Shown here: positions 1 to 11,760 of the stretch, piece by piece
Layout: the number at the start of each line of letters is the position of its first letter
Numbering within the stretch: position 1 is the stretch's first letter
UHGV virus genome: UHGV-1590541
Length of the DNA: 11,760 bases
DNA from: a virus
Reading direction: 5' to 3' (one strand)
Program-made: the position numbers and the translations under genes
Notes under the pieces: generated by a model
What the model saw: the letters and a program-made list of their open reading frames with translations, nothing else
What the model was told of the DNA's origin: nothing
Databases searched by the model: none

Positions 1-516
1 GATTCTAACTTATCTTTGGCAGTCATTTTTACTGTTGTAGCGGGCGCAGGTAAGTCTTGCTGCTGTGGATTTTCTGTTAGTTGTTTACGAGAAGAAACAT
101 CGCCCCTGTTAGTTTGCTTCATGTTGATTACAGATGCGTTATGGGCATTATCAGCAGCAATTGACTGAAGTTTTACAAAAGTTTTTGAATCTGTTTTAGC
201 CAGAAGTAACCTATTTCCCGTAAACATTGCCTTAAAAGTGATAGTTTTTTTCGTCTTGTCCGCCGCACCAAGCAAACCTCCAATGACCAACCCTGCACCA
301 CCAAAGATTAATCCACCAAGCAAACCTGCGCCTGCCGCCTTACCTATACGGCTTTCCTCTTCACTATCCGCAAGTTCAATCGATAAAAGCTCTTCTTTCA
401 GATTTAATACAATATTTTCAGGAAAGCCTTGTTTTGGTTTTTTGGCAACCGAACCCCATGCTTGCCCACCCTTTAGGAAAACTTCCTGCGATAACCTGAA
501 TCCCTGCCATGTTCAT
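1..516 (-). CDS. Glycine-zipper membrane protein, partial (runs off window start), apparently frameshifted at an A6 tract
   Basis: ATG at 516 with strong SD (AAGGTGA, 5-6 nt upstream) opens a 32-codon frame (MNMAGIQVIAGSFPKGWASMGFGCQKTKTRLS) that stops at 418-420. The +1 frame is open from 512 through position 1 and encodes a GxxxG-rich segment (IGKAAGAGLLGGLIFGGAGLVIGGLLGAA) with no plausible start of its own. The frames meet at the homopolymer at 438-443. The plus-strand ORF 238-531 is its antisense shadow. Confidence 0.45.
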
Positions 517-600
517 CACCTTTTACATTAAAATTTCAGAACGCAGCATGATGCCGCCTTTGTCTTTTTTCTGATCCCATGGTAATTCAGCTGTTATTTT

Positions 601-1587
601 CTATTTAAGAATAAAACGGTATTTACTGTCAGGAGTGCTTTGCTGATCAAGTAGCAGTGAACGACATGGAGCAGTCAAAACCCGAGCATAACTACCATCA
701 GGGCTTATGTTAATGTAACAAACCTTGCCCTTAACACTATAATTTTCGGGGACGGATGCCTTTGCTGATACAGTAAATTTAAGGGTATGCCAGCCCGTTT
801 TTTGCTTGTAGCTTGAAACCGAATGGAAATCATCTGAGTACTTATTTAACCCTGGAAACATGCTGCGCAGTGCGGGGATGGAATCTTCTATTATTTTATC
901 GTTGGTTTTAATGTTAAAAACGCTGGTTTCAGTAGAAGCTACTGCTTTGGCATTTCCCCATTTACCAGCGAACACAATCATTCCCACGAAAAATATTGCT
1001 ACAAGAACTAACACTCCCCCCAACACTACTACATGAGGCTTCCGGCTTCTGGTTGGTACAGTTGCGACTGATTTTGCACCGCTTTCCGATGGAGGTGATA
1101 GAGTTTTACTCTCATCACGAATATTCAGCAGATCATCAAAATAACCAAACACAGCCTGCAACTGCTCTTTGTCTAGGCCTTTAAGATGGGTTGTACCGAA
1201 ATGCTTCAGACAGTATCTGTCACGGTCAAGACGATACCCAGGGTCAGTAAGCGCCATTATTTTGCTGACCAGAAGATTACAGTCCTTCATATTCTGGATC
1301 TGTTGTGCATATCTCTGAAGGATCTCAACCGCACCATGATAATCAGCCGCAGTCATTTCATTAACTGTTTTGGTATTAAGTTTCGTGTGGATCGTCATCC
1401 ATAGCTCGCGCTTACTTTCCCCCAGATCAACCAATTCATCCATCAATCTGTGTAAATCGCGTTTTTGCAGCAACGAAATTGGTTGCTGGGCCGAAGGAAG
1501 TATGTCAGCAGAATAGTTATGAATGGTAACATCACCGCTGACAACGTTACCCACATCCCCGTTAACTGTTTGCTTCTCTTTACTCAT
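601..1587 (-). CDS. Single-pass membrane protein of unknown function (328 aa), co-transcribed with the prophage repressor
   Basis: ATG at 1587 overlaps the repressor stop (ATGA, 1584-1587). One predicted TM helix at about aa 185-207 (VVVLGGVLVLVAIFFVGMIVFAG) preceded by basic RSRKPH, implying N-in topology. The C-terminal domain of about 120 aa carries two Cys. No family recognised by eye. Lower GC than the phage core. Confidence 0.8.
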   Translation of the reverse strand: MSKEKQTVNGDVGNVVSGDVTIHNYSADILPSAQQPISLLQKRDLHRLMDELVDLGESKRELWMTIHTKLNTKTVNEMTAADYHGAVEILQRYAQQIQNMKDCNLLVSKIMALTDPGYRLDRDRYCLKHFGTTHLKGLDKEQLQAVFGYFDDLLNIRDESKTLSPPSESGAKSVATVPTRSRKPHVVVLGGVLVLVAIFFVGMIVFAGKWGNAKAVASTETSVFNIKTNDKIIEDSIPALRSMFPGLNKYSDDFHSVSSYKQKTGWHTLKFTVSAKASVPENYSVKGKVCYINISPDGSYARVLTAPCRSLLLDQQSTPDSKYRFILK

Positions 1588-2009
1588 CTTCTCTTGGTAT
1601 TTTTGTTCATTATTCCACCTGTTCCTATGGTTACGTTACCTTTGATAACATTCCCCAGAACATCTCCATGAATAACCTGTTCCGCCCGTTCTCTGGAGGA
1701 GCCAGTAGTCAAGGCCGACAAAACTGAACCTTTGACCTGTAATGGTGCCTGCCGGTAGTGCTGCAGTAACTCCATTTCATCACGTGATAAAGTTATACCT
1801 GATGACTCCCCGGTAAGAATGAACTGTACATTGGCCCCAATTCTTGCAAAGGCTGCAAGTAACTCACCTCCGGGAACAGCAACCCCTCGTTCATATTTCC
1901 CCCACATTTCTCTTGAAACGCCACAAAGGGCTGCTACTTCAGCCTGCTTGAGTGATAACCGCGAACGCTCAGCTTTGAACCGCGACGCGCAAAGAGAATC
2001 AAAATTCAC
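1584..2009 (-). CDS. Prophage repressor, XRE/cI-type helix-turn-helix (start probably GTG at 2009; longest ORF reaches ATG 2045)
   Basis: HTH segment LSLKQAEVAALCGVSREMWGKYERG, typical of XRE-family repressors. Divergent from the Ner-like gene. GTG at 2009 has a GAGG SD 5 nt upstream, whereas ATG 2045 has none and would leave only 50 bp for divergent promoters. C-terminal tail has a GDV/GNV repeat. Confidence 0.8.
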   Translation of the reverse strand: MNFDSLCASRFKAERSRLSLKQAEVAALCGVSREMWGKYERGVAVPGGELLAAFARIGANVQFILTGESSGITLSRDEMELLQHYRQAPLQVKGSVLSALTTGSSRERAEQVIHGDVLGNVIKGNVTIGTGGIMNKNTKRR

Positions 2010-2095
2010 ATAAACCTCATTGACAATGAGAACAATAGTTCTCATAATCTATCACATATAAAACAAACATCATTGCATCAACAAAGGAGACAACA
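2010..2095. promoter_or_regulatory. Divergent immunity control region: candidate operators plus rightward sigma70 early promoter
   Basis: Perfect palindrome CTCATTG-A-CAATGAG (2016-2030) overlapping a second dyad GAGAAC-AATA-GTTCTC (2028-2043). TTGACA (2020-2025), 17-bp spacer, CATAAT (2043-2048) facing the Ner-like gene. CACATAT motif at 2053-2059. Confidence 0.5.
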
Positions 2096-2284
2096 ATGAC
2101 TTCCGAACAAGTTAAAAATCTCTTCCGTCAGCGTGGTATCACGTTTACCCGCTGGGCCGAAGAACACGGCTACAGCCGCAATGAGGTCTATCGTGTTCTC
2201 AATGGACAGACCAAAGCTCGTTACGGCAAAGCCCATGAAATTGCCGTAAAACTGGGATTAAAACCCACGTCAAATGCGGCATAA
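2096..2284 (+). CDS. ner: Ner/Cro-like small DNA-binding regulator (62 aa)
   Basis: AGGAG RBS 6 nt upstream of ATG. Position is divergent from the repressor at the head of the early operon. Sequence RWAEEHGYSRNEVYRVLNGQ...AHEIAVKLGL looks like a small HTH protein. Assignment to Ner rather than another Cro-like family rests mainly on synteny. Confidence 0.7.
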   Translation: MTSEQVKNLFRQRGITFTRWAEEHGYSRNEVYRVLNGQTKARYGKAHEIAVKLGLKPTSNAA

Positions 2285-2336
2285 ATTTTCCACATATGCA
2301 ACAGGTTATCACATATTGCAAAAATGGAAATGTGAC
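2285..2336. promoter_or_regulatory. Repeated CACATAT(G/T)GCAA-like motifs between ner and the next gene (candidate Ner or HTH-protein binding sites)
   Basis: CACATATGCAA at 2291-2301 and CACATATTGCAA at 2310-2321, sharing the CACATAT core with 2053-2059 upstream of ner. Each contains short palindromes (CATATG, TTGCAA). Confidence 0.3.
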
Positions 2337-2645
2337 ATGAGTAAAGTAAATATTTCCAGTTCTGGGACCCGCATCCTACGTGTACTCAAAGCTCTACGCG
2401 GTCATGCTCTGAACGGTGTTTCTAACGGTGAACTGGCATCAGCCCTGGGGGAGTCCCCGGCGAATATCAATCGAGCACTTAATACCCTTATTGAAGAGGG
2501 ACTGGCCATGAAATTAGAGAACGGACGTTTCGCACCGGGAATCCAGTTACTACAGATCGCCATGGCTCACAGTCACGAGATGGCGCGTGCACAGGATCGT
2601 ATTAACGAAATCAACCAACGAGTTATTTCAGGTAGTCGTTTGTAA
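2337..2645 (+). CDS. Small winged-HTH protein, IclR-N-terminal-like (about 102 aa; longest ORF starts at 2274)
   Basis: RILRVLKALRGHALNGVSNGELASALGESPANINRALNTLIEEGL resembles the IclR-type HTH domain; no effector domain follows. The ATG at 2337 lies downstream of the repeat-containing spacer, whereas ATG 2274 overlaps the ner stop. Confidence 0.65.
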   Translation: MSKVNISSSGTRILRVLKALRGHALNGVSNGELASALGESPANINRALNTLIEEGLAMKLENGRFAPGIQLLQIAMAHSHEMARAQDRINEINQRVISGSRL

Positions 2646-2655
2646 GGAGTAATCA

Positions 2656-3570
2656 ATGGGACGCACCAAATCACCCGTTAACACTGAACTGAATGTTGAG
2701 GTTCCGCTGTCAGATAACATCAATGTCAATTTGAACGCTATGACACAGCATCGCATGGAAATTATGCAGCAGTTTGGTGATGGACTGCCTTATGAACGTG
2801 ATCGCATTGTTCACGAAGCACGTTTTTATATGGCGCAGAGTGCTGAATCTATGCTGGAAGCGGGTAAGCGGCTGATCATCTTAAAAGAAAATGAGCCACA
2901 CGGTGATTTTACAAACATTTTAGAAAATGAACTCGGACTTGCACCACAAGTTGCTCGCCGCATGATGCAAGCCAGTATGAAGTTTTTGGGAGAAGGTGAT
3001 GAGCCAACAAAACGCTCAACGTTGAGCGTTTTGGGGAAAGCCAAACTGTACGACCTGATGGTTCTGGATAATGAAGAACTTGATGAATTGGCCGACGGCG
3101 GCACAGTTGCCGGCCTGACGCTTGACGACGTTGATCGCATGTCAGTACGTGAATTGCGTCAGGCCCTGCGCGAAGCGCGCGAAACCAACGCAGCACAACA
3201 GCGCGTACTCGCCGACAAAAATGAAAAAATAGATTCACTCTCCACCAGACTGGAGAAGAAATCCCGTATTCAGCCGCCTGAGCCTGATGAGGAGGTTAAG
3301 AAGCTGCGGGCGGAAGTAACAGCATTAGCGGTTGAGGCGGAATCTGCTATCGCCGTCCGACTGTCCAGCGCTTTTGAGACGCTGTGCGCATATTGTGCTG
3401 AAAACATGATTGATACCCCCAGAGACTTCATGGCAGGCCTGGTCTGTCAACTGGAAAGCACAGCGCGTAGCCTGCGCTCCACATTTGACCTGCCGGACGA
3501 GCCAACAGGCAATGCAGCGCCTTCATGGCTGACTGAGCCGACGCCACAGATTAACGGGCTGGAGGCATAA
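2656..3570 (+). CDS. Hypothetical early protein (304 aa), acidic with predicted coiled-coil segments
   Basis: AAGGAG RBS. Stop at 3570 lies 3 nt before the transposase start. No domain recognised with confidence (possibly a DUF3102-like phage protein, from memory only). Confidence 0.8.
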   Translation: MGRTKSPVNTELNVEVPLSDNINVNLNAMTQHRMEIMQQFGDGLPYERDRIVHEARFYMAQSAESMLEAGKRLIILKENEPHGDFTNILENELGLAPQVARRMMQASMKFLGEGDEPTKRSTLSVLGKAKLYDLMVLDNEELDELADGGTVAGLTLDDVDRMSVRELRQALREARETNAAQQRVLADKNEKIDSLSTRLEKKSRIQPPEPDEEVKKLRAEVTALAVEAESAIAVRLSSAFETLCAYCAENMIDTPRDFMAGLVCQLESTARSLRSTFDLPDEPTGNAAPSWLTEPTPQINGLEA

Positions 3571-3573
3571 CCA

Positions 3574-5343
3574 ATGAATGCTGCCCTGACTGAACGACTG
3601 GTTTATGTCGCCCGCGCGGCACGTGACGCGGGGCATGGTAAACGCGGTGCAATATACGACGCTGCCTGTGCTGAACTTGGCATGTCCCGCGCCACTCTGC
3701 TGCGCAGGCTGAAGGAGGTCTCTGTGACTGATAAACGCAAAAAACGCGCCGATGCCGGGCGCAGCGCCCTGACCCGCGACGAAGCCGCGCTGATATCTGC
3801 CACACTGCGTGAGGCCACCCGCAAGAACGGTAAGCGTCTCTATTCCATCGCAGATGCAGTGGAAACCCTGCGGGCTAACGGCTTTATCACCGCAGGCAGA
3901 ACAGATGAAACCACCAGTGAGTTTTTCCCGTTGTCTGAAGATGCCATCAGCCGTGCTCTGCGTAACTATGGCCTGCCCCCGGAACAACTGGATGCCCCTG
4001 CACCACATACCGAAGTGGCCAGTCTGCATCCCAATCATGTCTGGCAGATTGACGCCTCACTCTGCACGCTTTACTACCTGAGCAATGGACATAAAGGGCT
4101 GCAGGTGATGGACAGCGCGAAGTTCTACAAGAACAAGCCCGCTAACCTTGCCCGTATCGCCAGTGACCGCGTGTGGAGTTACGAGATTACCGACCATGCC
4201 AGCGGCTGGATTTACGTTGAGTATGTGACGGGCGCGGAATCAGGTGAGAACCTGTGTTCTGTGCTTATCAACGCCATGCAGGAGCGTGGCGGCGCAGACG
4301 TGCTGCACGGCGTGCCGAAAATACTCTATCTCGACCCCGGCTCGGCAAACACCGCGGGTATGACGAAAAACATGTGCCGCTCACTGGGCATCGACCTGAT
4401 AGCGCACAAGCCGCATAACGCCCGCGCCACCGGACAGGTGGAAAAGGCGCGTGACATTATCGAACGCAAGCTGGAGCCGGGTCTGAAGTTCCGGCCGGTT
4501 CACGGTCTGGAAGAACTCAACGCGCTGGCCGCGAAATGGCGCAGCCACTTTAACGCCACGGCTGTTCACAGCCGCCACGGTAAAACCCGCACGGATATCT
4601 GGCTGAAGATTACTGCTGAGCAGCTGAAAAAAGCGCCTTCCGTTGAGGTATGTCGTGAACTGGCTGTGGCGGCACCAGAACTCCGCAAAGTCACGCCAAA
4701 ACTTCGTGTCTCGTTCCGGGGCACTGAATTTGACGTATCAACGGTACCGGGCGTACTGGTTGGTGAAAAACTGATGATTACCCGTAACCCATGGCGCAGC
4801 GATGTGGCACAGGTGGTTCTGACCGGTGAGGACGGCCACGAGACGTTCTTCCTGGTCGAAGAGGTCAGAAAGAACGAGTTTGGCTTTGCTGAAGGCGCGG
4901 CGGTATTTGGCGAAAGTTACAAAGCCCTGCCGGAAACCCCGGCACAGATGGCGGCAAAAGAAACCGAAGCGCTGGTTACCGGTACAGACAACGCCGCAGA
5001 TGCAGCCGCCGCACGCAAGGCGAAGGCGCTGCCGTTCGGCGGGCGGCTTGACCCGTATAAACATATCGACGACACCACACTTCCGGCCTATATGCCGAAG
5101 CGTGGTCAGGCCTCTGACGTACGCGGGCCGCGCACTGAACAACGTCCCATGACTCATGTGGAGGCCGCGAAAGCCCTGCGCGATAAGTTCAGCGCCGACG
5201 GCCTTACCTGGACGCCGGAACATTACCGCCAGTTAACGGCACAGTACCCGGACGGCGTACCGGAAGCCGCACTGGATGAAGTCATGGCCACGCTGACCAC
5301 ACCGGCCCGCAGCAGTGTTATCAGCATTGTTAACGGCAACTGA
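3574..5343 (+). CDS. DDE transposase (retroviral-integrase/rve-like catalytic core), functional analogue of Mu A (589 aa)
   Basis: GGAGG RBS. N-terminal HTH-like region, then candidate catalytic residues in HVWQIDASL, KILYLDPGSANTA and GQVEKARDIIERKLE, matching D..D..E spacing of rve-type transposases. Followed directly by an AAA+ ATPase, as in transposable phages. Confidence 0.9.
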   Translation: MNAALTERLVYVARAARDAGHGKRGAIYDAACAELGMSRATLLRRLKEVSVTDKRKKRADAGRSALTRDEAALISATLREATRKNGKRLYSIADAVETLRANGFITAGRTDETTSEFFPLSEDAISRALRNYGLPPEQLDAPAPHTEVASLHPNHVWQIDASLCTLYYLSNGHKGLQVMDSAKFYKNKPANLARIASDRVWSYEITDHASGWIYVEYVTGAESGENLCSVLINAMQERGGADVLHGVPKILYLDPGSANTAGMTKNMCRSLGIDLIAHKPHNARATGQVEKARDIIERKLEPGLKFRPVHGLEELNALAAKWRSHFNATAVHSRHGKTRTDIWLKITAEQLKKAPSVEVCRELAVAAPELRKVTPKLRVSFRGTEFDVSTVPGVLVGEKLMITRNPWRSDVAQVVLTGEDGHETFFLVEEVRKNEFGFAEGAAVFGESYKALPETPAQMAAKETEALVTGTDNAADAAAARKAKALPFGGRLDPYKHIDDTTLPAYMPKRGQASDVRGPRTEQRPMTHVEAAKALRDKFSADGLTWTPEHYRQLTAQYPDGVPEAALDEVMATLTTPARSSVISIVNGN

Positions 5344-5353
5344 GGAGGGAAAC

Positions 5354-6520
5354 ATGCTGGTACTGAAGCAGCAACTGAAAGAGGCCCGTATTCCACAGGC
5401 GGTGGTGGCGAGAGCTGTCGATGTTTCTGAGGCCACGCTGGCCCAGATTGTGAATCATAACGCGTGGCCCCGCACCAGCCCCGGAGAAGTGCGCCGGCGT
5501 CTTGCGTCCTGGCTGGAAAGTCAGGGGATTGATACAACGAAGAGTTTTGATGCTGTACAGGGCGCGGCCACGCCCCGTACAGCGGGTACCACAGATAAAA
5601 CGAGCCTCAGTGAGGAAGAGAATATGTTACTCAAAAAACAGGTGTTATTTCCAGCAACCAAAAAAGCGTTTGGTCTTTTCCGTGACCCGTTCGCCGACGA
5701 AGCCATGCAGGGTTCTGATGATGTGTTCACCACCCCGGACATTCGCTACGTGCGTGAGGCGCTGTACCAGACAGCCCGTCATGGTGGGTTTATGGCCGTC
5801 ATCGGTGAGTCCGGTGCGGGTAAATCCACGCTGCGCCGCGACCTGACTGAACGTATCAACCGCGAGAATGCGCCGGTAATTGTTATCGAGCCATACATCA
5901 TCGCTATGGAAGACAACGATGTGAAAGGGAAAACCCTGAAGGCAGCAGCTATTGCCGAAGCCATTATCAGTACCATCGCACCACTGGAAAGCATCAGACG
6001 CAGTCAGGACGCCCGTTTTCGCCAGTTGCATCGCGTCCTGAAAGACAGCAGCCAGGCGGGGTTCAGCCACGTTCTGGTGATTGAGGAGGCCCACAGTCTG
6101 CCCATTCCGACACTGAAACACCTCAAACGCTTTTTTGAGCTGGAGTCCGGTTTCAAAAAACTGCTGTCCATCGTGCTGATTGGCCAGCCGGAACTGGCGA
6201 CAAAACTGTCTGAACGCAATATGGAAGTCCGTGAAGTCGTTCAGCGCTGTGAGGTGGTCGAACTTCTGCCTCTGGACAATAACCTTGAAGAATTTCTGAC
6301 GTTCAAACTGCAACGGGCCGGTAAACAGCTGACGGACATTATGGACGCCGGTGCAGTGGATGCCATACGTGCCCGCCTGAGCAATCCGGGAAGTCACCGT
6401 AAAAATATGGTCAGCCTGCTGTATCCGCTGGCCGTCAGTAACCTGGTAATAGCCGCCATGAATCTGGCCGCTGAAATCGGGGTTCCACAGGTCAACGCTG
6501 ACGTTGTCAAAGGGGTTTAA
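5354..6520 (+). CDS. AAA+ ATPase transposition helper protein (MuB / TniB-like), N-terminal HTH (longest ORF starts at 5315)
   Basis: Walker A GESGAGKST and Walker B-like VLVIEEAH. GAGGAGGG RBS immediately upstream of ATG 5354, 11 nt after the transposase stop. Confidence 0.9.
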   Translation: MLVLKQQLKEARIPQAVVARAVDVSEATLAQIVNHNAWPRTSPGEVRRRLASWLESQGIDTTKSFDAVQGAATPRTAGTTDKTSLSEEENMLLKKQVLFPATKKAFGLFRDPFADEAMQGSDDVFTTPDIRYVREALYQTARHGGFMAVIGESGAGKSTLRRDLTERINRENAPVIVIEPYIIAMEDNDVKGKTLKAAAIAEAIISTIAPLESIRRSQDARFRQLHRVLKDSSQAGFSHVLVIEEAHSLPIPTLKHLKRFFELESGFKKLLSIVLIGQPELATKLSERNMEVREVVQRCEVVELLPLDNNLEEFLTFKLQRAGKQLTDIMDAGAVDAIRARLSNPGSHRKNMVSLLYPLAVSNLVIAAMNLAAEIGVPQVNADVVKGV

Positions 6521-6522
6521 TA

Positions 6523-6792
6523 ATGAAATCCACCACAGGTATCAACCAGCAAATCAGCAAAGTGCAGTCAGCCATTATGGCGCTTAAGGCGACGAACACG
6601 GATGTACAAAGCATCACCATCAGGGGTAACAAACCTGTCATCCGCGTTTCCCGGAGTGCGCATTGCATGCGCATGCTTGAGCAGGGAAAGGCCTGTTATC
6701 TGTATACCGGACATGACCACAGGGGATATTTCCGTCAGGGCGTTTTCGAACTGCACGGCTGTCGCGTCGTGTGGCCGGAATCTTTGTGGTAA
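6523..6792 (+). CDS. Hypothetical small early protein (89 aa)
   Basis: ATG 2 nt after the B stop, preceded by AAGGGG. No recognisable domain. Confidence 0.65.
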   Translation: MKSTTGINQQISKVQSAIMALKATNTDVQSITIRGNKPVIRVSRSAHCMRMLEQGKACYLYTGHDHRGYFRQGVFELHGCRVVWPESLW

Positions 6793-6819
6793 TCAGCACA
6801 ACTGGAGAAATCATAAAAA

Positions 6820-7350
6820 ATGGCAAAAAGTACAAAAGGTGCAAAACGTATCAAGGCCGCAGCAGCACTCTGGGTGCCGGGGACACGTGAAGAGGTCATT
6901 GAGGGAATCAGACTACTCGGTGACGCACAACGTGAACTGGTCAGGGCTGAAACAGAAATGAATGACGCCATTGGCGATATCACCGCACGTTATGCCCCGC
7001 TCACCGAGAGCCTGAAAAAACGCATGGCCGAACTGCAGTCCGGTATTCAGACATGGTGTGAGGCACACCGTGATGAACTGACCGGCAACGGGAAGGTGAA
7101 GTTCGCTAACCTCACCACCGGCGAGGTGCAGTGGCGAAACCGTCCGCCATCAGTCAGTATCCGTGGGGCGGATAATGTTATTGAATTACTGAGACGTCTG
7201 GGGCTTGAGCGCTTTATTCGTGTAAAAGAGGAAATAAATAAAGACGCTATCCTGAATGAAAAAGAGGCCGTGAAAAATATTCCCGGTATTTCCATTAAAA
7301 GCGACATTGAGGATTTTTCAATAATTCCTTTTGAGCAGGATGTGCAGTAA
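6820..7350 (+). CDS. gam: Host-nuclease inhibitor protein Gam (Mu Gam family, Ku-like DNA-end-binding)
   Basis: 176 aa. Long collinear matches to Mu Gam as I remember it: MAK..KRIK.AAA..VP at the N-terminus, ETEMNDAI, WCEA.RDELT, RPPSVSIRG, LERLGL.RFIR.K.EINKEAIL and a C-terminal IEDFSIIPFEQ. Confidence 0.95.
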   Translation: MAKSTKGAKRIKAAAALWVPGTREEVIEGIRLLGDAQRELVRAETEMNDAIGDITARYAPLTESLKKRMAELQSGIQTWCEAHRDELTGNGKVKFANLTTGEVQWRNRPPSVSIRGADNVIELLRRLGLERFIRVKEEINKDAILNEKEAVKNIPGISIKSDIEDFSIIPFEQDVQ

Positions 7351-7447
7351 ACACACCACGTTAATTATTTAATAAAAACATTTTCTTTTTTATTCCGACG
7401 TCAGCGCCGCGGGCTTCTGCACGCCGGAAACAGAGGAGAATTAAATC

Positions 7448-7642
7448 ATGATATTTAAATGTATTCAGTGCGAGAGGGATATAACAGCCCTGCGTTTTCA
7501 CAGCGCCATCGCCGTGATGTCCGGTAAATACCACATCCCTGCGGTACGCGTCACCCTGGTCTGCCCGTACTGCAGCCAGCATTTTTCGGCAGACGTGCCC
7601 GTCATGGAATTCTCCCGCCCTGACAGGGAGGACTCGCAATGA
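7448..7642 (+). CDS. Small zinc-ribbon protein (64 aa, CxxC...CxxC)
   Basis: Cys pairs at C5/C8 and C39/C42. Its stop overlaps the next gene start (ATGA at 7639-7642). Preceded by a 97-bp AT-rich spacer after gam. Confidence 0.65.
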   Translation: MIFKCIQCERDITALRFHSAIAVMSGKYHIPAVRVTLVCPYCSQHFSADVPVMEFSRPDREDSQ

Positions 7643-7911
7643 TTACCCCACAGGAAGCACGACAGCGCACCCGAACCCTTGTTGAACACTATGTCAACGA
7701 GTGTGAATGCCGCGACCTCACCGATGTGAAGCACGTCCTGACGGCGCTAATCAGCATGACCGCTCAAGCCATTGTGGCGACCAACGGAAAGGCGGCTGCC
7801 CTGCAGGTACTGGTGAACACACTAACCCACACGGCAGCGCATGAGGTGCCGTACCGGATGGAAACCACTGCAGAAGGCGGCCTGCACATCACCGTCAGCC
7901 GGAAGCACTGA
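7639..7911 (+). CDS. Hypothetical small early protein (90 aa)
   Basis: Translationally coupled to the upstream gene (ATGA overlap). No recognisable domain. Confidence 0.6.
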   Translation: MITPQEARQRTRTLVEHYVNECECRDLTDVKHVLTALISMTAQAIVATNGKAAALQVLVNTLTHTAAHEVPYRMETTAEGGLHITVSRKH

Positions 7912-7920
7912 GGGCGCGGC

Positions 7921-8217
7921 ATGACACGGAACACCATACTCACCCGCACCGCCCTCTACCGTCTGGCCCTGCAGCGTTTCGGGCCGGACGCACAGGCCCT
8001 GAAACTGACAGAAGAGGCCGCTGAACTGGCGGCCAGTGCTGCCCGCAATCTGAACGGACAGGGCAGCGAAAGCGACCTCGCGGCAGAGCTGGCAGACGTG
8101 GAAATCATGACAGAGCAATTGCGCCTTCAGGGGATGGACCGGCTGATTGACTTCCACAAACAGAAAAAACTGGAACGTCTGGCTGCACGACTGGGCGTGA
8201 TTTACACGAACGAGTAA
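7921..8217 (+). CDS. MazG-like all-alpha nucleoside triphosphate pyrophosphohydrolase domain protein (98 aa), tentative
   Basis: GAGGG RBS. Contains EExxE (LTEEAAELA) followed about 30 residues later by ExxD (AELADVEIM), the metal-binding signature of MazG-like NTP-PPases. Confidence 0.55.
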   Translation: MTRNTILTRTALYRLALQRFGPDAQALKLTEEAAELAASAARNLNGQGSESDLAAELADVEIMTEQLRLQGMDRLIDFHKQKKLERLAARLGVIYTNE

Positions 8218-8231
8218 CCGGGAGGCATTCA

Positions 8232-8447
8232 ATGGCTGACATACTCAGGGAAATCACCGCATGGATACTGATTCTTACTGGCCTGGCGACATGCCTCAGT
8301 GCGGGGGCAGCCCTGGCTGCCCTGCTGATGCACATAACAACACAGTGGTTATGGGAAAAGCTTAAAGCAGCATACAGCCTGAAAGAGCTGTCCGACGCTG
8401 TCCGGGCATGGAAACGGCAGAAAAATACCGGAGATACAGAACAATGA
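8232..8447 (+). CDS. Small membrane protein (71 aa, one TM helix)
   Basis: GGGAGG RBS. Hydrophobic stretch ITAWILILTGLATCLSAGAALAALLM. Stop overlaps the next start (ATGA at 8444-8447). Confidence 0.6.
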   Translation: MADILREITAWILILTGLATCLSAGAALAALLMHITTQWLWEKLKAAYSLKELSDAVRAWKRQKNTGDTEQ

Positions 8448-9127
8448 CAGACCAGAATAAACACATTGAGAAACTGAAAAAGTTGCTGGCGCTGGCCGCA
8501 TCCGGCAACCCGCACGAGGCCGCTCTGGCACTGCGCCGAGCCCGTAAACTGATGGATGTTCACGGCATCACACATTCCGACATTGCTATGAGTGATATTG
8601 ATGAAACCATCAGTCACTACTGGCCGACAGGCAGTCTCCGTCCACCGCGCTACATGCTGGGCCTGATGAACATCATCCGCGAGGTATTTGGTGTTAACTC
8701 CATCATTCACCCCGGCACGCATCCGTCTGTGGGGTTCTACGGCAACCGGGAACGTGCGGCACTGGCTGCATACACCTGGGAAGTGCTGGCCCGTCAGCTG
8801 AAAAAGGCGCGTCAGCAGTATATCAGTGCACAGAACAAAAGAATAAAAACCGCCACCCGCACCAGCCGTGGAGACCAGTTTGCCGAAGGCTGGGTGCTGG
8901 CCGTTATCAGTGAAATACAGTCCTTTGCCCTGACCGATGATGAGCGTGAACTGATGCAGCAGTGGCTGGAACATAAATACCCGCAGACGCAAACCACCAG
9001 GGCGCGTAAACCGGGAAGAAGCCGCAATGGCGACGCCTCGCGCTATGCGGGGTTTCGTGAAGGGCAGAACGTCAGACTGCACCGCCCGGTCAGTGGGCAG
9101 GAACAACAGAAACTGGAGGCCAGATGA
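8444..9127 (+). CDS. DUF2786-like phage protein (227 aa; longest ORF starts at 8408)
   Basis: N-terminal KHIEKLKKLLALAASGNPHEAALALRRARKLM matches the DUF2786 signature as I remember it. ATG 8444 is coupled to the upstream stop. Confidence 0.7.
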   Translation: MTDQNKHIEKLKKLLALAASGNPHEAALALRRARKLMDVHGITHSDIAMSDIDETISHYWPTGSLRPPRYMLGLMNIIREVFGVNSIIHPGTHPSVGFYGNRERAALAAYTWEVLARQLKKARQQYISAQNKRIKTATRTSRGDQFAEGWVLAVISEIQSFALTDDERELMQQWLEHKYPQTQTTRARKPGRSRNGDASRYAGFREGQNVRLHRPVSGQEQQKLEAR

Positions 9128-9354
9128 TTACGCTATCAGGTAAAAGCCGGAAATTAAAAGCCTGCCGAATATCTGCCAGATACCTTTTTGCCCGCGCCTT
9201 TTTTAAGAACGTCAGGCCGGGGATCACAATTGGTGTTATTGCCGGACGCGAACAGGTTGAAAAATACATGTCAGGTGCATGGTGGAATAACGACCCTGTC
9301 ATTGCTGCCCGTAATATTCATATCGAATGGGGAGGTATTCAGAATGACTACTGA
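9124..9354 (+). CDS. Hypothetical small early protein (76 aa)
   Basis: ATG overlaps the upstream stop (ATGA at 9124-9127). No recognisable domain. Confidence 0.5.
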   Translation: MITLSGKSRKLKACRISARYLFARAFFKNVRPGITIGVIAGREQVEKYMSGAWWNNDPVIAARNIHIEWGGIQNDY

Positions 9355-9550
9355 AACCATTGTCTGTTTTCTTTTCTGGTATATGTACGCAGGATCATGC
9401 AGCGCAAGACTTCATCGTTCCCTGGGCTATGGCAGGCACTACGACACCGCGCATTACATCCTGTACATGACCGCCGTCATGTTGTTCTGGCCAGTCACCC
9501 TGCCAGCTGCAACCGACATTGTTGCCGACAGACTGAAAAAAAGGAGATGA
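9344..9550 (+). CDS. Small hydrophobic/membrane protein (68 aa); internal start of the longer ORF 9188-9550
   Basis: GGGGAGG RBS 7 nt upstream of ATG 9344. Two hydrophobic segments (TIVCFLFWYMYAG and ILYMTAVMLFWPVTLPAA). Stop lies 1 nt before the gemA-like start. Confidence 0.5.
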   Translation: MTTETIVCFLFWYMYAGSCSARLHRSLGYGRHYDTAHYILYMTAVMLFWPVTLPAATDIVADRLKKRR

Positions 9551-9551
9551 T

Positions 9552-10001
9552 ATGCAGAAAAAACGCCTGATACAGCTTATCCATATTGCCCGTAATGAAC
9601 TGGGTATGGATGAAGACACCTACCGCCAGATGTTACAGGGGCTGACCGGTAAAGCCTCAACCAAAGGAATGGATACCACACAACTAAACTGCGTGCTGGA
9701 ATCCATGAAAAAGAAAGGCTTTCGCGTTAAACCAGCCAGAAAAGCCAGCTCCGGTTTACCGCTGGATAACCATCCGCAGTCCAGGAAAATTCGTGCGCTA
9801 TGGCTTGAAATGGCTGCTGCCGGCATTGTTCGTGACCGTTCAGAAAATGCATTAGCGAGGTGGATCAAGCGGGAAACGGGCATCAGCGCCCTGCGCTGGC
9901 TCAGTACTGAACAGGCAAGCAGTGTTATTGAGAAACTGAAGAAGTGGCAGCGCAGAGCTGCGGGAGTCAAACATGAGCGACCTGAATCAGTTTCGAAGTA
10001 A
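9552..10001 (+). CDS. gemA: GemA-like regulatory protein (Mu gp16 family, DUF1018)
   Basis: AGGAG RBS. LIQLIHIARNELGMDEDTYRQML..LTGKAS and RKIRALWLEMAAAGIV resemble the Mu gp16/GemA family. Sits immediately upstream of and overlapping mor, as in Mu. Confidence 0.8.
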   Translation: MQKKRLIQLIHIARNELGMDEDTYRQMLQGLTGKASTKGMDTTQLNCVLESMKKKGFRVKPARKASSGLPLDNHPQSRKIRALWLEMAAAGIVRDRSENALARWIKRETGISALRWLSTEQASSVIEKLKKWQRRAAGVKHERPESVSK

Positions 10002-10362
10002 GGGGCCGGAACTCCTGGTGGAACTGGCACAGCATACCTCTGAGACCGTTCGCGAGATTATTGATATTGAGCCCGAAGTTGCCGACCAGATTGGTCAGGC
10101 CGTCGCGAACCGAATGATGCAGGTCTGGGGCGGGCAAAACGTTTATTTCCCGATGGGCATGGTATGGAAGGTCAGTCAGCGCGACCGGGAAATCTTCAGG
10201 GAGTTTAACGGACGCAACCACCACGAACTGGCCCGCAAATTTGGTGTTTCGCTTCAGTGGGTCTACAGCGTGGTTAAGCGGGTAAGAAAAGAAGAACTGG
10301 ATCGGATGCAGGGCAAGCTATTTGCTGATGAACCCGATGCAGATACGGAGAAAAAAGAGTAA
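9973..10362 (+). CDS. mor: Mor-family transcription activator (middle operon regulator)
   Basis: 129 aa, same length as Mu Mor. C-terminal half (VWGGQNVYFPMG...FREFNGRNHHELARKFGVSLQWVYSVVKRVRK) aligns closely with the Mu Mor HTH region as I remember it. Confidence 0.9.
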   Translation: MSDLNQFRSKGPELLVELAQHTSETVREIIDIEPEVADQIGQAVANRMMQVWGGQNVYFPMGMVWKVSQRDREIFREFNGRNHHELARKFGVSLQWVYSVVKRVRKEELDRMQGKLFADEPDADTEKKE

Positions 10363-10391
10363 TATCTGCAATCAGGCTGGCGCGAGTTCTG

Positions 10392-10448
<57 letters not shown>

Positions 10449-10449
10449 A

Positions 10450-10525
<76 letters not shown>

Positions 10526-10776
10526 CCAAGTCCCCGTGTCAAAAAGTCATCTGTGTAAGATTCCAATCATACATATGGACTCAGATTGGCCTGTGTCCGT
10601 GCTTCCTAAAGGAATTCACAGATTCAGTCCTAATCATGATGACACATTAGCGAAGCTATGCCATGTCAGATACAGGTTCACTTAGTCGCGGTCTTACCAG
10701 TCTGGCCTTTAATACTCGTTAATCCTTAGCAATCAGTAGGTTGGTTTTATTTTTCAACAGACAGAAGTAGTTTCAT

Positions 10777-11760
10777 TTACATATATGCAGCTCCCATCAC
10801 TTCTTCTGGTGAAATCTCTTTATCGTTGGTTAGCAATACCCAGAGCACTCTGGCATTTTTGTTGTTCAGCGCTACGGTGGCAACATTTTTATTCCGCCGC
10901 GAGACTGGTCTGCCCAGCCAGCTTTCCTGGACCTGTCTGCCCTTTCTGGCGTTTGACACTGTCTTCGCACCATGGAACAGTAGCGTTCTGATATAGACAT
11001 CGTCCCGTTTACTGATAGACCCCAGCGTGTTTTTACCTACGCTGAAGCACTGTCGGGGAACCAGTCCAAGCCATGCAGCAAGCTGACGCCGGTTTTTGAA
11101 GCCGATACTACCCGGTGCTGACAATTGCAGTGGTGGTAAGAATAGCAATCCCCGAAATGGTGGCAATTTTCCTGCACAGTTCGTCGTTCCCGACGTGTTC
11201 GTTGCTAACGGCTTCTATGGTTTCAATGTGTACGCTCAGTTGTTTCACATTTTCATTAGAGATAGGACGACAGCTGTCTGAACGGCATTGTTAAACAGTT
11301 TTCCGCGTCTTCAAGCAGGGCAGGGACATGACGACTGATCGCTACAGTGTCGGGCGGGAGAACGATGCCAAATTCAGCCAGTAATCCTCTGATCTGGTTT
11401 ATCTGCGCAGTCCTTGATTTAACAAACCCCGTCAGGGCACGATGAAAAGACAGTAATGACTACTGCTCAGGCGTCTTGATGCTGACAAACCGCATATTAG
11501 GTCGGGTAACGGCTTCACAGATGGCCTCGGCAGCAGCCATATCATTCTTGTTTGTTTTCACATATGGCTTTACAAATCGCGGGCATTAGTCTGACATTAT
11601 GCCCCTAAGTAGACAGCATTCTCACTAATGACGCGCTCCGGCGCAGACCTCCATCCCAATCCGACAGGAAGACATATTCGCGAAGAATACGGGCATCAGG
11701 GAACGTTTAATCCGTTTTCTGAGCTTAGATTTTTCTGTTCCTACCCAGACCGTGGATTTG
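10777..11760 (-). pseudogene. IS110-family (DEDD) transposase, decayed: multiple in-frame stops and frameshifts; N-terminus beyond window end
   Basis: Minus-strand translation gives segments in three frames that read collinearly like an IS110-family transposase: FFANMSSCRIGMEVCAGARH, PYVKTNKNDMAAAEAICEAVTRPNMRFVSIKTPEQ, IRGLLAEFGIV, ISGIAILTTTAIV, RRQLAAWLGLVPRQ...ISKRDDVYIRTLLFHGAKTV, VATVALNNKNARVLW. In-frame stops at 11622-11627 (TAG TGA), 11586-11588 (TAA) and 11460-11462 (TAG); frame changes near 11256 and near 11110-11125. Confidence 0.8.

Follow-up and report, generated by a model that had tools for sequence, protein, structure and literature searches.

In lambda, the repressor gene cI is followed on the same strand by the accessory genes rexA and rexB, and RexB is a multi-pass membrane protein. 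In Vibrio phage K139 the analogous operon is cI-orf2-glo-int: accessory genes for envelope or periplasmic proteins separate the repressor from the module that follows, and the product of one of them, Glo, has been annotated as a periplasmic exclusion protein. In BcepMu-like transposable prophages the early operon diverges from the lysis/head/tail operon and the repressor lies with its cargo between the two, whereas classical Mu has its c repressor beside the left end; the C-terminus of the Mu repressor controls degradation by ClpXP. To our knowledge, exit from lysogeny is poorly understood in Mu-like and P2-like prophages of the kind described below. Another type of gene pair, exemplified by fungal HET-s/NWD2, bacterial BASS1-10 and E. 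coli Bab/Agp (BASS11), has a short motif matched between the products of adjacent co-oriented genes, rich in N, G, V and I and poor in P, L and K. In NLR/effector pairs and in Bab/Agp of E. coli, these amyloid motifs are C-terminal in the protein of the upstream gene and N-terminal in that of the downstream gene (10.1101/2020.01.06.895854; 10.1101/2024.11.07.622273).

We analysed a stretch of 11,760 nucleotides of the virus genome UHGV-1590541 (the window), which derives from a transposable, BcepMu-like phage that is a prophage of E. coli. The early operon runs in the order ner-like, IclR-like HTH, DUF3102, transposase, ExeA-like ATPase, Gam and Mor, and in relatives RefSeq names a BcepMu_gp16 family protein. 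In the related locus L001 the repressor is central, with the lysis/late genes, which it faces, on one side and the early operon on the other, and the prophage ends after mor, at approximately window position 10528. The classical Mu layout is therefore ruled out, as the repressor is not adjacent to a prophage end, and the remark in the preliminary description that classical Mu has no genes between c and the left end does not apply to a BcepMu-like prophage with its repressor in the middle. Upstream of the repressor, a promoter-like site for the divergent early operon overlaps the repressor start codon and marks both the operator region and a module boundary: across the spread sample of 634 matching E. 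coli genomes, 2043/2044 is the point at which prophages of other immunity types cease to be homologous. Downstream, no terminator-like sites were found within positions 1-2400, and the window contained no Rfam RNA families. The expectation that the first gene 3' of the repressor is expressed together with it is supported in general terms: both genes are in the same transcription unit as the repressor, no terminator-like site intervenes and both encode envelope proteins. Both genes had also been described as AT-richer than the transposase/ATPase core, which is correct (GC 0.41-0.44 over positions 1-1600 versus 0.55-0.61 in the transposase and ATPase genes); however, low GC is not specific to cargo, because the repressor, ner-like and IclR-like genes are AT-rich as well.

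Table 1 Features of the repressor region of the window.
Feature	Positions	Strand	Basis or detail
Frameshifted PH_gly_zipper gene (second gene)	1..510	-	phrog_12025, E 9e-108; PF27000 on relatives
328-aa membrane protein, the repressor's partner	601..1587	-	ORF; ATG overlaps repressor TGA as ATGA
Periplasmic alpha/beta domain, partner residues 221-328	604..927	-	AF2 pLDDT >90
Single transmembrane helix, partner residues ~185-207	967..1035	-	Kyte-Doolittle maximum 3.05; AF2 helix 188-207
Cytoplasmic Flk_N helical domain (PF27202), partner residues ~31-158	1114..1497	-	
Partner N-terminal motif QTVNGDVGNVVSGDVTIHN, residues 6-24	1516..1572	-	Matches repressor tail
Prophage repressor, 153 aa	1584..2045	-	Pfam HTH_31, E 4.7e-07; HTH_3
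Repressor C-terminal tail motif QVIHGDVLGNVIKGNVTIG, residues 123-141	1623..1679	-	Alignment to partner N-terminus
Promoter-like site, divergent early (ner-like) operon	2020..2048	+	TTGACA-17-CATAAT, 11/12 matches

The open reading frame that overlaps the repressor stop codon is real, as had been proposed, and its product, hereafter the partner, is identical to WP_000031883.1 and matches phrog_10002 (E 8e-228). We found 24 homologues, including proteins from Morganella, Salmonella, Yersinia and Serratia. The N-in, single-pass arrangement with a large cytoplasmic part and a two-cysteine periplasmic domain is also supported: there is a single hydrophobic segment, no signal peptide was found on the cytoplasmic part, and C290 and C308 are invariant in 18 homologues. 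The N-in/C-out topology is further supported by the occurrence of the periplasmic domain on its own behind lipoprotein signal peptides (P0029, P0033, P0037), in proteins that include Klebsiella phage KP12 gp283 and those of 11 non-redundant IMG/VR loci, where the domain is encoded 27-35 nt 3' of a different repressor. Searches of the PDB and BFVD returned no significant fold match for this domain, and a PDB sequence profile search gave no match.

Neither of the two proteins had been assigned to a known family, but both can be placed in one, the partner in Flk_N/PF27202 and phrog_10002 and the second protein in phrog_12025 and, by way of its relatives, in PH_gly_zipper/PF27000. The Flk_N assignment comes from precomputed PF27202 matches on P0001 and on the Serratia homologue, and a profile search recovered bona fide Flk proteins (P0115, P0117, P0123). 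The NCBIfam Flk model NF007987 covers residues 19-147 of the partner (E 2.9e-12), although this is a partial match of 46.6 bits, far from the curated cut-off of 353 bits, and we rejected the idea that the partner is an Flk orthologue in the sense of that equivalog. Flk, a flagellar biosynthesis regulator of Salmonella and E. coli, shares with the partner a homologous cytoplasmic helical domain with a membrane anchor C-terminal to it. It differs in having tandem copies of the domain and in having no N-terminal motif of the GDVGNV type, no adjacent repressor and no periplasmic domain, whereas the partner is prophage-encoded. The Flk_N domain is little guidance to the function of the partner.

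The repressor is made up of an XRE-type HTH (approximately residues 20-68), a helical region and a C-terminal tail, and its gene is divergent from the ner-like gene and its promoter-like site. The protein shares 29-42% identity (E 1e-13 to 1e-26) with the homologous repressors that precede Flk_N genes in P2-like and Pseudomonas prophages, and a PADLOC scan of the repressor gave generic HTH matches alone (RmrA-type, E 5e-05). No peptidase domain was present among its Pfam matches, so that release of this repressor probably does not depend on RecA-stimulated self-cleavage.

What the preliminary description overlooked is the key feature of the 328-aa protein, namely a terminal motif that co-varies with the repressor, in a protein strictly co-inherited with that repressor type. 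The last ~20 residues of the repressor are copied in the first ~20 residues of the partner, and this match was found at 51 of 55 prophage loci. In the window, the repressor tail aligns to partner residues 3-22 with an SW score of 55, against a mean of 20.5 for shuffled sequences. When the last 40 aa of the repressor were scored in the same way against the first 35 aa of the partner in the main set of 46 non-redundant pairs, the mean was 54.9 and the minimum 36, and all 46 pairs exceeded the 99th percentile of the shuffles (34; shuffle mean 20.5), while a repressor-internal control scored 15.6. Five of seven further loci, from a more distant set, also match. The four exceptions comprise two loci with N-terminally extended partners and repressors without the motif (L092, L093), one outside a repressor context (L131) and one with a weak match (L132).

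The motif occurs in distinct classes, GDVGNVxSGDVTI in Mu-like prophages of Enterobacterales, NRxAGRDF in P2-like prophages and FHGxVGQxxAGDIxN in Pseudomonas (the class A motif reads GDVGNVVSGDVTI and the class B motif NRVAGRDFNEN), and the class switches in step in both proteins, in Mu-like and P2-like prophages and in Enterobacterales and Pseudomonas alike. Of the 46 repressor tails, 45 find their best match among partners of their own class, a signal that comes from about three to four independent classes, fine-scale co-variation within classes being weak. Across 18 homologues the partner shows no variation at G10, G13, N14, V15, V16, S17, G18, V20 and I22; AF2 confidence in this segment is low (pLDDT ~42), and the motif is therefore not a folded domain by itself.

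A repeat in the DNA, or gene conversion, could also place the same segment in two neighbouring genes. This was ruled out by the identity between the two copies, which is 0.62, 0.73 and 0.34 at the first, second and third codon positions; because third positions are near random and identical residues use the same codon in just 37% of cases, selection acts on the peptide. A programmed frameshift fusing repressor and partner was ruled out by the variable spacing of the two genes (-4 to +289 nt overall): across the main set of 46 pairs it ranges from -4 to +18 nt, and the five distant loci that match are spaced by +30 to +289 nt. Since the matched pair recurs at nearly all loci, we infer from the sequences that repressor and partner probably bind to one another.

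Among Mu-like and P2-like phages alike, the Flk_N partner is strictly co-inherited with a single repressor family. In sister E. coli prophages homology breaks at the repressor start, the repressors are tail-less, ending in ...QPKPGKIAG, and no Flk_N gene is present; the tail motif is missing from such sister repressors (L097, L098) and kept in a Serratia locus (L005) and a metagenome locus (L002). Because the repressors are homologous across motif classes, the pair, as judged from these comparisons, is ancient, its two genes having evolved together as one unit. Some partner clusters are very common: one from Klebsiella occurs on 754 contigs and another, from E. coli, on 355. Scans for related loci that started from the single proteins P0054 and P0034 returned nothing. 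The partner was recovered by tblastn from only one sequenced phage among 50,697 phage records, the P2-like Escherichia phage 520873, in which its gene is frameshifted and unannotated. P2-like relatives have the Flk_N gene placed between those for repressor and integrase, as the accessory genes are in K139. We found no description of this cassette in the literature.

We therefore propose, with about even confidence, that positions 601-2045 are an immunity cassette of two genes, in which the tail of the repressor pairs with a partner anchored in the membrane and repressor activity is thereby coupled to a membrane protein. The cassette of this BcepMu-like prophage consists of an XRE-type repressor and a translationally coupled inner-membrane protein, whose cytoplasmic part is made up of a ~20-residue motif nearly copying the repressor tail and the Flk_N helical domain. 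The N/G/V-rich segments of the two proteins may pair through contacts of the beta-strand or beta-arch type. The repressor would then be tethered or titrated at the membrane's cytoplasmic face, and maintenance or release of lysogeny would in this way depend on what state the membrane protein is in. The partner of this lineage has also acquired the periplasmic two-Cys domain, elsewhere a stand-alone repressor-linked lipoprotein, which may add an envelope function such as sensing or superinfection exclusion. Several points speak against this proposal: the repressor would be co-expressed with its own titrator, for which the proposal offers no reason; the motif regions, when modelled alone, are predicted by AF2 with low confidence; four of the 55 loci depart from the rule; co-variation within classes is weak; and the Flk_N domain says little about function.

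The pairing of the two termini could take another form, or the termini could have a common ligand instead of binding each other. In an amyloid-like (prion-type) pair, the two motifs would build one common cross-beta or beta-solenoid fold, in which the oligomerised partner templates the repressor tail, or the reverse, with the predicted output that the repressor is switched off (SOS-independent induction) or a membrane effector switched on. Several properties agree with this. As in NLR/effector pairs and Bab/Agp, the motif is C-terminal in the upstream and N-terminal in the downstream protein, in the 46 main-set pairs as in five of the seven distant loci; its median length is 18.5 aa and some partners carry two pseudo-repeats. 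BASS/HRAM motifs are taken to be ~15-25 aa long, enriched in N/G/Q/V/I and depleted of P/L/K, and here N (4.3x), G (2.4x), V (1.5x) and I (1.4x) are enriched, P (0.10x), L (0.27x) and K (0.52x) are depleted and Q is not enriched (1.06x), the same bias as reported for BASS and beta-helical motifs. However, the cassette has no NLR and no known death effector: where the described pairs join an NLR-like sensor to a pore-forming cell-death effector, the domains here are the XRE-type HTH of the repressor and, in the partner, Flk_N with a TM helix. Moreover, the window motif has no sequence match to known motif families, including the amyloid-motif families of Pfam, and simple stoichiometric pairing of beta-strands accounts for the same sequence data. 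We consider templating rather improbable, and hold to the same degree doubtful the wider proposal that a new amyloid/prion-like motif class wires a membrane-anchored sensor, the Flk_N protein with its periplasmic domain here, directly to a prophage repressor, with envelope events flipping lysogeny or triggering an effector through templated co-assembly. It is very unlikely that the motif is a shared tag through which one further factor, such as a protease, adaptor or chaperone, recognises both termini, with the partner as competitor or decoy. The terminal, unstructured position of the motif in both proteins and the precedent of a regulatory C-terminus in the Mu repressor would fit such a tag, but a conserved host factor would not need the motif class to change in step in both proteins among phages of the same hosts; E. 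coli, for instance, harbours class A as well as class B.

The second gene is a different matter. Its intact product is 193 aa long and combines a glycine-zipper hairpin with a C-terminal TM helix; this helix, formed by the last ~20 residues, is encoded past the left edge of the window. An AF2 model (pLDDT 33) was unusable. The preliminary description took the product for a glycine-zipper membrane protein; the assignment to PF27000 rests on relatives and on the match to phrog_12025, and the window copy is frameshifted. The reading frame that was described over 1-516 is not continuous: the likely start is the ATG at 510 (MAGIQ..., as in RefSeq annotation), and from there the frame reaches a stop after ~30 codons. 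Relative to L001, 11 bp (ACACGATGGTA) are missing at approximately position 448, a deletion that shifts the reading frame and inactivates the gene; it is the sole difference in the first 2300 nt and the sole indel in the first 8.8 kb. The undeleted version is present in 97 of 99 matching E. coli complete genomes, the other two being partial matches, so that all 97 genomes aligning across the site lack the deletion. A polymorphism of the lineage was thus rejected, and the deletion is either a strain-specific mutation or an assembly error. The gene is also inherited separately from the partner, as one related locus (L096) keeps the repressor and the 328-aa gene with the second gene replaced, and a Citrobacter locus (L123) has the second gene without the first. 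It is independent, exchangeable cargo, unrelated to the repressor/partner pair and broken here.

These observations bear on the original interpretation of the two genes as a Rex-like pair. The locus resembles cI-rexA-rexB in having same-strand accessory genes 3' of the repressor, one of which encodes a membrane protein. It differs in that the partner is single-pass, unlike RexB, that neither protein showed RexA/RexB homology in Pfam and PADLOC scans, and that the genes are independently inherited modules, one of them a pseudogene. A two-gene functional unit of the Rex type was therefore rejected, in spite of the shared strand and the lack of a terminator. Even so, a lysogen-expressed 328-aa protein, with or without the PH_gly_zipper protein, might block or abort infection by other phages, the linkage to the repressor being only transcriptional. 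The preliminary description had suggested comparing related prophages, and in these the repressor-to-holin interval is indeed a slot for variable cargo, in which three modules recur directly 3' of prophage repressors: the Flk_N protein, the lone periplasmic-domain lipoprotein and the PH_gly_zipper protein. The position of the 328-aa gene in a repressor operon, the occurrence of the other two modules, each alone, directly after other repressors and the analogy to the operon of K139 and its exclusion protein all fit an exclusion function. Nevertheless, the window proteins have no similarity to Glo or orf2 of K139, PADLOC-DB 2.0 gave no significant match to known defence systems (best PDC-M19B, E 0.014), an NCBIfam scan for Rex or defence homology gave nothing significant, and the independence of the two genes and the damage to the second weigh against a joint module. 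An exclusion function would also leave unaccounted for the co-varying motif and the strict co-inheritance of Flk_N protein and repressor. We regard it as unlikely. The initial observation on this region is thus confirmed in part, and its interpretation is supported in part.

If the two-gene immunity cassette is correctly read, a conserved membrane partner that carries a copy of the repressor tail provides a concrete, testable link from the cell envelope to the lysogeny switch. Should the motif in fact act through templated co-assembly, this would be an SOS-independent route of control for the cassette-bearing Mu-like and P2-like prophages of Enterobacterales and Pseudomonas, and amyloid-type signalling would extend from immune NLR/effector pairs to viral transcriptional control. 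The region itself is reassigned, the repressor-to-holin interval being a cargo hot-spot: it holds three or more independent modules for envelope proteins, each a candidate for superinfection exclusion.

The repressor and the 328-aa membrane protein encoded behind it (the partner) carry matching segments at the C-terminus of the former and the N-terminus of the latter: the window repressor ends ...EQVIHGDVLGNVIKGNVTIGTGGIMNKNTKRR and the partner begins MSKEKQTVNGDVGNVVSGDVTIHNY. The same relation was found, with different motifs, in P2/186-like prophages of Enterobacterales (repressor ...NISGQGNRVAGRDFNENKK, partner MTVNSTGEQNRVAGRDFNENK), where the gene of the Flk_N family, to which the partner belongs, lies between repressor and integrase, and in Pseudomonas BcepMu-like prophages (repressor ...KQTFHGSVGQSVAGNVTN..., partner MSQDFHGDVGQAAAGDINN). 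With a median length of 18.5 residues, the motif stops approximately 4 residues short of the repressor C-terminus and starts approximately 2 residues past the partner Met; N, G, V and I are over-represented in it, and P, L and K under-represented.

In 46 non-redundant pairs, cognate Smith-Waterman scores averaged 54.9 (minimum 36), compared with 20.5 for shuffled partners (99th percentile 34) and 15.6 for an internal repressor segment. The class-by-class score matrix was diagonal-dominant, 45 of the 46 repressor tails matching partners of their own class best, and of seven additional loci at greater distance five matched as well, with a sixth matching weakly. The repressors are homologous across motif classes. 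Plain drift since an old duplication would make tails resemble foreign partners equally, which they do not, indicating that the match between the two ends is preserved. Neither a DNA repeat nor gene conversion accounts for the match, since the motif copies agree at 0.62, 0.73 and 0.34 of codon positions 1, 2 and 3, respectively, and only 37% of identical residues are encoded by the same codon, which argues that the match is maintained on the peptide. The exceptions were two Pseudomonas IMG/VR loci (L092, L093), whose partners have a 35–50-aa N-terminal extension and follow, after a 95-nt gap, a repressor without the motif, and locus L131, which lies in a non-immunity context by SNase and HicAB genes and whose Flk_N-like protein (262 aa) contains a coiled coil as well as Cys motifs.

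Features of the window and their coordinates
Feature	Position	Strand	Remarks
PH_gly_zipper gene	1-510	minus	frameshifted
328-aa ORF (partner)	601-1587	minus	start overlaps repressor stop as ATGA
XRE-type repressor, 153 aa	1584-2045	minus	Pfam HTH_31, E 4.7e-07
Promoter-like site	2020-2048	plus	TTGACA-17-CATAAT
ner-like gene	2096-2284	plus	62 aa; L104 (related locus) 2283-2495
Early genes: ner-like, IclR-like HTH, DUF3102 protein, DDE transposase, ExeA-like ATPase, Gam, Mor	from 2096	plus	early operon
Stretch unaligned to L001	9387-9557		~170 bp
IS110-family-like transposase fragment	10777-11166	minus	recognised by eye from translation

The preliminary description was partly confirmed. Its account of the first gene held, including the overlap with the repressor, a single hydrophobic helix (residues ~185–207) behind a long cytoplasmic N-terminal part, and a C-terminal domain with two Cys, which are invariant in 18 homologues. 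This domain is found elsewhere behind lipoprotein signal peptides, supporting an N-in, C-out topology. Neither protein is without a known family, as had been thought: the second gene corresponds to phrog_12025 and PF27000 (PH_gly_zipper), and the partner to phrog_10002 and PF27202 (Flk_N, the label of the partner and its relatives in the public protein collection), its N-terminal 190 residues matching phrog_5825 and residues 19–147 the flagellar regulator Flk (NCBIfam, E 2.9e-12, far under the equivalog cut-off). An exhaustive profile search gave 114 representatives in two sets, namely ~200-aa proteins with the N-terminal part and a C-terminal TM anchor, and 130–200-aa lipoproteins with the periplasmic domain only, true Flk proteins being distant matches; since each module also exists separately, the 328-aa protein is a fusion of both. 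AF2 modelled both domains confidently, except for the first 30 residues, and the model had no significant match among solved structures and viral predicted structures. In alignments of very divergent Flk_N proteins (A1, A2), W63 and C126 never vary and H67 hardly does; these cytoplasmic-domain residues could be a site for a ligand, a metal or redox chemistry. Many stand-alone periplasmic-domain lipoproteins (P0029, P0041, P0043, P0073; L007 3986-4519) carry an extra conserved C-terminal motif, LPPTPDxKPPRxGCLxxxxPxxxTxWSCP, which brings a second Cys pair and is absent from the window protein.

The second gene had been placed at 1–516, which is not an intact ORF: the frame from the start at 510 stops after ~30 codons because 11 bp (ACACGATGGTA in relatives) are missing at ~448. 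Against the E. coli genome L001 (NZ_CP024275.1), one of the ~99 complete E. coli genomes that contain window 1–2300 at 99.5% identity, this deletion is the sole difference in 2300 nt and the sole indel within the first 8.8 kb. The undeleted form occurs in 97 of 99 matching genomes, and the deletion in none of the 97 that align across the site. The intact product, 193 aa starting MAGIQ, contains a glycine-zipper segment and, beyond the window edge, a TM helix at its C-terminus.

Comparison with related prophages, as had been proposed, revealed a variable slot between repressor and holin. In a spread sample drawn from the 634 E. coli genomes with a match, homology to related prophages breaks off at 2043/2044, the repressor start. 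The repressors of L097 and L098 end ...QPKPGKIAG, and their slots hold a Dam-like methylase and other small genes with no Flk_N gene; L096 retains the repressor and 328-aa gene (92% identity), but genes for a 203-aa protein and a DUF2441 protein stand in place of the PH_gly_zipper gene; and in Serratia L005 and a metagenomic locus repressor and partner are followed by a methylase. Citrobacter prophages carry the PH_gly_zipper gene 57 nt past a different repressor, without Flk_N, and in Klebsiella phage KP12 and 11 non-redundant IMG/VR loci a lone periplasmic-domain lipoprotein lies 27–35 nt past yet another repressor type. These comparisons indicate that the repressor and 328-aa gene form one unit, that the PH_gly_zipper gene is separate cargo and that the interval serves as a hot-spot of envelope-protein cargo. 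The proposed Rex-like reading is only loosely supported. Pfam and PADLOC scans gave no match to RexA, RexB or any PADLOC model.

The prophage is BcepMu-like in layout, not classical Mu-like, and this region is at its centre, between repressor and holin. L001 has tail, head and lysis genes on one strand, followed by genes for a small P-loop protein, the hypothetical protein of 193 aa, the 328-aa protein and the repressor, and then the early operon on the other strand, ending past mor at a disrupted host gspL gene. The P-loop protein (158 aa, L001 11426-11902, just left of the window, annotated 'ABC transporter ATPase') is encoded on the opposite strand, with the PH_gly_zipper gene on one side and the holin on the other, and has weak Walker-A-type matches only; longer versions (~245 aa) occupy this position in L097 and L098. 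Homology to L001 stops at ~10528, immediately past mor, which places the prophage end there; the host flank (10529–11760) is unlike that of L001 and contains the transposase fragment. Clustered mismatches at 8794–9373 and 9561–9581 border the unaligned stretch in an early region otherwise 98–99.6% identical, which suggests a small mosaic replacement. The AT-richness noted earlier is real, and shared with the repressor and first early genes. No terminator-like site was seen in window 1–2400. The promoter-like site of the early operon, near-consensus for sigma-70, extends over the start codon of the repressor, exactly where prophages of other immunity types begin to be homologous (2043/2044). 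Conservation of the ner-like protein between this prophage and those of Pseudomonas chlororaphis is striking (...NEVYRVLNGQxKAxYGKAHxIAVKLGLKP); the adjoining repressor cassettes have diverged into separate motif classes.

The simplest explanation of the matched ends, to which we give an even chance, is that the repressor tail would pair directly with the partner N-terminus at the cytoplasmic face of the membrane. A protease tag shared by both termini is unlikely, since recognition by a host factor would give no reason for the two ends to switch class in step. A role solely in exclusion or abortive infection, functionally unconnected to the repressor, is doubtful: it would suit especially the periplasmic domain, which alone is repressor-linked in other phages, but it leaves the matched motifs unexplained. 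Bacterial amyloid signalling motifs are defined by such a composition and by the same order, C-terminus upstream and N-terminus downstream (10.1101/2020.01.06.895854), and the E. coli defence pair Bab/Agp follows the same design (10.1101/2024.11.07.622273), which makes a templated, amyloid-like switch between repressor tail and partner a live possibility. We nevertheless hold it to be improbable; the attached domains differ entirely from those of known amyloid motif pairs.

A literature search found no description of this cassette, and database names of the partner and its relatives are limited to 'hypothetical', 'membrane protein' or a transferred 'Flk' label. Among 50,697 phage records searched by tblastn, only the P2-like Escherichia phage 520873 (NC_049344; L008 3784-4396) has the partner gene, split by a frameshift and unannotated, between repressor and integrase. 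Protein pairs with matched terminal motifs are already known, and what is new is their setting in a prophage repressor and a membrane partner, where direct pairing would make the availability or stability of the repressor depend on the membrane protein.

Follow-up and report, generated by a model that had tools for sequence, protein, structure and literature searches.

Known recoding sites include the +1 shift of prfB at CUU UGA and the −1 shift of dnaX at A AAA AAG, and among prophages lambda rexAB and P22 sieB are repressor-adjacent, lysogen-expressed accessory membrane proteins. The locus described here touches on both. It lies in a viral stretch of 11,760 nucleotides (the window, here always the whole stretch), positions 1-10524 of which make up one end of a transposable, Mu-like prophage with 99.9% identity to those of many E. 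coli, and its last leftward gene, a member of the PH_gly_zipper family (PF27000), is split between two frames with a run of six A in the overlap. With a probability of about 0.85 on the sequence comparisons set out below, the window allele of this prophage gene, 193 codons long when intact, is a pseudogene that would have arisen through a recent and private 11-nt frameshift deletion. What we have is an ordinary private frameshift-deletion pseudogene, in a family that is already known and functionally uncharacterised.

On the minus strand, one frame takes in GTG 519, ATG 516 and ATG 510 and is closed by TGA 420-418, which gives a short ORF of 32 codons when counted from ATG 516 and of 30 from ATG 510. 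An earlier note on this DNA had begun the short frame at ATG 516, and its 32 codons ending at 418-420 are confirmed by the ORF reading; its choice of ATG 516 as the supported start has to be abandoned, since RefSeq and the orthologues give ATG 510, 6 nt after the Shine-Dalgarno motif. Of the three candidate starts, the orthologues, which read ...GGAGACCAACATG, keep ATG 510 alone, and the Met1 that matches it is invariant across the family alignment. Judging from annotation and conservation, the true start is ATG 510 and not 516, and with this start the truncated ORF is therefore one of 30 codons. The +1 frame opens at 512 and runs for 170 codons up to the window edge with no stop; ATG, GTG and TTG are absent from its first 63 codons, the earliest being TTG 323 (codon 64), within the glycine zipper. 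The same note had described this second frame as open to the edge, encoding the zipper and missing a start of its own, and all of this holds. Intact copies continue past the window edge with 21 further codons and a terminator hairpin; in line with that position, a scan of window 1-2400 for intrinsic terminators returned none. Within the frame overlap the A6 tract is read as CAA AAA ACC in one frame and as AAA AAA CCA in the other; as no other homopolymer lies in the overlap, the tract gives the impression of being the switch point. The coordinates of these features are collected in Table 1.

Table 1. Coordinates in the window of the split gene, its signals and its upstream neighbours
Feature	Position	Strand	Remarks
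Truncated 5' ORF	418..510	-	ATG 510 to TGA 420-418, 30 codons: MAGIQVIAGSFPKGWASMGFG, then out-of-frame CQKTKTRLS and stop; codons 1-21 native
Shine-Dalgarno AAGGTG	517..522	-	AAGGAG in orthologues
Deletion junction	447..449	-	11 nt of every intact copy missing
A6 tract (T6 on plus strand)	438..443	-	Lys27-Lys28 codons AAA AAA; unchanged, not the lesion
Stranded 3' gene part, +1 frame	1..446	-	Ala26 to Glu172 of the 193-aa protein; reaches the window edge
Glycine-zipper segment GAGLLGGLIFGGAGLVIGGLLG	267..332	-	Residues G64-G85
328-aa membrane protein gene, phrog_10002 (function unknown)	601..1587	-	Between repressor and broken gene
HTH repressor gene of the prophage	1584..2045	-	First of the leftward gene string closed by the broken gene

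The lesion itself became apparent on comparison with other genomes. With window 1-1600 as megablast query, the region was found to be covered in 97 complete E. coli genomes, and among the matches listed 1,611 record bases align to 1,600 window bases; the alignment with strain AR_0015 contains one 11-nt gap, with A6 identical on both sides. Intact copies read ...GGGGTTCGG TACCATCGTGT TTGCCAAAAAACC..., and TACCATCGTGT is missing from the window between 449 and 448, 5 nt upstream of A6. Given a 1-nt T ambiguity, the missing bases may equally be written as ACCATCGTGTT; they correspond to nt 63-73 or 64-74 of the intact CDS, so that Thr22-Ile23-Val24 and part of Phe25 are lost and the frame is shifted. 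With the 11 nt restored, the gene is a single 193-codon ORF, WP_000907412.1 (listed in RefSeq as a hypothetical protein), with 100% identity across the part that lies within the window, the non-repeat deletion being the sole difference from the intact gene. A 191-nt junction query gave the same picture: all 97 genomes matched, each with the 11-nt gap and none gap-free, and 95 of them are identical over the 202-nt region, the other two having one substitution and an intact 582-nt CDS. An intact CDS is annotated in every one of the 97 complete E. coli genomes that carry the locus, and the intact junction is also present in seven IMG/VR contigs, six with the full 193-codon ORF and one cut by the locus end. 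Exact searches for the deleted-junction 36-mer in genome, metagenome and viral contig collections gave 0 matches in each, and therefore no independent occurrence of the allele. When a repeat or palindrome that might explain the deletion was sought, just 1 nt of microhomology (T) was found, and slipped-strand deletion between repeats was rejected on that account.

The consequences for the gene can be read from the sequence. Eleven nt of non-repetitive sequence over codons 22-25 are lost, with 1 nt of microhomology at the junction, and because of this loss translation from ATG 510 leaves the native frame after Gly21 and stops at TGA 420-418. For the remaining 172 codons there is no usable start before the glycine zipper is reached; this stranded part holds the zipper insert, most of the sandwich predicted to be PH-like, and the membrane anchor at the C-terminus. 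We infer that the deletion is real, very recent and private to this lysogen, and that the protein would not be made, N-terminally truncated fragments from the internal TTG 323 or ATG 227 being possible in principle.

These results modify the initial view of the locus, which had been of one gene in two frames with a startless 3' part, broken at A6. The single gene, the startless part and the overlap of both readings at A6 all stand; the site and the mechanism do not, the cause being the 11-nt deletion 5 nt upstream of the tract. Slippage at A6, whether fixed as a pseudogene, acting as a phase-variable switch or reduced to a homopolymer miscall, has in its favour that a change from A6 to A5 would join both frames in the window allele and some error-prone public assemblies do miscall A6 as A5. 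It is nevertheless very improbable: the tract is as long in the window as in all intact copies, those of the orthologues at 72% identity among them, and only the upstream deletion sets the window allele apart. Of the explanations offered by the earlier note, the slippage-generated pseudogene is thus right as to the pseudogene and wrong as to slippage; a phase-variable switch does not fit a tract that is invariant within E. coli and across genera, with no length polymorphism seen among the 97 complete genomes; and a homopolymer sequencing error at A6 is contradicted by a tract unchanged with respect to the 97 genomes, the IMG/VR contigs and the orthologues. Moreover, six A's are short for a contingency tract and, by a rough estimate, have about the usual look of a Lys-Lys pair given the E. 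coli preference for AAA. A5 calls are limited to assemblies with several other homopolymer contractions, as can be followed in broken alleles of the same gene, L020-L025 (GCA_0532915xx/6xx, GCA_0396152xx and Logan ERR10498802). These differ from the intact gene by several homopolymer contractions only (A6 to A5, A7 to A6, T7 to T5 or T4, plus one inserted A), A6 being called A5 in L020-L023 and L025, and they most likely reflect long-read consensus error. Gene callers yield fragments of 101-126 aa from these alleles. One such fragment, a 126-aa call from TTG 323 (P0010), was considered as a second copy of the window allele and discarded: its DNA (L025) has homopolymer contractions, not the 11-nt gap.

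A related question is whether the 11-nt gap in the window is itself an assembly or consensus artefact, the bases being present in the real genome and dropped in assembly or polishing. The uniqueness of the allele, with no occurrence among the 97 complete E. coli genomes or in the genome, metagenome and viral contig collections, speaks for such an origin. On the other hand, the gap lies outside any homopolymer or repeat, and an 11-nt loss in non-repetitive sequence would not be typical of sequencing error. A comparison of the window with its nearest relative, the Eco889 prophage, over 10,524 nt gave this gap and two substitutions (3977 and 4504) as the only differences, with no other indel and none in homopolymers, whereas the artefactual long-read alleles of the same gene show several contracted homopolymers within 600 nt. 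An artefact is accordingly regarded as unlikely, and the gap very probably represents a true mutation.

The direction of the change was established with orthologues of about 72% amino acid identity from Intestinirhabdus alba (L010) and Citrobacter (L015), both of which are single-frame through the site. There they carry synonymous changes (GGC ACT ATT GTC TTC GGT AAA AAA CCT) and keep A6 as Lys27-Lys28. Between E. coli and I. alba, dN/dS (Nei-Gojobori) is 0.11 overall and 0.035 for codons 1-125, and the lost Thr-Ile-Val-Phe is part of a conserved beta-strand in a family of 196 representative clusters at E ≤ 0.001. Because the outgroups are single-frame, the gene is under purifying selection and the lost strand is conserved, the window allele is the derived one, that is, a deletion. 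The opposite polarity, with the window ancestral and an 11-nt insertion gained by the other genomes, can formally appeal to the symmetry of the alignment and to nothing more; the G-TIVF-A/G residues stand in one frame in the distant orthologues and throughout the PH_gly_zipper family, and selection on the intact frame is strong. The outgroup comparison refutes the window as ancestral state, and its probability is practically negligible. Comparison with orthologues for an intact single frame, a check that the earlier note had itself proposed, was thus decisive, for it found the single frame and identified the deletion.

The same comparison bears on recoding, the last of the explanations initially considered. 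A +1 shift, either of tRNA-Lys from AAA to AAA at AAA-A or of tRNA-Leu at CUU-U before UCC UGA, or else transcriptional slippage, would give some near-full-length protein, and both AAA-A and CUU-U do in theory permit +1 re-pairing in the overlap. The two-frame arrangement is, nonetheless, absent from all relatives examined, so no recoding signal can have evolved. Inspection of 418-450 revealed no SD-like stimulator at prfB-like spacing and, for AAA-A, no hungry, rare or stop codon in the A site. A rescued product, moreover, would still be without the residues of the conserved strand (GFG-CQK-PKQ versus GFG-TIVFAKK-PKQ). Recoding as the explanation of the two frames is therefore highly improbable.

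Turning to the intact protein, PF27000 matches, precomputed and marked weak, are found on P0002, which is 97% identical to the intact gene, and on P0003, P0008, P0009 and P0012, and the assignment of the window gene to this family rests on such matches of near-identical and 71%-identical relatives. The protein also matches phrog_12025 over residues 1-193 of 193, the PHROGs search returning families of unknown function only. Nothing significant was obtained against NCBIfam, the PADLOC profiles and a Pfam set that lacks the PF27000 model; a literature search by accession gave nothing, and one of the BcepMu and E. coli literature gave nothing on the gene. The predicted fold is a PH-like beta-sandwich with a C-terminal helix cap, in which the glycine zipper would be inserted between strands 5 and 6; the Gly columns of the zipper are invariant or nearly so across 40-47 relatives. 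Compared with the family, where most relatives are stand-alone domains of about 117 aa, the WP_000907412.1 subfamily has a C-terminal transmembrane tail, and a SHOCT tail occurs in 6 of 40 aligned relatives. In the predicted topology, a tail anchor together with a re-entrant loop formed by the glycine zipper would tether a cytoplasmic PH-like domain to the membrane, and the intact protein may tentatively be seen as a lysogen-expressed inner-membrane accessory protein of the moron type. Some alleles, represented by P0006 (182 aa) and P0007 (177 aa), have in-frame deletions in the zipper (at the equivalent of window 267-332), with AGAGLLGGLIFGGAGLVIGGLLGAA shortened to AGAGLVIGGLLGAA or AGAGLLGAA, which is consistent with recombination between short GGT TTG CTT GGT repeats.

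The surroundings of the gene are those of a transposable prophage. Window 2044-10525 is 96.6% identical to Escherichia phage PhiKM (PQ738613.1), a phage classified in Bcepmuvirus, the match covering 71% of the window, and the prophage is of the Bcepmuvirus type in nucleotide sequence and gene order; window 1-1600 found no megablast match in the phage collection, and it is only the early region that matches phage records. Annotated genes comprise the repressor on the minus strand and, on the plus strand, a Ner-like gene, an HTH gene, DUF3102, the DDE transposase, the ExeA-like ATPase, Gam, gp16 and Mor. The leftward string runs from the repressor through the 328-aa membrane protein to the 193-aa protein broken here, beyond which come an oppositely oriented gene and then a holin/SLT lysis cassette. 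In E. coli, Citrobacter and Intestinirhabdus prophages alike the gene is on the repressor strand and downstream of the repressor, and in those of Citrobacter the orthologue directly follows a CI-type repressor. From sequence comparison, the slot of the broken gene is variable cargo space. In E. coli 2014C-3075 (L002, 2531-2620), only the first 27 codons of the gene are left, the 11 nt included (compare window 443-510); similarity stops after TTGCCA, exactly where A6 begins, with other cargo genes following, which marks a mosaic breakpoint.

Several other features of the region were recorded along the way. The genes of the repressor and of the 328-aa protein overlap by ATGA, and the C-terminus of the former (VIHGDVLGNVIKGNVTIGTGG) and the N-terminus of the latter (VNGDVGNVVSGDVTIHNY) have in common a GDVxGNVxxGxVTI-like motif; the 328-aa protein has, besides its phrog_10002 match, a weak precomputed Pfam match to PF27202 (Flk_N). 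On the plus strand, window 2020-2048 contains a near-consensus sigma-70 promoter-like site (TTGACA, a 17-nt spacer and CATAAT, 11/12 matches), which lies a short way before the Ner-like gene (2096-2284), overlaps the start of the divergent repressor gene and probably marks the early promoter/operator region. The prophage extends to about 10524. Its flank (10525-11760) consists of a transposase element of the IS110 family (RNA-guided), copies of which occur at 99.9% identity in thousands of E. coli genomes. No complete genome shares the prophage-flank junction (best cover 90%), and the prophage therefore sits at a private site.

Both substitutions that distinguish the window from the Eco889 prophage fall in the transposase CDS (3574-5343, plus strand); both are non-synonymous and private among the comparators covering them (Pro135 versus His and Gly311 versus Ser), so that all three private differences, the deletion included, alter proteins. 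In a reading that we consider quite improbable, the deletion was an adaptive loss of a costly repressor-linked membrane protein, for instance a PH_gly_zipper exclusion or abortive-infection factor, simultaneous with the transposase changes H135P and S311G, and the three differences could represent the first steps of prophage domestication. Weaker still than adaptive loss is the idea that low-level +1 slippage at AAA-A supplies some near-full-length protein to the lysogen. Loss of the protein would probably deprive the host of nothing essential.

The biological weight of the case is small, as it concerns one lysogen that lacks one accessory prophage gene through a small deletion. What is gained is, in the first place, a correct annotation, with the right lesion and the start at ATG 510 for a pseudogene of the PH_gly_zipper family, and one candidate site of recoding or phase variation can be struck off the list. 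There is also a lesson in it, namely that a gene need not be broken at the one homopolymer that its frame overlap contains, and genuine homopolymer artefacts in the same gene are now exemplified by L020-L025. Of wider interest is that, in Bcepmuvirus prophages from several genera of enterobacteria, PH_gly_zipper proteins are conserved in the position immediately following the repressor.

Altogether, the locus can be set against the systems that it resembles. Programmed frameshifting as in prfB and dnaX, or transcriptional slippage on A-runs, is superficially alike in having overlapping frames with an A-run and CUU-U; the split in the window, in contrast, is not conserved, shows no stimulatory element on inspection, and has an overlap that would stem from a one-off deletion. 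Homopolymer contingency loci are alike in placing a homopolymer near the 5' end of a gene for a surface or membrane protein, but the tract here is just 6 nt long and does not vary among 97 genomes or between genera, and the change of frame lies elsewhere. The PF27000 relatives have an intact ORF, whereas that of the window gene is split by a frameshift deletion. As for the prophage, PhiKM shares the layout, with Mor, gp16/GemA, Gam, the ExeA-like ATPase, the DDE transposase and the Ner-like gene on one strand, the repressor side and the holin/SLT cassette, and differs in that its repressor-to-lysis slot holds a Dam methylase and other cargo. The intact protein is unlike known defence proteins in sequence and profile similarity (PADLOC: none), and resembles lambda rexAB and P22 sieB in position and in predicted membrane association, a likeness that may be taken as a functional analogy only.

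Follow-up and report, generated by a model that had tools for sequence, protein, structure and literature searches.

The closest described systems are the amyloid signalling pairs, in which BASS1-10 occur in Bell/NLR gene pairs, BASS11 occurs in the E. coli antiphage system Bab/Agp, and HET-S/NWD2 is the fungal case. HTH proteins and repressors do not come up in the BASS and Bab/Agp papers. The closest described relative of the membrane protein reported here is Flk, a cytoplasm-facing, tail-anchored protein whose role at the inner membrane is that of an inhibitory tether (PMC13344023).

We analyzed 11,760 nucleotides of DNA (UHGV-1590541; the whole stretch is called the window), which derives from a Mu-like prophage of E. 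coli. Mu-like and P2-like prophages count as classic 'non-SOS' prophages, and natural inactivation of their repressors is, to our knowledge, poorly understood. For the Mu repressor, the C-terminal region governs inactivation, and the C-terminal tail governs degradation by ClpXP. Other regulators are handled at the membrane, by a membrane-anchored anti-sigma factor or by membrane trapping (RseA-sigmaE, PtsG-Mlc), and the phage antirepressor RstC aggregates RstR, which is a precedent for repressor inactivation by aggregation. Here, we report a matched motif at the C-terminus of a repressor and the N-terminus of an adjacent membrane protein. As judged by sequence comparison, the recurrence and co-variation of this matched pair in many prophages suggest a previously undescribed link between a lysogeny repressor and the membrane; we found no description of such a repressor/membrane-partner motif pairing in the searchable literature.

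The repressor and its membrane-anchored partner

A preliminary description made from the letters of the window had labeled the two products a repressor and a membrane protein, and both labels were confirmed: the first is an XRE/HTH_31 repressor-like protein and the second, the product of the downstream gene (hereafter the partner), is a predicted single-pass membrane protein (Table 1). The repressor matches HTH_31 (Pfam, E=4.7e-7) and the PHROG transcriptional regulator/repressor families, and its HTH has weak HTH-level matches to the HipB, MqsA and PezA models and a weak match to the RstR family. Since its homologues begin at (M/V)NFDSL, the true start is probably the GTG at 2006, which gives a protein of 140 aa beginning VNFDSL. 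In the AF2 model, an HTH (aa 17-78) and a helical hairpin (aa 88-114) precede an unstructured tail (aa 115-153). Pfam and AF2 found the HTH alone, with 39 unstructured residues as the tail and no Peptidase_S24 autocleavage domain; in some distant HTH homologues (P0092, P0093 and P0102), Peptidase_S24 replaces the tail. Most tail-bearing homologues have a Lys/Arg-rich C-terminus after the motif. A strong early promoter with a palindromic, putative operator lies divergent from the repressor gene.

The partner aligned with NCBIfam Flk (PRK10715) over aa 19-147 only (E=2.9e-12), and its score against the Flk equivalog (46.6 bits) is far below the cut-off of 353, so the match is not full-length. 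The Flk_N domain PF27202 is present, with precomputed matches on homologues and on P0001, the identical protein cluster, and this domain is modeled with an AF2 pLDDT of ~90. The predicted periplasmic domain contains two invariant cysteines (C290 and C308) and is a separate gene in other prophages, where it has stand-alone homologues. Fold comparison of the partner domains gave no informative match for either. Basic residues before the transmembrane helix, along with the orientation of Flk, indicate that the partner N-terminus probably faces the cytoplasm.

Table 1. Positions of the repressor, partner and promoter features in the window.
Feature	Position	Strand	Basis or remark
Repressor-like XRE/HTH gene	1584-2045	minus	153 aa as longest ORF; Pfam, PHROG, AF2 model
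Early promoter TTGACA-17-CATAAT	2020-2048	plus	Read directly from sequence
Palindrome ATGAGAAC-AATA-GTTCTCAT inside early promoter	2026-2045		Probable (putative) repressor operator
Repressor C-terminal motif RAEQVIHGDVLGNVIKGNVTI, aa 120-140	1626-1688	minus	Alignment to partner N-terminus
Repressor Gly-rich turn and basic end GTGGIMNKNTKRR	1587-1625	minus	Column identity 0.97 among type-A repressors
ATGA overlap of repressor stop and partner start	1584-1587	minus	Same operon, probably with translational coupling
Partner gene, 328 aa	601-1587	minus	Directly after repressor gene
Partner N-terminal motif KEKQTVNGDVGNVVSGDVTIHNY, aa 3-25	1513-1581	minus	Near-invariance in homologues
Partner Flk_N-like helical cytoplasmic domain, aa 31-158	1114-1497	minus	NCBIfam, PF27202, AF2
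Partner transmembrane helix, aa 188-207	967-1026	minus	AF2 helix over hydrophobic stretch VVVLGGVLVLVAIFFVGMIVFAG
Partner predicted periplasmic alpha/beta domain, aa 221-328	604-927	minus	AF2 pLDDT >90

A matched motif at two protein ends

The partner begins MSKEKQTVNGDVGNVVSGDVTI, and local alignment of this N-terminus with the repressor tail scored 55, compared to 20.2 ± 4.0 (maximum 43) for 5000 composition-preserving shuffles. The G-D/N-V units that had been noticed at the repressor C-terminus and the partner N-terminus are present in both peptides, above the frequency expected by chance for this composition. When the whole window was searched in six frames with the repressor tail, the partner N-terminus was the best match (54), and the next best scored 33. 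All six G[DN]V triplets among the 16 predicted proteins of the window (3044 aa) fall within the two motif segments, at aa 127, 131 and 136 of the repressor and aa 10, 13 and 18 of the partner. The shuffles, the window search and the triplet count rule out chance resemblance.

The matched segments are aa 120-140 of the repressor (1626-1688) and aa 3-22 of the partner (1522-1581), with the conserved partner block reaching aa 25 (1513). The span first proposed for the motif, 1538-1652, therefore takes in the inner halves of both segments only. The motif composition is 15% G, 12% N, 10% V and 0.5% P, and monomer AF2 models predict no structure for either motif (pLDDT of ~42 for the partner motif). 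The beta-strand-forming character first suggested for the repeat is plausible.

Both motifs were kept when homologues were aligned, and absence from the homologues was not seen. Among 11 type-A repressors, the motif is the most conserved segment (mean column identity 0.92 vs. 0.70 for the HTH). In the partner, it is near-invariant among 18 homologues of 44-82% identity, with a mean column identity of 0.94 for the motif, 0.81 for Flk_N and 0.69 for the periplasmic domain. Nearly all Flk_N-family representatives bear a comparable N-terminal motif; chromosomal Flk proteins are without a G-rich one.

The similarity is a protein-level feature

The preliminary description had also proposed an imperfect direct DNA repeat of ~40 bp, possibly a local duplication across the gene junction. 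We found this repeat to be weak: in register, the motif DNA is identical at 36/60 nt, the window pair uses the same codon for 4 of its 11 identical residues, and the repeat finder did not pair the two motif regions as a direct repeat. Its sole report was a 21-nt inverted repeat (1516-1536 / 1629-1649), which is found because GGTAACGTTACC (G-N-V-T) is a palindrome. The mRNA structure at the gene junction was not significant (z=-1.1). Hence, with a weak DNA repeat and few shared codons, the similarity is a feature of the proteins.

Across 25 pairs, the same codon is used at 109 of 255 identical residues, and 107 are expected. This chance-level codon identity rules out recent duplication or gene conversion, and with the motif as the most conserved segment, a local duplication is unsupported as a recent or neutral event. 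Moreover, the highest conservation in both proteins, together with synonymous codons that are alike only at the level of chance, points to purifying selection on the motif. A chance resemblance or a neutral local duplication without function could be imagined for a motif that is short and of low complexity, and palindromic GGTAACGTTACC yields repeat-like DNA patterns; however, the shuffle, conservation and codon tests and the permutation test described below all reject it, and we consider its probability to be negligible.

The two motifs co-vary across prophages

We compared 65 non-redundant prophage loci of Mu-like and P2-like elements from gamma- and betaproteobacteria, which were found via the repressor HTH. 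The summed score of cognate tails and N-termini was 2162 compared to 1355 ± 58 for permuted partners (z=13.9; 0/20000 permutations). Permutation within motif classes was also significant, as 0/20000 reached the observed value (p<5e-5). There are at least four unrelated motif classes, each pair matching within itself, and the cognate pairs number roughly 30. Examples (tail / N-terminus) are QVFHGNVSGQFAGNQIVN / QEFNGTASGQFSARDIIN, GHRFALGDYHE / EHRIALGDYYE, NIDGQVSAENIYNI / TVGQVAANNIYNI, HGGQFSTGTINNY / HGGQFGQVINNY and GGVQVGYVGGSV / GGVQVGKVDGDV, and in one pair the identical string GNRVAGRDFNENK is present in both proteins. E. coli prophages alone have at least two unrelated classes (the window vs. 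P0050/P0051). In an independent sample chosen via the partner family, matching repressor tails were found at 2/3 loci.

The paired genes are adjacent or overlapping; the other matched pairs have either the -3 overlap of the window or short gaps (median ~5 nt). The median distance is 3 residues between the motif end and the repressor C-terminus (13 in the window pair) and 4 residues between the partner start and the motif start. Most partners are Flk_N-domain proteins with a membrane anchor; the diversity among partners lies in the part that accompanies the TM segment, which is Flk_N, a Zn-ribbon or a short helical region. The matching neighbor is missing for a few tail-bearing repressors (L021 and L103, which adjoin a DUF4236 gene, and L019). 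The module is common among E. coli genomes, with the 1.8-kb region present at ≥80% coverage in 127 of 5426 complete genomes; in isolated phages, tblastn gave partial and distant matches only.

This co-variation shows that the two motifs are functionally coupled, and it is not proof of physical contact. Of the two kinds of shared tag that had been suggested, the co-variation of tails and N-termini across many prophages strongly supports the interaction tag, which would connect the state of the repressor with the downstream protein. A degradation tag is disfavored, since a tag read by the host should be constant within that host, yet E. coli prophages have at least two unrelated classes.

The same data bear on a broader version of the tag, in which a third factor (a host protease, chaperone or adaptor) would read both motifs, so that the two proteins are degraded or handled together, or compete, without contact. 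The ClpXP precedent of the Mu repressor tail, the basic cluster in which the tails finish, and the exposure and disorder of both segments are in its favor. However, at least four unrelated classes match within each pair, a single host factor is insufficient for the classes of E. coli prophages, and a co-varying third factor encoded by the phage is less parsimonious, as no conserved third gene was seen at the compared loci. We regard this explanation as highly improbable.

Alternatively, the motif might serve homo-oligomers only, in parallel in each protein, with the likeness within pairs arising from module exchange between neighboring genes. At the Lonsdalea and Pseudomonas putida loci, the repressor is without a tail and the downstream protein has an internal motif, which may be there mainly for self-association of the partner. 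Also, Peptidase_S24, which replaces the tail in some relatives, is a dimerization domain as well. Against this, exchange between neighbors should leave DNA identity, which the codon counts do not show, and there is no selective reason for a lasting match within pairs if the proteins never meet. Hence, parallel self-association is highly improbable.

Proposed control of the repressor by its partner

We consider it probable that the two segments are a cognate, homotypic beta-motif pair through which the repressor and a membrane-anchored partner are joined. Direct binding of the two proteins is the likeliest part of this proposal; amyloid-type templating is a tentative part. Each motif, ~20 residues rich in Gly, Asn and Val and unstructured alone, would pair with the other as beta-strands, possibly in an amyloid-like or beta-solenoid stack that includes several partner copies. 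At the inner face of the membrane, the partner would thereby tether the repressor, sequester it or drive it into aggregates. Given binding, we lean slightly toward control that runs from partner to repressor. The module of tail and partner would then control repressor activity, and so induction, in Mu-like and P2-like prophages that are without SOS-cleavable repressors. We favor a repressor-control module because tail and partner sit where some relatives have Peptidase_S24. Co-expression of repressor and partner in the lysogen fits poorly with a simple anti-repressor, except one whose action is limited to certain conditions.

In a stronger form of the proposal, which we consider unlikely, self-templating, amyloid-type signaling would run the lysis-lysogeny switch of the phage. 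The N-terminal motif of the membrane-anchored Flk_N sensor would nucleate a cross-beta fold, which would spread to the matching repressor tail and turn the repressor pool into an inactive aggregate. If true, induction in Mu-like and P2-like prophages would be triggered in an all-or-none manner and independently of SOS, and host Flk would be a relative that was domesticated and lost the motif.

Control might instead run from repressor to partner, as in toxin-antitoxin or abortive infection systems. Here, the repressor tail would cap a self-assembling membrane effector, and a drop in repressor, upon induction or shut-off by an infecting phage, would free a partner that damages or alters the membrane. 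The gene order fits, as a typical type II toxin-antitoxin operon encodes an HTH protein whose C-terminal tail is disordered and has an overlapping gene downstream, and the partner gene overlaps the repressor gene at ATGA. The partner gene is also placed just after the repressor gene like the exclusion genes rexAB of lambda, which follow the repressor gene directly within the immunity operon. Further points for an effector are the diversity of the partners, the label 'moron ... membrane protein' of PHROG 6521, and the membrane-targeting death effectors in which known amyloid signaling pairs terminate. However, neither Pfam, NCBIfam nor PADLOC matched the partner to a toxin or defense family, and the validated amyloid pairs have the opposite arrangement, with the C-terminal motif on the membrane effector. 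In addition, the transposable prophage is complete and the HTH protein is located at its operator and early promoter, so this protein is the phage repressor, not a dedicated antitoxin. Flk, the sole characterized relative, is a non-toxic regulatory tether (PMC13344023). We find the effector explanation doubtful.

Control from partner to repressor would make the matched motif a concrete, easily tested route for repressor inactivation in non-SOS prophages. The Flk_N family would gain its first functional context, from which the flagellar regulator Flk could in turn be approached. A further use of the several mutually distinct motif classes could be as orthogonal interaction tags.

Comparison with known systems

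The repressor has the same prophage position and role as Mu Repc and the CI/LexA-type S24 repressors; it differs from Mu Repc in having an XRE HTH rather than a winged helix, and from CI/LexA in missing S24. Similar to type II toxin-antitoxin systems with HTH antitoxins (HigA, HipB and MqsA types), an HTH protein with a disordered tail overlaps the next gene. Unlike these systems, the downstream protein matches no toxin family, the proposed contact is between two motifs rather than between a tail and a globular toxin, and the HTH protein is a prophage repressor.

Like the membrane components of RseA- and PtsG-type trapping, the partner has a cytoplasmic N-terminus, one TM helix and a periplasmic domain, as predicted, and could keep a DNA-binding regulator membrane-bound; however, there is no kinship in sequence or fold with RseA-sigmaE, PtsG-Mlc or RstC, and those systems are without matched terminal motifs. 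With Flk (Fluke/RflH), the regulator of flagellar type III secretion in Salmonella and E. coli, the partner shares a homologous N-terminal helical domain and a cytoplasm-facing arrangement with a single membrane anchor. Unlike Flk, the partner has the G-rich N-terminal motif, a paired repressor and an extra periplasmic domain after the TM helix.

Sensor and effector domains of amyloid pairs (NB-ARC, NACHT, TPR and Bell) were not found by Pfam, NCBIfam and PADLOC, which gave only HTH_31/HTH_3 and Flk-like matches, and neither protein matched a prion or amyloid-motif family (all Pfam-A, E≤0.1). In contrast to the BASS pairs, the C-terminal motif is on an HTH repressor instead of a Bell or HeLo-type pore-former, and the N-terminal motif is on a Flk_N membrane-anchored protein instead of an NLR or TPR sensor, so the membrane protein carries the N-terminal rather than the C-terminal motif. 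An NTPase is missing, and a basic cluster follows the repressor motif. Nevertheless, the gene layout that defines experimentally validated amyloid signaling pairs is present here too: as in the BASS and HET-S pairs, one protein has a motif of ~20 residues at its C-terminus and the neighboring gene encodes a protein with the motif at its N-terminus; as in the BASS pairs, the match is within the pair and there are several motif classes. The motifs are also G/N/Q/V-rich, proline-poor and predicted to be unstructured as monomers like BASS motifs, with amyloid formation as a possibility, and the experimentally validated Bab/Agp pair is likewise in E. coli prophage DNA (a prophage island). The paired-terminal-motif principle of amyloid signaling would thereby reach a transcription factor, beyond immune cell-death effectors.

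Prophage setting and control region

The window represents the early region of a transposable (Mu-like) E. coli prophage. Many strains, including IAI39 and CE10, carry positions 500-2300 in their chromosomes at 100% identity; of 5426 complete genomes of E. coli, 127 contain the region with coverage of ≥80%. RefSeq calls its two leftward products 'helix-turn-helix domain-containing protein' (here, the repressor) and 'hypothetical protein' (the partner), and nothing more. The palindrome embedded in the early promoter is likely an operator, which fits a role of the XRE protein as prophage repressor. Since repressor homologues begin (M/V)NFDSL, matching a GTG at 2006 (VNFDSL), and since the palindrome covers the annotated ATG at 2045, the real start is suggested to be GTG 2006.

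The 193-aa gene after the partner gene corresponds to WP_000907412.1 of IAI39. Relative to IAI39, the window copy has a frameshift after about codon 21, which points to a pseudogene or to a sequencing error; the gene product has no G-rich N-terminal motif. In one Mu-like group (loci L001, L002 and L103), the repressor-partner operon faces lysis genes (holin, SLT) and then late genes; unlike the arrangement in Mu, it does not occupy the end of the prophage.

Features of the repressor-partner region and related loci (window coordinates unless a locus, L, is named; aa, residues; AF2, AlphaFold2 model)
Feature	Position	Strand	Remarks
Ner-like HTH, IclR-like HTH, DUF3102, rve-type transposase, AAA+ B-like, Gam			rightward genes
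Repressor gene (153-aa XRE protein)	1584-2045	-	leftward from divergent control region
Partner gene (328 aa)	601-1587	-	leftward; overlaps XRE gene by ATGA
Predicted membrane protein gene (193 aa)	1-510	-	after partner gene
Near-consensus promoter TTGACA-17-CATAAT	2020-2048	+	rightward early operon
Perfect palindrome ATGAGAAC-AATA-GTTCTCAT	2026-2045		inside early promoter
Inverted repeat, 21 nt	1516-1536 / 1629-1649		81% complementary
Repressor HTH	aa 17-78		AF2
Repressor helical hairpin	aa 88-114		AF2
Partner disordered N-terminus	aa 1-30		AF2, pLDDT ~42
Partner helical domain	aa 31-158		AF2, confident; Flk_N
Partner linker			AF2; between helical domain and TM helix
Partner single TM helix	aa 188-207		AF2
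Partner alpha/beta domain	aa 221-328		AF2, confident; two invariant cysteines
Periplasmic domain	604-927	-	block LLP.IR...PGLDKY
Separate periplasmic-domain ORFs	L043 4091-5053; L052 3838-4281
Tandem tail-bearing ORFs	L003 3501-5596		third ORF (112 aa), 3501-3839
Motif proteins	L012 3929-4519; 5232-5624		N-termini FHGGVGQVAEGDINNYG; FNGDVGQVSGGDIHNYG
Conserved 88-90-aa protein	L104 2232-2504; L106 2095-2361		L104: ATGA overlap with Flk_N gene
Separate motif carrier (71 aa) and neighbours	L096 3528-4129

The repressor tail matches the partner N-terminus

The peptides quoted in the preliminary description, one at each side of the gene junction, were confirmed in the sequence. The best local alignment pairs RAEQVIHGDVLGNVIKGNVTI (repressor aa 120-140) with KEKQTVNGDV-GNVVSGDVTI (partner aa 3-22) and scores 55, compared with 20.2 ± 4.0 and a maximum of 43 for 5000 shuffles. 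In a six-frame translation of the window, the partner N-terminus was the top match to the tail (54; runner-up 33), and all six G[DN]V triplets among the 16 predicted proteins (3044 residues) fall within the two segments.

The direct DNA repeat also proposed there is weak (36/60 nt identical in register), and a repeat finder reports none there. What the finder does report is an inverted repeat joining the two motif-coding regions, which arises because GGTAACGTTACC (GGT-AAC-GTT-ACC, G-N-V-T) is itself a DNA palindrome. Identical residues of the window pair share a codon at 4 of 11 positions, and the junction mRNA has no significant fold (z = -1.1).

Tails and partner N-termini co-vary across loci

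Loci were collected solely through the conserved HTH word, from 24 genomes and 75 viral contigs. At each locus, the repressor's last 40 residues were compared with residues 1-60 encoded by the next ORF on the same strand. These repressors have a common HTH and helical hairpin (DE..LL..YR.AP...K.A.L.AL), then a variable C-terminus, with tails of the types GDVLGNVIKGNVTIG, Q.FHG.VSGQF.GN.I.N, VSG.GNRVAGRDY.E, VGQ...G..N..G..FNV and GGVQVG..GG.V; a Lys/Arg-rich end usually comes after the motif. Summed over 65 non-redundant loci, the cognate scores reached 2162, vs 1355 ± 58 with permuted partners (z = 13.9; 0/20000 permutations). Twenty-five cognate pairs score ≥39, compared with a non-cognate median of 19 and 95th percentile of 32, and the excess persists both inside the AGRD-type class and inside the remaining classes. 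An independent check, starting from three partner-family representatives and inspecting the upstream gene, found an HTH repressor with a matching tail at two of the three loci.

Cognate tails and partner N-termini
Locus	Tail	Partner N-terminus	Remarks
Dickeya	QVFHGNVSGQFAGNQIVN	QEFNGTASGQFSARDIIN
Erwinia	SGSGQRVAGRDYHE	SGEKNRSAGRDFTE
L058	GNRVAGRDFNENK	GNRVAGRDFNENK	same in both
L063	GHRFALGDYHE	EHRIALGDYYE
L057	NIDGQVSAENIYNI	TVGQVAANNIYNI
L083	HGGQFSTGTINNY	HGGQFGQVINNY
L081	GGVQVGYVGGSV	GGVQVGKVDGDV
L105	QQFNGPVGSVTSGDIVN	QQFHGRIDQVAAGDIRN	partner-first check; ATGA overlap
L106	VHGDVGQTVKGNVTIEGG	IHGDVGIVAEGDVIQN	partner-first check; P2-like prophage

Across the 25 pairs, the same codon is used at 109 of 255 identical residues, with 107 expected from codon usage. 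Selection on the proteins therefore maintains the match, rather than duplication or gene conversion.

The partner has 24 relatives in a large protein database, and its N-terminal block KQTVNGDVGNVVSGDVTIHNY is nearly invariant among 18 full-length relatives (44-82% identity); mean column identity is 0.94 for this block, 0.81 for Flk_N, 0.69 for the periplasmic domain and 0.39 for the linker. For 11 repressors that share the tail type of the window, column identity is 0.92 for the tail, 0.97 for the basic end and only 0.70 for the HTH. DNA-binding specificity thus drifts, with the tail remaining fixed.

Architecture of the two proteins

In the repressor AF2 model (108 sequences), the tail has no regular structure (pLDDT 46-69). 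The window repressor has no Peptidase_S24 (S24) autocleavage domain, and some same-HTH homologues have S24 in place of the tail (representatives P0092, P0093 and P0102). A CI/LexA or Mu Repc-type assignment was rejected.

The partner model was built from 18 sequences; fold searches for its domains returned nothing usable. Precomputed PF27202 (Flk_N) annotations cover its protein cluster as well as partners from other prophages. Flk faces the cytoplasm, has a C-terminal anchor and inhibits the flagellar export switch (PMC13344023). The NCBIfam Flk model aligns to partner aa 19-147 (E = 2.9e-12) and falls far short of the equivalog cut-off; Flk was rejected as an identity. Searching 1.84 billion representatives with a profile gave 114 relatives; nearly every Flk_N-type match has a G-rich motif of one of the tail classes listed here first, then L..AQR..L..LV and a C-terminal anchor, and chromosomal Flk-like proteins are without the motif. 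Matching N-termini also occur on Zn-ribbon-plus-TM partners of about 120 aa (L011, L044, L051) and on short helical-plus-TM partners (L063, L078). Hence, what these diverse partners have in common is membrane anchoring together with a motif at a cytoplasmic N-terminus.

The periplasmic domain is a separate ORF downstream of the Flk_N gene in other prophages, starting with a lipoprotein-like signal in L043, and also occurs in stand-alone proteins (P0132, P0136 and others). Because it is encoded separately elsewhere, the E. coli partner gene looks like a fusion.

Variant layouts

An Erwinia pyrifoliae P2-like prophage (L003) has three tandem ORFs with near-identical tails (INVSGSGQRVAGRDYHEG.K). 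Two of them (131 and 128 aa) were read over their whole length and are HTH repressor-like, and the third is known from its tail only; one Flk_N partner, beginning TSGEKNRSAGRDFTE, comes after them. A Pseudomonas sp. locus (L012) has one tail-bearing repressor, then two different proteins with the same N-terminal motif class, the first Flk_N-like in appearance and the second with a hydrophobic stretch. A conserved protein (MEH.Y..E.RP.FD...) lies directly upstream of some Flk_N genes; at L104, no HTH gene is adjacent to the Flk_N gene.

In a Burkholderiaceae Mu-like prophage (L021, L022, L103), the tail IDGTVHGHVVQGDVVQHG matches neither the neighbouring DUF4236 protein nor anything else in the locus. 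In Lonsdalea and the Pseudomonas putida group (L006-L010, L015, L016, L018, L020), repressors of the same HTH family have a helical C-terminal domain without the G-rich tail, and in the downstream protein an N-terminal helix precedes the G-rich motif, which is internal (ITISVGGDNPGSIHVGSVVNIN; IKIKGDYGNINLGTQ). Repressor and partner seem to be coupled differently here. At L096, the repressor is without a tail, and a separate, adaptor-like protein ends in VFYGPISQVAGRDIVNH, with the next protein beginning MSMQNFFGPVGQVAGRDI.

Interpretation and comparison with known systems

Within-pair matching, unrelated classes, purifying selection and tight linkage form the discovery criterion for bacterial amyloid signalling motifs, and the E. 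coli amyloid signalling pair Bab/Agp has experimental backing. We conclude that the two motifs are cognate and homotypic and that they most likely bind one another, through either simple beta-pairing or an amyloid-like stack. Three features are compatible with the amyloid reading: the residue content of the motifs (G 15%, N 12%, V 10%, P 0.5%), their disorder when modelled as monomers, and the flanking basic residues, a possible gatekeeper. A third party reading both motifs is unlikely, since within E. coli prophages alone there are at least two motif classes unrelated to one another.

We favour the partner controlling the repressor, which it would do by tethering, sequestration or templated aggregation, because in this repressor family the module of tail and partner takes the place of the S24 induction domain, and because it occurs in prophages of the Mu-like and P2-like kinds. 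The opposite direction is a serious rival, in which the tail would keep a membrane effector in check, in the manner of a toxin-antitoxin (TA) or Rex-like exclusion module.

The pair matched no recognised TA or defence family, and these were rejected. The searchable literature gave no description of the pairing, though coverage is incomplete and an earlier description is possible. Bacterial and fungal amyloid signalling sequences (BASS/FASS) are defined in part by their carriers, NLR and Bell; since the repressor-partner pair has neither, we did not file it in that family, with which it shares the same gene layout.

Follow-up and report, generated by a model that had tools for sequence, protein, structure and literature searches.

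The immunity region of a BcepMu-like prophage of Escherichia coli and a conserved candidate operator on its early promoter

A Mu-like prophage and its divergent control region

Mu Ner and lambda Cro bind between divergent promoters, a precedent which is taken up below for the first early gene of the region described here. Transcription has been followed by RNA-seq in the B3-family phage Fc02, in which the early promoter pE fires on induction or derepression with a ner-like gene as the first gene, an overlapping promoter pC2 lies within the 106-bp spacer, and a distal promoter pC1 reads antisense through the ner-like gene (PMC9936078).

The region analysed in this study is the immunity switch, the on/off control, of a BcepMu-like prophage, and it is of the ordinary kind of phage switch. 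It is located in a stretch of 11.76 kb (UHGV virus genome UHGV-1590541), which is referred to as the window. The window is a BcepMu-like transposable (Mu-like) prophage of E. coli: it is identical to a prophage in E. coli IAI39 and CE10, encodes the Mu-type early proteins rve transposase, AAA_22 MuB-like ATPase and Mu Gam, and shows 84% identity to PhiKM, which is classified in Bcepmuvirus, so that the prophage falls within this taxon. Among 5426 complete E. coli genomes, 624 have at least a partial match to the control region, and 127 of these have the same immunity type. An earlier note on this DNA had proposed that the control region is compact and divergent, and that an operator for the repressor lies on its strong early promoter. 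This description was confirmed, the coordinates of its dyads, promoter hexamers and CACATAT copies are correct, and the sequence features exceed chance. No credible Rfam match to an RNA element was obtained in the region.

The early promoter, the repressor and their candidate operators

The rightward early promoter, Pe, consists of the -35 hexamer TTGACA (2020-2025, plus strand), a spacer of 17 bp and the -10 hexamer CATAAT (2043-2048, plus strand), which together match 11 of the 12 consensus positions with the hexamers and spacing of a sigma-70 promoter, in agreement with the near-consensus promoter reported before. It is the sole promoter-like match on either strand in a consensus scan of 1500-2800, and its -35 hexamer is kept in relatives. 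Among 59 distinct relatives anchored on the ner-like gene, 46 have a promoter with at least 9 of 12 matches which ends 42-49 nt (mostly 46-47) before the ATG of this gene, and in 36 of these 46 promoters the spacer contains a perfect dyad of 5 bp or more. Judged by these comparisons, Pe is a real and conserved promoter, with a start site predicted at about 2054-2056, and it would drive the ner-like gene, the IclR-type HTH gene, the DUF3102 gene and the transposase A and B genes. The -10 hexamer is at the same time the junction between a variable immunity module and a conserved module on the side of the ner-like gene. The similarity to PhiKM begins at position 2044, and heteroimmune relatives have each their own dyad in the same Pe spacer, with GCTCATAATTATGAGC at the corresponding position in PhiKM. 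The alignments show in this way, at the level of sequence, that immunity modules are exchanged in this phage group at a junction within the -10 hexamer.

The divergent gene at 1584-2009 (minus strand) encodes the immunity repressor of 141 amino acids, whose N-terminal XRE/Cro-C1 HTH domain contains the recognition helix SREMWGKYERG and matches the Pfam families HTH_31 (30.7 bits, cut-off 27) and HTH_3 (23.2 bits, cut-off 23), which makes it an XRE-type protein. The start codon called by RefSeq is the ATG at 2045. Homologues begin at an aligned GTG or ATG, with stop codons just upstream in three of them, and this points to the GTG at 2009-2007 as the true start and as a correction of the RefSeq annotation. 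A Shine-Dalgarno sequence GAGG (CCTC on the plus strand) lies at 2015-2018 (minus strand), 5 nt before this GTG, and relatives have GG(G/A)G in the same place. The earlier view that the dyads of the promoter also cover the ribosome binding region of the repressor holds with the start at GTG 2009; it fails with the ATG at 2045.

Two overlapping dyads had been described on Pe, and both had been regarded as its operator. Dyad 2, named here operator O1, has the sequence GAGAAC-AATA-GTTCTC (2028-2043) and fills the spacer of Pe together with the first base of the -10 hexamer. It is larger than first noted, as 2028-2043 is its 6-bp core and the perfect arms reach 2026-2045 (ATGAGAAC-AATA-GTTCTCAT), with 8 bp in each arm and a non-palindromic centre of 4 nt. 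When loci were retrieved solely by the repressor protein (40-99% identity), O1 was present in 38 of 42 distinct loci in the conserved arrangement TTGACA-NN-GAGAAC-N4-GTTCTC-ATAAT; these relatives are phylogenetically related, so that this count, like the others, does not represent independent events. They carry the same recognition helix, and O1 is kept at its fixed place in the promoter across several bacterial orders, even at 40-60% protein identity. Depending on the pair, the core of O1 is complementary in 29 to 38 of the 38 sequences, as expected of a symmetric site, in an alignment (A2) of loci chosen by protein and not by DNA, which was filtered on similarity to O1, hence the counts lean to O1. 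Symmetric double changes, affecting both arms together, occur in loci L100 and L108, and GCGAAC..GTTCGC and GAGAAA..TTTCTC are symmetric variants of the site. An exact scan of species genomes for the O1 pattern returned four hits, three of which adjoin a repressor with the helix SREMWGKYERG (Francisella, Methylotenera and Burkholderiaceae MAGs). The operator also co-varies with the HTH domain: the repressors of L093 and L094 are 87% identical to the present one in the C-terminal part and 51% in the HTH domain, and their spacer dyad differs (TGTGAT-N6-ATCACA). The promoter, the conservation of O1 and of its partner O2 introduced below, the symmetry and the co-variation with the HTH domain are thus established by comparison. 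Literature searches returned no description of an O1-type operator. An O1-like site with one mismatch in the transposase gene, GAGAACCTGTGTTCTG (4246-4261), was considered as a distal immunity operator and rejected; it is identical in the heteroimmune PhiKM and is therefore explained by the coding sequence or by chance.

Dyad 1, CTCATTG-A-CAATGAG (2016-2030), has perfect arms of 7 bp in this lineage and behaves differently. When Watson-Crick pairs are counted and G-T pairs excluded, complementarity is seen in only 16 of the 38 relatives at pair 1-15, in 11 at pair 2-14 and in 12 at pair 4-12. Only the TTG/CAA core is retained among them, and the dyad is already degraded in a relative with a 94% identical repressor. 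Because its outer pairs are so rarely complementary, dyad 1 is probably incidental, a by-product of the complement of the Shine-Dalgarno sequence, of the self-symmetric TTGACAA with the -35 hexamer and of the ATGAG flank of O1; perfect as it is in this lineage, it could have a lineage-specific role. Only seven different dyads in the window have arms of 7 bp or more and a loop no longer than 6 nt; two of them overlap within the 86-bp spacer between the divergent genes, and of 5000 dinucleotide shuffles of this spacer 2.5% had at least one such dyad and 0.36% at least two. The part of the proposal that places a repressor operator on Pe is thus upheld for dyad 2, which alone of the two appears to behave as an operator in these comparisons; the inclusion of dyad 1, which is not conserved, is not upheld.

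A second site, O2, had been missed. It was recognised by pattern match as GAGAATCAAAATTCAC (GAGAAT-CAAA-ATTCAC, 1994-2009), an imperfect copy of O1 with three mismatches, centred 34 bp to the left of O1 and covering the GTG start codon and codons 2 to 6 of the repressor gene. O2 lies in coding sequence, and constraint on the protein could explain part of its conservation. The site is found 32 to 35 bp to the left of O1 in most distinct relatives, and comparison of the homologues revealed that the choice of codons keeps its bases T-TCT-C fixed although the encoded amino acids differ: serine is always encoded by TCT, the preceding codon always ends in T, and the following codon usually starts with C (L, H or Q). 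In a further, doubtful reading, O2 would be deliberately placed in the first six codons of the repressor gene, as a means of autoregulation conserved among many unrelated phages.

In the lysogen, a dimer of the repressor would bind O1 and reach the -10 hexamer, and RNA polymerase would be excluded, since O1 fills the spacer and touches this hexamer. A second dimer would bind the weaker O2 on the start codon of the repressor's own gene, probably in a cooperative manner. With the Shine-Dalgarno sequence at 2015-2018, any promoter of the repressor gene must have its start site rightward of about 2024, so that O1 and O2 lie on or downstream of it and their occupancy would limit repressor synthesis. 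On geometric grounds, this suggests negative autoregulation through O1 and O2. A leftward promoter for the repressor was not recognised in the consensus scan of 1500-2800, and between 2300 and 7400 nothing exceeded chance. It had been suggested that one site both represses the early operon and autoregulates the repressor. The geometry of O1 agrees with this, as its occupancy must affect transcription of the repressor gene, but O2 (1994-2009) appears to be the likelier autoregulatory partner. We infer binding, cooperativity, autoregulation and start sites from such comparisons and positions. The complete model, comprising Pe, a repressor acting on O1 and O2, autoregulation, a coincidental dyad 1 and CACATAT boxes that are not established protein sites, is in our opinion the probable explanation of the region.

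The first early gene and the CACATAT boxes

The first gene of the early operon (2096-2284, plus strand) encodes an HTH protein of 62 amino acids, which is Ner/Cro-like by position. It belongs to the BcepMu gp16 family, with 94.4 bits against TIGR04111 (cut-off 34) and E = 1e-32 against phrog_925. Against the Pfam family HTH_35 (PF13693) it reaches 14.6 bits (E = 0.034), below the cut-off of 25, compared with 95.8 bits for Mu Ner itself. Alignment to Mu Ner with hhalign is collinear over 52 columns at a probability of 4.3% (pairwise P = 0.0097), which does not assign the protein to Mu Ner, no Ner chain was returned by a PDB sequence search with the protein at E values up to 10, and the fold matches of a single-sequence structure model are generic HTH proteins. 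The second early gene (2337-2645, plus strand) encodes an IclR-type winged HTH protein of 102 amino acids (Pfam HTH_IclR 28.9 bits; phrog_1368 E = 2e-44).

Three copies of CACATAT had been interpreted as Ner-type sites on both sides of the first gene. Copies 1 and 3 are in fact a shared 10-mer, TATCACATAT. Copy 1 (2050-2059, plus strand; CACATAT 2053-2059) lies on the predicted start of Pe, and its complement reads TG-A-TAGATT, a possible extended -10 element in leftward direction. In the corresponding block of 58 distinct relatives, CACATAT is present in 7 and CACACAT in 19, and CACA is also present near +1 in relatives whose leaders are unrelated. Copy 2 (2291-2297, plus strand) is lineage-specific, being present in 1 of 58 distinct sequences; it is absent or different in L001, L013, L014 and L032, is replaced by CCATATAT in a relative whose Ner-like protein is 98% identical, and is by this comparison probably noise without function. 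Copy 3 (2307-2316; CACATAT 2310-2316) is part of a conserved element 3' of the ner-like gene (2298-2325, plus strand) with the pattern GTAACAG-NNT-W-TCA-Y-ATAT-N-G-AAAA. This element occurs in two conserved variants, GGTTATCACATATTGC and GTGTTTCATATATAG, and stays with the ner-like gene even where the next gene differs (L036, L050, L053 and L064). A rightward promoter at this box was rejected, as a conserved -35 partner is missing across relatives. With copy 2 in a single relative of 58 and copy 1 on the predicted start, the interpretation as three Ner-type sites is not supported in its original form. In the window, CACATAT occurs four times with 1.38 expected, a count reached in 10 of 200 shuffles; TATCACATAT with at most one mismatch occurs three times with 0.38 expected, a count reached in none of 200 shuffles.

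A further conserved block, CAAACATCATTGCATCA (2064-2080, plus strand), was recognised in an alignment of 49 distinct leaders and is also present in phage B3; no other non-coding element in front of genes of the gp16 family is as widely conserved as its part (A/T)TTGCATCA. The leader of Pe also contains the dyad GCAA-N6-TTGC, for which a symmetric double change, ACAA..TTGT, was observed in one clade (L031, L040, L047 and L051). It was considered as a hairpin or dyad and rejected, since its outer bases do not pair in the window, nor do they in many relatives.

The boxes allow more than one reading. They could be promoter features, with box 1 forming the initiation region of Pe and the extended -10 element (TG-A-TAGATT) of a repressor promoter that overlaps Pe back to back, as pC2 does with pE in B3 and Fc02, and box 3 on the minus strand (TG-T-GATAAC, with GATAAT in some relatives) forming a distal leftward promoter similar to pC1. 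The sequence AATCTA(A/T)CA directly 3' of the -10 hexamer of Pe is conserved in the enterobacterial clade, several relatives have AGATTATCACA at box 3, which reads TGTGATAAT on the minus strand, and the repressor of Fc02 is transcribed from both the overlapping pC2 and the distal pC1 (PMC9936078). However, these elements have no -35 partner and no match in the consensus scan, the hexamer at box 3 of the window (GATAAC) is without the critical final T, the relatives with variant B have no such element, and conservation of the motif does not extend to distant relatives of the repressor. This reading is kept as a rival, but a rather unlikely one.

Rather unlikely, in our estimation, are the TATCACATAT boxes at 2050-2059 and 2307-2316 as operators of the gp16 family, where box 1 would serve to shut the repressor promoter and damp Pe, and box 3, at a distance of 257 bp, would be another point of contact that serves cooperativity, looping or the control of downstream genes. 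Mu Ner and lambda Cro, with their binding between divergent promoters, offer an analogy for this. The 10-mer is present in two exact copies although its expected number is very low, both blocks are conserved with the ner-like gene across heteroimmune relatives, and the HTH of the family is nearly invariant, for which a conserved target is expected. In addition, 26 of 28 distinct loci have 6-mers common to the leader and the 3' spacer, compared with 16.8 in shuffles (maximum 23), the top shared 6-mers being CACATA and TATCAC. Yet the two boxes do not co-vary, and in many relatives CACACATAAG stands upstream and TTTCATATATAG downstream. The motif is a short, AT-rich word that carries little information, CACA is also seen at +1 in leaders that are unrelated apart from it, and the more distant gp16 relatives are entirely without box 3. 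The more elaborate proposal, in which the gp16 protein brackets its own gene at the TATCACATAT boxes, shuts the repressor promoter, damps Pe and controls read-through into the transposition genes by a looped or two-site complex, is doubtful. If it were true, a family that is widespread in transposable phages would gain its first operator and its first role.

The arrangement proposed originally, with both dyads as a composite operator over the -35 hexamer and the spacer and with three CACATAT sites for a Ner-like protein flanking its gene, is very improbable. Both dyads are perfect in the window and such a pair is rare in the shuffled spacers, and of the four CACATAT copies present in 11.76 kb, three fall within 264 bp. 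Against it, the outer pairs of dyad 1 are complementary in only 11 to 16 of 38 same-helix relatives, this dyad is degraded already at 94% repressor identity, copy 2 is unique to this lineage and the protein is below the Ner family cut-off. That the symmetry is mere chance in an AT-rich intergenic region without specific operators can hardly be maintained and is already contradicted by the comparative data: short palindromes arise easily in AT-rich promoter regions, and the O1 pattern with at most three mismatches is not enriched across the window (5 found, 3.9 expected), but O1 is fixed in the promoter across bacterial orders, changes symmetrically and co-varies with the HTH domain.

Comparison with known phage switches

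The preferred model, with the repressor on O1 and O2, provides a testable operator consensus, TTGACA-NN-GAGAAC-N4-GTTCTC-ATAAT with a copy on the start codon 33-34 bp away, which applies to the repressor family of BcepMu-like prophages and to more distant phage contigs of other hosts. For the regulator of the gp16 family, the possible targets are narrowed to two conserved blocks; conserved candidate blocks for binding between the divergent promoters lie at 2050-2080. The general understanding of phage switches is unchanged, and the value of these results lies in annotation, in the prediction of immunity groups and in reporters or inducible prophage tools.

Burkholderia phage BcepMu and the Bcepmuvirus phages PhiKM and Klebsiella phage KP12 share the gene order and a ner-like protein of the gp16 family, with 81-84% nucleotide identity from the -10 hexamer rightward through the ner-like and IclR-type genes. 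Escherichia phage PhiKM differs in having another, unannotated repressor and its own spacer palindrome GCTCATAATTATGAGC, and is of another immunity type. The Pseudomonas phages B3 and Fc02 (Beetrevirus) have a homologous ner-like gene (about 70% nucleotide identity over ~150 nt; 71% amino acid identity in alignment A1), a divergent XRE-type repressor and a similarly short spacer (86 bp here, 106 bp in Fc02). According to the operators read from the B3 sequence in this analysis, B3 also has a near-consensus pE whose spacer contains a dyad, and a copy of this dyad lies 33 bp further left, on the GTG start codon of the repressor gene. The specificity of the repressor is different, with the operator GGTGC-N8-GCACC in B3 in contrast to GAGAAC-N4-GTTCTC here, and the distal pC1 and the overlapping olg genes of Fc02 were not found in this region.

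With the c-ner region of Mu, the region shares its position in a transposable phage, a divergent repressor, a small HTH protein as the first early gene followed by transposase A and B, a repressor operator that overlaps Pe, and the expectation of a second regulator of the Ner/Cro type. Unlike Mu, it has a spacer of 86 bp instead of 235 bp and a repressor that matches only HTH_31 and HTH_3, whereas Mu c is not of the XRE HTH type. Furthermore, Mu needs IHF between O1 and O2, and the IHF consensus WATCAANNNNTTR has no match anywhere in the window, so that the region does not resemble a Mu-type operator region in this respect. The cI/Cro switches of lambda, 434 and P22 have in common with it dimeric HTH repressors whose dyad operators overlap a strong lytic promoter, a spacing of about three helical turns between neighbouring operators, a divergently oriented repressor gene and the exchange of heteroimmune modules. 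They differ in having three sites instead of two, and the repressor described here is without the S24 peptidase domain. Since its second site lies within the first codons of the repressor gene and not upstream of a PRM, activation of the repressor promoter in the manner of lambda is unlikely.

The prophage control region and its predicted repressor operators

The control region is the switch for immunity in a transposable, BcepMu-like prophage, since among classified phages Escherichia phage PhiKM (genus Bcepmuvirus) is the nearest and positions 1500-2700 of the window are 100% identical to prophages of E. coli IAI39, CE10 and many more strains. This stretch is matched at least partly in 624 of 5,426 complete E. 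coli genomes, and over at least 80% of its length in 127. The minus strand encodes a 328-aa protein with no assigned function (601-1587) and an XRE-type HTH protein, the repressor (1584-2009 or 1584-2045), the two genes overlapping in ATGA (1584-1587). The plus strand encodes a 62-aa HTH protein, referred to as ner-like (2096-2284), an IclR-type winged-HTH protein (2337-2645), a DUF3102 protein (2656-3570), an rve transposase (3574-5343), an AAA_22 MuB-like ATPase (5354-6520) and Mu Gam (6820-7350). The C-terminus of the repressor (IHGDVLGNVIKGNVTIG; 1584-1680) and the N-terminus of the 328-aa protein (VNGDVGNVVSGDVTIHN; 1530-1587) have the motif GDV-GNV-G-VTI in common. The DUF3102 gene contains a perfect 26-bp palindrome, CAAAACGCTCAACGTTGAGCGTTTTG (3008-3033), laid out as A4, a GC stem and T4, which stays perfect (26/26) through symmetric changes in PhiKM (CTCAGCGCTGAG) and in three other relatives' loci, L013 (CAAAAGCGACAACGTTGTCGCTTTTG), L034 (CGGCAAGCGCTTGCCG) and L050 (CGGCCAACGTTGGCCG), the encoded amino acids varying along with it. 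This pattern indicates strong selection on DNA or RNA; possible roles for the palindrome are a terminator-like hairpin or a protein site.

An earlier note had described two overlapping inverted repeats on a near-consensus rightward promoter, and rechecking in the sequence confirmed this observation and all of the note's coordinates. The early promoter, Pe, consists of TTGACA (2020-2025), a 17-nt spacer and CATAAT (2043-2048), agrees with the consensus at 11 of 12 positions and is the sole promoter-like match of a consensus scan of either strand over 1500-2800. Dyad 1 is CTCATTG-A-CAATGAG (2016-2030). Dyad 2 is present as well, but the 2028-2043 of the note is only its core, the full repeat being ATGAGAAC-AATA-GTTCTCAT (2026-2045) with perfect 8-bp arms. 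The whole window has just seven distinct dyads whose arms reach 7 bp or more and whose loop does not exceed 6 nt, and two of these overlap in the 86-bp spacer between the repressor and ner-like genes; two such dyads arose in only 0.36% of 5,000 dinucleotide shuffles of this spacer.

The note had assigned both dyads to the repressor, which proved partly right: dyad 2 is conserved and changes symmetrically, whereas the outer pairs of dyad 1 are complementary in just 11 to 16 of 38 aligned sequences. Fetching with the repressor protein alone gave 52 loci (39-99% identity), nearly all with the recognition-helix motif SREMWGKYERG, and 38 of their 42 distinct control regions contain TTGACA-NN-GAGAAC-N4-GTTCTC-ATAAT. 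The six pairs of the dyad 2 core, here the predicted operator O1, are complementary in 29 to 38 of 38 aligned sequences, in an alignment that was filtered for similarity to O1 and therefore leans to it, the loci themselves having been picked by protein and not by DNA; two additional outer pairs, perfect in the window, are complementary in just 27 and 20. Both arms are altered together in two relatives (GCGAAC..GTTCGC and GAGAAA..TTTCTC). In an exact scan of species-representative genomes, the composite promoter-O1 pattern gave four matches; three, from assemblies of Francisella, Methylotenera and Burkholderiaceae, adjoin a repressor with SREMWGKYERG. Of dyad 1, only TTG-A-CAA is kept across relatives, which amounts to the -35 hexamer with one further base, and the dyad has already decayed in a relative with a 94% identical repressor. 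Within the transposase gene, GAGAACCTGTGTTCTG (4246-4261) has one mismatch against O1; being identical in the heteroimmune PhiKM, it is unlikely to be a repressor site.

In RefSeq, the annotated start of the repressor is ATG 2045 (153 aa). In the relatives fetched by protein, the first codon, GTG or ATG, aligns to GTG 2009-2007 of the window, stop codons lie immediately upstream of the aligned start in three relatives, and a GAGG stands 5 nt ahead of this GTG. A start at GTG 2009 (141 aa), which the note had implied, is therefore supported by sequence comparison over the RefSeq start, as is the Shine-Dalgarno sequence at 2015-2018.

This start codon, together with the next five codons, lies under a second putative operator, O2 (GAGAATCAAAATTCAC, 1994-2009), which has three mismatches against O1 and is centred 34 bp leftwards of it; in most relatives, O1 likewise has an O2-like site 32-35 bp to its left. 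The residues encoded under O2 are variable (NFDSL, KFDSH, NIDSQ, DFCSL, NNSSL and others), while the serine is always TCT, the codon before it always ends in T and the codon after it usually begins with C, whether for L, H or Q. Such fixed codon choice under varying amino acids points to selection acting on the DNA itself.

Exchange of the immunity module

The ner-like protein was used to fetch 80 loci, heteroimmune phages included, with 59 distinct upstream regions. In 46 of the 59, a promoter with at least 9 of 12 consensus positions precedes the ner ATG, with 42-49 nt (mostly 46-47) between its end and the ATG, and 36 of these 46 promoters have a perfect spacer dyad of at least 5 bp, which differs with the repressor type. 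The spacer palindrome of PhiKM is GCTCATAATTATGAGC, and its XRE repressor is unannotated: the minus strand of the PhiKM locus has a 118-aa XRE-type ORF (2103-2459) that diverges from the ner-like gene and is missing from record PQ738613, which instead annotates a 41-aa ORF on the opposite strand.

Heteroimmune relatives are conserved rightwards from the -10 hexamer and unrelated leftwards. Similarity of the window to these phages (loci L001-L051) starts at 2044, inside the hexamer, so that the repressor and operators form an exchangeable module with its junction there. Two repressors (L093 and L094) are 87% identical to that of the window over 79 C-terminal residues and only 51% in the HTH domain, and their spacer dyad is TGTGAT-N6-ATCACA; these hybrid repressors suggest domain-level recombination.

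The ner-like protein and the CACATAT boxes

The 62-aa protein belongs to NCBIfam TIGR04111, the BcepMu gp16 family (94.4 bits, cut-off 34), and to phrog_925. With HTH_35, the Ner family model, it scores 14.6 bits, below the cut-off of 25, as against 95.8 bits for Mu Ner itself; hhalign against Mu Ner gave a probability of 4% with a collinear 52-column alignment, and a PDB sequence search with the protein found no Ner chain. It is therefore Ner/Cro-like by position and not placed in the Ner family, of which it is perhaps a remote relative; a homologue is called ner-like in papers on the B3 family.

CACATAT is present at all three places reported (2053-2059, 2291-2297 and 2310-2316), and copies 1 and 3 are the exact 10-mer TATCACATAT, found three times with at most one mismatch against 0.38 expected, a count reached in none of 200 shuffles. 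The suggestion that all three are Ner sites is unsupported. Copy 2 occurs in one of 58 distinct sequences; it is missing from close heteroimmune relatives and mutated in a relative with a 98% identical Ner-like protein. Copy 1 falls on the predicted start site, 6-8 nt past the -10 hexamer; among the 58 sequences this position reads CACATAT in 7 and CACACAT in 19, and repressor relatives with otherwise unrelated leaders likewise have CACA near +1. Copy 3 belongs to a conserved element on the 3' side of the ner-like gene, with the two variants GGTTATCACATATTGC and GTGTTTCATATATAG, that accompanies this gene even where the next gene differs. Leader and 3' spacer have 6-mers in common in 26 of 28 loci, compared with 16.8 in shuffles, but boxes 1 and 3 do not vary together across relatives. 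Read on the minus strand, both of these boxes resemble an extended -10 element (TG-N-hexamer, the hexamers being weak) and could thus be leftward promoters.

The most widely conserved non-coding block, (A/T)TTGCATCA, precedes the ribosome-binding site by about 10 nt and was absent from the earlier note. In the leaders of one clade (L031, L040, L047 and L051, around 2060-2080 of the window), GGCAAACATCATTGCATCA is replaced by GTACAAACATAGTTGTATCA, a symmetric double change from GCAA..TTGC to TACAA..TTGTA; the window's own leader dyad has a mismatched outer pair. Past the last early-region ORF, TTTTCACATACTGTAAGGTTATTGCATATTCC (within 10400-10450) resembles box 3 (AGGTTAT, ATTGCA) and is followed by a stretch of broken-up minus-strand ORFs (10777-11700), at a guess a transposase remnant; a fourth CACATAT (11559-11565) falls in this stretch.

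Proposed switch and known control regions

O1 fills the Pe spacer and reaches the -10 hexamer, so a dimer bound to it should keep RNA polymerase off Pe. Given the Shine-Dalgarno sequence at 2015-2018, the repressor transcript must start right of about 2024, which would place O1 and O2 either over the repressor promoter or downstream of it; their occupancy would then also limit repressor synthesis. We further infer that two repressor dimers would bind cooperatively. A consensus scan of either strand over 1500-2800 found no repressor promoter.

The switch belongs to a known kind of phage control region, and no published description of its GAGAAC-N4-GTTCTC operator was found in the literature searchable here. 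Its general logic is that of the lambdoid and Mu switches. Compared with Mu, however, the spacer is much shorter, the repressor is XRE-type, the second regulator is non-Ner and no IHF consensus is present across the window. The closest known system is the control region of B3 and Fc02. In phage B3, the sequence suggests the same layout with another specificity, GGTGC-N8-GCACC lying in the spacer of its early promoter pE and AGTGA..TCACC 33 bp leftwards on the GTG start codon. In Fc02, a member of the B3 family, RNA-seq showed that pE becomes active upon induction, its first gene being the ner-like one, and located an overlapping pC2 in the 106-bp spacer in addition to a distal pC1 (PMC9936078).

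Follow-up and report, generated by a model that had tools for sequence, protein, structure and literature searches.

Introduction

Nearly all knowledge of how transposable phages transpose comes from Mu. The Mu enhancer (IAS) is an internal, non-terminal site that lies within operator DNA also used by the repressor, and the module which binds it, I-alpha (HTH_Tnp_Mu_1), is a domain of the transposase MuA. The B3/BcepMu group of phages is common and has a different, shorter transposase than Mu. In IS911 and the IS3 family, OrfA combines an HTH with a leucine zipper, is encoded just 5' of the rve transposase, through which it presumably acts, and the site lies in the terminal inverted repeats. 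ParB/Spo0J with parS in spo0J, and KorB with its palindromic OB operator, are also among the closest known systems. We found no published functional work on DUF3102 or on the BcepMu/Beetrevirus counterparts of the proteins described here in the literature searched, and both proteins were listed as unassigned in a transcriptome study of a B3-like phage as late as 2023 (PMC9936078).

Results and discussion

Layout of the early operon

We analysed a stretch of 11,760 nucleotides of the virus genome UHGV-1590541 (the window). The host element is an E. coli prophage of the BcepMu/B3 type. At 2337-2645 (102 aa) and 2656-3570 (304 aa) it has two genes of the same orientation, which follow a Ner-like gene, precede the gene of an rve transposase and stand exactly where the original prediction had placed them. 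The first encodes a basic winged-HTH protein (wHTH) and the second a protein of two modules, an HTH head of the DUF3102 type and a helical tail matched to the transposase. They are followed by tnpA (3574-5343), which encodes the 589-aa transposase TnpA with an rve core (phrog_310), and by tnpB (5354-6520), which encodes the ExeA-like transposition ATPase TnpB, 388 aa, of the AAA_22 type (PF13401, 3.6e-20; phrog_296, 8e-93). All genes and coding features discussed here are on the plus strand.

The upstream gene (2096-2284) encodes a small Ner/Cro-like HTH protein of 62 aa. It had been taken for ner, and it is indeed Ner-like, however, it belongs to the BcepMu gp16 family (TIGR04111, 2.8e-27; phrog_925, 1.3e-32) and not to Mu Ner. 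TATCACATAT occurs twice, at 2050 and 2307, once on either side of this gene. At the operon head we found an early-promoter-like site, TTGACA-17-CATAAT, at 2020-2048 on the plus strand, which agrees with 11 of 12 positions in a consensus scan and is a match to consensus only. Since no terminator-like site was found in the scan of 1900-3700 and the promoter-like site is near-consensus, we read the wHTH gene, the 304-aa gene and their neighbours as one operon. The gene junctions of 10 nt and 3 nt are tight, which is consistent with co-translation. A good RBS had been predicted for each of the two genes. The 304-aa gene has one (GGAG, 7-10 nt 5' of the ATG at 2656), but for the wHTH gene there is no more than a weak GGAA.

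The pair belongs to a conserved transposition cassette

The two genes had been regarded as extra genes inserted before the transposase. We observed the opposite. The pair corresponds to gp12 and gp10 of BcepMu, ORF14 and ORF13 of B3 and gp42 and gp41 of phiE255, in the same order 5' of the transposase; these homologues are 39-53% identical to the window's DUF3102 protein and 33-57% identical to its wHTH. Of 191 viral contigs collected with TnpA as the seed (38-100% identity), 189 have the order wHTH, DUF3102, TnpA, TnpB, the wHTH lying 5' of the DUF3102 gene in 189 of the 191 modules. When 80 genomes were surveyed with DUF3102 as the seed, the four genes were found in this order on one strand in essentially all. 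The cassette thus defined, consisting of the wHTH, the DUF3102-tail protein, an rve TnpA of ~590 aa and an AAA_22 TnpB of ~390 aa, is matched by the window at 2337-6520. The proposed synteny comparison across B3-like and BcepMu-like phages also finds the order kept, in B3, BcepMu, phiE255, JBD25, phiSHP3, Bise and Mae-JY22, while the pair is absent from phages of the D3112 type, which have a Mu-like A protein.

The HMM searches matched the wHTH to PF09339 and phrog_1368 and the 304-aa protein to PF11300 and phrog_1748. Well-characterised core proteins had been named as what would speak against the original prediction; the pair is conserved core in this phage group, but without the characterisation. 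The two genes are fixed, ancestral members of the transposition cassette which defines B3/BcepMu-type phages, and not extras.

The transposase lacks the enhancer-binding domain of Mu

In TnpA of the window, as in those of B3 and BcepMu, rve was the only domain detected in Pfam. PF02316 (Mu DNA-binding, HTH_Tnp_Mu_1) and PF09299 (Mu transposase C-terminal, Mu-transpos_C) are absent from the window TnpA, whereas the D3112 A protein has both, with HTH_Tnp_Mu_1 at residues 8-125. The profile phrog_310 aligns to TnpA from profile position 129 onward. The segment missing from TnpA, ~128 residues when compared with phrog_310 and D3112 A, is the module that does the enhancer binding in Mu. Since TnpA is without this N-terminal domain, Mu, with which the locus had been compared, is the wrong comparator.

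Architecture of the 304-aa protein

The 304-aa protein matches DUF3102 (PF11300) at residues 65-173 with 28.5 bits, above the curated threshold of 24.4, and phrog_1748 over residues 1-302 (8.4e-141). PF11300 is also matched by 85 of 91 relatives, and the protein of the E. coli prophage is present in RefSeq as WP_000533821.1. It had been described as acidic and rich in coiled coil, which agrees with its pI of 4.75 and with an all-helical AlphaFold model (pLDDT 86.9) in which long helices span 164-205, 210-249 and 256-276. The acidic pI and a head that is only slightly positive are, however, not what DNA-binding proteins usually show. A conserved P-x-W motif (codons at 3520-3528), a candidate docking motif, lies in the acidic, disordered C-terminal tail and is found in 180 of 243 distinct homologues; the listed exceptions retain a Trp near the C-terminus.

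A palindrome within the gene

A perfect 26-bp palindrome, CAAAACGCTCAACGTTGAGCGTTTTG, lies at 3008-3033, ~350 bp into the 304-aa gene, 540 bp 5' of tnpA and just after the codons of the predicted recognition helix (2944-2988, residues 97-111). It overlaps codons 118-126, which code for a linker modelled with low confidence, and it is unique, as we found no further copies of the palindrome or its half-site in the window or in the whole prophage. Its position is conserved: among 255 distinct homologous genes, at least 179 have a palindrome there, while the inner sequence varies. When arms of at least 12 nt were required, 111 of 261 distinct DUF3102 genes contained a perfect palindrome, always at the same codons and with 143 distinct sequences. 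By the same measure there was one in 272 tnpA genes and none in 257 tnpB or 239 wHTH genes. The arms diverge yet remain perfectly complementary, and the central 4 nt, mostly ACGT or GCGC, are self-complementary in 148 of 170. We propose this palindrome as the operator of the head domain.

Palindromes of this kind also accompany the DUF3102 proteins of phage-plasmids and of a Firmicute plasmid, which lack this transposase; this suggests that head and site form a general module.

A residue-to-half-site code

The predicted recognition helix of the window protein has R101 and R102 as its specificity residues. Among the homologues, residue 101 corresponds to the palindrome half-site: Q101 goes with nGCG (42 of 51) and R101 with nCGn (30 of 30), while nGTn is found with A, V or H at this residue. 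BcepMu, for example, has Q101 with AGCG and the window has R101 with ACGC. L, V or M at residue 102 is accompanied by CAA or CAG (17 of 18). The mutual information between residue 101 and half-site positions 6-7 is high (MI z 21-37), the code of residues 101 and 102 applies to the two head subfamilies alike, and where closely related heads have a different residue 101, the operator has changed to match.

The amino-acid/base code could have been an artefact of DNA repeats. This was rejected: the helix codons are synonymous-diverse and the half-site k-mers have no repeats in the helix-coding DNA, so the co-variation is at the protein level. About 50 bp is all that separates helix and palindrome, so that their association is inflated by co-inheritance; the switches seen against near-identical backgrounds lessen this linkage concern without removing it. 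Judged by sequence, co-variation between recognition helix and bases is the mark of a sequence-specific HTH protein with a dyad-symmetric operator, and the head appears to bear it. The code predicts that R101Q would move the preference from CAAAACGC... to CAAAAGCG... (KP12-type) sites.

The tail tracks the transposase

We compared 170 non-redundant modules by mirror-tree/Mantel analysis with 300 permutations. The tail follows TnpA with a Mantel rho of 0.81 (0 of 300 permutations as high), and the C-terminal half (176-304) keeps a partial rho of 0.73 when TnpB, wHTH and head are controlled for. The corresponding values are 0.57 for TnpB against TnpA (partial 0.28) and 0.17 for the head. In sliding windows the co-variation with TnpA covers residues 196-285 (3241-3510; rho 0.70-0.77), and the mirror-tree places the block boundary at residues ~170-195. 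By these comparisons, the N-terminal head is a block that evolves separately from the tail.

The same division is seen in individual phages. BcepMu gp10 and phiE255 gp41 have near-identical tails and different heads. In L192-type phages the DUF3102-gene counterpart and tnpA were exchanged together while wHTH and TnpB were retained, and the L192-type proteins match the DUF3102-family profile by the tail only (hhalign 97%). For JBD25 gp15, tblastn detects only the tail, and the head gives a weak alignment with hhalign. The co-variation of tail and TnpA could be due in part to frequent recombination at the conserved stretch coding for LDDIDRMSxRELR, a possible hot spot, and not to co-adaptation. 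In PhiKM-type phages a tail of 76% identity goes together with a TnpA of 96-100% identity.

The 304-aa protein thus looks like a modular DNA-binding adaptor, in which the head would read the palindrome of its own gene and the other half is matched to the transposase. The earlier guess that the pair takes part in transposition or its regulation gains from both observations, as the C-terminal half tracks TnpA and the head appears to read the own-gene site.

A possible enhancer-like role and its alternatives

We tentatively favour a four-gene cassette in which the adaptor would act like an enhancer-binding protein. The DUF3102 head (about residues 31-165) would bind the 26-bp palindrome as a symmetric dimer, while the helical tail (about 196-285) and the P-x-W tail would pair with the cognate transposase. 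One unique internal site, 540 bp 5' of tnpA, would then be where the adaptor holds or presents TnpA. Adaptor and palindrome would together be the functional counterpart of the Mu enhancer and the N-terminal enhancer-binding domain of MuA. We infer DNA binding, the contact between tail and TnpA and the enhancer-like consequence from co-variation and position, and the enhancer-like role would be specific to the tail context.

The likeness to Mu would be one of arrangement, an internal, non-terminal site combined with a transposase-linked DNA-binding module. The module is a transposase domain in Mu, whereas here it is a separate protein that would pair with TnpA through its co-varying tail. The fold families also differ (DUF3102 here, the Mu DNA-binding domain there), and instead of an operator region shared with the repressor there is a single perfect palindrome within a coding region. 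As an HTH-plus-coiled-coil protein encoded directly 5' of an rve-type transposase, the adaptor recalls the OrfA of the IS3 family, however, there is no frameshift fusion here, no sequence similarity was detected and the site is internal and self-encoded.

The residue/half-site code supports binding equally well if the protein is an operon-internal autoregulator. The head on the palindrome would be a roadblock or operator that throttles tnpA and tnpB, and the tail would sense or titrate TnpA, the outcome being a homeostatic transposase level and not help with transpososome assembly. The palindrome, one per prophage, does lie on the sole transcript path to tnpA. In the transposase-free phage-plasmids, moreover, the palindrome-bearing DUF3102 gene heads an operon ending in Mor, which fits a general regulatory module. 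An autoregulator has no need for a transposase-matched tail, yet the tail tracks TnpA closer than TnpB does, and the scan found no promoter-like site adjoining the palindrome. We regard this explanation as rather unlikely.

It is less probable still that the palindrome acts as a nucleic-acid structure (RNA hairpin, weak bidirectional attenuator of A-tract, GC stem and T-tract, or DNA cruciform) which limits the transposase, with both proteins ordinary early regulators and the code a by-product of linkage. The predicted RNA hairpin has -20.7 kcal/mol (z = -3.6), the polarity from A-tract to T-tract is found in 157 of 203 palindromes and the opposite polarity in 4, and the variation of arms that stay perfectly complementary would be expected of a stem. 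Arm mismatches are also somewhat more often G-U-compatible than A-C (45 vs 24). A hairpin loop, however, needs no self-complementarity, yet the centre is self-complementary in most palindromes. The T-run is only 3-4 nt and inside the stem; in the window the 4-nt run pairs with the A-tract, so the palindrome is no intrinsic terminator in the sense of a GC-rich stem-loop followed by at least 5 T, and the terminator scan was empty. The palindrome has no match in Rfam. Structure alone does not predict that the residue-101 code is seen again in each of the two head subfamilies and between near-identical backgrounds.

A role in DNA organisation or segregation, as a centromere binder like ParB, KorB or KfrA with an own-gene site and a wHTH partner, which would organise or bridge the phage genome with no specific link to the transposase, seems very improbable to us. 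KfrA is an acidic protein of about 300 aa with an N-terminal DNA-binding region and a long helical C-terminus, an architecture the 304-aa protein recalls, and a palindromic site within the own gene recalls parS inside spo0J. Neither a ParB N-terminal domain nor a ParA partner was found with Pfam and NCBIfam, however, the genome has a single site and the tail tracks TnpA. The suggested host-takeover or anti-defence function is the poorest fit and highly improbable: early expression, an acidic 304-aa protein and three short ORFs at the equivalent position of D3112-like phages (orf3-orf5), which presumably include host-directed proteins, would suit it, but accessory genes are usually variable while this pair is near-invariant across Beta- and Gammaproteobacteria and beyond, the variable spacer of the DUF3102-seeded genomes sits 5' of the pair, between gp16 and wHTH, the head would read a site carried by the phage itself and the tail follows a protein of the phage, and we found nothing that points there.

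The winged-HTH protein

The mechanical ORF of the wHTH opens at 2274, however, homologue alignments and the RefSeq annotation favour the ATG at 2337, and an identical prophage in RefSeq carries the protein with 102 aa (WP_000049025.1). It is strongly basic (pI 10.7) and matches HTH_IclR (PF09339) at residues 12-57 (28.9 bits, cut-off 22; 9.6e-7) and phrog_1368 (1.7e-44). The profile search also gave the DNA-binding domains of TtgV (4.7e-6), KdgR and IclR. IclR-family regulators share this N-terminal winged-HTH and have in addition a C-terminal effector-binding domain, whereas the wHTH consists of the DNA-binding domain and one C-terminal helix only. As the effector-binding domain (PF01614) had no match in Pfam or NCBIfam, the protein carries an HTH_IclR-like domain and is not an IclR-family regulator; its earlier description as HTH-only and IclR-like was correct.

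Several roles for the wHTH were considered and rejected. It is not a split-off homologue of the N-terminal domain of Mu/D3112 transposases, since BLASTP against D3112 A gave E = 11 and the fold classes differ; an analogy only is possible. The TATCACATAT copies are not its operator, as they are present in the checked gp16-bearing loci and absent where the same wHTH is found with another Ner-like gene. A search in and around the wHTH gene found no positionally conserved palindrome. Co-adaptation with the DUF3102 head was rejected as well (rho about 0.2, partial rho 0.15), and the wHTH co-varied with none of the partners tested, including the repressor and gp16. Cys-rich N-terminal extensions were considered as replacements for the wHTH, with an ambiguous outcome: of 4 such contexts, a detectable wHTH was absent in 3 and present in 1. 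The wHTH is probably a DNA-binding accessory or regulator from the same operon.

Wider occurrence

The DUF3102 family comprises about 1650 clusters at 50% identity. It is possible, if somewhat doubtful, that these are widespread self-operator DNA-binding modules with a simple residue-to-base code, one of which B3/BcepMu-type phages have fused to a transposase-specific tail as the trans-acting enhancer-binding subunit of a four-protein machine, with rapid head/operator switching insulating co-resident prophages. If true, such switching would be a transposition-level analogue of heteroimmunity, and the cassette would be a second solution for synapsing and controlling the ends of a 37-kb element. 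It would also give a function to a large DUF family and provide a protein/operator pair that is compact, apparently programmable and governed by a specificity code that can be read. Of 5426 complete E. coli genomes, 125 contain at least 80% of the window, and related prophages are widespread in Burkholderia, Pseudomonas, Salmonella and Photorhabdus.

The two genes form part of a near-invariant cassette

Both predicted genes, wHTH (2337-2645) and adaptor (2656-3570), proved to be real and at the coordinates claimed. The wHTH protein (102 aa) is basic, with a pI of 10.7, and combines an IclR-type winged HTH with one additional C-terminal helix; profile comparison of the 102-aa protein revealed no effector domain. 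The 304-aa adaptor is acidic as noted before (pI 4.75), matches DUF3102 and phrog_1748, and its AlphaFold model is confident and all-helical (pLDDT 86.9).

The original prediction treated the pair as two extra genes inserted between ner and the transposase gene. This was not borne out. The same pair stands in the same order 5' of the transposase gene across B3/BcepMu-type phages: B3 (ORF14, ORF13), BcepMu (gp12, gp10) and phiE255 (gp42, gp41), as well as JBD25, phiSHP3, Bise and Mae-JY22. When 80 genome loci were collected with the DUF3102 protein as seed (Enterobacterales, Burkholderiales, Pseudomonas, Neisseriales, Cellvibrio, one methanotroph and one spirochaete MAG), the order wHTH, DUF3102, TnpA, TnpB held wherever the contig permitted, and the sole exceptions were decayed copies in insect symbionts. 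Conversely, of 191 viral contigs gathered with TnpA as seed (38-100% identity), 189 have both genes 5' of TnpA. L303, one of the other two, is a rearranged or chimeric element in which an 87-aa adaptor-tail remnant (4302-4565) alone precedes tnpA and abuts tail-fibre-like ORFs on the opposite strand.

Mu, where ner is followed directly by A, was not an apt yardstick. Phage D3112 has a Mu-type A protein with HTH_Tnp_Mu_1 and Mu-transpos_C domains, a short B protein and no wHTH/adaptor pair, whereas the window TnpA, as in B3 and BcepMu, has the rve core only, lacks Mu's enhancer-binding domain and aligns from position 129 of the phrog_310 profile. Given these domain differences and the absence of the pair from D3112, the comparison spans two different transposition modules.

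The genes are already known and annotated, as the equivalents of BcepMu gp10 (DUF3102) and gp12 (IclR-like HTH), and are uncharacterised. Both therefore match conserved proteins of the phage group, but not well-characterised ones. No function was assigned to either gene in the literature found, and in a 2023 study of the B3-like phage Fc02 most early-operon ORFs besides A, B, gemA and mor were unassigned.

With a near-consensus promoter-like site at 2020-2048, no terminator-like sites in a scan of 1900-3700, and junctions of 10 nt (wHTH/adaptor) and 3 nt (adaptor/tnpA), the gp16, wHTH, DUF3102, tnpA and tnpB genes read as a single operon. In a proteomics study of an E. coli strain carrying a prophage of this type, the DUF3102 protein, the neighbouring HTH protein and Gam were all detected (PMC9936078). 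The variable region of the operon is the gp16-to-wHTH spacer (0-1.7 kb).

Extra small ORFs occur within some cassettes: in PhiKM and L192-type phages an ORF of 105-117 aa separates the adaptor gene from tnpA (L001 6814-7131; L192 4651-5004), and BcepMu gp11 (70 aa; L004 7449-7661) lies between wHTH and gp10. None of them matches Pfam. In PhiKM the insert goes together with a divergent adaptor tail. An N-terminal extension of ~250 aa is present in some adaptor homologues (P0205, P0235 and P0248 from loci L308, L309 and L311; also P0242 from L310, P0268 and P0168); in three proteins it is built of repeated Cys-rich units that possibly bind zinc. The wHTH gene was undetectable upstream of extended adaptors in three of the four contexts examined and present in one; the extension might stand in for the wHTH.

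The adaptor tail co-varies with the transposase

The adaptor gene is internally mosaic among close relatives; the KP12 adaptor is window-like in its C-half and divergent in its N-half, and the PhiKM adaptor shows the opposite pattern. We compared pairwise divergence of segments across 170 non-redundant modules. In sliding windows, residues 196-285 tracked TnpA over its full length (rho 0.70-0.77). Taken as a whole, the C-terminal half (176-304) gave a Mantel rho of 0.81, a value reached in 0 of 300 permutations, and the partial rho remained 0.73 after control for TnpB, wHTH and the head. TnpB followed TnpA more loosely (rho 0.57, partial 0.28). Residues 31-165 formed a separate block, with rho 0.17 against TnpA and about 0.1 against their own tail, and the switch point lies at residues 170-195. 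Part of this boundary could, however, stem from recombination concentrated at the highly conserved LDDIDRMSxRELR-coding stretch, and PhiKM-type phages show that tail and TnpA are separable at short range.

Individual phages illustrate the split. BcepMu gp10 differs from phiE255 gp41 in the head but is almost identical to it in the tail. In L192-type phages adaptor and TnpA were swapped together, while wHTH (87-89% identical) and TnpB (91-100%) were retained; here the tail alone matches the DUF3102-family profile (hhalign 97%). For JBD25 gp15, tblastn detects only the tail and hhalign reaches weakly over the head. Weak HTH signals remain in both these head types. The acidic C-terminus carries a Trp, usually as P-x-W, in 180 of 243 distinct homologues, and the listed homologues outside these retain a Trp near the C-terminus.

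The head module and a palindrome in its own gene

Scanning for closely spaced inverted repeats, we located a perfect 26-bp palindrome, CAAAACGCTCAACGTTGAGCGTTTTG, at 3008-3033. Neither the window nor the 37.5-kb prophage as a whole has a second copy, and it is the prophage's longest palindrome. It spans adaptor codons 118-126, a low-confidence linker directly after the helix-turn-helix predicted in the AlphaFold model (residues 84-92 and 97-111). Palindromes recur at these codons across 255 distinct homologous genes: the arms reach 10 nt or more in 179 of them and 12 nt or more in 154. Perfect arms of 12 nt or longer were counted in 111/261 adaptor genes, compared with 1/272 tnpA, 0/257 tnpB and 0/239 wHTH control genes. 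The 143 distinct palindrome sequences share one form: yCAAA, a variable stretch, [AG]CG[TC], the complement of the variable stretch, and TTTGr.

JBD25- and L192-type heads have analogous palindromes. So do DUF3102 genes of phage-plasmids and of an Alicyclobacillus plasmid, neither of which has such a transposase, and the palindrome is therefore a property of the head module. Of the DUF3102 genes outside transposable phages (L200 4899-5630, L201 4899-5630, L202 4771-5670), the two inspected, L200 and L202, both have such a palindrome. In IncF phage-plasmids the gene opens an operon that runs rightward into Mor and tail genes; in the Alicyclobacillus plasmid it lies 3' of replication genes and 5' of an ORF6C-domain gene.

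The palindrome could act as an RNA hairpin or bidirectional attenuator: it would fold well as RNA (-20.7 kcal/mol, z = -3.6), and 157 of 203 palindromes have the A-tract, stem, T-tract polarity of such an attenuator. However, the central four bases, which would be unconstrained as a hairpin loop, are self-complementary in 148/170 and almost always ACGT or GCGC. Moreover, residue 101, which follows the invariant Ala100 in helix 97-111, predicts the half-site. Gln goes with nGCG in 42 of 51 cases (the remainder mostly nACG), Arg with nCGn in 30 of 30, and Ala, Val, His, Phe or Thr with nGTn in about 21 of 24; at residue 102, Leu, Val or Met goes with CAA or CAG (17/18). These associations have MI z-scores of 21-37, and the residue-101 code is valid in both head subfamilies. 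Head pairs that are 93-97% identical elsewhere and differ at residue 101 follow it, as in two Iodobacter phages (Q/AGCG vs R/ACGG). In partial Mantel tests the site tracks the recognition helix (0.42) and not the flanking head segments (-0.08, 0.14). The self-complementary centre and the residue-101 prediction favour a duplex-DNA site recognised by a symmetric dimer over an RNA structure.

A DNA-repeat artefact as the source of the code was rejected, since half-site k-mers are not enriched in helix-coding DNA relative to the sequence 3' of it, and residues 100-102 are encoded by diverse synonymous codons.

A possible role in transposition

We propose that the head would bind the palindrome as a dimer and the tail would contact TnpA; through these two contacts the adaptor would position or regulate TnpA 540 bp 5' of tnpA, at an internal site that occurs only once. 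By analogy, this would make it a transposase accessory that binds DNA internally, like Mu's enhancer. An enhancer-like role in transpososome assembly is the reading we favour, tentatively. It is less likely that the adaptor is instead a roadblock-type autoregulator of tnpA/tnpB, which would leave the transposase-matched tail unexplained, although both activities could coexist. The earlier guess of a role in transposition or its regulation thus gains support from the co-variation of tail with TnpA and of head with site. In the searchable literature we found no account of the proposed intragenic operator, of the residue-to-base code, or of an adaptor split into head and tail with transposase co-variation.

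The repeated head/operator specificity switches resemble diversifying immunity or incompatibility determinants and may limit cross-talk among related prophages. The mechanism we infer would give a function to a large DUF family without adding a new category, and it makes the B3/BcepMu transposition machinery directly testable.

The wHTH protein is near-universal in the cassettes, basic, and apparently translated together with its operon neighbours. It showed no co-variation with head, tail, TnpA, TnpB, repressor or gp16, and a search in and around its gene found no conserved site. An inverted repeat, TGGAAAT-N20-ATTTCCA (2319-2364), brackets its RBS and start codon and could occlude translation initiation; in the KP12 type the wHTH gene overlaps the upstream gene, so this bracket cannot exist there.

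The prophage in the window

The window holds the early half and right end of a transposable prophage: a cI-like XRE repressor (1584-2045, minus strand), the 62-aa BcepMu-gp16-family Ner/Cro-like protein (2096-2284), rve transposase TnpA (3574-5343), AAA_22 ExeA-like ATPase TnpB (5354-6520), Gam (6820-7350), GemA (9552-10001) and Mor (9973-10362). Similarity to other E. coli genomes ends at 10524 (...TCTAATCA); this is the prophage end, and its last bases are ...CA. At least 80% of the window is carried by 125 of 5426 complete E. coli genomes. The nearest deposited phages are Escherichia phage PhiKM (genus Bcepmuvirus, 94% identity), Phi06_2974 B and Klebsiella phage KP12.

The 10-mer TATCACATAT lies on both sides of the gp16 gene (2050-2059 and 2307-2316; near copy 2289-2299), one copy directly 3' of the early-promoter -10 and the other 20-30 nt 5' of the wHTH start. 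The second copy is kept at the same position in many Enterobacterales loci. Among the loci checked, the 10-mer accompanies the gp16 gene and is missing where a different Ner-like gene replaces it; it is probably an operator of gp16 (or of the repressor).

Near the right end, subterminal TCTTCCCAT repeats at 10453 and 10473 and a third TTCCC at ~10496 are likely transposase-binding sites. An inverted repeat with a T-run in its spacer lies 3' of mor (10370-10414). The host flank just beyond the prophage end contains an IS110/IS116/IS902-family transposase fragment (10777-11166, minus strand; PF02371, 8.7e-11), presumably the source of the partial window matches in more than 4000 E. coli genomes.

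On the minus strand, the gene for a 328-aa protein (601-1587) overlaps the repressor-gene stop and is apparently co-transcribed with the repressor gene. The protein matches phrog_10002, has a hydrophobic segment and bears a weak N-terminal likeness to the flagellar regulator Flk (NF007987, 2.9e-12). It is a candidate membrane moron or exclusion protein expressed in lysogeny.

Follow-up and report, generated by a model that had tools for sequence, protein, structure and literature searches.

Nine small early genes between the B-like ATPase gene and gemA of a BcepMu-like Escherichia coli prophage, including a putative remote relative of Mu Kil

Between the genes for a transposition ATPase and GemA, the virus genome UHGV-1590541 carries nine short open reading frames (ORFs), and this locus raises the question of what kind of region they form and which of their products may act against the host cell. 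The window, i.e. the whole stretch of DNA analysed, is 11,760 nucleotides long; the nine ORFs, here called g1 to g9, encode 64-227 aa, lie on the + strand, and fill positions 6523-9550. In our reading, to which we give a probability of roughly 85%, the early operon of a BcepMu-like transposable E. coli prophage has its accessory (‘semi-essential’) part here, and the nine products form a mixed toolkit.

The element itself is a BcepMu-like (Mu-like) transposable prophage of E. coli. It is 99.5% identical to phage PhiKM, which is classified as a Bcepmuvirus, it was found in 640 of 5426 complete E. coli genomes (about one in eight), and its chromosomal insertion sites differ among the copies. The prophage end was placed at 10524/10525, the point at which homology to copies residing elsewhere in the chromosome breaks off; blastn matches to four such copies (L001, L026, L027, and L002) all end there, with the L001 copy adjoining grxA and the L026 copy adjoining ycaL. 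The flank past this end is a chromosomal IS110-family transposase locus present in 4147 genomes. Upstream, the array is anchored by the MuB analogue, an ATPase of the ExeA/AAA family (5354-6520, + strand; ‘ExeA family protein’ in PGAP; pN/pS 0.09), and downstream by gemA (9552-10001, + strand; Pfam GemA, E = 8e-41) and by mor, with which the operon ends (9973-10362, + strand; ‘Mor transcription activator family’ in PGAP).

The number and coordinates of the nine genes given in an earlier note on this DNA were confirmed, since RefSeq/PGAP calls exactly the same set in identical copies of the prophage. Coding sequence occupies about 95% of 6523-9550, with flanking gaps of 2 nt between the ATPase gene and g1 and 1 nt between g9 and gemA. 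However, the description of stop and start codons as mostly overlapping was overstated: overlaps occur at four of the eight internal junctions (ATGA at g3/g4, g6/g7, and g7/g8; 11 nt at g8/g9), and the remaining gaps are 27, 97, 9, and 14 nt. Shine-Dalgarno-like motifs lie 4-13 nt upstream of the ATG in all nine genes, each of which also matches a PHROG family (E <= 3e-34). Over about 40 close prophage copies, variation was informative in g1, gam (g2), g3, g5, and g7, with pN/pS values of 0.18, 0.05, 0.09, 0.13, and 0.09, respectively, all indicating purifying selection. The signal is weak or uninformative for g4 (0.53), g6 (0.75), and g8 (0.60), the values of g6 and g8 being based on few substitutions, and g9 showed zero variation within its own allele class.

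These weak signals in g4, g6, g8, and g9, together with the lack of Pfam domains in the small ORFs concerned, might suggest that several of them, especially g4, g8, and g9, are chance ORFs in a GC-rich transcript; spurious long ORFs do occur here in other frames and strands, such as a 333-aa antisense ORF at 8105-9106. We regard this as highly improbable. The small ORFs are intact in all unique alleles examined, a Shine-Dalgarno motif precedes each of those in question at proper spacing, and their starts and stops stay in register with the neighbouring genes. Each falls into a PHROG family (E <= 1e-40), and the diverged prophage L028 keeps g8 (71% identity) and g9 (38%) with their motifs preserved. 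All nine small genes are real.

Upon induction or infection, one early transcript would cover the genes for the transposase and the B-like ATPase, the nine small genes, gemA, and mor, and would end about 160 bp short of the prophage end; consensus scans of 6400-10500 gave no promoter-like or terminator-like site better than expected by chance. Each small gene would use its own ribosome-binding site, and the four overlapping junctions would permit translational coupling. The widest gap, a conserved 97-nt spacer between gam and g3 (7351-7447), contains a GC-rich hairpin as well as an AT-rich stretch and carries few substitutions across 25 loci. In its predicted RNA fold (dG -22.3 kcal/mol, z -2.1), UUUUCUUUUUU is paired with the Shine-Dalgarno sequence of g3. 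An Rfam search with the spacer gave no match, and the promoter and terminator scan made no call in it.

The array had been equated with the semi-essential (SE) early region of Mu, and position, strand, a common Gam, a remote Kil homologue, and variable content all support this. Like the Mu SE/SEE region (kil, gp6-gp9, gam, and gp11-gp15), it consists of small, equally densely packed genes, gam among them, that share one strand and are bordered by the transposition ATPase gene and gemA-mor. Gam is closely matched (phmmer against Mu Gam, E = 8e-66), a remote Kil homologue appears to follow B directly, a zinc ribbon like that of Mu gp6 is possibly shared, although this link is only suggestive, and a gap of about 97-98 nt lies 3' of gam in both phages. 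The two regions also differ in several respects. From B to gemA there are nine genes here and eleven in Mu (kil to gp15 in the RefSeq record; the Mu SE region comprises 14 ORFs by the count of PMC3325207), gam is second in the array but sixth in Mu, g4-g9, i.e. six of the nine genes, have no detectable Mu counterpart, and the counterpart of B is an ATPase of the ExeA type, not Mu B. The Mu SE region is co-transcribed with A and B, and its deletion restores host viability after infection (PMC3325207).

BcepMu, which shares the genus-level classification through PhiKM, has the early genes gp08 (ATPase), gp07, gp06 (pyrophosphatase), gp05 (DUF3164), gp04 (HU), gp03, gp02 (GemA), and gp01 (Mor). 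The ATPase, GemA, and Mor are clearly homologous in the two phages (phmmer E = 3e-145, 4e-34, and 1e-44, respectively), and in BcepMu the small Kil-like gene gp07 lies directly 3' of the ATPase gene, as g1 does here. The BcepMu operon extends to the genome end as the present one does to the prophage end, a direction unlike that in Mu. Both phages have a pyrophosphatase gene, but no relationship between gp06 and g5 was detected, and where BcepMu has DUF3164, HU, and gp03, the present phage has Gam, g3, g4, and g6-g9. The E. coli prophage L028 is intermediate, with DUF3164 in place of Gam.

The first gene of the array, g1 (6523-6792, + strand), encodes a soluble alpha/beta protein of 89 aa, named ‘HI_1482 family’ by PGAP and modelled with an AF2 pLDDT of 93. 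It begins 2 nt after the B-like ATPase gene, the position of Kil in Mu. By itself, g1 matches no Kil model, its sole PHROG match at E <= 0.01 being phrog_2041 (E = 3e-36), and no Pfam domain is precomputed for its close relatives; a BFVD fold search with g1 did not return Mu Kil. The relationship appears at the level of the family. When the g1 family (n = 54) was compared with Mu Kil by hhalign, the probability was 88-90% (E = 2-3e-6, 72-73 aligned columns), whereas reversed Kil gave 0.2%, 30 shuffles of Kil gave 5.6% at most, and 24 other Mu and BcepMu early proteins, gp07 excepted, gave 5.5% or less. BcepMu gp07 itself gave 80%. The HMM of the g1 family aligns to Mu Kil over its full length (16.4 bits), and among the 54 members, five match the Kil family phrog_2743 (best 3.9e-5) and four match phrog_6381 (best 1.3e-5). 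One bridging member, P0084, matches both the g1 profile (E = 1.5e-4) and, weakly, the Pfam family PF26843 (Kil_protein).

Mu Kil (Mup05; PF26843; phrog_2743, phrog_6381, and phrog_2679) is, like g1, small, soluble, and encoded immediately 3' of the transposition ATPase gene, and it has no hydrophobic segment. In the full-length profile alignment, Mu Kil and the g1 family have the motifs (K/R)P-x-I/L-x-I and L-x-G-C-(R/Q)-(V/I)-x-W in common; only about 17% of the aligned columns are identical, and g1 is the longer by 15 residues. A Kil-like gene is found right after the ATPase gene, or one to two ORFs later, in Mu, BcepMu, Dickeya, Brenneria, and Rodentibacter, as well as in four metagenomic transposable-phage contigs. 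Judged from these profile comparisons, g1 is remotely homologous to Mu Kil and to BcepMu gp07. By analogy with Mu Kil, g1 may act as a host-killing protein that disrupts cell shape. The passage of PMC3961180 that cites Waggoner 1989 describes cells turned spherical, not filamentous, by Mu Kil; therefore, on that account, Mu Kil would not be a division inhibitor.

The earlier note had instead proposed that g6 and g9, as membrane mini-proteins, are Kil-like inhibitors of cell division. The membrane part of this proposal holds firmly for g6 (8232-8447, + strand; 71 aa), a single-pass membrane protein with one clear transmembrane helix (residues 12-32, Hessa dG -1.2) and a conserved amphipathic C-terminal helix. 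For g9 (9344-9550, + strand; 68 aa), a probable two-helix membrane hairpin, the two hydrophobic segments are only marginal (Hessa dG +2.4 and +3.3), and therefore its membrane status is probable rather than certain. The early operon includes both genes, and small membrane proteins can inhibit division, proteins of the SidA or Blr type being the general precedent. Nevertheless, neither g6 nor g9 resembles the Kil families of Mu, lambda, or Rac in Pfam or PHROGs, and phmmer against Mu Kil gave E > 2. Each has a single PHROG match, to a family of unknown function (phrog_3958 for g6, phrog_6436 for g9); g9 has no Pfam match at E <= 0.1, and g6 has two sub-threshold matches at chance level (E = 0.05-0.08). 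The class meant in that proposal is that of lambda Kil and Rac KilR, FtsZ-directed division inhibitors that are small, early or prophage-encoded, and toxic to the host. Neither of these is known as a membrane protein, unlike g6 and g9, and in Pfam and PHROGs they are unrelated in sequence to every gene of the array. They are also unrelated in sequence to Mu Kil (PMC3961180). Moreover, Mu Kil is soluble and, on the account given above, rounds cells, and a Kil homologue, g1, appears already to be present at Kil's position.

Neither mini-protein has the conserved presence expected of a core host-takeover function. The g6 gene is missing from 8 of 47 related loci that are otherwise unchanged, g5 there terminating in the last six codons of g6 (...YTGDTEQ), and it is also missing from L028; in a second g6 allele the transmembrane segment is divergent and the C-terminus conserved. 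Comparison of these loci indicates that g6 is an optional module, cleanly inserted or deleted. The g9 gene, in a hypervariable slot just 5' of gemA, gives way to an allele only 37-42% identical that sits between neighbours of 97% identity, both alleles retaining the LFWY...G.C.A.LHR...WPV.LP motifs. Taken together, this makes a Kil-like role for g6 and g9 unlikely, and as far as their sequences indicate they are not Kil homologues. Other Mu-like prophages hold small envelope-type ORFs in the slot before gemA. From topology and position, our guess is that g6 and g9 most likely act on the cell envelope, e.g. in superinfection exclusion or in modulation of envelope machinery.

The view that only Gam and the DUF2786-like protein are recognisable was too pessimistic, since g1 is Kil-like, g3 has a zinc ribbon, and g5 is a probable NTP pyrophosphohydrolase. 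The 176-aa Gam (6820-7350, + strand), a DNA-end-binding inhibitor of host nucleases, matches Pfam Phage_Mu_Gam at E = 1e-40 (139.6 bits; family cutoff 28.3), and it shields linear phage DNA ends from host exonucleases. The 64-aa mini-protein g3 (7448-7642, + strand; phrog_3401) carries the pattern CxxC...CPxC, with four cysteines kept down to 25% identity in the Brenneria and Symbiopectobacterium copies, and is classed by this pattern as a zinc-ribbon protein. The GenBank annotation of PhiKM has an antisense ORF in place of g3; its pN/pS is 1.41 against 0.09 for g3, and therefore the forward strand is the coding strand. Comparison of g3 with Mu gp6 by hhalign gave only 52% probability (E = 1.5e-4), and the two are possibly related.

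The 98-aa product of g5 (7921-8217, + strand) matches phrog_2245, ‘nucleoside triphosphate pyrophosphohydrolase’, at E = 3e-34, with weaker matches to phrog_4856 (5.5e-4) and phrog_1992 (4.4e-3), and newer PGAP and IMG annotations name it accordingly. In Pfam, PRA-PH is matched by g5 (0.047) and by four of five g5 homologues (best 0.0019), and MazG by one of the five (0.018), all below the gathering scores. The all-alpha NTP pyrophosphohydrolase superfamily is characterised by a metal-binding motif, E-x2-E ... E-x2-D, on two helices. An alignment of five homologues (54-100% identity) suggests that g5 carries this motif: E31 and E35 of L-x-E31-E32-A-A-E35 are invariant in all five, with E32 replaced by K in one, as are E56, D59, and E61 of E56-L-A-D59-V-E61. 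A PDB sequence search found no relative. It appears that g5 is probably a MazG-like (all-alpha) NTP pyrophosphohydrolase, which would reshape the nucleotide pool. The largest product, g7 (8444-9127, + strand; 227 aa), consists of DUF2786, an N-terminal helical hairpin (43.0 bits; cutoff 23.9), and DUF7168 (90.4 bits; cutoff 25.5). In the prediction, a basic helix comes after a core similar to a type-I KH fold, for which the order of elements is beta-alpha-alpha-beta-beta-alpha, and this weakly hints at nucleic-acid binding; by inspection of a 24-sequence alignment, a conserved GXXG loop was not seen in residues 58-68 or in the rest of the core.

The remaining two products, g4 (7639-7911, + strand; 90 aa; phrog_3691) and g8 (9124-9354, + strand; 76 aa; basic, pI 10.2; phrog_3681), gave no match in PDB and Pfam searches. 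The fast-evolving g4 has 22 protein alleles in about 40 loci, with its N-terminal ~38 aa hypervariable. The slot of g8 is replaceable: a 135-aa CxxC/coiled-coil protein takes its place in two prophages (L059 and L070), and an IS3-family element interrupts it in another (L049). Sequence comparison shows that g4, g6, g8, and g9 are slots that evolve fast or can be swapped. Related prophages offer natural changes that bear only indirectly on whether the region is dispensable for plaque formation, with g6 deleted, g8 replaced or IS-interrupted, and g4 absent (L028).

Replacement breakpoints fall at gene borders, slot by slot, and the cargo between gam and gemA differs among relatives. Together with the high pN/pS and the allele number of g4, the high pN/pS of g8, and the presence of a nuclease inhibitor, Gam, this pattern could mean that g4, g6, g8, and g9 serve in anti-defence or superinfection exclusion and evolve under diversifying selection, and that the array is chiefly a counter-defence island. 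We consider this a tentative possibility, compatible with the main reading and rather less likely than not to be the chief role. The pN/pS values of the slot genes are all below 1, those of g6 and g8 coming from few substitutions, and PADLOC gave no match, its models describing defence systems, not counter-defence proteins.

Overall, the accessory early region described here is of an ordinary, already annotated kind. The useful outcome is that the Kil candidate is moved to g1, which, by analogy with Mu Kil, is likely the host-killing gene of the array, rather than the membrane mini-proteins.

The region between the B-like transposition ATPase gene and gemA contains nine small genes on the + strand, g1 to g9: g1 (6523-6792), g2 or gam (6820-7350), g3 (7448-7642), g4 (7639-7911), g5 (7921-8217), g6 (8232-8447), g7 (8444-9127), g8 (9124-9354), and g9 (9344-9550). 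An earlier note had proposed these nine genes from the sequence; all are borne out, and the PGAP annotation agrees gene for gene. Every one has a GGAG-type motif 4-13 nt 5' of its ATG and a PHROG family match (E 3e-34 to 5e-77). Among roughly 40 closely related loci taken from IMG/VR and RefSeq, all unique alleles of g1 and g3-g9 are intact, as are all but one of the 20 gam alleles. Pooled pN/pS is 0.05 for gam, 0.09 for both g3 and g7, 0.13 for g5, 0.18 for g1, 0.53 for g4, 0.60 for g8, and 0.75 for g6 (about 20 substitutions only), and the g9 allele class has no internal variation.

The same note described the junctions as mostly overlapping. Overlaps occur at four of the eight internal junctions, which is not a majority: ATGA overlaps at g3/g4, g6/g7, and g7/g8, and an 11-nt overlap at g8/g9. 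The other internal junctions are gaps of 27 nt (g1/gam), 97 nt (gam/g3), 9 nt (g4/g5), and 14 nt (g5/g6), and the block is separated from B by 2 nt and from gemA by 1 nt. Within 6400-10500, neither sigma-70-like promoters nor intrinsic terminators exceeded the shuffled expectation, and Rfam gave no match in the whole window. Most likely, the block would be transcribed at the far end of the early operon, each gene being translated from its own Shine-Dalgarno site and the four overlapping pairs being coupled.

Two alternative gene calls were rejected. The GenBank record of PhiKM, an Escherichia phage classified as Bcepmuvirus, omits g3 and annotates a hypothetical protein at 7361-7582 on the - strand. 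Since pN/pS is 1.41 for the antisense frame and 0.09 for the sense frame, the antisense ORF is not the gene; the substitution patterns and the conserved CxxC...CPxC motif identify the + strand zinc-ribbon gene g3 as real, and this correction of the PhiKM annotation is a modest new point. A longer g9 with a TTG or GTG start (9188 or 9233) was also set aside, and ATG 9344 is preferred because of the GGGGAGG motif upstream of it and the PGAP-annotated start. A 333-aa antisense ORF (8105-9106, - strand) across g5-g7 could mislead gene callers; it is almost certainly spurious, since g7, opposite it on the + strand, shows Pfam domains and a pN/pS of 0.09.

The 3.3 kb around the nine genes are 99.5% identical to PhiKM, and many E. 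coli chromosomes carry a segment of 100% identity; carriers make up 640 of 5426 complete E. coli genomes, O25b:H4-ST131 strains among them. The layout matches that of the BcepMu early region: a repressor gene (1584-2045, - strand) is followed by a ner-like gene, an HTH gene and then a DUF3102 gene, the transposase gene (3574-5343), the ExeA-type ATPase gene (5354-6520), the nine small genes, gemA, and mor. Identical copies elsewhere lie beside grxA, ycaL, or a LysR gene or pseudogene, and homology to them stops at 10524/10525, which marks the prophage end. Therefore, the early operon reaches within about 160 bp of that end, and the varying chromosomal sites are the behaviour expected for a transposable phage. 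Beyond it, 10526-11760 is a chromosomal IS110-family transposase locus found in 4147 of the 5426 genomes. On the opposite side, directly downstream of the repressor gene and overlapping it, as in BcepMu gp17/gp18 (a repressor and a membrane protein), lies a gene (601-1587, - strand) for a protein of 328 aa with a hydrophobic segment at its centre. Its expression would be expected in the lysogen, and it is a candidate for an exclusion or immunity-associated function.

Mu Kil is the top match for g1 among Mu early proteins (E 0.078 in a 29-protein set), and it occupies the same position, directly after B. A g1-relative profile searched against 1.84 billion representatives gave 84 family members, and the motifs K-P-x-I-R-I and L-x-G-C-R-V-x-W are found in a 54-sequence alignment of the family. 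By hhalign, Mu Kil aligns with this family at a probability of 88-90% (E 2-3e-6) over 72-73 of its 74 residues, and at 81% when 15 Kil variants are used. In control comparisons with the g1-family profile, 24 other Mu and BcepMu early proteins gave at most 5.5%, reversed Kil 0.2%, and 30 shuffles at most 5.6%. The profile also matches BcepMu gp07, encoded after the ATPase gene of BcepMu, at 80%. Five of the 54 family members match the Kil family phrog_2743 (best 3.9e-5) and four match phrog_6381; the member P0084 has a precomputed weak match to Pfam PF26843 (Kil_protein), to which all close relatives of Mu Kil belong. The distant family members share an operon context, in which a transposase, an AAA ATPase, and 0-2 ORFs precede the g1-family gene, and DUF3164 or Gam, then GemA and Mor, follow it.

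For g1 itself, the PHROGs search gave no direct match to a Kil family model, and its close relatives are without a Pfam match. Queried by fold with the g1 model, BFVD yielded one member of the family and not Mu Kil, and so did not confirm the Kil link structurally; a search with Mu Kil gave only relatives at least 79% identical to it, too close for a deeper Kil profile. On these sequence comparisons, g1 and Mu Kil are probably homologous (a probability of roughly 0.85-0.9). Whether they are also functionally equivalent, as the analogy with Mu suggests, is an even call; if they are, g1, like Mu Kil, would halt the growth of the host and disrupt its shape. Mu Kil is reported to turn cells spherical (PMC3961180), a defect of elongation rather than of division, and deletion of the Mu semi-essential (SE) early region restores host viability after infection (PMC3325207). 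Searches of the literature on HI1482, the Mu Kil mechanism, DUF2786, and DUF7168 found no functional study. Mu Kil, the founding member of its family, has had no known target since 1989.

A broader scheme can be proposed tentatively, at somewhat less than even odds: the HI_1482 family (phrog_2041, including g1), BcepMu gp07 (phrog_2043), and Mu Kil (PF26843) would form one ancient superfamily that shares the cell-shape target of Mu Kil. Its members may be alpha/beta proteins of 75-120 aa whose nucleotidyltransferase-like core is non-catalytic, and in most transposable phages their genes may directly follow that of the transposition ATPase. In locus L122, the family member with the best Mu Kil HMM score, P0043 (1775-2056), follows a 297-aa HTH + AAA_22 ATPase (870-1763) that is of Mu-B size and not ExeA-type; therefore, the Kil-like gene travels with both kinds of transposition ATPase.

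The earlier note had regarded only Gam and the DUF2786-like protein g7 (DUF2786/DUF7168) as recognisable, a view that no longer holds, since g1 is Kil-like, g3 is a zinc ribbon, and g5 is a probable NTP pyrophosphohydrolase. The identity of Gam is unambiguous, and the protein would shield linear ends. The assignment of g5 follows from phrog_2245 ("nucleoside triphosphate pyrophosphohydrolase", E 3e-34), and weak matches to two further pyrophosphatase PHROGs; newer PGAP runs and IMG name it likewise, and E31 and E35 (E-x2-E) and E56 and D59 (E-x2-D) are invariant in its homologues. Against it, the matches to Pfam PRA-PH and MazG are sub-threshold, PDB sequence searches gave nothing, and hhalign detected no relation to the BcepMu pyrophosphatase gp06. 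Such an enzyme would change nucleotide pools. Copies of g3 from Brenneria and Symbiopectobacterium, 25-30% identical, keep all four cysteines of its CxxC...CPxC zinc ribbon; one source labels g3 RpoP-like, and a possible relation to Mu gp6 is only suggestive (hhalign probability 52%, E 1.5e-4). Both g3 and g7 might act on nucleic acids or host proteins. Searches of Pfam, PHROGs, and PDB found no recognisable relatives of g4 and g8 beyond their own PHROGs. No PDB match below E 0.1 was obtained with the sequences of g4, g5, g7, and g8 or with the family profiles of g1, g5, and g7, and none of the nine proteins matched NCBIfam or PADLOC.

The 97-nt spacer between gam and g3 (7351-7447) is well conserved, and a gap of about 98 nt directly follows gam in Mu. 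It contains a GC-rich hairpin (TTCCGACG...CGCCGGAA) within a longer fold, where the Shine-Dalgarno sequence of g3 can pair with a stretch rich in U (dG -22.3, z -2.1). In this model the fold may tune g3 translation, and the spacer could be a site of translational control or processing. In related prophages (L028 3411-4022, L123 4387-5004, L125 5180-5800) and in BcepMu (gp05), a DUF3164 gene stands in the place of gam. From their positions, Gam and DUF3164 seem to alternate in a single slot behind the Kil-like gene, a hint that DUF3164 plays a part analogous to that of Gam.

The small membrane proteins g6 and g9 had been put forward as candidate Kil-like division inhibitors; neither resembles any Kil family in Pfam, PHROGs, or the comparison with Mu early proteins. 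In g6, one strong transmembrane (TM) helix (residues 12-32, summed Hessa dG -1.2) is followed by a basic amphipathic C-terminal helix, and the positive-inside rule predicts an N-out, C-in topology. In a second allele the TM segment diverges and the C-terminal helix is identical. The gene is missing from 8 of 47 loci, and in g6-less loci (e.g. L027 2522-2827) the g5 frame ends in ...YTGDTEQ, the last six codons of g6. Therefore, a clean indel of about 220 bp separates the two forms (compare 7921-8447), and with the TAC microhomology at its junction g6 appears as a discrete moron-like cassette. In g9, two marginally hydrophobic, aromatic-rich segments (+2.4 and +3.3) flank a basic loop. At least two g9 allele classes, 37-42% identical, lie between neighbours at 97% identity; both keep LFWY...G-x-C-x-A-x-LHR...WPV-x-LP, and their tails are oppositely charged.

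The g8 slot holds a 135-aa CxxC + coiled-coil protein in L059 and L070 (4683-5090) and is split in the viral contig L049 (about 4800-6000) by an IS3-family element (orfA/orfB, - strand). Directly before gemA, other Mu-like prophages have unrelated small ORFs: a 105-aa TM protein in Dickeya (L003 7257-7574), 64-66-aa ORFs with a VSAC lipobox (LLVSAC) in Symbiopectobacterium (L004 7461-7661) and Brenneria (L005 6678-6872), and a 63-aa hydrophobic ORF in a deltaproteobacterial contig (L018 6525-6716). It seems from these sequences that the slot before gemA collects small envelope proteins in Mu-like prophages. The slot, occupied by g9 here and by lipoprotein-like or TM ORFs in relatives, may even be conserved for small envelope proteins that share a role, superinfection exclusion for example, a weaker reading than that of a Kil superfamily. 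At the inner membrane, g6 and g9 would most plausibly serve superinfection exclusion or envelope modulation, a proposal of low confidence, and g4, g6, g8, and g9 together would provide accessory functions of fast turnover. The resulting slot map separates conserved genes (g1, gam, g3, g5, and g7) from swappable ones (g4, g6, g8, and g9).

Overall, the array corresponds to the Mu SE region, as the earlier note had proposed, in a BcepMu-lineage version. It has Gam and, probably, Kil in common with Mu; the prophage has the ATPase, the Kil-like gene, a pyrophosphatase function, GemA, and Mor in common with BcepMu; and the remaining array genes are lineage-specific cargo. Otherwise the region is as would be expected in a Mu-like phage and leaves current understanding unchanged, and its nine genes are already in RefSeq, mostly as hypothetical. 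The modest new points also include the slot map and the link of the HI_1482/phrog_2041 family to Mu Kil. The prophage is very common among clinical E. coli, and seven of the nine accessory early genes are still "hypothetical" in many records; the slot map indicates where to seek counter-defence or exclusion genes. The g1 model (pLDDT 93) provides a high-confidence model for a Kil-lineage protein family. If the superfamily reading is true, the binding partner of Mu Kil could become approachable comparatively and through a confident structural model.

Follow-up and report, generated by a model that had tools for sequence, protein, structure and literature searches.

The semi-essential early region of phage Mu (kil, gam, gemA) is linked to host-directed functions. 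The same part of Mu-type early operons encodes CxxC mini-proteins of 60-76 residues, Mu gp6 (E5) and gp13 (E14). Gp6 (Mu 4542-4772) has two CxxC pairs and is encoded upstream of gam, and gp13 (Mu 7471-7653) has four CxxC motifs. A third small protein of a Mu-type phage is Com, with about 62 residues and a C4 zinc module at its N terminus. It switches on the translation of mom when it binds a hairpin beside the structure that hides the start site (PMC6483171). The locus described here encodes a 64-residue zinc-ribbon protein in the block behind gam, which by position is the counterpart of the Mu semi-essential early region. The protein is like Com in its small size, its C4 zinc module and its similar knuckle residues, but its family has an insertion of 14-15 residues between the knuckles and lacks the disordered basic tail. 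Both knuckles of gp6 align to the family profile (hhalign probability 58%) and one knuckle of gp13 aligns (36%), but the two Mu proteins differ from the family in cysteine spacing. A literature search on WP_001295928.1, DUF3164 and Mu-like zinc ribbons or anti-defence functions returned nothing relevant beyond the Com paper (PMC6483171).

The window is the whole stretch of DNA that was analysed, 11,760 nucleotides of virus genome UHGV-1590541. It is the early operon of a BcepMu-like transposable prophage. Segment 7300-7700 matches Escherichia phage PhiKM (genus Bcepmuvirus) with 100% identity, and the prophage was found in 621 of 5,426 complete E. coli genomes, about 1 in 9, in the chromosome every time. 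Pfam and PHROG scans assigned an HTH repressor (1584-2045, minus strand), a ner-like HTH protein (2096-2284), an IclR-type HTH protein (2274-2645), a DUF3102 protein (2656-3570), the rve transposase (3574-5343) and an AAA_22 MuB-like ATPase (5315-6520). An 89-residue ORF (6523-6792) separates the ATPase gene from the gene for the host-nuclease inhibitor Gam (6820-7350, plus strand; phrog_491), which is 62% identical to Mu Gam. The sequence-only reading had named this upstream gene gam, and the Pfam match agrees (PF07352, E 9.9e-41). The zinc-ribbon gene follows after a gap, and its stop codon overlaps by 4 nt (ATGA) with a 90-residue ORF on the plus strand (7639-7911; phrog_3691, E 7e-55). The operon continues with a MazG-like ORF (7921-8217), a 71-residue ORF (8232-8447), a DUF2786/DUF7168 gene (8408-9127), two small ORFs, GemA (9552-10001) and Mor (9973-10362). 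Compared with PhiKM and E. coli strain 4/1-1, the window is a mosaic. Its immunity region (601-2045, minus strand) is unlike theirs and encodes a 153-residue HTH repressor and a 328-residue ORF that has no Pfam match. PhiKM and strain 4/1-1 have a 105-residue ORF between the DUF3102 and transposase genes that is missing from the window (3570-3574). A 16-nt inverted repeat lies right after mor, near the prophage end (10370-10414), and a fragment of an IS110-family transposase (PF02371, E 9e-11), apparently broken across frames, is found at 10777-11166 on the minus strand.

The 64-residue ORF with two CxxC pairs that was noticed from the letters alone is present at 7448-7642 on the plus strand. 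It starts with ATG, encodes 64 residues (MIFKCIQCERDITALRFHSAIAVMSGKYHIPAVRVTLVCPYCSQHFSADVPVMEFSRPDREDSQ) and is preceded by the Shine-Dalgarno sequence GAGGAG (7433-7438), located 9 nt ahead of the start codon. The CxxC pairs occupy residues 5-8 and 39-42, and the four cysteine codons are at 7460-7462, 7469-7471, 7562-7564 and 7571-7573. PGAP annotation of an identical prophage places the gene on the plus strand as WP_001295928.1, and the Klebsiella phage KP12 record annotates the plus-strand gene as well. About 150 loci were gathered by scanning genomes and viral contigs. Among 47 distinct coding sequences, the variable columns at codon positions 1, 2 and 3 numbered 31, 18 and 52, respectively, with the third position the most variable. 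The plus-frame dN/dS calculated by the Nei-Gojobori method was 0.06 among sequences of the E. coli clade, 0.16 among those of the sister clade and 0.17 when the two clades were compared. The length of the protein is steady across relatives at 60-70 residues. The low dN/dS in the plus frame, set against an antisense pN/pS of at least 1, shows that 7448-7642 is a real gene under purifying selection. In some relatives, the gene takes part in in-frame fusions or deletion chimeras (L060, 4001-4483; proteins P0016 and P0011). These are a 160-residue product with the MazG-like protein, a 110-residue product that joins the ribbon N terminus to the Mor C terminus, and a 109-residue read-through into the 90-residue gene. 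Many database 'homologues' of the zinc ribbon are frameshifted copies from raw-read assemblies.

The protein matches PHROG 3401 over its full length (E 1.6e-40, residues 1-64 on profile positions 1-64 of 64). PHROG 3401, to which WP_001295928.1 belongs, is the family itself, with the same place in the early operon and the same four cysteines, and it has no assigned function, Pfam model or structure. A HMMER search of 1.84 billion representative proteins gave 10 matches at E <= 0.001, all of them from the same narrow family or frameshifted copies. A profile search returned 55 clusters, every one from Enterobacterales, labelled 'hypothetical' and without a Pfam domain. These data show that the family is narrow. 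Pfam and NCBIfam searches with the zinc-ribbon protein and its family gave sub-threshold knuckle matches only. PADLOC had no match to the window protein, and one distant member matched PtuB with E 0.03, which reflects the CxxC knuckle. The sole return of a PDB profile search was a repeat artefact from designed WD40 proteins.

The sequence-only reading had staked the zinc ribbon on conserved cysteines, and this expectation was upheld, as the four cysteines are invariant or nearly so in 39 full-length homologues down to 22% identity. Within this set (22-97% identity), C5, C8, P40 and C42 are invariant and C39 is present in 37 of the 39 members; both exceptions are single raw-read assemblies. The structure predicted by AF2 from a 6-sequence alignment has a pLDDT of 88.4 and consists of three strands (residues 16-25, 30-38 and 45-51) and two knuckles, with further short strands at the first knuckle. 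The hallmarks of a C4 zinc ribbon are present: the two CxxC knuckles are conserved, and in the model they sit on beta-hairpins that clamp an antiparallel sheet. The proposed combination of structure prediction and fold search thus gave a confident ribbon, but the fold matches were generic. The nearest folds are zinc ribbons of the NrdR N-terminal and TFIIS types with non-significant scores. The NrdR N-terminal ribbon (PDB 7p37, 9fxk) is 17-19% identical to the protein, again with non-significant scores, and NrdR has an ATP-cone and DNA binding whereas the 64-residue protein is a ribbon alone. The fold is confidently predicted to be a zinc ribbon, as first proposed, and the protein takes an unremarkable but genuine place among the many small phage accessory proteins of the zinc-ribbon type. 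The family has a median pI of 4.7 and a net charge of -5 to -10 in over half of its members. Within the E. coli clade the protein is neutral (pI 6.8), and the sister clade is mildly basic, up to pI 8.9.

The gap between gam and the zinc-ribbon gene spans 7351-7447 (97 bp). It had been described as the only sizeable gap in the early operon, and both the ORF table and the PGAP annotation of the identical prophage bear this out: it is the single gap larger than about 30 bp from the ner-like gene (2096) to mor (10362). The gap is 41% GC compared to 51% for the window. Its description as an AT-rich spacer fits the first 45 nt, which are 20% GC, but not the last 52 nt, which are 60% GC and contain a conserved hairpin. 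The gap reads on the plus strand as a leader in four parts. The AT-rich 5' part (7351-7379) is about 20% GC, aligns with the start of the Mu gam-gp11 spacer, TAAtACCACcaTTAATaTTTAAT, and is poorly conserved among relatives of the DUF3164 type. A T(U)-tract (7380-7394, ATTTTCTTTTTTATT) lies just 5' of the hairpin and is nearly invariant in 40 unique variants. The leader core (7395-7427) is a GC-rich stem-loop, CCGACGTCAG-CGCCGCGGGCTT-CTGcACGCCGG. The last part (7428-7447) contains a conserved AAACAG, the Shine-Dalgarno sequence and an AT-rich stretch that reaches the ATG.

In an alignment of the upstream regions, no stretch of the neighbourhood is conserved as well as the 3' half of the gap. 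The core CGGCGTCAGyGCCGyGGGnTTCTGCACGCCG is invariant in 40 distinct variants whose flanking proteins go down to about 50% amino acid identity. The identical core is kept in three loci (L017, L108 and L123) where the zinc ribbon is only 24-31% identical. The leader core folds as a stem-loop of 13-16 bp, and the stem positions pair in 91.6% of cells compared to 29-49% in slid controls. There are compensatory changes at three basal pairs (UA/CG, UA/AU), and where a single change has been retained in several lineages, it is G.U-compatible on the plus strand. True stem mismatches are tip variants, among them A7398.C7424 of the window itself. A variable-loop scan for CGGCGTCAG-N8-16-CTGCACGCCG returned mainly chance matches in GC-rich coding sequence, and L184 and L190 were the only true stem-loop variants recovered by it.

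Several conventional functions for the element were considered. A repeated operator or Mor-binding site was rejected; neither the window nor the complete PhiKM genome has a second copy of the stem-loop, which argues against a repeated operator or activator site. An intrinsic terminator was rejected as well, since the T-run is 5' of the stem and AAACAG and an A-run are 3' of it, and a terminator scan made no call at 7395-7427. Read on the minus strand, AATAAAAAAG comes after the stem. No sigma-70 promoter (-35/-10 with 16-18 nt spacing) was detected in 6400-8400, where 1.7 sites are expected by chance. Rfam returned just two chance-level matches to eukaryotic RNAs in 7250-7550 (E 2.4 and 5.9). 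Leaders of the E. coli clade are predicted to form 10 bp between the U-tract and the Shine-Dalgarno region, but this prediction is inconsistent in other clades and is not made in Mu, and Shine-Dalgarno sequestration by the U-tract is at most a weak idea from folding predictions. From these data we infer that the stem-loop acts at the RNA level as an intercistronic element bordering the replication and accessory genes. It may affect either segmental mRNA stability or the translation of the distal genes.

A related leader is found in Mu. The Mu genome (NC_000929) has a 98-bp gap straight after gam at 6326-6423, between the end of Mup10 (6325) and the start of Mup11 (6424). The Mu and window spacers align along their length, and both have the AT-rich start, the T-tract and a GC stem-loop of about 30 nt. 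The sequence (T)GAAAcAG followed by GAGGAATAAA-CATG is common to the post-gam leaders of the window, Mu and SfMu. The stem sequence differs, GGCGCG..CGCGCC in Mu versus CGGCGTCAG..CTGCACGCCG in the window, and so does the gene behind the leader, which is gp11 in Mu, DUF5420 in SfMu and the zinc ribbon in the window. The SfMu leader is at 427-517 (L242), and the Mu and SfMu leaders are 91-98 bp long. In SfMu, the DUF5420 gene is inserted after the leader and ahead of the gp11 homologue. Within the BcepMu-like set, the gene after the leader is the zinc ribbon in most members, a 61-residue lipoprotein-like gene in about a dozen and a 69-residue gene in three. The element is annotated in none of the Mu records checked, and a literature search found no description of a Mu gam stem-loop leader. 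It seems that the leader is a conserved boundary and that the accessory slot behind it is variable. The more interesting by-product of this work is the post-gam stem-loop leader that is common to Mu, together with that variable slot, and the stem-loop is a testable candidate for splitting the long early transcript into differently expressed parts.

Three Salmonella relatives (L237-L239, 3100-3230) have another variant of the leader, consisting of a T-tract, a GC-rich stem-loop, CCTGAAATCA and then a Shine-Dalgarno sequence. This variant precedes a 177-residue gene, and the zinc ribbon is third behind it. The Burkholderia Mu-like phages phiE255 (L232, 3120-3136) and KS10 (L233, 3513-3529) share the hairpin CCGCGAGCGyTTCGCGG. 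It lies downstream of DUF3164 at the corresponding place, in the leader of a gene for an HU-like DNA-binding protein, and is a possible functional counterpart of the leader stem-loop.

The position next to gam had been offered as an argument for a host-interference factor, and this argument fails across the family. Only two clades, that of E. coli and a small one, have Gam upstream. A 203-residue DUF3164 protein (E 7e-80) takes this place in most other lineages, and a 78-residue protein and a 106-residue protein are the other upstream partners seen. In the Salmonella prophages, two other genes come between the leader and the zinc ribbon, and in L123 the ribbon is second, behind the 61-residue lipoprotein-like gene. 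In distant subfamilies it is third after the leader or directly behind another ORF with no gap. The gene 3' of the zinc ribbon varies by lineage. The 90-residue gene was considered as a conserved downstream partner and rejected; the overlapping 92-residue gene of the Salmonella relatives is unrelated to it. The zinc ribbon is absent, or present as a remnant or truncated gene, in the otherwise syntenic prophages L098 and L102. Mu, SfMu and the examined Burkholderia and Pseudomonas relatives have no homologue at this place. The position between the B-like ATPase and GemA/Mor is constant. The variable neighbours and variable presence indicate that the gene behaves as an accessory cassette and not as a partner of Gam. 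The zinc ribbon is one of several alternative first-slot genes after the stem-loop leader.

We favour a protein-binding accessory or host-interference role for the 64-residue protein and assign it a probability of roughly 45%. The protein would be an accessory early gene product with a fold held by one structural zinc and four cysteine ligands. Its exposed three-stranded sheet and acidic surface would bind another protein, either host or phage, and the type of role would be host takeover or counter-defence. On one side of the border marked by the leader would be the transposition and replication genes (A, B, and gam or DUF3164), and on the other the accessory block with gemA and mor as its last members. 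New first genes would slot in just 3' of the stem-loop. We infer zinc binding, expression, protein binding and any target of the protein. Direct binding of DNA or RNA by the protein is less likely. Protein binding is favoured over nucleic-acid binding because the family is mostly acidic and has no extra domain; the charge argument does not extend to all members, since the E. coli clade is neutral and the sister clade is mildly basic.

The host-interference role suggested by the sequence-only reading is plausible. The zinc ribbon belongs to the accessory genes of a Mu-like early operon, among which host-interference functions would be expected. Weighing against it, all relatives are labelled 'hypothetical', Pfam, NCBIfam and PADLOC give no match, and no conserved partner points to a target. 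In addition, the fold matches are non-significant, and there is a weak profile similarity to the RNA-binding Mu Com. The prophage is carried by about one-ninth of complete E. coli genomes, so the protein is common, yet it has never been studied. If it is an inhibitor of a host factor or defence system, it would be a very small zinc-stabilised addition to the known set, and the post-gam slot of Mu-like phages would be a place to seek more such genes.

The similarity to Com raises the idea that the protein is a translational regulator whose ribbon binds an RNA stem-loop, possibly its own leader hairpin. Binding would open or close a structure that hides the ribosome-binding site, in the manner of Com on the mom mRNA. 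Comparison of the family profile with Com by hhalign gave a probability of about 80% with the single sequence and 74% with the Com family profile (74-81% overall). Both knuckles and their flanks align, MSIKCxNCxK in the family with MKSIRCKNCNK in Com. The real score of 28.7 compares to 13.0 +/- 2.8 for Com shuffles with fixed cysteines, and 0 of 150 shuffles reached it. Other zinc ribbons, which served as controls only, gave at most 21% by hhalign. The location of the gene directly behind a conserved hairpin and the predicted U-tract pairing with the Shine-Dalgarno region in the E. coli clade are also in keeping with the idea.

These similarities are offset by several differences. Mu gp6 scores nearly as well at 58%. 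The Com family PF10122 is found in all true Com homologues, but it has no match to the window protein at E up to 1, and it is not among the 25 most-matched of 63 families for 16 members. The cysteine pairs are spaced by 30 residues in the family, compared to 16 in Com. The family lacks KLLFK and CPRCKR, two basic motifs that are invariant in Com; its second knuckle is CP[HY]C[SGA]Q, and most of its members are strongly acidic. The hairpin and the protein also come apart. In L098, L102, Mu and SfMu there is a hairpin but no zinc-ribbon protein, and L236-L239 encode the protein with no hairpin directly upstream of it. Protein identity drops as low as 22%, yet the hairpin core stays invariant. 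The 34.7-kb PhiKM record has no annotated Mom or Com, and the 90-residue ORF downstream of the zinc ribbon is unrelated. The gp6 score, the PF10122 miss, the cysteine and motif differences, the missing mom and the dissociation of hairpin and protein make Com-like regulation a minority explanation that we consider unlikely. Equally doubtful is the broader proposal that the leader is an undescribed regulatory and recombination boundary of Mu, SfMu and BcepMu-like phages and that the ribbon is a diverged Com-type RNA binder. If this were true, the leader would set distal early gene expression and mark the exchange slot for accessory cassettes, and leader and ribbon together would be a second Com-like translational switch in Mu-type phages.

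Another explanation is that the protein binds DNA or RNA polymerase and tunes early or late transcription in the manner of P2 Ogr, TraR/DksA-like proteins or the NrdR ribbon. The nearest folds, which are non-significant, are the NrdR N-terminal and TFIIS-type ribbons, and the operon is shared with the regulators GemA and Mor. However, neither Ogr/Delta nor DksA/TraR is in the Pfam table of the window protein at E up to 1, and neither is among the 25 most-matched of 63 families for the 16 members searched. The hhalign probability for P2 Ogr was 1.2%. Most members are acidic and have no domain beyond the ribbon, and the gene is dispensable in close relatives that retain GemA and Mor. A polymerase-binding or DNA-binding regulator is quite improbable on these data.

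Zinc ribbons are common in replication proteins, and the gene follows gam or DUF3164 in most lineages. The protein might then be a phage-internal helper of transposition, replication or DNA-end handling that works with Gam, DUF3164 or the transpososome rather than on a target in the host. This function would sit poorly with an upstream partner that is inconstant (Gam, DUF3164, the 78-residue protein or the 106-residue protein). Related phages do without the zinc ribbon, and no homologue is found at this place in Mu, SfMu or the examined Burkholderia and Pseudomonas relatives. We regard a helper role as a long shot, and an accessory protein that binds a host or phage partner is still the preferred interpretation.

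That the plus-strand ORF is not the gene, and that the antisense ORF is the true product or the region is non-coding, is very improbable: GenBank PQ738613 (PhiKM) has a minus-strand CDS and no plus-strand CDS here and a 92-residue antisense ORF stays open in the window, but pN/pS in the antisense frame is 1.0-1.9 and many relatives have that ORF interrupted, whereas the plus frame has a dN/dS of 0.06-0.17, a constant length, a strong Shine-Dalgarno sequence and the ATGA overlap, and both PGAP and the KP12 record place the gene on the plus strand. The antisense ORF (7361-7639, minus strand), which is cut to 48-67 codons in many relatives, is a shadow ORF and not a gene. The PhiKM CDS XRL29420.1 (8062-8283, minus strand, in PQ738613) corresponds to window positions 7361-7582 on the minus strand and is part of this ORF. 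The PQ738613 record therefore annotates the wrong strand and leaves out the zinc-ribbon gene.

Follow-up and report, generated by a model that had tools for sequence, protein, structure and literature searches.

The all-alpha NTP pyrophosphohydrolases form homo-oligomers, dimers or tetramers, whose assembly completes the active site. Canonical MazG of Escherichia coli (b2781, 263 amino acids; 3cra) consists of two tandem domains of the PF03819 family and is encoded in the relA-mazEF-mazG locus, whereas smaller members of known structure carry a single domain: S. solfataricus SSO3215/SSO12199 (1vmg), a Bacillus-conserved MazG (5ie9), B. subtilis YpjD (2gta) and the integron protein iMazG (2q5z and 2q73). 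Related folds serve other ends in DCTPP1/RS21-C6 (7mu5, 2a3q and 2oie), a eukaryotic dCTP pyrophosphatase, and in HisE, the biosynthetic enzyme PRA-PH (1yvw and 3c90). Phage enzymes of the MazG type have been tied both to tuning of the dNTP pool and to the neutralization of alarmone-dependent abortive infection, and the two published precedents point in different directions. The preferred substrates of cyanophage S-PM2 MazG are dGTP and dCTP, and the enzyme shows neither binding nor cleavage of (p)ppGpp (PMC6850273). Atd1 of Pectobacterium phage PcCB7V, a MazG-like protein, is reported to dephosphorylate ppGpp with a Km of about 50 µM, to lower the signal of an alarmone reporter and to save cells exposed to the toxicity of TIR-STING and retron-TIR (10.1101/2022.06.09.495361).

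Here we analyse a stretch of 11,760 nucleotides from the virus genome UHGV-1590541 (the window), in which an early-operon gene encodes a protein of 98 amino acids. We read this gene as a minimal, single-domain member of the all-alpha NTP pyrophosphohydrolase superfamily (MazG/HisE/DCTPP1 type), a reading to which we assign a probability of about 0.8. The protein is not a canonical two-domain MazG: it has one domain, scores below the PF03819 threshold and is encoded in a prophage early operon instead of the relA-mazEF-mazG locus. Its sequence similarity to the small solved MazG proteins is borderline (E 0.008–0.4), and those proteins are cellular or integron-borne, whereas the 98-residue protein is the product of a phage early gene. 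The gene also stands apart in biological context from DCTPP1 and from HisE, lying outside any histidine-biosynthesis setting, and its product is no detectable relative of Atd1.

The open reading frame (ORF) was read in the window at positions 7921–8217 of the plus strand, running from ATG to TAA over 98 codons, and was annotated as the coding sequence of a 98-residue, single-domain MazG-type (all-alpha) NTP pyrophosphohydrolase-like protein; the original prediction had its coordinates exactly right. The translated product is MTRNTILTRTALYRLALQRFGPDAQALKLTEEAAELAASAARNLNGQGSESDLAAELADVEIMTEQLRLQGMDRLIDFHKQKKLERLAARLGVIYTNE. A Shine-Dalgarno-like GAGGG, seen by direct reading of the sequence at 7910–7914 (plus strand), is separated from the ATG by 6 nt and shares bases with the stop codon (7909–7911) of the preceding ORF (7639–7911), and the downstream ORF starts only 15 nt past the stop of the 98-residue gene, behind GGAGG. 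These overlaps and short distances indicate tight packing within an operon. Near the gene, the plus strand showed no promoter- or terminator-like site exceeding chance, as expected inside a long early operon. Seven pairwise comparisons with orthologues of related viral contigs, with values taken only where dS was unsaturated, gave dN/dS ratios of 0.09–0.21; the ORF is a real gene under purifying selection. An antisense ORF of 136 amino acids (7822–8232, minus strand) was considered and set aside as a shadow ORF, as both the dN/dS pattern and all homologues favour the plus-strand frame.

Strong family evidence comes from a match to PHROG 2245, annotated 'nucleoside triphosphate pyrophosphohydrolase' (E 2.8e-34, 119.8 bits), in which residues 1–97, the full length of the protein, align with profile positions 113–211 of 218. 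Weaker matches were obtained to three further PHROGs annotated NTP-PPase or MazG-like. The protein is a direct profile member of PHROG 2245, and the NTP pyrophosphohydrolase annotation is also carried by relatives in phages of Clostridium, Cellulophaga and Halobacterium, for example Clostridium phage phiCT19406B, Cellulophaga phage phi10:1 and Halobacterium phage phiH. The PHROG 2245 annotation derives solely from homology, and our literature search found no experimental work on the family. Within the enterobacterial Mu-like subgroup the label 'hypothetical protein' is used almost everywhere: two records, one from JGI and a recent one from PGAP, call the enterobacterial protein an NTP pyrophosphohydrolase, against hundreds that label it 'hypothetical'. 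An exhaustive HMM search of 1.84 billion representatives, using a profile of 20 close homologues, returned 10,432 sequences at E ≤ 1e-3, of which 1,885 reached E ≤ 1e-10; most have 85–110 amino acids. By sequence, the protein belongs to a very large family of proteins of roughly 90–100 residues, whose members are spread across unrelated phage types. The ten longest relatives contained no informative domain fusions, and their extra length probably reflects mis-called starts or run-on ORFs.

Scored against curated models, the protein itself reached no Pfam or NCBIfam cut-off, obtaining 14.5 bits for Pfam PRA-PH (cut-off 21.3) and 14.3 bits for NCBIfam hisE (cut-off 42.7). When 66 diverse relatives were compared with Pfam at E ≤ 0.01, 15 matched MazG (PF03819; best E 2.2e-5), four PRA-PH (PF01503) and three MazG-like (PF12643); an NCBIfam scan of the same relatives produced scattered weak matches only. 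Searches of PDB sequences with the single protein or a narrow profile found only chance helical matches (IWS1, KaiA and an antiholin). With the family profile, 5ie9 was reached at E 0.008, its TEEMGEL and EELGD aligning with the two acidic motifs, and of six natural proteins below E 0.5, five were of the MazG type (5ie9, 2q73, 2q5z, 2gta and 1vmg). The best PDB sequence match by E-value was 3zta, an unrelated helical domain, and designed bundles scored too. Comparison of the family profile with E. coli MazG by hhalign gave no match, either to the single sequence or to a 15-sequence profile, a template whose members were at least 79% identical (Neff 1.5); with so little diversity in the template, the missing match does not speak against homology.

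Structure prediction points to the same superfamily. AlphaFold 2 models built from 98 diverse sequences reached a best pLDDT of 94.7 (pTM 0.80), with all five models above 93 and in agreement, and place helices at residues 9–44, 50–68 and 73–90; an earlier model had split the first of these at residues 20–22. A run supplied with 20 close homologues only also predicted an all-alpha protein (pLDDT 84), its remaining four models being poor. The predicted structure contains the all-alpha core of four helices. Foldseek returned, in order, human DCTPP1 (probability 0.99), 1vmg (0.95), 5ie9, HisN2, AF1178, YpjD and E. coli MazG. Identity to DCTPP1 or HisE in the structural alignments was only 20–28%, and the fold-search statistics are modest, helical bundles being prone to yield many mediocre fold matches. 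With high confidence, the protein is predicted to fold as a helical bundle, for which solved MazG-type enzymes are the best matches. The MazG-like identity first proposed by eye is therefore supported by the PHROG 2245 match, by weak but consistent PRA-PH and MazG signals in Pfam and by the motif alignment to 5ie9; profile and structure searches, which had been suggested as its check, spoke for an all-alpha NTP pyrophosphatase like MazG, though the protein itself missed the curated cut-offs.

The same proposal had drawn on an EExxE...ExxD arrangement at MazG-like spacing, and this too is borne out. The first acidic motif, EEAAE (E31-E32-A-A-E35; 8011–8025, plus strand), falls in helix 2 and the second, ELAD (E56-L-A-D59; 8086–8097, plus strand), in helix 3; conservation and alignment to 5ie9 mark both as putative sources of Mg2+ ligands. 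They are separated by 20 residues, and the range quoted for MazG-type proteins is 12–28. Taken by itself the motif is weak and not diagnostic, because Gam of the same window also matches by chance. The pattern EExxE(12-28)ExxD is found in two of the 81 six-frame window ORFs of at least 60 amino acids, one of them Gam (EEVIE...EMND, from 6889), and arises in 0.21% of 200,000 composition-preserving shuffles of the 98-residue protein. What lifts the motif beyond chance is its conservation, the strict form being kept in 95 of 98 diverse relatives. Two alignments, one of 66 members (mean column identity 36%) and one of 98 (21%), show E31, D59 and Q66 as invariant and E32, E35 and E56 as at least 90% conserved. 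A16, G21, Q25, L36, A58, I62, M63, K83, R86 and L87 also reach at least 90% in one or both alignments, as does K80 in the 66-member alignment, and the consensus of the relatives at the second motif reads AEEIADVEIM. Judged from these alignments, E31, E32, E35, E56 and D59 are among the most conserved positions of the family and match the residues that define the MazG-type metal site.

The gene belongs to the early operon of a transposable E. coli prophage of the BcepMu type. Its predicted placement in an early region was right, as it sits between the transposase, ATPase and Gam genes on one side and GemA and Mor on the other. Over 1.3 kb, the window shares 98.7% identity with Escherichia phage PhiKM, which is classified under Bcepmuvirus. 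An HTH repressor (1584–2045, minus strand) is followed on its right by a Ner-like HTH protein, an IclR-type HTH protein and a DUF3102 protein, in that order. Beyond these lie an rve-domain transposase of 589 amino acids (3574–5343, plus strand), which matches the rve integrase core only, an AAA ATPase of the MuB/ExeA type (5315–6520, plus strand), assigned to the ExeA family in RefSeq, a small protein of unassigned function and Gam (6820–7350, plus strand). The 589-residue rve-only transposase and the ExeA-family ATPase fit BcepMu-type phages more than Mu proper. Two small plus-strand ORFs intervene before the 98-residue gene. One, at 7448–7642 (PHROG 3401, no assigned function), carries a pair of CxxC motifs (CIQC...CPYC), suggestive of a zinc ribbon; the other, at 7639–7911 (PHROG 3691, no assigned function), is the immediate upstream neighbour. 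Both are variably present among related Mu-like phages. Directly downstream lies a small membrane protein, followed by a protein of 239 amino acids with DUF2786 and DUF7168 (8408–9127, plus strand; PHROG 421), two small proteins of unassigned function, GemA (9552–10001) and Mor (9973–10362). The DUF2786/DUF7168 protein often follows the MazG-like gene and was undetected in about 30 of 80 related loci (about 25 once loci cut by contig ends are set aside), so the two genes are not obligately linked.

The gene is present in 621 of 5426 complete E. coli genomes (about 11%), and the flanking MuB-like and GemA-Mor segments in 637 and 640 of them, respectively, indicating that it is nearly always retained in this prophage lineage. 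In all 80 related IMG/VR loci it is found between the transposase and ATPase, with or without Gam, and GemA/Mor. The slot is unchanged even where the protein is 45–50% identical and GemA about 35%, while the small neighbours come and go. One phage-protein library already holds the annotation. Our result is a sound functional annotation and not a discovery; what is notable is the persistence of the gene in a fixed slot of the Mu-like early operon together with its prevalence in E. coli. Occupancy of this slot in many Mu-like phages suggests usefulness at the onset of lytic growth.

By analogy with characterized members of the superfamily, the most likely activity is Mg2+-dependent hydrolysis of a (d)NTP to a (d)NMP and PPi. 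The gene would be transcribed as part of the BcepMu-type early operon, and its product would assemble into a dimer or tetramer. Residues E31, E32, E35, E56 and D59 would hold the Mg2+ ions that bind the nucleotide triphosphate. K80, K83 and R86 of the last helix probably take part, as plausible phosphate contacts, and F20, a tryptophan in the family consensus, is a plausible base-stacking residue. Cleavage would then occur between the alpha and beta phosphates, releasing a nucleoside monophosphate and pyrophosphate. With low confidence, we propose that synthesis of the protein begins early, upon induction or infection, and that its role is to condition the pool of nucleotides on which replicative transposition draws, most likely by destroying non-canonical or harmful (d)NTPs. 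Among its targets could be nucleotides that host defences produce or enrich; dUTP or dITP generated by deaminases, chain terminators and alarmones are examples. The physiological substrate class (non-canonical dNTPs, alarmones or defence-made nucleotides) is not readable from sequence. The E. coli host already has MazG, MutT, Dut and RdgB, which would make a plain house-cleaning role redundant.

Among the possible roles we tentatively rank conditioning of the (d)NTP pool first, at somewhat less than even odds, with alarmone hydrolysis well below it and other defence-related nucleotides sharing in the remaining probability. A dNTP-pool enzyme comparable to cyanophage MazG, iMazG, DCTPP1 or MazZ would hydrolyse particular canonical or modified dNTPs and so bias or sanitize the pool for replicative transposition; this is a sub-case of the pyrophosphohydrolase reading with a defined substrate class. 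It draws on the closest solved structures, which include DCTPP1 (Foldseek 0.99), iMazG (2q5z and 2q73) and the small archaeal and Bacillus MazG proteins, on the occurrence of relatives in unrelated phage types, as expected of a general nucleotide-metabolism gene, and on the preference of cyanophage MazG for dGTP and dCTP (PMC6850273). Structural matches, however, fail to discriminate substrates, and Mu-like phages use the host replisome within an intact host chromosome, where the host supplies sanitizing enzymes of its own. Base-modification partner genes (PurZ-type, hydroxymethylase and the like) are not visible in the window, and neither PurZ nor DatZ, the partners of MazZ in Z-genome phages, occurs among its ORFs. 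The missed Pfam and NCBIfam thresholds could instead be read as the mark of a small, non-enzymatic helical protein (a regulator, inhibitor or structural mimic) that resembles MazG by convergence or has lost its activity. The many mediocre fold matches of helical bundles, the non-MazG domain 3zta as top PDB sequence match with designed bundles scoring as well, and the chance occurrence of the motif in Gam would all suit such a protein; we regard this explanation as improbable. More improbable still is a phosphoribosyl-ATP pyrophosphatase acting in histidine biosynthesis: the scores of about 14 bits lie far from the PRA-PH and hisE cut-offs (21.3 and 42.7), the gene sits in a phage early operon without his genes, and its relatives match MazG more often than PRA-PH (15 versus 4).

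We give roughly one chance in five to a dedicated counter-defence enzyme, which would destroy an antiviral or stress nucleotide of host origin; candidates are (p)ppGpp or (p)ppApp, ddhNTPs of the viperin type and deaminase-made dUTP or dITP. Its Atd1-like form is slightly less probable again. In that form, hydrolysis of (p)ppGpp early in the lytic cycle would block the stringent response and the alarmone-triggered activation of a toxin (MazEF) that lies behind TIR-type abortive infection. Like Atd1, the protein is phage-borne, of about 90 residues and built from one MazG-type domain; superfamily and acidic motifs (EExxE and ExxD) are common to both, and a similar anti-defence role is conceivable. 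Its gene, moreover, occupies a variable accessory part of the Mu-like early operon near Gam, which is a host-nuclease inhibitor. The reported dephosphorylation of ppGpp and rescue from TIR toxicity by Atd1 provide a precedent (10.1101/2022.06.09.495361), but for the cyanophage enzyme, whose preferred substrates are dGTP and dCTP, neither binding nor hydrolysis of (p)ppGpp was seen (PMC6850273), and the shared motif does not predict substrate choice in this superfamily. We took QQG33500.1 to be Atd1 on the strength of its annotation and because it lies two genes away from the nucleotidyltransferase QQG33502.1; it is the only MazG/PRA-PH-like ORF near that PcCB7V gene. This presumed Atd1 ORF (3104–3364, minus strand, of the PcCB7V MW367417 segment; GTG start) is annotated 'phosphoribosyl-ATP pyrophosphatase' and encodes 86 amino acids with EEVEE...EMSD, in which the motifs are 16 residues apart, against 20 in the 98-residue protein. 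PcCB7V also encodes a 'GTP pyrophosphokinase' (QQG33411.1) and NAD-salvage genes. Neither the 98-residue protein nor its family profile showed detectable similarity to QQG33500.1 (BLASTP E 0.23; hhalign probability 0.3%), so that any Atd1-like role would belong to a separate lineage. The settings differ as well: Atd1 adjoins a phage nucleotidyltransferase in a lytic phage of 146 kb, whereas the gene described here lies in a Mu-like early operon, with no nucleotidyltransferase among the window ORFs and no minimal nucleotidyltransferase or anti-defence island among its neighbours (Gam, small proteins, the DUF2786/DUF7168 protein, GemA and Mor). Our literature search found nothing specific on a MazG-like gene in Mu- or BcepMu-type phages, or on MazG acting against viperin products.

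If the pyrophosphohydrolase assignment is correct, a prophage nucleotide pyrophosphatase that is almost always called 'hypothetical' is present in several hundred E. coli genomes, clinical strains of the ST131 type among them. The identity of its substrate would show whether dNTP tuning or the neutralization of abortive infection applies in transposable phages. Were the counter-defence explanation to hold, the family would constitute a widespread second lineage of Atd1-like anti-defence pyrophosphatases, distinct in sequence and present in about 11% of sequenced E. coli, and the significance of the gene would rise if the enzyme targets a defence-made nucleotide.

The right end of the window holds a phage-host junction. 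Related phage copies all cease to match 162 nt past the mor stop, at about 10,525, and the remainder of the window (10,525–11,760) is E. coli chromosomal DNA. This DNA, whose annotation is an IS110-family transposase, occurs in 4149 of 5426 genomes. Within it, an ORF of 129 amino acids on the minus strand (10,777–11,166) matches Transposase_20, the C-terminal domain only of IS110/IS116/IS902 transposases (E 8.5e-11), and looks like a transposase fragment or a frameshifted copy. An identical phage-host junction was found in 613 genomes, nearly every carrier of the prophage. Such a shared junction is odd for a phage that supposedly transposes at random; it suggests that the phage strongly prefers certain targets or that the insertion is old and has been inherited vertically.

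What the first reader, a model, noticed from the sequence alone, without database searches (positions are those of the whole stretch)
10777..11760. Heavily decayed IS110-family transposase beside the prophage
The transposase reading frame is recognisable over its whole visible length but carries at least four nonsense codons and two frameshifts. Several stops sit where I would expect Gln or Trp codons in intact relatives (CAG/CAA to TAG/TAA, TGG to TAG), i.e. single transitions; this rests on my remembered family consensus. This is an old relic, not an active element. IS110-family recombinases are guided by a structured non-coding RNA encoded in a flanking end, so any surviving RNA gene would lie outside the visible coding remnant, either in 10363-10776 or beyond the window.
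Basis: partly seen in the sequence, partly recalled or inferred. Interest (0 to 1): 0.4.

Follow-up and report, generated by a model that had tools for sequence, protein, structure and literature searches.

The report
Dead IS1111-type element with guide-RNA fossil
This is an old, inactivated insertion sequence of the RNA-guided IS110/IS1111 kind, already annotated as a pseudogene in many E. coli genomes; next to the broken gene lies a decayed copy of its guide RNA that still spells out the site it inserted into.

Summary
The finding is real but ordinary. Window 10777-11760 (minus strand) is the pseudogene of a 344-codon IS110-family transposase. RefSeq already annotates it as "IS110 family transposase, frameshifted; internal stop", and K-12 yoeD is its 5' stub. 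It lies in the CP4-44-type island of E. coli.

Against the closest intact relative (83% nt) there are five frameshifting indels and two certain CAG->TAG stops, with a third, TGG->TAG, depending on the alignment. Catalytic D92 is now Ala and the SG motif is now SV.

The element belongs to the IS1111 subgroup, so its guide RNA lies 3' of the gene. A covariance model built from 49 intact relatives hits 10555-10711 (-) at 87.7 bits (E 3e-24). Intact elements score 126-162 bits.

Its top-strand guide (10663-10672) is complementary to 10 contiguous bases of the element's own insertion site. That site is the start codon of a DUF4942 gene, seen uninterrupted in paralogous islands. The bottom-strand guide and three helices have decayed.

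The right end is missing from the window. IS100 split it in other strains, and here a Mu-like prophage (right end at 10524) sits at that same junction. Bases 10363-10524 are prophage, not IS.

The parts
10777..11760 (-). Transposase pseudogene of an IS1111-group (IS110-family) element, from about codon 16 to the stop codon (TAA at 10777-10779). The start codon would lie at 11803-11805, outside the window.
   Evidence: RefSeq pseudogene in L001 and L109. 75% aa identity to intact P0001 and 83.4% nt to L009. Pfam PF02371 and PF01548. Lesion list.
11736..11736 (-). +1 insertion (frameshift 1).
   Evidence: against L009 and L004.
11626..11627 (-). 1-nt deletion between these bases (frameshift 2). 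Adjacent codon 60 may read TGG->TAG, depending on the alignment.
11605..11607 (-). Nonsense codon 67, CAG (Gln) -> TAG.
11582..11583 (-). 2-nt deletion between these bases (frameshift 3).
11532..11534 (-). Codon 92, GAT->GCT. This is the fourth acidic residue of the DEDD motif (the DxxD of KNDMAD), replaced by Ala.
   Evidence: Alignments. D92 is invariant in 11 intact relatives.
11460..11462 (-). Nonsense codon 116, CAG (Gln) -> TAG.
11257..11257 (-). +1 insertion (frameshift 4).
11112..11113 (-). 5-nt deletion between these bases (frameshift 5).
11038..11040 (-). Codon 258, GGA->GTA. The SG of the GL-P----SG motif becomes SV.
   Evidence: The motif and its requirement in Piv are from PMC11187229.
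10526..10776 (-). 3' non-coding region of the IS, cut at its 3' end. The last ~25 nt of the element are absent from the window, including half of the -35-like TTGGCA and the right subterminal repeat.
   Evidence: Aligns to L009 1109-1357 and L004. The missing end is seen across IS100 in L001 4020-4047 and contiguous in IS100-free strains L109 and L114-116.
10555..10711 (-). Decayed seekRNA / bridge-RNA gene. It gives a full-length match to a covariance model built from 49 intact relatives without the relic.
   Evidence: 87.7 bits, E 3e-24, model positions 1-154. Intact elements score 126-162 bits. The model's structure has 28 pairs, 16 with compensatory changes, 98.7% paired, 0/500 shuffles.
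10706..10711 (-). 5' strand of closing helix P1 (UAAAGG). It pairs with 10607-10612 (CCUUUA) and is intact in the relic.
10680..10689 (-). 5' strand of helix P2 (GCGACUAAGU). Its partner is 10617-10628 (ACUGAAUCUGUG). Two of the pairs are broken in the relic.
   Evidence: cmsearch marks two non-standard pairs. Intact relatives have GACUCAGU/ACUGAGUC.
10663..10672 (-). Top-strand target guide (UAUCUGACAU). Its reverse complement ATGTCAGATA equals the element's own right junction and the uninterrupted paralogous site.
   Evidence: Intact close relatives have UAUUUAACAU and insert at ATG|TTAAAT.
10636..10643 (-). Bottom-strand target guide (GUCAUCAU). It only partly matches the left half of the site (..CCGATAAT): 4 of the last 5 bases.
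10587..10601 (-). Variable hairpin that shows compensatory changes among relatives. Two of its five pairs are broken in the relic (CGGAC/GGCCA).
   Evidence: Alignments.
10568..10574 (-). 7-mer AUGUAUG, identical to the element's right terminal extension. This is the presumed donor-recognition segment.
   Evidence: The 7-mer equals the right-end extension in 49 of 52 elements, across 5 sequence variants.
10526..10530 (+). CCAAG. In other strains this is the 5-bp target duplication of IS100, which split the relic's right end.
   Evidence: L001 4043-4047 and 6002-6006 flank IS100. IS100-free strains read TTTGCCAAGTCCCC.
10525..10525 (+). Single A between the prophage end and CCAAG. It is best read as the terminal base of IS100 (..GTGACA), because IS100-free strains have G here.
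   Evidence: This is an inference from one base.
10363..10524 (+). Right end of the Mu-like transposable prophage (ends ..AATCA). It is not part of the IS.
   Evidence: The same end abuts unrelated genes in many genomes. Mu-type genes lie upstream.

Best explanation
The region is the fossil of an IS1111-group insertion sequence, a member of the IS110 family of RNA-guided DEDD recombinases.

In intact relatives the element is about 1.38 kb. It consists of a 9-10-nt left extension, a 9-12-bp subterminal inverted repeat, a ~60-nt leader, a 344-codon transposase gene, a ~255-270-nt 3' non-coding region, the right subterminal repeat and a 7-nt right extension.

The 3' region encodes a structured RNA. 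A first module is closed by two co-varying helices. It presents one guide complementary to the top strand to the right of the insertion point. After a small hairpin it presents a second guide identical to the top strand to the left of that point. A second module carries a 7-mer identical to the element's right terminal extension.

Shown here: both guides co-vary with each element's own flanks across about 50 independent elements, and the 7-mer co-varies with the right end.

Inferred from published work on ISEc11, ISKpn4, ISPa11 and IS621: the RNA binds the transposase and bridges the circularised element and the target, so that the element inserts without duplication at a site specified by the RNA.

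The ancestor of this copy inserted at the start codon of a DUF4942 gene in a CP4-44-type island, at ..CCGATA-AT-GTCAGATA... It then died. The gene acquired five frameshifts, two or three stop codons, and the D92A and SG->SV substitutions. The RNA lost pairs in three helices and part of one guide.

Later IS100 split the right end. In this genome a Mu-like prophage transposed into the IS100/relic junction. The copy in the window cannot move: it has no enzyme, no right end and no junction promoter.
For: IDENTITY
- Identity and annotation.
- DNA colinearity with intact L009 and L004 over leader, gene and 3' region.

IS1111-GROUP FEATURES
- The subterminal repeats co-vary left against right (GGTCGCCCC/GGGGCGACC versus GGACGCCCC/GGGGCGTCC and others).
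- The literature definition of the group (STIRs, long right end, RNA in the right end, 330-350 aa, GL-P----SG).

RNA
- Covariation.
- Model hit in the window at 87.7 bits against 126-162 bits for intact elements.

GUIDES
- Matches to own flank against other elements' flanks are 4.9 vs 2.0 of 8 (top-strand guide) and 5.3 vs 2.3 of 8 (bottom-strand guide). None of 20000 permutations reached either value.
- The positions are conserved at about -152 and -127 nt from the right repeat.
- The relic's top-strand guide differs from its closest relatives at exactly the two positions where its flank differs (TCAGAT vs TTAAAT).

INSERTION SITE AND LATER HISTORY
- The site is seen uninterrupted in paralogous islands of 819 genomes.
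- Decay: (lesions; codon-position differences 36/41/84 against 25/10/118 between two intact elements).
- IS100 and Mu-like junctions.
Against: - The bottom-strand guide matches the relic's left flank in only 3 of 8 positions, or 4 of the last 5. The reading 'the RNA remembers its target' therefore rests mainly on one guide.
- No RNA, transcription or protein-RNA binding was measured. The mechanism is transferred from other IS1111 and IS110 elements.
- The exact ends and the core (a 2-nt AT shared at both junctions) are deduced from a paralogous site that is 83-86% identical, not from the true ancestral empty site.
- I could not query ISfinder, so the element may already carry a name.
- The Pfam N-terminal domain scores 24.1 bits on the stitched relic, below its 29-bit cut-off.
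Confidence: 0.9

Rival explanations
1. The relic is of the IS110 subgroup proper (like IS621). Its bridge RNA would lie 5' of the gene, beyond the window, and 10526-10776 would be ordinary flank.
For: RefSeq calls it only 'IS110 family (RNA-guided) transposase'.
Against: - The 5' leader is only ~73 nt, and the 3' region is ~250-270 nt and highly conserved.
- Subterminal inverted repeats are present.
- A covariance model of the 3' RNA hits 10555-10711 at E 3e-24.
- The guides in that region match the flanks.
Confidence: 0.02
2. The apparent frameshifts and stops are assembly or sequencing errors, and the gene is intact in vivo.
For: One of the frameshifts lies in a run of A, and another in a run of G in the reference (11736, 11626/11627).
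Against: - The 1235-nt segment aligns without any gap to five independent complete genomes (L001, L109, L114-116) at 98.5-99.9% identity. All five indels and both stops are therefore shared.
- RefSeq flags the same defects.
Confidence: 0.01
3. The guide-RNA remnant has been kept for a host or trans function. It might be a small RNA, or it might still be usable by a related intact transposase.
For: - The RNA module is complete in length and still recognisable.
- One guide is perfect, and matching empty sites exist in 819 genomes.
- The literature reports some tolerance between seekRNAs and diverged transposases.
Against: - Polymorphism among six strains is no lower in the RNA (2 sites in 157 nt) than in the dead gene (18 in 984).
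- The model score is 40-48 bits below that of close intact relatives, with broken pairs in three helices.
- Most E. coli genomes that keep any trace of the relic have deleted this part (the K-12-type yoeD stub).
- No intact close relative was found in complete E. coli genomes.
- In this window the RNA has lost its downstream end, and published work places the only known promoter at the circle junction.
Confidence: 0.04

Closest known systems
IS1111-family elements with a 3' seekRNA: ISEc11, ISKpn4/ISPst6, ISPa11 (Siddiquee et al. 2024, PMC11187229)
   Same: - Subterminal inverted repeats, a short left end and a long 3' non-coding region.
- A transposase of 330-350 aa with DEDD and GL-P----SG motifs.
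- Insertion without duplication at an RNA-specified site.
- The top-strand match lies 5' of the bottom-strand match in the RNA, and the two matches overlap at the insertion point.
- -35-like and -10-like hexamers sit at the two ends.
   Different: - A different clade. The transposase is about 50% identical to the common Klebsiella/Salmonella plasmid IS110-family element; identity to ISEc11 itself was not measured.
- A different target (ATGTCAGATA for the relic, ATGTTAAAT for its closest relatives).
- This copy is dead and truncated.
- No experimental data exist for this clade.
IS621 / IS110-group bridge RNA (Durrant et al. 2024, PMC11208160; Hiraizumi et al. 2024, PMC11208158)
   Same: - An RNA-guided DEDD recombinase.
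- An RNA with a target-recognising module and a donor-recognising segment.
- A short core shared by donor and target (here AT at both junctions).
   Different: - In IS621 the RNA is 5' of the gene and the subterminal repeats are only 2-3 bp.
- The protein clade is different.
- Here the donor side is supported only by one co-varying 7-mer. A left-end guide could not be established.
E. coli K-12 yoeD (b4642) and the RefSeq 'IS110 family transposase' pseudogenes of CP4-44-type islands
   Same: The same insertion at the same locus. yoeD is the 5' stub of this very relic (L002). L001, L003, L109 and L114-116 carry the near-complete relic at 98.5-99.9% identity.
   Different: The annotations cover only the coding remnant. 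The records examined annotate neither the RNA, the ends nor the target. In this window a Mu-like prophage replaces the IS100 or right-end neighbour seen elsewhere.

Membership tests
IS110 family (DEDD transposases) | C-terminal Transposase_20 domain (PF02371) | tested here: met
   51.9 bits against a cut-off of 21.3 on the stitched translation.
IS110 family (DEDD transposases) | N-terminal DEDD_Tnp_IS110 domain (PF01548) | tested here: inconclusive
   The stitched relic scores 24.1 bits, below the 29-bit cut-off. All close intact relatives (66-75% identity over the full length) carry it.
IS110 family (DEDD transposases) | Intact catalytic D-E-D-D residues (needed for an active member) | tested here: not met
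   D9, E52 and D89 are kept. D92 is replaced by Ala (GAT->GCT, 11532-11534). The assignment of these four residues as the tetrad is by analogy with IS621 and rests on my own knowledge.
IS1111 group | Subterminal inverted repeats of 7-17 bp | tested here: met
   Both repeats lie outside the window. The left one is GGACGCCCC, just beyond the window (L001 7336-7344, read on the minus strand; L109). The right one is GGGGCGACC, GGAGCGACC or GGGGCAACC in L114, L109 and L001. Relatives show perfect, co-varying pairs.
IS1111 group | The longer non-coding region lies downstream of tnp, with a short left end | tested here: met
   The leader is ~73 nt and the 3' region ~270 nt in L009. The relic is colinear with it.
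IS1111 group | Transposase of 330-350 aa with a GL-P----S(T)G motif | tested here: met
   344 codons are reconstructed. The motif is present as GLVPRQCFSV, with the final G mutated to V. Intact relatives read GLVPRQYSSG.
IS1111 group | Site-specific insertion without target duplication | tested here: met
   Joining the relic's flanks reproduces the paralogous empty site. Only 2 nt (AT) are shared by both junctions. Six Providencia sites share the consensus CATTA|T..ATG|TTAAAT.
seekRNA / bridge RNA | A conserved structured RNA encoded in the non-coding end | tested here: met
   28 pairs, 16 with compensatory changes, 0/500 shuffles, slid controls 28-45% paired. The window hit is 87.7 bits.
seekRNA / bridge RNA | [quoted passage not shown] | tested here: met
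   Family-wide: 0 of 20000 permutations reached the observed value for either guide. Relic: the top-strand guide matches 10 contiguous nt; the bottom-strand guide matches only 3 of 8, or 4 of the last 5.
seekRNA / bridge RNA | The RNA is transcribed, binds the transposase and is required for circle formation and targeting | not testable with these tools
   Shown only for ISEc11, ISKpn4, ISPa11, ISPst6 and ISEc21 (PMC11187229) and for IS621.
Rfam families | Match to a curated RNA family | tested here: not met
   No meaningful hit for the window 10000-11760 or for intact L004 at E<=1-10. This RNA clade is not in Rfam 15.

The most novel reading that the evidence does not exclude
The decayed guide RNA at 10555-10711 is not inert. 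It would be transcribed by read-through and could still pair with the start-codon region of DUF4942 genes (ATGTCAGAYA) in paralogous CP4-type islands. There it could act as an antisense-like small RNA, or as a usable guide for a related incoming IS1111-type transposase.
Probability: 0.04. Interest if true: 0.6.

Novelty: new member of a known kind. Interest (0 to 1): 0.27.

Why it matters
For genome annotation, it shows that an 'IS110 family pseudogene' can be resolved into a full element: ends, guide RNA, target and later disruptions.

It also shows that a guide RNA can outlive its enzyme as a readable record of where the element was aimed. The model built here could be used to annotate the 3' RNA of a large proteobacterial IS1111 clade that Rfam 15 does not cover.

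It adds computational support to the published seekRNA/bridge-RNA model. About 50 independent elements have guides that co-vary with their flanks.

Biologically, this copy is dead and has no expected function.

Tried and rejected
- Rfam scans of the window flank and of an intact relative found only chance-level hits.
- I first placed the left end at ATAATGG and treated the terminal ATG of the right end as purely IS sequence. The empty-site comparison shows that 2 nt (AT) are shared by both junctions. The ATG is the DUF4942 start codon.
- I considered that the relic's left flank was not original, which would have explained the poor bottom-strand guide match. I rejected this because left and right flanks are contiguous in paralogous islands.
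- I looked for the uninterrupted target in an intact EutP/PduV gene. Only the last ~183 bp of that gene adjoin the locus, so it is not the target.
- Exact-pattern scans for an empty site in metagenome and viral contigs found nothing.
- A left-end guide (AUUCC/AUCCC against GGAAT/GGGAT) correlates only imperfectly and overlaps helix P1. I do not claim it.
- A weak model hit at window 1271-1327 (6.6 bits, E 0.66) is noise.
- There is no evidence that the RNA is more conserved than the dead gene among strains.
- ISfinder could not be queried.

Full report
WHAT IS THERE

Window 10525-11760 is 99.9% identical to a segment of the CP4-44-type island of E. coli, between tmaR/yeeA and the cbtA/cbeA toxin-antitoxin genes. 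RefSeq annotates it there as 'IS110 family transposase; frameshifted; internal stop' on the minus strand. In window coordinates that is 10777 to 11805.

About 690 of 5426 complete E. coli genomes hold most of this relic. Roughly 3400 more keep only a 55-nt overlap with the window's end. That stub is the K-12 pseudogene yoeD (b4642).

The stitched translation hits intact 344-aa IS110-family proteins at E 1.6e-151. The best are P0001 (75% identity, from a public sequencing-run assembly), a Salmonella protein (71%), Photorhabdus (68%) and Providencia (67%). Pfam finds PF02371 above its threshold and PF01548 just below.

LESIONS

The relic DNA is colinear with the intact element L009 over 1353 nt at 83.4% identity, covering leader, gene and 3' non-coding region. 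In the reference frame there are five indels, all frameshifting:
- +1 at 11736
- -1 at 11627/11626
- -2 at 11583/11582
- +1 at 11257
- -5 at 11113/11112

There are two unambiguous nonsense codons, both CAG->TAG (11605-11607 and 11460-11462). A third, TGG->TAG at codon 60, depends on where the neighbouring 1-nt deletion is placed.

One true stop was missed for the same reason.

Other damage:
- D92, the last D of the DxxD part of the DEDD motif and invariant in relatives, is Ala.
- The SG of GL-P----SG, a motif described in PMC11187229, is SV.
- Differences from L009 by codon position are 36/41/84. Between two intact elements they are 25/10/118. This indicates relaxed constraint.
- The same indels occur in five other complete genomes, with no gaps at 98.5-99.9% identity. 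They are old and real.

SUBGROUP AND ENDS

Intact relatives have a ~73-nt leader and a ~270-nt 3' region. They carry subterminal inverted repeats that co-vary between left and right ends, such as GGTCGCCCC/GGGGCGACC, GGACGCCCC/GGGGCGTCC and GGACGCTCC/GGAGCGTCC. Together with the 344-aa length, these are the defining features of the IS1111 group (PMC11187229; PMC11208160).

The relic's left repeat lies just beyond the window. Its right repeat is not in the window at all. In many strains IS100 has inserted into the relic's right end with a 5-bp duplication, CCAAG, and the remainder (CAAACAGGGGCAACCATGTATG) lies on the far side of IS100. In IS100-free strains such as E. coli HS the right end is contiguous.

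THE GUIDE RNA

I collected 3' regions from about 50 independent elements (56-93% aa identity to P0001) from genome contigs and assemblies. They share a conserved scaffold of ~155 nt that ends ~60 nt before the right repeat.

RNAalifold on 49 intact sequences predicts 28 pairs, of which 16 show compensatory changes. Counting gives 98.7% of cells paired, none of 500 shuffles reaching the observed values, and only 28-45% paired when the partners are slid.

A covariance model built without the relic finds one strong match in the window: 10555-10711 (-), 87.7 bits, E 3e-24, full length. Intact elements score 126-162 bits, including 15 that were not in the training set. The relic's RNA gene is therefore complete in extent but degraded. 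cmsearch flags broken pairs in two helices, and the alignment shows two broken pairs in the variable hairpin. Rfam 15 has no family for this RNA.

GUIDES AND TARGET

Across elements, the reverse complement of the right junction is found ~152 nt before the right repeat. The left junction is found in the same sense ~127 nt before it. Matches to an element's own flank against other elements' flanks are:
- top-strand guide: 4.9 vs 2.0 of 8
- bottom-strand guide: 5.3 vs 2.3 of 8

None of 20000 permutations reached either observed value. This is the arrangement published for IS1111 seekRNAs, with the top-strand match 5' of the bottom-strand match and the two overlapping in the target.

A 7-mer further 3' is identical to each element's right terminal extension in 49 of 52 cases, across five variants. 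I read this as donor recognition, which is an inference.

In the relic the top-strand guide is UAUCUGACAU (10663-10672). Its closest relatives have UAUUUAACAU and insert at ATG|TTAAAT. The relic's own right junction is ATG|TCAGAT, so guide and flank differ at the same two positions.

Joining the relic's two flanks and searching E. coli genomes finds the site uninterrupted in paralogous islands of 819 genomes at 82-87% identity. The sequence there is ..GGAAAACCGATAATGTCAGA(C/T)ATCAC.., which spans the start codon of a DUF4942 gene following a DUF957 gene.

The comparison shows a simple insertion with 2 nt (AT) common to both junctions. It also shows 10 contiguous bases of complementarity between the relic's top-strand guide and the site.

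The bottom-strand guide (GUCAUCAU, 10636-10643) matches ..CCGATAAT in only 4 of the last 5 positions. I attribute this to decay but cannot prove it.

THE NEIGHBOUR

Window 1-10524 is a Mu-like transposable prophage. It carries an rve-type transposase, an AAA+ protein, Gam, GemA and Mor, with lysis and late genes further left in other genomes. Its right end (..AATCA, 10524) abuts unrelated genes in many genomes.

Base 10525 is A. IS100-bearing strains have the terminal A of IS100 at that position and IS100-free strains have G. The prophage therefore probably inserted exactly at the IS100/relic junction, with a predicted 5-bp duplication ACCAA. This rests on one base and on the commonness of IS100 at this spot. 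No complete E. coli genome in the collection has this junction.

IS IT STILL DOING ANYTHING?

Polymorphism among six strains is 2 sites in 157 nt for the RNA and 18 in 984 nt for the dead gene. That gives no sign of selection on the RNA. No intact close relative exists in complete E. coli genomes. Published work places the only promoter of such elements at the circle junction, and half of the -35-like TTGGCA is missing here. I conclude the copy is inert.

VERDICT

It is an annotated pseudogene of a known family. The added value is threefold: corrected lesion counts, assignment to the IS1111 group, and location of a decayed but readable guide RNA inside the window whose surviving guide identifies the original insertion site.

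Noticed in passing
window 10520-10530: The Mu-like prophage's right end (..AATCA, 10524) sits one base from the point where IS100 ends in other strains. The intervening A fits the IS100 terminal base. The predicted 5-bp duplication ACCAA fits the Mu target consensus N-Y-(G/C)-R-N, which I recall from memory. If so, one mobile element inserted exactly at the tip of another, which itself lies inside a third.
   Followed up: partly
window 1-10524: The prophage has its early operon reading towards the right end: HTH proteins, a DUF3102 protein, an rve transposase (3574-5343), an AAA+ protein (5315-6520), Gam, a DUF2786/DUF7168 protein, GemA and Mor (9973-10362). Lysis genes lie further left in other genomes. 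Mor is therefore the last gene before the end, unlike the layout of phage Mu as I remember it. The 328-aa ORF at 601-1587 (-) has no Pfam match.
   Followed up: partly
L109 2873-3238 (E. coli HS), outside the window: The ORF that RefSeq names 'EutP/PduV family microcompartment system protein' beside the relic is a chimera. Its first ~60 codons are the 5' part of the DUF4942 gene, and its ATG is the insertion-site core. Only its last ~60 codons come from a eutP-like gene.
   Followed up: partly
L110, L111 (E. coli contigs), outside the window: Some E. coli carry an intact microcompartment gene cluster next to tmaR: an Fe-alcohol dehydrogenase, an RnfC-like protein, two BMC shell proteins and PduV/EutP. 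In strains with the CP4-44-type island only the last ~183 bp of the eutP-like gene remain. The island, or a deletion linked to it, replaced the cluster.
   Followed up: no
L013-L089, upstream of the RNA model: Distant relatives have a further conserved hairpin (GATTGC..GCAATC) just 5' of the modelled RNA. The close enterobacterial group lacks it in that form. It was left out of the model.
   Followed up: no
L018, L028, L040, L046, L047, L049, L053, L074 and others: Many betaproteobacterial members share the same target, GTAAG/GTATG|C..CG|TCCGGC(C/G)A, with near-identical guides. This suggests a repeated (REP-like) target, as is known for ISPa11.
   Followed up: no
L003 5460-7762 and L114-L115 flanks, outside the window: The locus is an insertion hot spot. 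Besides IS100, different strains carry ISEc12, IS30, IS2 or IS4-family fragments immediately beside or inside the relic.
   Followed up: no
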